Part shown: positions 1 to 7,920 of the stretch, one piece after another | Position numbering within the stretch: the first letter of the stretch is position 1 | Layout: the number at the start of each line of letters is the position of its first letter | Origin: a virus | Lineage: Duplodnaviria > Heunggongvirae > Uroviricota > Caudoviricetes | Strand: one strand, 5' to 3' | Virus record (IMG/VR): IMGVR_UViG_2671180921_000010 | Length of the DNA: 7,920 bases | Translations under genes and position numbers: made by a program | The notes under the pieces: model-generated | Told to the model about the DNA's origin: nothing | What the model saw: the letters and a program-made list of their open reading frames with translations, nothing else | The model's database searches: none

Positions 1-1387
1 TGTTTACTTCGTCAGCGGTAACTTTTATCGGCTCTGGTTGTTCTGAATCTTCAGCGGTATCTACATTTTGCGGTAAGCCCGTGTATGTGCCATTTTTTCG
101 GGCAAAATATTCTTCTTTTGTGATTTCAGTGGCGCCAGCAGCCAGTGCCTTATCCAGACCAGAAAGTTTGTTTGCGCGACCGTATTTTTCTCCGTCCTTA
201 TCTGCGGAGAGGAAATAGAACGGCCCCTCACGCTCTACAGATGGTTCAGCTTCCGGCGCGGTTTCATTTTTTGGGATATCAGATACCTCAGTTTCCACTG
301 CATCAGTTTGTGTTTCTGATGACTGGAGAACATCAACAGTGCCCAGGTCTGTTTCTTCATTCTCAAACACGCCCTTTGTCGTCAGGTATTCGCAGATATA
401 TTTGTTCAGTGCTATGGGATCTTTGTGAATGTCGATCGGACGCTCACGGACAAGGCCAAAAATAGTTTGGCGGTCGTAGCGAAGGGCATCAGGCTGTTTG
501 CGCATTGATGCCGAGATACGCTTCCAGTCTTCGCGGTCGTTGTCGATAACTTCATTTTTTGCCCAGCGATGGATGCTGCCATCAATGTTTCCGGCATCCA
601 CATCACCAGGCCAGAGAGCGTAGGCCAGTTCGTCATCCAGTGTTTTCCATGTCTGCTTGTATTCGCGATGGATGGCAGCAATGACCGGGCTGATTTTTCC
701 TGTTGAATTTTCAGTGTACTGTTGATTGGCTCTGGCGCGGGCGAGATCAACAACAGACGTGTATTTTCCGGTTTCCTTGCGTTCACCTTCGCGACGTTTT
801 TTCCAGATGCGCATCTCTGCCTGAATTTCGGGCCATTTAGCACCAGGAATACATTTATGCTTAACCCACCCAATGGCGTGCAACTTAAGCTCCGGATACA
901 TGGCGTTAACTTCTGGCATTTTCATCAACGCTTCAACGATATGTCCGTCGAATGTTGCCATGTCTTCCTGCAACAATTCCTGTGCGCTAATAACCATATC
1001 AACGGTGATGTTTTCACATGTGTCGAACTTAACCATGACAGCGTTCTGTACTTCAGGGGCCAGCTTGTCAAAAGTGACGTTCATCGGATCGGATTCAGTC
1101 TCAACCGGGACAAAAGAAGCAGACTCCTCATCCCAGCGGTTTTCCTGCATATATTCAGCATCCCATGAATCGAGGGCAGGGCGGGGTATGCCAGGTTTAT
1201 CCTCGCAGACAATAAATTTATAAGCGCAGTCCTGAGCAGCCGGATAATGTTCCAGGAATTGCCAGTGAAATTTTGCGCGGGCGCGACGTTCATCACCGGC
1301 TTCAATGGCAGTGGCTACAGCGACGGCACCTTCTTCCTTTATTGCCTGTTCGCCCGGAATGGCGGCGCAAATAAAGACTTTACTCAT
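1..1387 (-). CDS. Large acidic prophage protein, YdfE-like by position (5' part only; gene continues beyond the left window edge)
   Basis: Minus-strand ATG at 1387-1385; I checked every codon in this frame down to position 2 and found no stop (462 codons, begins MSKVFICAAIPGEQAIKEEGAVAVATAIEAGDERRARAKFHWQFLEHYPAAQDCAYKF...). Absent from the ORF track, presumably because it has no stop inside the window. Sits directly downstream of ydfD in the dicB operon, where ydfE lies in Qin. Function unknown. Confidence 0.6.
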   Translation of the reverse strand, partial: MSKVFICAAIPGEQAIKEEGAVAVATAIEAGDERRARAKFHWQFLEHYPAAQDCAYKFIVCEDKPGIPRPALDSWDAEYMQENRWDEESASFVPVETESDPMNVTFDKLAPEVQNAVMVKFDTCENITVDMVISAQELLQEDMATFDGHIVEALMKMPEVNAMYPELKLHAIGWVKHKCIPGAKWPEIQAEMRIWKKRREGERKETGKYTSVVDLARARANQQYTENSTGKISPVIAAIHREYKQTWKTLDDELAYALWPGDVDAGNIDGSIHRWAKNEVIDNDREDWKRISASMRKQPDALRYDRQTIFGLVRERPIDIHKDPIALNKYICEYLTTKGVFENEETDLGTVDVLQSSETQTDAVETEVSDIPKNETAPEAEPSVEREGPFYFLSADKDGEKYGRANKLSGLDKALAAGATEITKEEYFARKNGTYTGLPQNVDTAEDSEQPEPIKVTADEVN

Positions 1388-1480
1388 TTTGTTTTAACCT
1401 CATGACAGATTTAAGGATGAACAAATCCCTGCCATTGCTGGCATATAAGAATGAAACCGGATATTTATTACGGAACTGTT

Positions 1481-1672
1481 TTAAAGACCTGCCGGGATTT
1501 CGATATTATCCTGGTGAATAACTTTATCGACCGGGTAACAGTTACCGGGAATTTTCTGTTCGGTTGCTGCTGCCATACATTCCTGCATTGTTCTGTGAAC
1601 ACTGACTGCAATATCAACTGGCTCTCCGGAAACAAGAAAAACCGTCAGAATAAGTGCAAATACTGGATTCAT
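1481..1672 (-). CDS. ydfD: YdfD-like small lysis protein (63 aa)
   Basis: Internal Met of track ORF 1481..1726(-): MNPVFALILTVFLVSGEPVDIAVSVHRTMQECMAAATEQKIPGNCYPVDKVIHQDNIEIPAGL. Hydrophobic N-terminus; 63 aa as recalled for Qin YdfD. Its ATG overlaps the dicB stop (ATGA), implying translational coupling. Confidence 0.75.
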   Translation of the reverse strand: MNPVFALILTVFLVSGEPVDIAVSVHRTMQECMAAATEQKIPGNCYPVDKVIHQDNIEIPAGL

Positions 1673-1857
1673 TGTGCAAATCCTTTTGGCATCAGACGTA
1701 AACGGGCCAGCATTGAAACAATGCATACTTTATTTAATAACTCCCGTTCGTGTTTTCTTTTGTTAATGGCCTCTTCAGTAAATACAGGATTACTGATAGT
1801 GACACCAATTTCAAAACAACCTTCAGACGTATTAACGTTTGGTAATAACGTTTTCAT
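1669..1857 (-). CDS. dicB: Cell-division inhibitor DicB (62 aa)
   Basis: C-terminal 62 codons of track ORF 1669..1962(-): MKTLLPNVNTSEGCFEIGVTISNPVFTEEAINKRKHERELLNKVCIVSMLARLRLMPKGFAQ. Matches my recollection of DicB in length and sequence; lies immediately downstream of DicF as in Qin. Confidence 0.8.
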   Translation of the reverse strand: MKTLLPNVNTSEGCFEIGVTISNPVFTEEAINKRKHERELLNKVCIVSMLARLRLMPKGFAQ

Positions 1858-2026
1858 TATCGCGCCCTCAACAATGAGTTTTGTGATGCGGTGCCTGGTG
1901 CCTCCAGGTGACGTTAACCAGTTAACAATTAACGCCGGATACAGAGAATCCACCCATAACACTGTTTTTGGTTTTAACTGTTCCGCGTGCGCTTAGCCGC
2001 ATTCACCGCATCACAAAATTCACTTT

Positions 2027-2084
2027 AAAAAGGGCGGCAGAGCAGTCACGGAGTAAAACTGATACCGCCAAACGTCACCAGAAA
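2027..2084 (-). ncRNA. dicF: DicF small RNA (ftsZ-targeting antisense sRNA) with intrinsic terminator
   Basis: Reverse complement of 2027..2084 is TTTCTGGTGACGTTTGGCGGTATCAGTTTTACTCCGTGACTGCTCUGCCGCCCTTTTT-like (exact: TTTCTGGTGACGTTTGGCGGTATCAGTTTTACTCCGTGACTGCTCTGCCGCCCTTTTT), which matches the DicF sequence as I recall it. It ends in a GC-rich stem (GGCGG...CCGCC) followed by a U-tract. Located between ydfC-like and dicB. Exact processed 5' end not determinable here. Confidence 0.85.
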
Positions 2085-2425
2085 ATTGATAACAGAGGGC
2101 GTTGCAGCGGGGTTGTCACTTAAGCGTATGGTCAACCTGACAACCCGGTGTCCTCAACGGGGGAAGGAATAACCCCGCCATACTTACCGCCGCGCCATTT
2201 CGCGGATTGCCACAACCGGAAGCGCACGGTCGACGAAAATTTAACGACAGGCTATCTATGAACCAGCTACCTCGCCGTGCGCTTTCGCGTTATGGTCTGA
2301 CTTTTCAGGGAAATATCCTTTCAGTAAACTGTCAGTGCCGGATGCTCACCCGTGTCCGGCGCACGCACTCCACCTCACCCGTGGAGAACTCCTTAATTAC
2401 CAACCTTAGCTTCGTTGGTTAGCTA

Positions 2426-2644
2426 TTAACGCGGGTATGTAATCATTCTGGCAATGCTTAATGCCGCTGCTTTTTCCAGATTGGTGATATCCTGCTCCAG
2501 AGAGAACAGATTTTCAGCCTGCTTAGCCCTGGCTTCATTAGCCCATTTCAGATCCTGCGCTGCATTAATTTTCTGGTGCATCCACTCATAAAGTTCATCA
2601 TCGGTATAGTCTGGCGCGATGATAACGGGTTCTCGTTTCTGCAT
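2426..2644 (-). CDS. ydfC: YdfC-like protein (72 aa), dicB-operon member
   Basis: Track ORF 2426..2644(-): MQKREPVIIAPDYTDDELYEWMHQKINAAQDLKWANEARAKQAENLFSLEQDITNLEKAAALSIARMITYPR. Length and position (between ydfB-like and dicF) match Qin ydfC. Confidence 0.7.
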   Translation of the reverse strand: MQKREPVIIAPDYTDDELYEWMHQKINAAQDLKWANEARAKQAENLFSLEQDITNLEKAAALSIARMITYPR

Positions 2645-2673
2645 ACTGATTCCTCGCGGTGCTGTTTCGCTTA

Positions 2674-2802
2674 TCAGCCGTTAGATTTTGCCGAACTGGA
2701 AAGCGCCTGTTTAAATTCGCTGAAGCTGAGAGCTTCTTCGCCTTCGGCAAGGCCTTCGAAGTATTCTTCGTAAGCCTTTTCCATGATTGTGTCGAAATCC
2801 AT
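2674..2802 (-). CDS. ydfB: YdfB-like small protein (42 aa)
   Basis: Hand-translated minus-strand ORF, too short for the track: MDFDTIMEKAYEEYFEGLAEGEEALSFSEFKQALSSSAKSNG, stop TGA at 2676-2674. Start is 2 nt from the ydfA-like stop, in a different frame. 42 aa as recalled for YdfB. Confidence 0.65.
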   Translation of the reverse strand: MDFDTIMEKAYEEYFEGLAEGEEALSFSEFKQALSSSAKSNG

Positions 2803-2803
2803 A

Positions 2804-2959
2804 TCACCCACCTGAATTTCTTTCCAGCCAGCGACGCGCTCCAGATTCGGTTTTAAACGTTTTGCTTTTGGTATACGTCATTGCGGTGAACGTGCCGTCC
2901 TGGTTTGGAAACACGCCGTACACCAGAGATTCGTTGTTGCCAAGATCGATAGTATCCAT
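2804..2959 (-). CDS. ydfA: YdfA-like small protein (51 aa, YdaF/YdfA family)
   Basis: Internal Met of track ORF 2804..3013(-): MDTIDLGNNESLVYGVFPNQDGTFTAMTYTKSKTFKTESGARRWLERNSGG. GAGG Shine-Dalgarno a few nt upstream of this ATG. The longer start at 3013 is possible but lacks support. Confidence 0.7.
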   Translation of the reverse strand: MDTIDLGNNESLVYGVFPNQDGTFTAMTYTKSKTFKTESGARRWLERNSGG

Positions 2960-3038
2960 GCTGACCTCATTTCCCCTTAACGCCGGGGTAGCGGAACTGT
3001 TTGCTGAGAACACCGTGCGGTGTCTTGATGGAAAATAA

Positions 3039-3094
3039 TTTAGAATAACCTAACATGAGAGGCAAGTGTTTTTTGTTAGATTGATCTAACAAAA
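3039..3094 (-). promoter_or_regulatory. dicB-operon promoter/operator region: perfect 24-bp palindrome plus an imperfect second site
   Basis: TTTTGTTAGAttgaTCTAACAAAA at 3071-3094 is a perfect inverted repeat. A related imperfect site TTTAGAataaCCTAACA lies at 3039-3055. Both sit between the dicA stop (3128) and the ydfA-like start (2959). Candidate -35 TTGCCT and -10 TAAATT on the minus strand next to the palindrome are weak matches. Confidence 0.5.
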
Positions 3095-3127
3095 AGGGTG
3101 GGCGCAACTAATCACTTGAAAAGAATG

Positions 3128-3535
3128 TTATTTTATTGATTTATTTTTACGCGCTTTAAGCATTTCTTCGAAGAGTTTGTTGAAGTTTTCTACTCTTGCG
3201 CGCATTTCAGACAGCAAGGCTTCCTGCTCGGAAGATGGAAGAGCATCGAATAATTCGATCAATTCTTTGTGGTTGGGAGTTAGCTCTGTTTCCACATGAA
3301 GTTCTTGTGCAGGCACTGGTGCCTTGTCTTCGTCACCAAACATTAGCCATGTAGGTGAGCACTTCAGAGCATCCGCTAAAGCAAACAATCGTTTTCCGAC
3401 TGGCTGGGTTTCGTCTCTTTCCCATTGTGAAATTGTGACGTGAGCAACTCCAGCGAGGCGCGCGGCTTCTCGTTGTGTTAAGCGTAATTCTTTTCGTCGC
3501 GCCAGAACTCGCTGGCCCAGGGTTCTTGTATCCAT
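3128..3535 (-). CDS. dicA: DicA-like HTH (XRE-family) repressor, 135 aa
   Basis: Track ORF: MDTRTLGQRVLARRKELRLTQREAARLAGVAHVTISQWERDETQPVGKRLFALADALKCSPTWLMFGDEDK...MRARVENFNKLFEEMLKARKNKSIK. Clear HTH (LTQREAARLAGVAHVTISQWE); length and strong similarity to DicA as I recall it. Divergent from the dicC-like gene. Confidence 0.85.
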   Translation of the reverse strand: MDTRTLGQRVLARRKELRLTQREAARLAGVAHVTISQWERDETQPVGKRLFALADALKCSPTWLMFGDEDKAPVPAQELHVETELTPNHKELIELFDALPSSEQEALLSEMRARVENFNKLFEEMLKARKNKSIK

Positions 3536-3557
3536 AGTTAGGTAATTCTAATTTTTC

Positions 3558-3602
3558 TTGACTTAGGTATCCCGCGCACAATAATGTTAGAAAAGTCTAA
3601 CA
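3558..3602 (+). promoter_or_regulatory. dicC promoter with overlapping operator palindrome
   Basis: -35 TTGACT (3558-3563), 17-bp spacer, -10 ATAATG (3581-3586). Operator TGTTAGAaaagTCTAACA (3585-3602) has the same half-site as the palindrome at 3071-3094 and overlaps the -10 and start region. Confidence 0.55.
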
Positions 3603-3615
3603 AGAGGGGGATTTG

Positions 3616-3843
3616 ATGCTTAAAGTTGACGCAATTACTTTTTTTGGCAGCAAAACAAAGCTTGCCAATGCCGCAGGAGTGAGGCTGGCAAGTGTTGCTG
3701 CTTGGGGGATACTGGTTCCTGAAGGTCGCGCGATGCGTCTACAGGAGGCATCTGGCGGGGAGCTTCAGTATGATCCCAAAGTTTATGATGAATATCGTAA
3801 GACGAAGCGGGCGGGGCGGTTGAACAATGAAAATCACTCCTGA
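3616..3843 (+). CDS. dicC: DicC-like Cro-type regulator (75 aa from ATG)
   Basis: MLKVDAITFFGSKTKLANAAGVRLASVAAWGILVPEGRAMRLQEASGGELQYDPKVYDEYRKTKRAGRLNNENHS. SD GAGGGGG (3604-3610), 5-nt spacer, ATG 3616. The track's 3613 start is a TTG with too short a spacer. Strong similarity to DicC as recalled. Confidence 0.8.
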   Translation: MLKVDAITFFGSKTKLANAAGVRLASVAAWGILVPEGRAMRLQEASGGELQYDPKVYDEYRKTKRAGRLNNENHS

Positions 3844-4348
3844 ACAGGCTCGTGAGGCTCTGGATGCCTGGATATGTCGACCAGGAATGACACAGGAGCA
3901 GGCGACGATATTAATCACTGAAGCATTCTGGGCTTTGAAAGAGCGCCCGAACATCGATGTTCAGCGTGTCACAGATGAAGGTGGCGCGGTTGATCAGCGA
4001 GCGCTTGGTGTTAATCGAGTGAAGATATTCGAACGCTGGAAGGCTATCGACACCAGGGATAAGCGTGAAAAGTTCACGGCGCTAGTGCCTGCGATTATGG
4101 AGGCTATCCGGATTAGTGATTTCAGGTTGTATCGTGAAATTACTGACGGAAAAAGCATCACGTGCATGATCGCCGGGTTAAACAAAGAATATGGCGATGT
4201 GGTGGAGTCCGGACTGCTTTTTGCTGATCCTGCCGTAGTGGATCGTGAAACTGACGAACTTATAGAAAAAGCAATTGCTTTCAAGCTTGCGTATCGACAG
4301 CAATACCAACAAAAAGCTGGATGGAATTATGAGCCTTCTTTTTGCTGA
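3827..4348 (+). CDS. YdaT-like protein (putative CII-analogue regulator), 173 aa
   Basis: Track ORF 3827..4348, overlapping the dicC stop by 17 nt. Motif VNRVKIFERWKAIDTRDKREKFTALVPAIMEAI resembles the recalled YdaT family (KIFRW...DT...ALLPAIE). Directly downstream of the cro-like gene, as ydaS-ydaT in Rac and CP-933P-type prophages. Confidence 0.55.
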   Translation: MKITPEQAREALDAWICRPGMTQEQATILITEAFWALKERPNIDVQRVTDEGGAVDQRALGVNRVKIFERWKAIDTRDKREKFTALVPAIMEAIRISDFRLYREITDGKSITCMIAGLNKEYGDVVESGLLFADPAVVDRETDELIEKAIAFKLAYRQQYQQKAGWNYEPSFC

Positions 4349-5294
4349 ACGCCCACTGGTTATAAACACGCAGCTGGCAATGAAAATTGGCTTAAACGAA
4401 GCCATTGTTTTGCAACAACTGCACTACTGGTTGAGAGATACCAACTCCGGCATGGAATGTGATGGTGTTCGCTGGATTTATAACACAACGGAACAATGGC
4501 TGGAACAGTTCCCATTCTGGTCAGAGTCAACGTTAAAGCGCGCGTTTGCAAGTCTGAAAACGCTGGGGCTTTTGCGTTGTGAAAAGCTCAATAAATCAAA
4601 GCGCGATATGACCAATTTCTACACGATCAACTATGGGAGCGAGCTTTTAGATGGTGGCAAATTGAGCGAATCCATCGGTTCAAAATGCGCCGCTCCATCA
4701 GGTCAAAATGACACGATGGAAGAGGTCAAAATGAAACGCTCCATTGATTCAAAACGACCCAATGTCATCGGGTCAAAATGGCCTGATGATCTTACAGAGA
4801 ATACAACAGAGATTACTACAGAGAATAAAAACACTTTTCGTCCGGAAGCTTCGCAACCGGACCCGCAGACGACTGAACAGGATTTTTTAACCCGGAACTC
4901 CGACGCGGTTGTGTTTAGTGCGAAAAAACGCCAGTGGGGTAGCAGGGAGGATTTGGCGTGTGCGCAGTGGATCTGGGGGCGGATCGTGGGTCTCTACGAA
5001 CAGGCAGCCAGTGATGATGGCGAGATCATGCGACCAAAAGAGCCTAACTGGACTGCCTGGGCCAATGACGTGCGCACAATGCGGATGCTGGATGGCAGAA
5101 GCCACAGACAAATTTGCGAAATGTTTGGTCGGGTTCAGCGAGATCCATTCTGGGTAAAAAACATCATGAGCCCGTCAAAGCTCCGCGAAAAATGGGACGA
5201 ACTGGTCATCCGCCTGGGACGTTCACCTGTACAGCGTTGTGTTAATCATATTTCTGAACCGGATACAGAAATTCCGCCTGGTTTCAGAGGATAA
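4329..5294 (+). CDS. Phage replication initiator (lambda O-like architecture: N-terminal DNA-binding domain, linker containing the origin, C-terminal domain), 321 aa
   Basis: ATG 4329 (GGATGGA upstream), overlapping the YdaT-like stop; the track start at 4275 is a TTG. N-terminus MSLLFAERPLVINTQLAMKIGLNEAIVLQQLHYWL...FWSESTLKRAFASLKTLGLL looks like a winged-helix replisome-organiser/O-type domain. Iterons lie inside the gene. C-terminal domain (QWGSREDLACAQWIWGRIV...WVKNIMSPSKLREKWDELV) may be DnaT-like; that is inference. Confidence 0.65.
   Translation: MSLLFAERPLVINTQLAMKIGLNEAIVLQQLHYWLRDTNSGMECDGVRWIYNTTEQWLEQFPFWSESTLKRAFASLKTLGLLRCEKLNKSKRDMTNFYTINYGSELLDGGKLSESIGSKCAAPSGQNDTMEEVKMKRSIDSKRPNVIGSKWPDDLTENTTEITTENKNTFRPEASQPDPQTTEQDFLTRNSDAVVFSAKKRQWGSREDLACAQWIWGRIVGLYEQAASDDGEIMRPKEPNWTAWANDVRTMRMLDGRSHRQICEMFGRVQRDPFWVKNIMSPSKLREKWDELVIRLGRSPVQRCVNHISEPDTEIPPGFRG
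4671..4840. repeat. Putative replication origin: five about-23-bp iterons (core GGTCAAAATG) followed by AT-rich ACAGAGAWTA direct repeats
   Basis: Cores at 4677-4687 (GGTTCAAAATG), 4701-4710, 4724-4733, 4747-4756 (degenerate ATTCAAAACG) and 4771-4780. Spacing 23/23/23/24 bp is not a multiple of 3, so each copy is read in a different frame (IGSK / SGQND / EVKMK), arguing for a DNA-level function. Followed by CAGAGAATA / CAGAGATTA / CAGAGAATA at about 4794-4826. Confidence 0.6.
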
Positions 5295-5334
5295 GTGTTG
5301 ATTTCAGGTCATGAGGTAATTTTAAGGGGGACTT

Positions 5335-5757
5335 GTGGCAAAAGTTTTTACACAAGAAGAGCGGGAAAAAATTAAATGGCAGGTGGTGGAACTCGTGCGC
5401 CAGAGCGGCCGTGAGACGTTACGGCAACTGGAAGCTAAAACAGGTGCGACTAGATATCTGATGAGCGTTCTTGCCAGAGAGTTGGTAGCCAGTGGCGATG
5501 TATACAACTCCGGCTACGGGTTATTCCCCTCTGAACAGGCGCGTAAGGACTGGCAAAACGCCCGCAAAAAACTCTCGAGGGCAAAGGTGAAGAAACCTGC
5601 TGTGGTTGATCCGGACCTTATCTGGTCATCACCTGACGGAGAAATACGTCGCTACGACAGTCGCCTAAACATAATCTGTCGCGAGTGCCGGAAGAGCGAA
5701 GTTATGCAGCGCATACTGGCTTTCTATCAGGGTAATTTTCAGGACGTGGCGCAGTGA
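5335..5757 (+). CDS. Hypothetical protein, 140 aa, unknown function
   Basis: GTG start at 5335 with SD AAGGGGG (5324-5330). Sequence MAKVFTQEEREKIKWQVVELVRQSGRETLRQLEAKTGATRYLMSVLARELVASGDVYNSGYGLF... Its stop overlaps the start of the methyltransferase gene (GTGA). No family recognised. Confidence 0.5.
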   Translation: MAKVFTQEEREKIKWQVVELVRQSGRETLRQLEAKTGATRYLMSVLARELVASGDVYNSGYGLFPSEQARKDWQNARKKLSRAKVKKPAVVDPDLIWSSPDGEIRRYDSRLNIICRECRKSEVMQRILAFYQGNFQDVAQ

Positions 5758-6110
5758 GTGCACCGGCAACCATTCTTGATATGTGCTGTGGCAGCCGCAT
5801 GTTCTGGTTCGATAAGTCTGACGAACGGGCGATATTCAGCGATATCAGAAAAGAAGGATACACATTACGCAATGGGAGACGCTTGATTATCAACCCTGAC
5901 ATTATCGCAGATTTTCGTGCATTATCATTTGCAGACGCATCTTTTTCGATGGTTGTATTAGACCCTCCGCATCTTGAGCGTGTTGGTGATAACGCCTGGA
6001 TGGGAAAGAAATATGGACGGCTGAATAAAGATGCCTGGCGTGATGATTTGCGACAGAGATTTAAAGAAGCCTTTCGGGTGTTGAGGCCGCACGGCGTTCT
6101 GATTTTTTAA
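5754..6110 (+). CDS. Class I SAM-dependent methyltransferase-fold protein, probably truncated by an in-frame TAA at 6108 (reading frame continues to 6200)
   Basis: Motif I-like ILDMCCGSRMF, acidic FSDIR, motif IV-like VVLDPPH (DPPH), then LRPHGVLIF followed immediately by TAA. The same frame stays open for 29 more codons (WNETQIPVSQILALTDRKPVICQRTGKKR) before a stop at 6198-6200. 118 aa is too short to complete the fold after the DPPH strand. Confidence 0.55.
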   Translation: MSAPATILDMCCGSRMFWFDKSDERAIFSDIRKEGYTLRNGRRLIINPDIIADFRALSFADASFSMVVLDPPHLERVGDNAWMGKKYGRLNKDAWRDDLRQRFKEAFRVLRPHGVLIF

Positions 6111-6372
6111 TGGAATGAAACGCAAATACCGGTAAGCCAGATTCTGGCACTGACAGACAGAAAACCTGTTATCTGTCAACGAACAGGGAAAAAACGATAA
6201 AACCCACTGGATTATTTTTATGAAAGAGGCATCCAGTGAGTAGATTCGTAAGGCTACAGATACGTATATCTGAATAATTAAATTCAGTTCTGTAAATAAA
6301 ATTTAATCCTTAACCGGATGGATTTCTGCACCCTCAGAACATCAGGAGGCCGCCCGAAAGGGCGGTAGTGAA

Positions 6373-6555
6373 ATGCGAAAGTTCAAAATTATTATTGAAA
6401 CGGGAATAGCTGGTGGAGATTTTGAGGATGTATTCGAAGTGGACGATGACGCAACACCTGATGAAATTCATGACGGAGCATAAGAAATTTTCTTTAACTA
6501 CTGCAATTACTCATACCACGAAATAAAAGACGATGAGGAAGAACAAAGTGGCTGA
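6373..6555 (+). pseudogene. Small acidic protein gene (60 codons) interrupted by an in-frame TAA at 6481-6483
   Basis: ATG 6373: MRKFKIIIETGIAGGDFEDVFEVDDDATPDEIHDGA-TAA-EIFFNYCNYSYHEIKDDEEEQSG, stop TGA 6553-6555 overlapping the next gene's start. The downstream part has no in-frame start codon. AGGAGG at 6345-6350 is separated from the ATG by a hairpin (6352-6367). Confidence 0.35.
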
Positions 6556-6724
6556 TTTTTGTTCAGCTAAATATAACATCAGTTTTGAAGAGCGGGATGA
6601 ACTATTAATGGACTATGGTGAGTTACGCGGTGGAAGTGCTGCTGATGTCGAATCCTAGCGTGATGACTATGAAGCGGGAAAAACTCCGGTCGAAGCATAT
6701 TGTGATGAGTGGGGCGATGAATGA
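6533..6724 (+). pseudogene. Small protein gene (63 codons) interrupted by an in-frame TAG at 6656-6658
   Basis: ATG 6533, or GTG 6548 with SD GAGGAAG: MRKNKVADFCSAKYNISFEERDELLMDYGELRGGSAADVES-TAG-RDDYEAGKTPVEAYCDEWGDE, stop TGA 6722-6724 overlapping the ATG at 6721 of the next gene (ATGA). No in-frame start after the TAG. Confidence 0.35.
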
Positions 6725-7008
6725 GCGAGATTAATTATCAGGAAGGGCATGAAACGGCGGGGCAAGCAAAACCAGTGACATGGCGATATCGCTACGTGAA
6801 AAAAGGCGTTACGGACTTTCAGGGGAAGTAGTGGTCTGGTGACTGGAAATATGTACCGAAAAAAGAGGATTGTAACGACAGGCCGAACTATCAAATTCAG
6901 GCCTTATTCACTGCCTCACCAGTCCCGGTTACATCAGAAGAATTGGTTAAAGCTGTGCACTTTTATGAACAACTAAAACGCGAAAATCCACCAACATCCG
7001 GCAACTAG
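6721..7008 (+). pseudogene. Small protein gene (95 codons) interrupted by an in-frame TAG at 6829-6831
   Basis: ATG 6721: MSEINYQEGHETAGQAKPVTWRYRYVKKGVTDFQGK-TAG-WSGDWKYVPKKEDCNDRPNYQIQALFTASPVPVTSEELVKAVHFYEQLKRENPPTSGN, stop TAG 7006-7008. The 58-codon downstream part is protein-like and has no ATG. Confidence 0.4.
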
Positions 7009-7262
7009 ATTAATGGGTTAACTATGTCGGTTAAACGACCAGCCAACTGAAAAAGCGGAAACCTGATTACAGGTTGCCAGATAAGGCAATGAGCTACCTG
7101 GCGCGGAACGGACTGATAAGTATGGGGAATGTTTTACGATGAACCTTTAGACTAAAGAGTTTGTAACGCTATGTAAGTGATTTTTTCTGGTTTAGATATT
7201 TATATGTCCGGCCAAATTGAGGTGTGTTTAAATGTAATTGCACATTGATTGTAGGAGGAATA

Positions 7263-7442
7263 ATGAAAAACGCATTGCAGTTTTTGTTTGTTGCGTTCTG
7301 GTTGTTCGCATCATGTATGCCCATCATCTTCACAGCAAGGTATATGGAAAAAGTTGATGTTTTGATATTAATATTTGGATATATAAATGCCCTTTTTTTA
7401 GGGGTGTTCATGGCGGTCATGTGCATTGAATACTGGCGGTAA
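7263..7442 (+). CDS. Small hydrophobic protein, 59 aa, two predicted transmembrane helices, unknown function
   Basis: MKNALQFLFVAFWLFASCMPIIFTARYMEKVDVLILIFGYINALFLGVFMAVMCIEYWR. Consensus SD AGGAGG (7252-7257), 5-nt spacer, ATG 7263. Embedded in an AT-rich islet unlike the flanking sequence. The track's longer ORF from 7224 has no RBS. Confidence 0.6.
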   Translation: MKNALQFLFVAFWLFASCMPIIFTARYMEKVDVLILIFGYINALFLGVFMAVMCIEYWR

Positions 7443-7669
7443 ATACAGCGAACTCCATTGGTTTAGTTGGATATTTACTGTGCTGGACAAAAACGGTTTG
7501 CGGGGAAATCTTAGTTAAGTAGAATGACTGCGGGTGCTTGAGGCTATCTGCCTCGGGCATGGACACCAACGGCAGATAGAGAAAAGCCCCAGTTAACATT
7601 ACGCGTCCTGCAAGACGCTTAACATTAATCTGAGGCCAATTTCATGCTAGACACATGTAGGTTAGCCTC

Positions 7670-7918
7670 TTACGTGCCGAAAGGCACGGAGAAGCAGGCT
7701 ATTGTTAACACCAAGCTGTAATGTCCCCTTTGGGGATGCGGACGATTTCCTGGACGAGCCTGTTTAGGATTCTGTGTAAATCCCTTTTCTCCGAAGTGAC
7801 CGTCCAGCCGGTCACCGAACTCGATAATAAAGCGGCCCATTGCCATTCGCCAGTCCTTCAACGGCATCATCCATTTCTGGGACGCAGACTGGATTGCCAG
7901 CCACACCACTTTTTCCAC
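7670..7918 (-). mobile_element. C-terminal part of an IS256/Mutator-family-like transposase gene (partial; gene starts beyond the right window edge)
   Basis: Minus-strand ORF ...WLAIQSASQKWMMPLKDWRMAMGRFIIEFGDRLDGHF... matches the recalled C-terminal signature of IS256-family transposases (SKKW-MP-xxW-xA-xxF-I-F-DR). It then continues about 40 aa past the point where such proteins usually end (GEKGFTQNPKQARPGNRPHPQRGHYSLVLTIACFSVPFGT). Family assignment is from memory only. Confidence 0.4.
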
Positions 7919-7920
7919 CC

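Follow-up and report, generated by a model that had tools for sequence, protein, structure and literature searches.

An interrupted 162-codon methyltransferase gene in a Qin-type cryptic prophage of Escherichia coli: evidence for a decayed pseudogene

Positions 5754 to 6243 of a 7,920-nucleotide stretch of viral DNA, analysed here at its full length and called the window, are very probably the decayed pseudogene of a 162-aa, core-only phage methyltransferase, a reading in which the ancestral role set out below is included. The window corresponds to the part of a cryptic, Qin-type E. coli prophage that serves immunity and replication. The gene was killed by an AAA-to-TAA change at Lys119, a 1-nt insertion of G and five substitutions at conserved sites, and the copy in the window, judged by these changes, is inactive. 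A truncated methyltransferase gene had been predicted at this place, and its ORF, its motifs, the TAA and the 29 codons that follow were all found as described. The features of the region, all on the plus strand, are listed here.

5335..5757, +: DUF977/Ren-like gene, intact, 140 aa (Pfam DUF977, E 5e-29; phrog_142)
5754..6243, +: entire pseudogene, the ancestral 162-codon methyltransferase gene plus TAG stop, interrupted (alignment with intact copies; RefSeq)
5754..6110, +: ORF left over, with GTG start, 118 codons and TAA stop
5775..5795, +: motif I-like SAM-loop block LDMCCGS, residues 8-14 (D9, C12 and G13 invariant in 83 homologues)
5868..5873, +: codons 39-40, CGC AAT (R N), in place of the C D of the family (C39 99% conserved, D40 invariant)
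5925..5927, +: codon 58, TCA (S), in place of a P that is invariant in the family
5958..5960, +: codon 69, TTA (L), in place of an F that is invariant in the family, immediately 5' of DPPH
5961..5972, +: motif IV DPPH, residues 70-73 (invariant in 83 homologues)
6057..6059, +: codon 102, AGA (R), in place of a G that is invariant in the family
6108..6110, +: premature stop TAA, which is AAA (invariant Lys119) in intact copies
6111..6200, +: 29 in-frame codons (WNETQ...TGKKR) past the stop, and a second TAA (6198-6200)
6186..6188, +: GGG run with one G too many (GG in intact copies), giving a +1 frameshift
6187..6243, +: ancestral 3' end, now out of frame, GKNDKTHWIIFMKEASSE plus TAG (6241-6243), including the invariant His-Trp

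The DPPH and the motif I residues are still present in the window copy, as seen in the alignment with the 83 homologues. The predicted order of the motifs, with the SAM block near the N-terminus and DPPH after it, was correct; DPPH lies 57 residues past Gly13, against an estimate of about 65. The 118-aa product has the C-terminus LRPHGVLIF and is followed by the TAA within CTGATTTTTTAATGG. This ORF did not arise by chance, since the product with both lesions repaired matches the protein family phrog_954 with an E value of 7.9e-82 and has thousands of homologues.

The lesions were called from an alignment in which the region was set against two closely similar alleles and the intact copy WP_000145671.1 (157 aa) from an O111:H8 strain. 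At the first lesion the window reads TTTTTTAATGG and the intact copy reads TTTTTAAATGG, the difference being an A-to-T substitution at 6108. The stop does fall at the end of a T-run, as had been pointed out, but its cause is the AAA-to-TAA substitution and not a change in the length of the run. Slippage in the T-run was considered as the origin of the stop and was rejected, because the adjacent A is substituted by T and the length of the sequence is the same. As a side effect, the change that created the stop also extended the T-run to six, in a segment (6076-6109) where a hairpin at 6076-6099 (8 pairs, 3 of them G-C, and a loop of 8) together with the T-run looks terminator-like with a weak match to the consensus; the terminator-like score of this segment probably means nothing.

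At the second lesion, which the original prediction did not include and which was found by the alignment, the window reads ACAGGGAAAAAAC and the intact copy reads ACAGGAAAAAAC. The inserted G sits 26 codons past the TAA. The codons up to 6185 keep the ancestral reading, WNETQIPVSQILALTDRKPVICQRT, and then the frame shifts at codon 145; this is the reason why the readthrough codons restore the fold in part only, as was anticipated. Repair of both lesions gave a product of 162 aa ending in KTHWIIFMKEASSE (C-terminus, QRTGKNDKTHWIIFMKEASSE), with the tail KEASSE. The lambdoid prophage of strain SC418 carries DUF977, the GTGA overlap, and then a 162-aa gene that ends in KEASSE as the repaired remnant does, and a second strain has an intact version of 157 aa at the same position after DUF977. 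Since the repaired frame equals the intact SC418 copy in its start overlap, length, tail and gene order, the ancestral gene had 162 codons. It was thus longer than the present ORF and, being a catalytic core only, had no large target-recognition domain, and both of these suggestions had been made beforehand. In the window copy, no uninterrupted frame of about 150-175 codons extends through the C-terminal KTHW strand. With the TAA at codon 119 and the frameshift at codon 145, it is therefore a pseudogene member of phrog_954 and not a functional one.

The intact E. coli copies used for comparison, WP_000145671.1, the SC418 copy and the representative P0002, have about 88-89% DNA identity to the remnant. 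They are like the remnant in the GTG overlap and in the order of replication genes, DUF977 and methyltransferase, but differ from it in having AAA (Lys119) and GG at the two lesions and in keeping C39, D40, P58, F69 and G102. The extent of these substitutions was seen when 83 homologues, taken from Enterobacteria and Firmicutes, were aligned; 41 columns of this alignment are invariant and 64 are at least 90% conserved. The invariant columns include K119, which is now the stop, and H151-W152, which are now out of frame. At five of the 64 conserved columns the window copy is off consensus (C39R, D40N, P58S, F69L and G102R), while the homologues themselves depart from these columns 0.7 times on average and three times at most, and none of the 83 carries any of the five replacement residues. 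The invariant residues of phrog_954 are thus not all retained. The C39R/D40N change is common to every sampled allele of the lineage of the window, and the window and three other strains carry both lesions together with all five substitutions.

Polymorphism in the remnant was compared with that in its intact neighbor. Among five alleles of the lineage, polymorphic codons in the remnant are nonsynonymous in 4 cases and synonymous in 2, versus 2 nonsynonymous and 11 synonymous ones in DUF977 (Fisher p = 0.046, from 19 codons in five sequences), a small sample that points to a loss of constraint. The pairwise dN/dS between the pseudogene lineage and the intact copies was 0.15-0.27 everywhere, and the pseudogene lineage does not stand out by it, the divergence being for the most part older than the inactivation.

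In the AlphaFold model of an intact homologue, strands were placed at residues 114-121, 138-143 and 150-157 and a helix at 127-131, although the model is weak (pLDDT 68, with the N-terminal 31 residues below 50). Nearly all of these C-terminal elements lie beyond residue 118. The 118-aa product ends inside the fifth strand and is without the last helix and two strands of the Rossmann-like sheet, so it cannot fold into or act as a methyltransferase. In the structural search, methyltransferases acting on tRNA, rRNA, proteins and small molecules scored equal to DNA methyltransferases, and the search does not discriminate between these substrates.

About 465 complete E. coli genomes contain the region with an identity of at least 99%, and in E. 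coli ATCC 8739 the allele is 99.6% identical. When a 150-nt query with both lesions removed was run against 5,426 complete E. coli genomes, there was no exact match; 486 records matched at 95-99% identity, and among the matches listed the value was 98.7% over 151 nt, as expected from one mismatch and one gap, namely both lesions. An intact allele of this lineage was found in none of the genomes. One strain, VE-V11-M (locus L010, 1195-1360), has the TAA without the extra G, the only such allele among the 5,426 genomes. It shares a derived, IS66-flanked arrangement with strain C289, which does carry the extra G. Three origins are conceivable for the VE-V11-M allele: it may be an intermediate from the ancestry of the lineage, the dead gene may have reverted by slippage, or the assembly may be wrong at the homopolymer. 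One strain has an IS1 within the region, and in BL21(DE3) the match is limited to the start of DUF977, with the rest of the region deleted; both cases also point to lost constraint.

The pseudogene status is already known from RefSeq, where some records flag the gene as a pseudogene ('SAM-dependent methyltransferase; frameshifted; internal stop'), and others present it as an ordinary 118-aa CDS. The exact 118-aa product is found in public collections as an E. coli 'class I SAM-dependent methyltransferase'; one variant of it occurs on at least 1,000 contigs, and its cluster has 385 members, of which those listed are all from E. coli and of 118 aa or less. Independent functional homologues of about 118 aa, which would speak against truncation, were not found, and the sole 118-aa entries are this E. 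coli allele. Likewise, none of the 240 relatives listed as matches to intact enterobacterial and Listeria phage queries is shorter than 150 aa (range 150-259 aa).

A genome search found near-identical loci, 99.2% over 7.7 kb, in many complete E. coli genomes. According to the annotation of close matches, one strand of the window carries the exonuclease, ydfD, dicB, ydfC, ydfB, ydfA and DicA-like repressor genes, and the other carries dicC, a YdaT/CII-like gene, an O-like replication gene and DUF977, followed by the methyltransferase pseudogene, a DUF7167 pseudogene, a further broken ORF and IS remnants. The PHROG matches across the window are consistent with these gene assignments. In RefSeq records of the near-identical loci, the DUF7167 gene at window 6374-6556 has an internal TAA, and the ORF at about 6720-7141 is frameshifted and has an internal stop. 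The distal part of the rightward operon is decaying as a whole. Two RNAs were also located by Rfam, the DicF sRNA at 2032-2083 on the minus strand (76.7 bits) and the sok antitoxin RNA of a hok/sok module at 7532-7703 on the plus strand (104.1 bits). In the best-matching E. coli genomes the similarity to the window ends at 7732, and an ORF at 7670-7918 on the minus strand resembles, by reading alone, the C-terminus of a transposase; the strain of the window thus probably has a different IS junction.

At 5754-5757, GTGA joins the TGA of DUF977 to the overlapping GTG start of the methyltransferase pseudogene. A stop/start overlap of this kind is a typical arrangement for translational coupling. 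The same overlap between the DUF977 stop and GTG was seen with the intact methyltransferase genes at two other loci, L007 and L008, and this conserved GTG gives proteins of 157-162 aa that include the conserved ILD of motif I. RefSeq starts these intact homologues at an internal ATG (L007, 3817-4245; L008, 3964-4407; 142-147 aa), and, from the reading frames, these starts have probably been set too far downstream.

A profile search, proposed earlier as a check on the methyltransferase similarity, detected it, most strongly with phrog_954, 'DNA methyltransferase', which the repaired product matched over residues 5-161; four or five other DNA-methyltransferase PHROGs gave weaker matches. A profile with a curated cut-off and the similarity of fold both assign the product to the class I Rossmann-like, SAM-dependent methyltransferases. 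With Pfam the gene gave a marginal match to Methyltransf_11 and a score of 16.5 bits with PF01555 (N6_N4_Mtase), below the gathering cut-off of 26.7, and no match to PF05869 (phage T1-type Dam) at E of 1 or less. NCBIfam gave nothing usable (PRK11524, YhdJ, at E 0.052), and sequence and profile searches of PDB gave nothing significant.

The intact family is large, with more than 7,000-8,000 matches per search. An intact query had 76-96% identity to members from E. coli and Salmonella. Other members occur in temperate phages of Streptococcus, Listeria, Enterococcus, Staphylococcus, Gordonia and Vibrio, with about 46-64% identity to the E. coli protein, and in the same range of identity with Acinetobacter, Porphyromonas, Bacteroides and Akkermansia as hosts. 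Members from E. coli prophages and from Listeria or Streptococcus phages were about 50% identical, with the 41 invariant columns. In Listeria phage A006 the homologue lies directly 3' of a DnaD-like helicase loader gene, which matches the position after the replication genes in the window. Literature searches found no measured activity or experimental characterisation of any member of the phrog_954 family. By comparison of its sequences, the family is conserved to a degree that is unusual among small accessory proteins of phages. Variants of 248 aa (P0009, P0090 and others) are found in Leclercia, Citrobacter, Klebsiella aerogenes and Enterobacter and have an 88-aa C-terminal extension. Its matches are phrog_16025 and the C-terminal end of phrog_111, which both carry the annotation DNA methyltransferase. 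The extension may be an accessory domain for DNA binding or regulation that two catalytic cores have in common.

Among known enzymes, the beta-class N6-adenine methyltransferase YhdJ was aligned with the family by hhalign with a probability of 82% and an E value of 1e-5 (columns 39-127 against YhdJ 11-93). The DPPH of the family falls on the DPPY of YhdJ, and the helix and strand after the motif align too; the catalytic (D/N/S)PP(Y/F/H) motif of PF01555 is thus present in a homologous context. By eye, the N-terminal LDMCCGS of the remnant resembles the C-terminal VLDPFAGS of YhdJ. The PF01555 order of motif IV, target-recognition domain and motif I is not kept, as motif I is at residues 8-14 and DPPH at 70-73, and none of the inserts has the size of a target-recognition domain. 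The PF01555 enzymes YhdJ and M.EcoGII have 294-349 aa with a central target-recognition domain, whereas the family has about 160 aa and lacks this domain. In these alignments the family looks like a beta-class catalytic core whose SAM loop has moved to the N-terminus, giving a gamma-like order, without a target-recognition domain.

M.EcoGII is a prophage-borne orphan enzyme of the beta class that is silent in the lysogen (PMC5778455). PamA from the S. aureus prophage mPhi11 is a GATC m6A methyltransferase of 141 aa with NPPY at residues 64-67 (PMC12435837). By its published description, PamA is like the family in being a very small orphan prophage amino-methyltransferase with motif IV at about residue 65-70, and it differs in having NPPY where the family has DPPH. 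It shows that a core-only enzyme is able to methylate DNA (PMC12435837). By analogy, these two precedents would support the reading of the intact enzyme as an orphan methyltransferase of phage DNA. Another candidate, yfdM of the K-12 prophage CPS-53, was considered as the same gene and rejected, as its hhalign probability against the family was 0.1%. YfdM is a truncated PF05869 protein (T1-Dam-type, NPPY; E 2.5e-23, profile positions 3-69 of 169), and its upstream neighbor is PerC-like, where the remnant has DUF977. At locus L006 (4113-4388, minus strand), yfdM constitutes a second, unrelated methyltransferase remnant in a cryptic E. coli prophage.

In the rightward dicC operon, where the phage replication module ends, the ancestral gene was translationally coupled to DUF977, and the enzyme was probably expressed, along with the replication genes, only on induction. 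It may then have methylated the replicating phage DNA at an exocyclic amino group, as N6-adenine or N4-cytosine, and such methylation would blunt host restriction. The membership and the length of the family were observed directly; that DNA was the substrate is suggested by annotation and remote homology. It is possible, but rather unlikely, that the target of the ancestral enzyme was RNA, protein or a small molecule, or DNA without sequence specificity. The lack of a recognition domain and the unusual conservation leave room for this, but the best remote sequence matches are to DNA-methyltransferase families, a C-terminal domain is in common with another phage DNA-methyltransferase family, the position in the replication module is typical of phage orphan DNA methyltransferases, and DNA methyltransferases as small as PamA do exist in phages (PMC12435837). 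As a tentative suggestion at a similarly low probability, the intact family might be a sequence-independent DNA or ssDNA methyltransferase, or act on a universal non-DNA substrate, during phage replication.

The other explanations concern the remnant itself. It is highly improbable that the 118-aa product works as a short protein in its own right, for instance as a SAM-binding half-domain or a regulator, and is maintained by selection or exapted. Its start and stop are found in hundreds of genomes, it is a CDS in some records, and it is still translationally coupled to an intact DUF977 gene, but this wide presence is explained by the vertical inheritance of a fixed cryptic prophage. The product ends within a core strand with two more strands missing, it is substituted at four invariant positions and one near-invariant position, including the residue before DPPH, and its polymorphism is skewed to nonsynonymous changes as compared with DUF977; moreover, the gene is disrupted by IS1 or deleted in other strains, and among the matches listed no independent short forms exist beyond this allele. 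We consider it still less credible, to the point of near-exclusion, that the full-length protein is made by recoding, with readthrough of the TAA and a -1 shift at GGGAAAAAA. Although the second lesion sits in a slippery-looking G3A6 run, this would need two independent rare events, TAA is the least leaky stop, nothing hints at a stimulatory element, the product would keep the five conserved-site substitutions, and the intact relatives do without it. The probability is equally negligible that the stop and the frameshift are homopolymer errors of sequencing or assembly in a gene that is really intact. Both lesions touch homopolymers (T6 and G3A6), and VE-V11-M differs by one G in the run; however, the stop is a substitution and not a length error, both lesions recur in independently sequenced complete genomes, and the product is present on contigs in the number given above. 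A decayed pseudogene of the core-only phage methyltransferase is the reading that we retain.

The methylome of a carrier strain, or anti-restriction effects in it, should not be credited to this dead gene, and it is misleading that some records still show a 118-aa 'class I SAM-dependent methyltransferase' as a CDS. The locus itself is of small importance, as a dead gene in a fixed, decaying cryptic prophage is ordinary. The intact family, on the other hand, is very common in temperate phages of hosts from many phyla, strikingly conserved and apparently uncharacterised, and its function bears on thousands of annotated 'methyltransferases'.

Follow-up and report, generated by a model that had tools for sequence, protein, structure and literature searches.

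Time and again, small membrane proteins of prophages have been shown to serve in exclusion, to act as toxins or to regulate transporters of the host. The Hok/Gef toxins are small, hydrophobic, prophage-borne peptides of the inner membrane; they have one helix, as do most type I toxins, and a cysteine-containing periplasmic tail, and their loci comprise the leader ORF mok, the antisense RNA Sok and an mRNA that folds back on itself. The small membrane-protein modulators AcrZ, MgrB and MgtS are chromosomally encoded, almost wholly transmembrane single-helix proteins that have known partners and presumably act by helix-helix contacts. Class II holins and pinholins such as S21 are phage-encoded, fit two transmembrane helices into about 60-70 residues, end in a charged cytoplasmic tail and have their genes beside the endolysin gene in the lysis cassette, downstream of Q. 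Lambdoid morons and superinfection-exclusion proteins such as T4 Imm and HK97 gp15 are small membrane proteins from mosaic cassettes of deviant base composition, with a promoter and a terminator of their own.

Here we report on an ORF for a predicted 59-residue membrane protein in a viral DNA stretch of 7,920 nt (the window, that is, the whole stretch that was analysed; IMG/VR record IMGVR_UViG_2671180921_000010, Caudoviricetes). It resembles the Hok/Gef toxins as a small hydrophobic prophage-borne peptide, and its ORF is linked to hok in both lineages in which it occurs; however, it has no sequence relationship to them (Pfam, NCBIfam), has two predicted helices instead of one, lacks the cysteine-containing periplasmic tail, and comes without a mok-like leader ORF or a fold-back mRNA structure; Rfam showed no Sok-like antisense RNA above threshold. 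As for the features of type I toxins, a small hydrophobic membrane peptide is present (59 aa, GRAVY 1.27, two helices), and a structured mRNA that occludes the ribosome-binding site is absent at 7143-7300 (z = 0.40). With AcrZ, MgrB and MgtS the protein shares its size class, its almost wholly transmembrane character and a presumed helix-helix action, but it would be a hairpin and belongs to a prophage, and no homology to these modulators was found. The two transmembrane helices in a phage-encoded protein of this length recall the class II holins, from which it differs in having no charged C-terminal cytoplasmic tail and in its gene, which belongs to the early region ahead of Q and is not placed beside the endolysin gene; searches for holin families gave neither a PHROG match nor a significant fold match. 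With the lambdoid morons and the exclusion proteins it shares its small size, its membrane character and a mosaic cassette of deviant base composition; neither a promoter nor a terminator belonging to the cassette was detected, and no homology to them was found.

Prophage setting and the AT-rich cassette

The window is part of a Qin-like lambdoid prophage of E. coli, with dicB/DicF, dicA, dicC and the replication genes as markers (Table 1). Within 1880-2083 on the minus strand, DicF is adjoined by an STnc100-like match that stays below threshold (38.8 bits; gathering score, 47), and full STnc100 copies are found near Q in phage vB_EcoS-640R1 (L003). The rightward order runs from dicC and the replication genes through the 59-aa ORF to hok/sok, and in related loci the ORF precedes Q (ydfT) and falls between this antiterminator and the replication genes. 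The small nin-type ORFs that match positions 6373-7142 are intact in phage vB_EcoS-640R1 (L003 5166-5771). In strain ATCC 8739, a frameshifted pseudogene called by PGAP (7622-8043 of its locus, equivalent to 6721-7142 of the window) ends at 7142; the gene of which the window retains the 3' end at this place is intact in loci of the L232/L274 type. Because the upstream string is broken here and the 59-aa ORF is whole, the ORF stands intact between decayed neighbours. The sole terminator-like hairpin of the interval 6950-7760 is on the minus strand within the decayed upstream gene (7060-7075, AACCTGTAATCAGGTT followed by a T-run).

Table 1. Features of the window discussed in the text (positions in nt; +, strand as given; -, opposite strand).
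Feature	Position	Strand	Remarks
DicF RNA	2032-2083	-	Rfam, 76.7 bits
dicA	3128-3535	-	
dicC	3613-3843	+	
YdaT-like, O-like replication, DUF977 and methyltransferase genes			Identified against annotated ATCC 8739 and phage records
Decayed small nin-type ORFs, including a DUF7167 gene	6373-7142		Frameshifts and stops; frameshifted pseudogenes in ATCC 8739 (PGAP)
Remnant 3' end of decayed upstream gene (...MSYLARNGLISMGNVLR, then stop)	7089-7142	+	Stop overlaps a vestigial ATG (ATGA)
AT-rich mosaic cassette ('islet')	7143-7488		346 nt, 36% GC (0.361); delimited by homology with other lambdoid loci
Perfect 13-nt palindrome CTTTAGACTAAAG	7145-7157		Left edge of the cassette; unique in the window
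Shine-Dalgarno motif AGGAGG	7253-7258	+	Read from the sequence; 4-nt spacer (AATA) to the ATG
59-aa ORF (type A), MKNALQFLFVAFWLFASCMPIIFTARYMEKVDVLILIFGYINALFLGVFMAVMCIEYWR	7263-7442	+	ATG start, 59 codons and stop (7440-7442)
hok promoter, inferred	7498-7525	+	TTGCGG, 16-nt spacer, TAGAAT; read from the sequence; kept in all hok loci collected
hok/sok leader region	7532-7703	+	Rfam RF01794, 104.1 bits, E = 1.9e-23; mok start at 7645
Nested IS elements	7703-7920		ISNCY-family end from 7703, interrupted by IS1414 (IS256 family)
IS1414 copy	~7733-7749 to window end	-	From the annotation of matches

The original prediction had described an AT-rich islet with a sharp drop in base composition, and this drop is confirmed: the G + C content in 200-nt windows over 7101-7500 is 0.365, 0.335 and 0.380, against 0.44-0.50 in the flanks. 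For the cassette as a whole, the value of 36% compares with 44% in the left flank, 50% in the right flank and 46.5% in the entire window. The region has the lowest G + C content of the window, in which other AT-rich patches are located at 3001-3200 (0.35) and 6101-6300 (0.355). The homology with loci of the L242/L219/L232 type ends at ...TTTTACGATGA (7142), the left flank encoding ...GLISxxxVLR and a stop that ends there, and restarts at AAAAACGGTTTGCGG (7489). In these loci, an 88-nt segment with an unrelated 27-aa hydrophobic ORF takes the place of the cassette between the common flanks. Both this mosaic replacement and the deviant G + C content fit the horizontally acquired moron that had been proposed; of the features that define a moron, a promoter and a terminator of its own, a stringent scan detected neither.

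The palindrome at the left edge of the cassette has a counterpart (CTTCAGTCTGAAG; L302 705-717) in the locus of the type B paralogue described below, which is 58% identical. The two copies differ by a compensatory double change amid otherwise poorly conserved DNA, so the palindrome has been preserved, and it could be a protein-binding site, a recombination site or a small hairpin. A search for repeats around the cassette yielded only short two-copy matches, which are probably due to chance.

The 59-aa ORF and its type B paralogue

The ribosome-binding site had been described as a perfect AGGAGG with ideal spacing. The motif is present, but its spacer of only 4 nt is among the shortest that still function, and is therefore not ideal. 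In 14 of the 31 haplotypes AGGAGG is replaced by AGGGGG (7256 A>G), which still permits G-U pairing; the corresponding motif of type B is GGGA, 7 nt ahead of its ATG. The candidate sigma-70 elements claimed for 7150-7230 did not reappear in a consensus scan of 6950-7760, which returned 0 promoter-like sites against a shuffle mean of 1.8 and was so stringent that it missed the hok promoter too. No terminator was detected on the plus strand in the same interval, including the stretch between the stop (7442) and the hok promoter (7498). Folding of the leader (7143-7300) gave no above-chance structure that would sequester the Shine-Dalgarno motif (z = 0.40 against shuffles), and no Rfam family exceeded its threshold within 7143-7488; a 'sok' match on the minus strand (7409-7590; 18.9 bits, E = 0.78) is at chance level.

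The hydropathy profile places hydrophobic segments at approximately residues 4-25 and 33-55, and with a GRAVY value of 1.27 the ORF ranks first among the 29 frames of the window that start with Met and span 50 aa or more. The AlphaFold2 model (9-sequence alignment, mean pLDDT 74) has helices at residues 2-26 and 28-58, so that both approaches agree with the two-helix membrane protein originally predicted. The C-terminus (...CIEYWR) follows straight after helix 2, without a charged hydrophilic tail. A 72-aa version with a GTG start at 7224 was rejected; the extension is absent from type B, and a GAGG abuts the GTG. Frameshifted database variants of the protein (P0019, P0022, P0024, P0025 and others) arise at a run of seven T within the ORF (7393-7399), and various foreign junctions occur just past codons 25-30 (~7335-7350) in P0030-P0035, which suggests that this AT-rich DNA is a hot spot of insertion or rearrangement.

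The protein matched nothing in Pfam at E values up to 10, nothing above threshold in PHROGs, NCBIfam and PADLOC, and nothing above threshold among the PDB sequences in a profile search. A fold search with the AlphaFold2 model against viral structures returned generic helical hairpins, all with E >= 0.9. These results bear out the statement that no family could be recognised. The only other matches were weak and of the hydrophobic-composition type (TIGR03647, 14.5 bits; phrog_6298, E = 0.12); an assignment to the small subunit of sodium/substrate symporters (TIGR03647) was dismissed, the score being obtained with type B (E = 0.031, cut-off 26.05) and type A giving no match. Full-text literature searches on peptide strings and context found nothing relevant.

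Of the 5426 complete E. coli genomes, 1570 (~29%) carry a 401-nt region with the ORF of the window (type A) at 95-100% identity; the region is also present in three phage records and in many IMG/VR and metagenome contigs. In a collection of species-representative genomes, type A was found in records of E. coli and Shigella only, and the family is confined to these two. The proteins are all named 'hypothetical' or 'membrane protein' in the databases, and the RefSeq PGAP annotation of ATCC 8739 leaves the ORF unannotated. A match with 53% identity in this genome collection (L006) is not a divergent homologue: the assembly is riddled with indels but carries the same allele, and the sequence of L303 is similarly error-laden.

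An exhaustive HMMER search of 1.84 billion representatives retrieved, next to near-identical copies, one 59-aa relative with 41% identity (P0037, E = 1.2e-8), which represents type B; the main type B form (P0042) was located by a profile search on at least 1000 contigs. The type B ORF (L302 829-1008) is situated in a prophage remnant of ~2 kb between ttcA and uspF (L304 8001-10043). This remnant is located at the Rac attachment region and also contains fragments of an integrase gene and of a sitD-like ABC permease gene, together with what is left of a hok coding sequence. Type B is present in 1045 of the 5426 complete E. coli genomes (~19%), and no feature is annotated beneath the match in the records listed. 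The record L304 (NZ_CP141085.1), a 385-kb 'plasmid' of E. coli KE48, carries the ordinary chromosomal genes smrA, dgcM, zntB, dbpA, ttcA, uspF, ompN and ldhA, and might be a replicon assigned in error or a large piece of the chromosome.

The ORFs of types A and B are colinear from the start to the stop codon, equal in length and free of indels, whereas the alignment of their flanks needs several gaps. In the frame of the ORF 24 of 59 residues are identical, while the remaining five frames reach 13-17 (permutation p = 0.002). The DNA identity is 58%, with 25, 18 and 31 differences at the successive codon positions, and the NG86 estimates are dN 0.47 and dS 1.98 (dN/dS ~0.24), the synonymous sites being saturated. 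Different codons are used for 14 of the 24 conserved residues. Invariant positions are W13 and S17-C18-x-P20-I-I-x-T24 in helix 1, and F38-G39-xx-N42-A43-L44-xx-G47 in helix 2, followed by E56-x-W58-R59. Such a divergence bears the signature of long-term constraint at the protein level, and because of this comparison, which consists of one A-B pair, the 59-aa ORF is very probably a real, uncharacterised coding gene.

Polymorphism within the types is sparse. Eleven of the 12 variable sites of type A are nonsynonymous and one is synonymous, and all three variable sites of type B are nonsynonymous; these numbers fit neutrality (P ~0.13-0.22, from site counts). Current purifying selection on the ORF is not detectable, and its present constraint is weak. 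The ORF is intact in 267 of 271 collected copies (98.5%, counted without de-duplication by contig); 5% of point mutations would yield a stop in its 60 codons, and because the divergence is so small, this intactness is weak evidence of coding.

Linkage to the hok/sok locus

The most informative context of the ORF is the hok/sok locus directly downstream, which the original prediction overlooked, as it did the paralogue. The promoter, the leader and the mok start of a hokD-type locus are retained in the window despite the broken hok. The start codon of hok (7701-7703) was destroyed by the insertion of an ISNCY-family element, and the homology with intact loci breaks off at 7702, within this codon. 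The intact hokD-type locus of L003 has gcaggctATGAAGCAG in place of the gcaggctATTGTTAAC of the window; in this phage (vB_EcoS-640R1) the same arrangement runs on into an intact mok and a HokD-type hok. The minus-strand ORF at 7670-7918 we take, also from the annotation, to be a typical C-terminus of an IS256-family transposase. The exact nested configuration of IS elements (at least 80% query cover) recurs in only 2 of the 5426 complete genomes.

A hok leader is located directly downstream of the ORF in 104 of 107 distinct type A contexts; 82 of these retain a whole hok, and in 22 it is broken. In the type B locus a deletion has removed the promoter, the leader and the 5' half of hok, and a 62-nt remnant of the hok coding sequence (81% identical) lies 55 nt past the ORF stop. 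Since both types adjoin hok, the pairing of the ORF with hok predates the split between A and B. The ORF has outlived hok at least twice, namely in this window and in the type B lineage, and as it remained whole after hok was lost, it is independent of hok.

A tiny hydrophobic ORF fills the slot upstream of the hok promoter in 79 of the 111 distinct sequences of a hok-anchored sample (L204-L301) that is partly biased toward the 59-aa type; these ORFs belong to five unrelated families. The families are 27 aa (MTWPEAF...), 29 aa (MLVLKCALAI...DRLSD), 34 aa (MSDDISL...ERLGN), 59 aa (the ORF of the window) and 81 aa (MQSDFLQ...GAVWPLGIMF...) in length. The 27-aa family is not restricted to hok loci but is found beside Ea22/EaA-like genes in Stx phages as well, and the pattern may therefore simply reflect the content of lambdoid accessory regions. 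We give very little credence to the broader proposal that prophage hok/sok loci systematically carry a tiny transmembrane ORF upstream as a component of the module, be it a modulator, an immunity factor or a co-toxin of Hok; if it were true, the hok/sok locus would be a two-protein membrane cassette and not a classical RNA-only type I toxin-antitoxin system.

Proposed role and alternative explanations

Our preferred reading, to which we give slightly less than an even chance, is an accessory gene of Qin-like lambdoid prophages that encodes a 59-residue two-pass hairpin of the inner membrane, belongs to the early operon and acts by helix-helix association. The ORF would be part of the rightward delayed-early (nin-type) gene string, and because the scan revealed neither a promoter nor a terminator for it, co-transcription with the early operon is most likely; it is at least as likely as a moron-type transcript of its own. 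The gene would presumably be transcribed with this operon after derepression of the prophage. The product is predicted to be a two-pass helical hairpin of the inner membrane, and both of its ends are probably in the cytoplasm, since R2, K3 and R59 are located at the termini of the paralogue, whose loop is acidic. It would act inside the membrane by association of helices, either with itself or with a membrane protein of the host or the phage, and the invariant faces of helix 1 (W13...T24) and helix 2 (F38...G47) would be the likely contact surfaces, a mode of action that we infer from the conservation of these motifs only. Our best guess of its function is a delayed-early accessory protein of the inner membrane that would be accessory or modulatory and not a lysis protein; a holin is unlikely because the charged C-terminal tail is absent and the gene is outside the lysis cassette, and the toxin, superinfection-exclusion and defence roles named in the original prediction are conjectural.

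The protein might instead be a membrane-damaging peptide that resembles type I toxins or pinholins and forms oligomers through the stripe G39-xxx-A43-xxx-G47 and the membrane-buried N42, so that a leak or pore arises. The depolarisation that this would cause could aid abortive infection, post-segregational killing or the timing of lysis beside Hok. We regard such a peptide, and equally such an effect, as possible but unlikely. The small size and strong hydrophobicity, the strong Shine-Dalgarno motif, the tight linkage to a known membrane toxin locus and the conserved small-residue stripe with an Asn in helix 2, a kind of motif that often marks oligomeric membrane helices, would all suit it. 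However, Rfam shows no antisense or overlapping RNA family, the leader shows no structure above chance, unlike the mRNAs of hok, ldr, tisB or ibs, neither a hydrophilic nor a charged tail is present, the gene is outside the lysis cassette, no PADLOC or holin-family match was obtained, and the ORF stays intact and unregulated in the decayed remnants of more than 1000 genomes, which would be odd for an unopposed toxin. The adjacency to hok, ancestral to both paralogue types, and the recurrence of tiny hydrophobic ORFs of five unrelated families in the hok-upstream slot could also point to a functional partner of hok/sok, for instance a membrane protein that modulates or buffers the insertion or activity of Hok, the upstream tiny transmembrane ORFs being part of the system. 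This is improbable in our judgement, because the ORF has been kept intact with hok destroyed, both in the window and in the whole type B lineage, and the 27-aa family is also found away from hok in a sample that partly favours the 59-aa type; moreover, to our knowledge the classical hok/sok loci (plasmid R1, chromosomal hokA-E) require no upstream ORF partner.

A different possibility is that the ORF never was, or no longer is, a functional gene, being a frame that happens to be open in AT-rich DNA and is carried along with hok and the prophage. The ratio of 14 nonsynonymous changes to 1 synonymous change within the types would fit this view, as would the frameshift variants at the T-run and the several insertion junctions in the databases, the lack of annotation by RefSeq in the records checked, the promoter scan that found none and the very narrow taxonomic range. 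Against it stand the frame-specific conservation between A and B, with saturated synonymous sites and identical ORF boundaries between flanks that need indels, the Shine-Dalgarno motif kept in both types, and the intactness of nearly all collected copies although the neighbours are pseudogenes; we consider it decidedly unlikely. Finally, the opposite strand harbours an 85-aa ORF (7426 to 7169) that is annotated in two phage GenBank records under the names 'hypothetical protein' or 'hornerin'. It has hardly any chance of being the true gene and was rejected as spurious: it has no Shine-Dalgarno motif and no family match (PHROGs included), it acquires a premature stop through 7236 A>T in many haplotypes (11 among those listed), the reverse frames of A and B share only 14-17 identical residues, and an open antisense frame is expected opposite a hydrophobic ORF.

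The delayed-early accessory membrane protein that we prefer would most likely be the product of an ordinary orphan accessory gene of prophages rather than a new kind of system, and the 59-aa family alone opens no long-standing question. Because it has been kept beside hok/sok through deep divergence, it is a reasonable candidate for screens of expression, toxicity and exclusion. If expressed, it would add one more uncharacterised family of small membrane proteins to the E. coli pan-genome.
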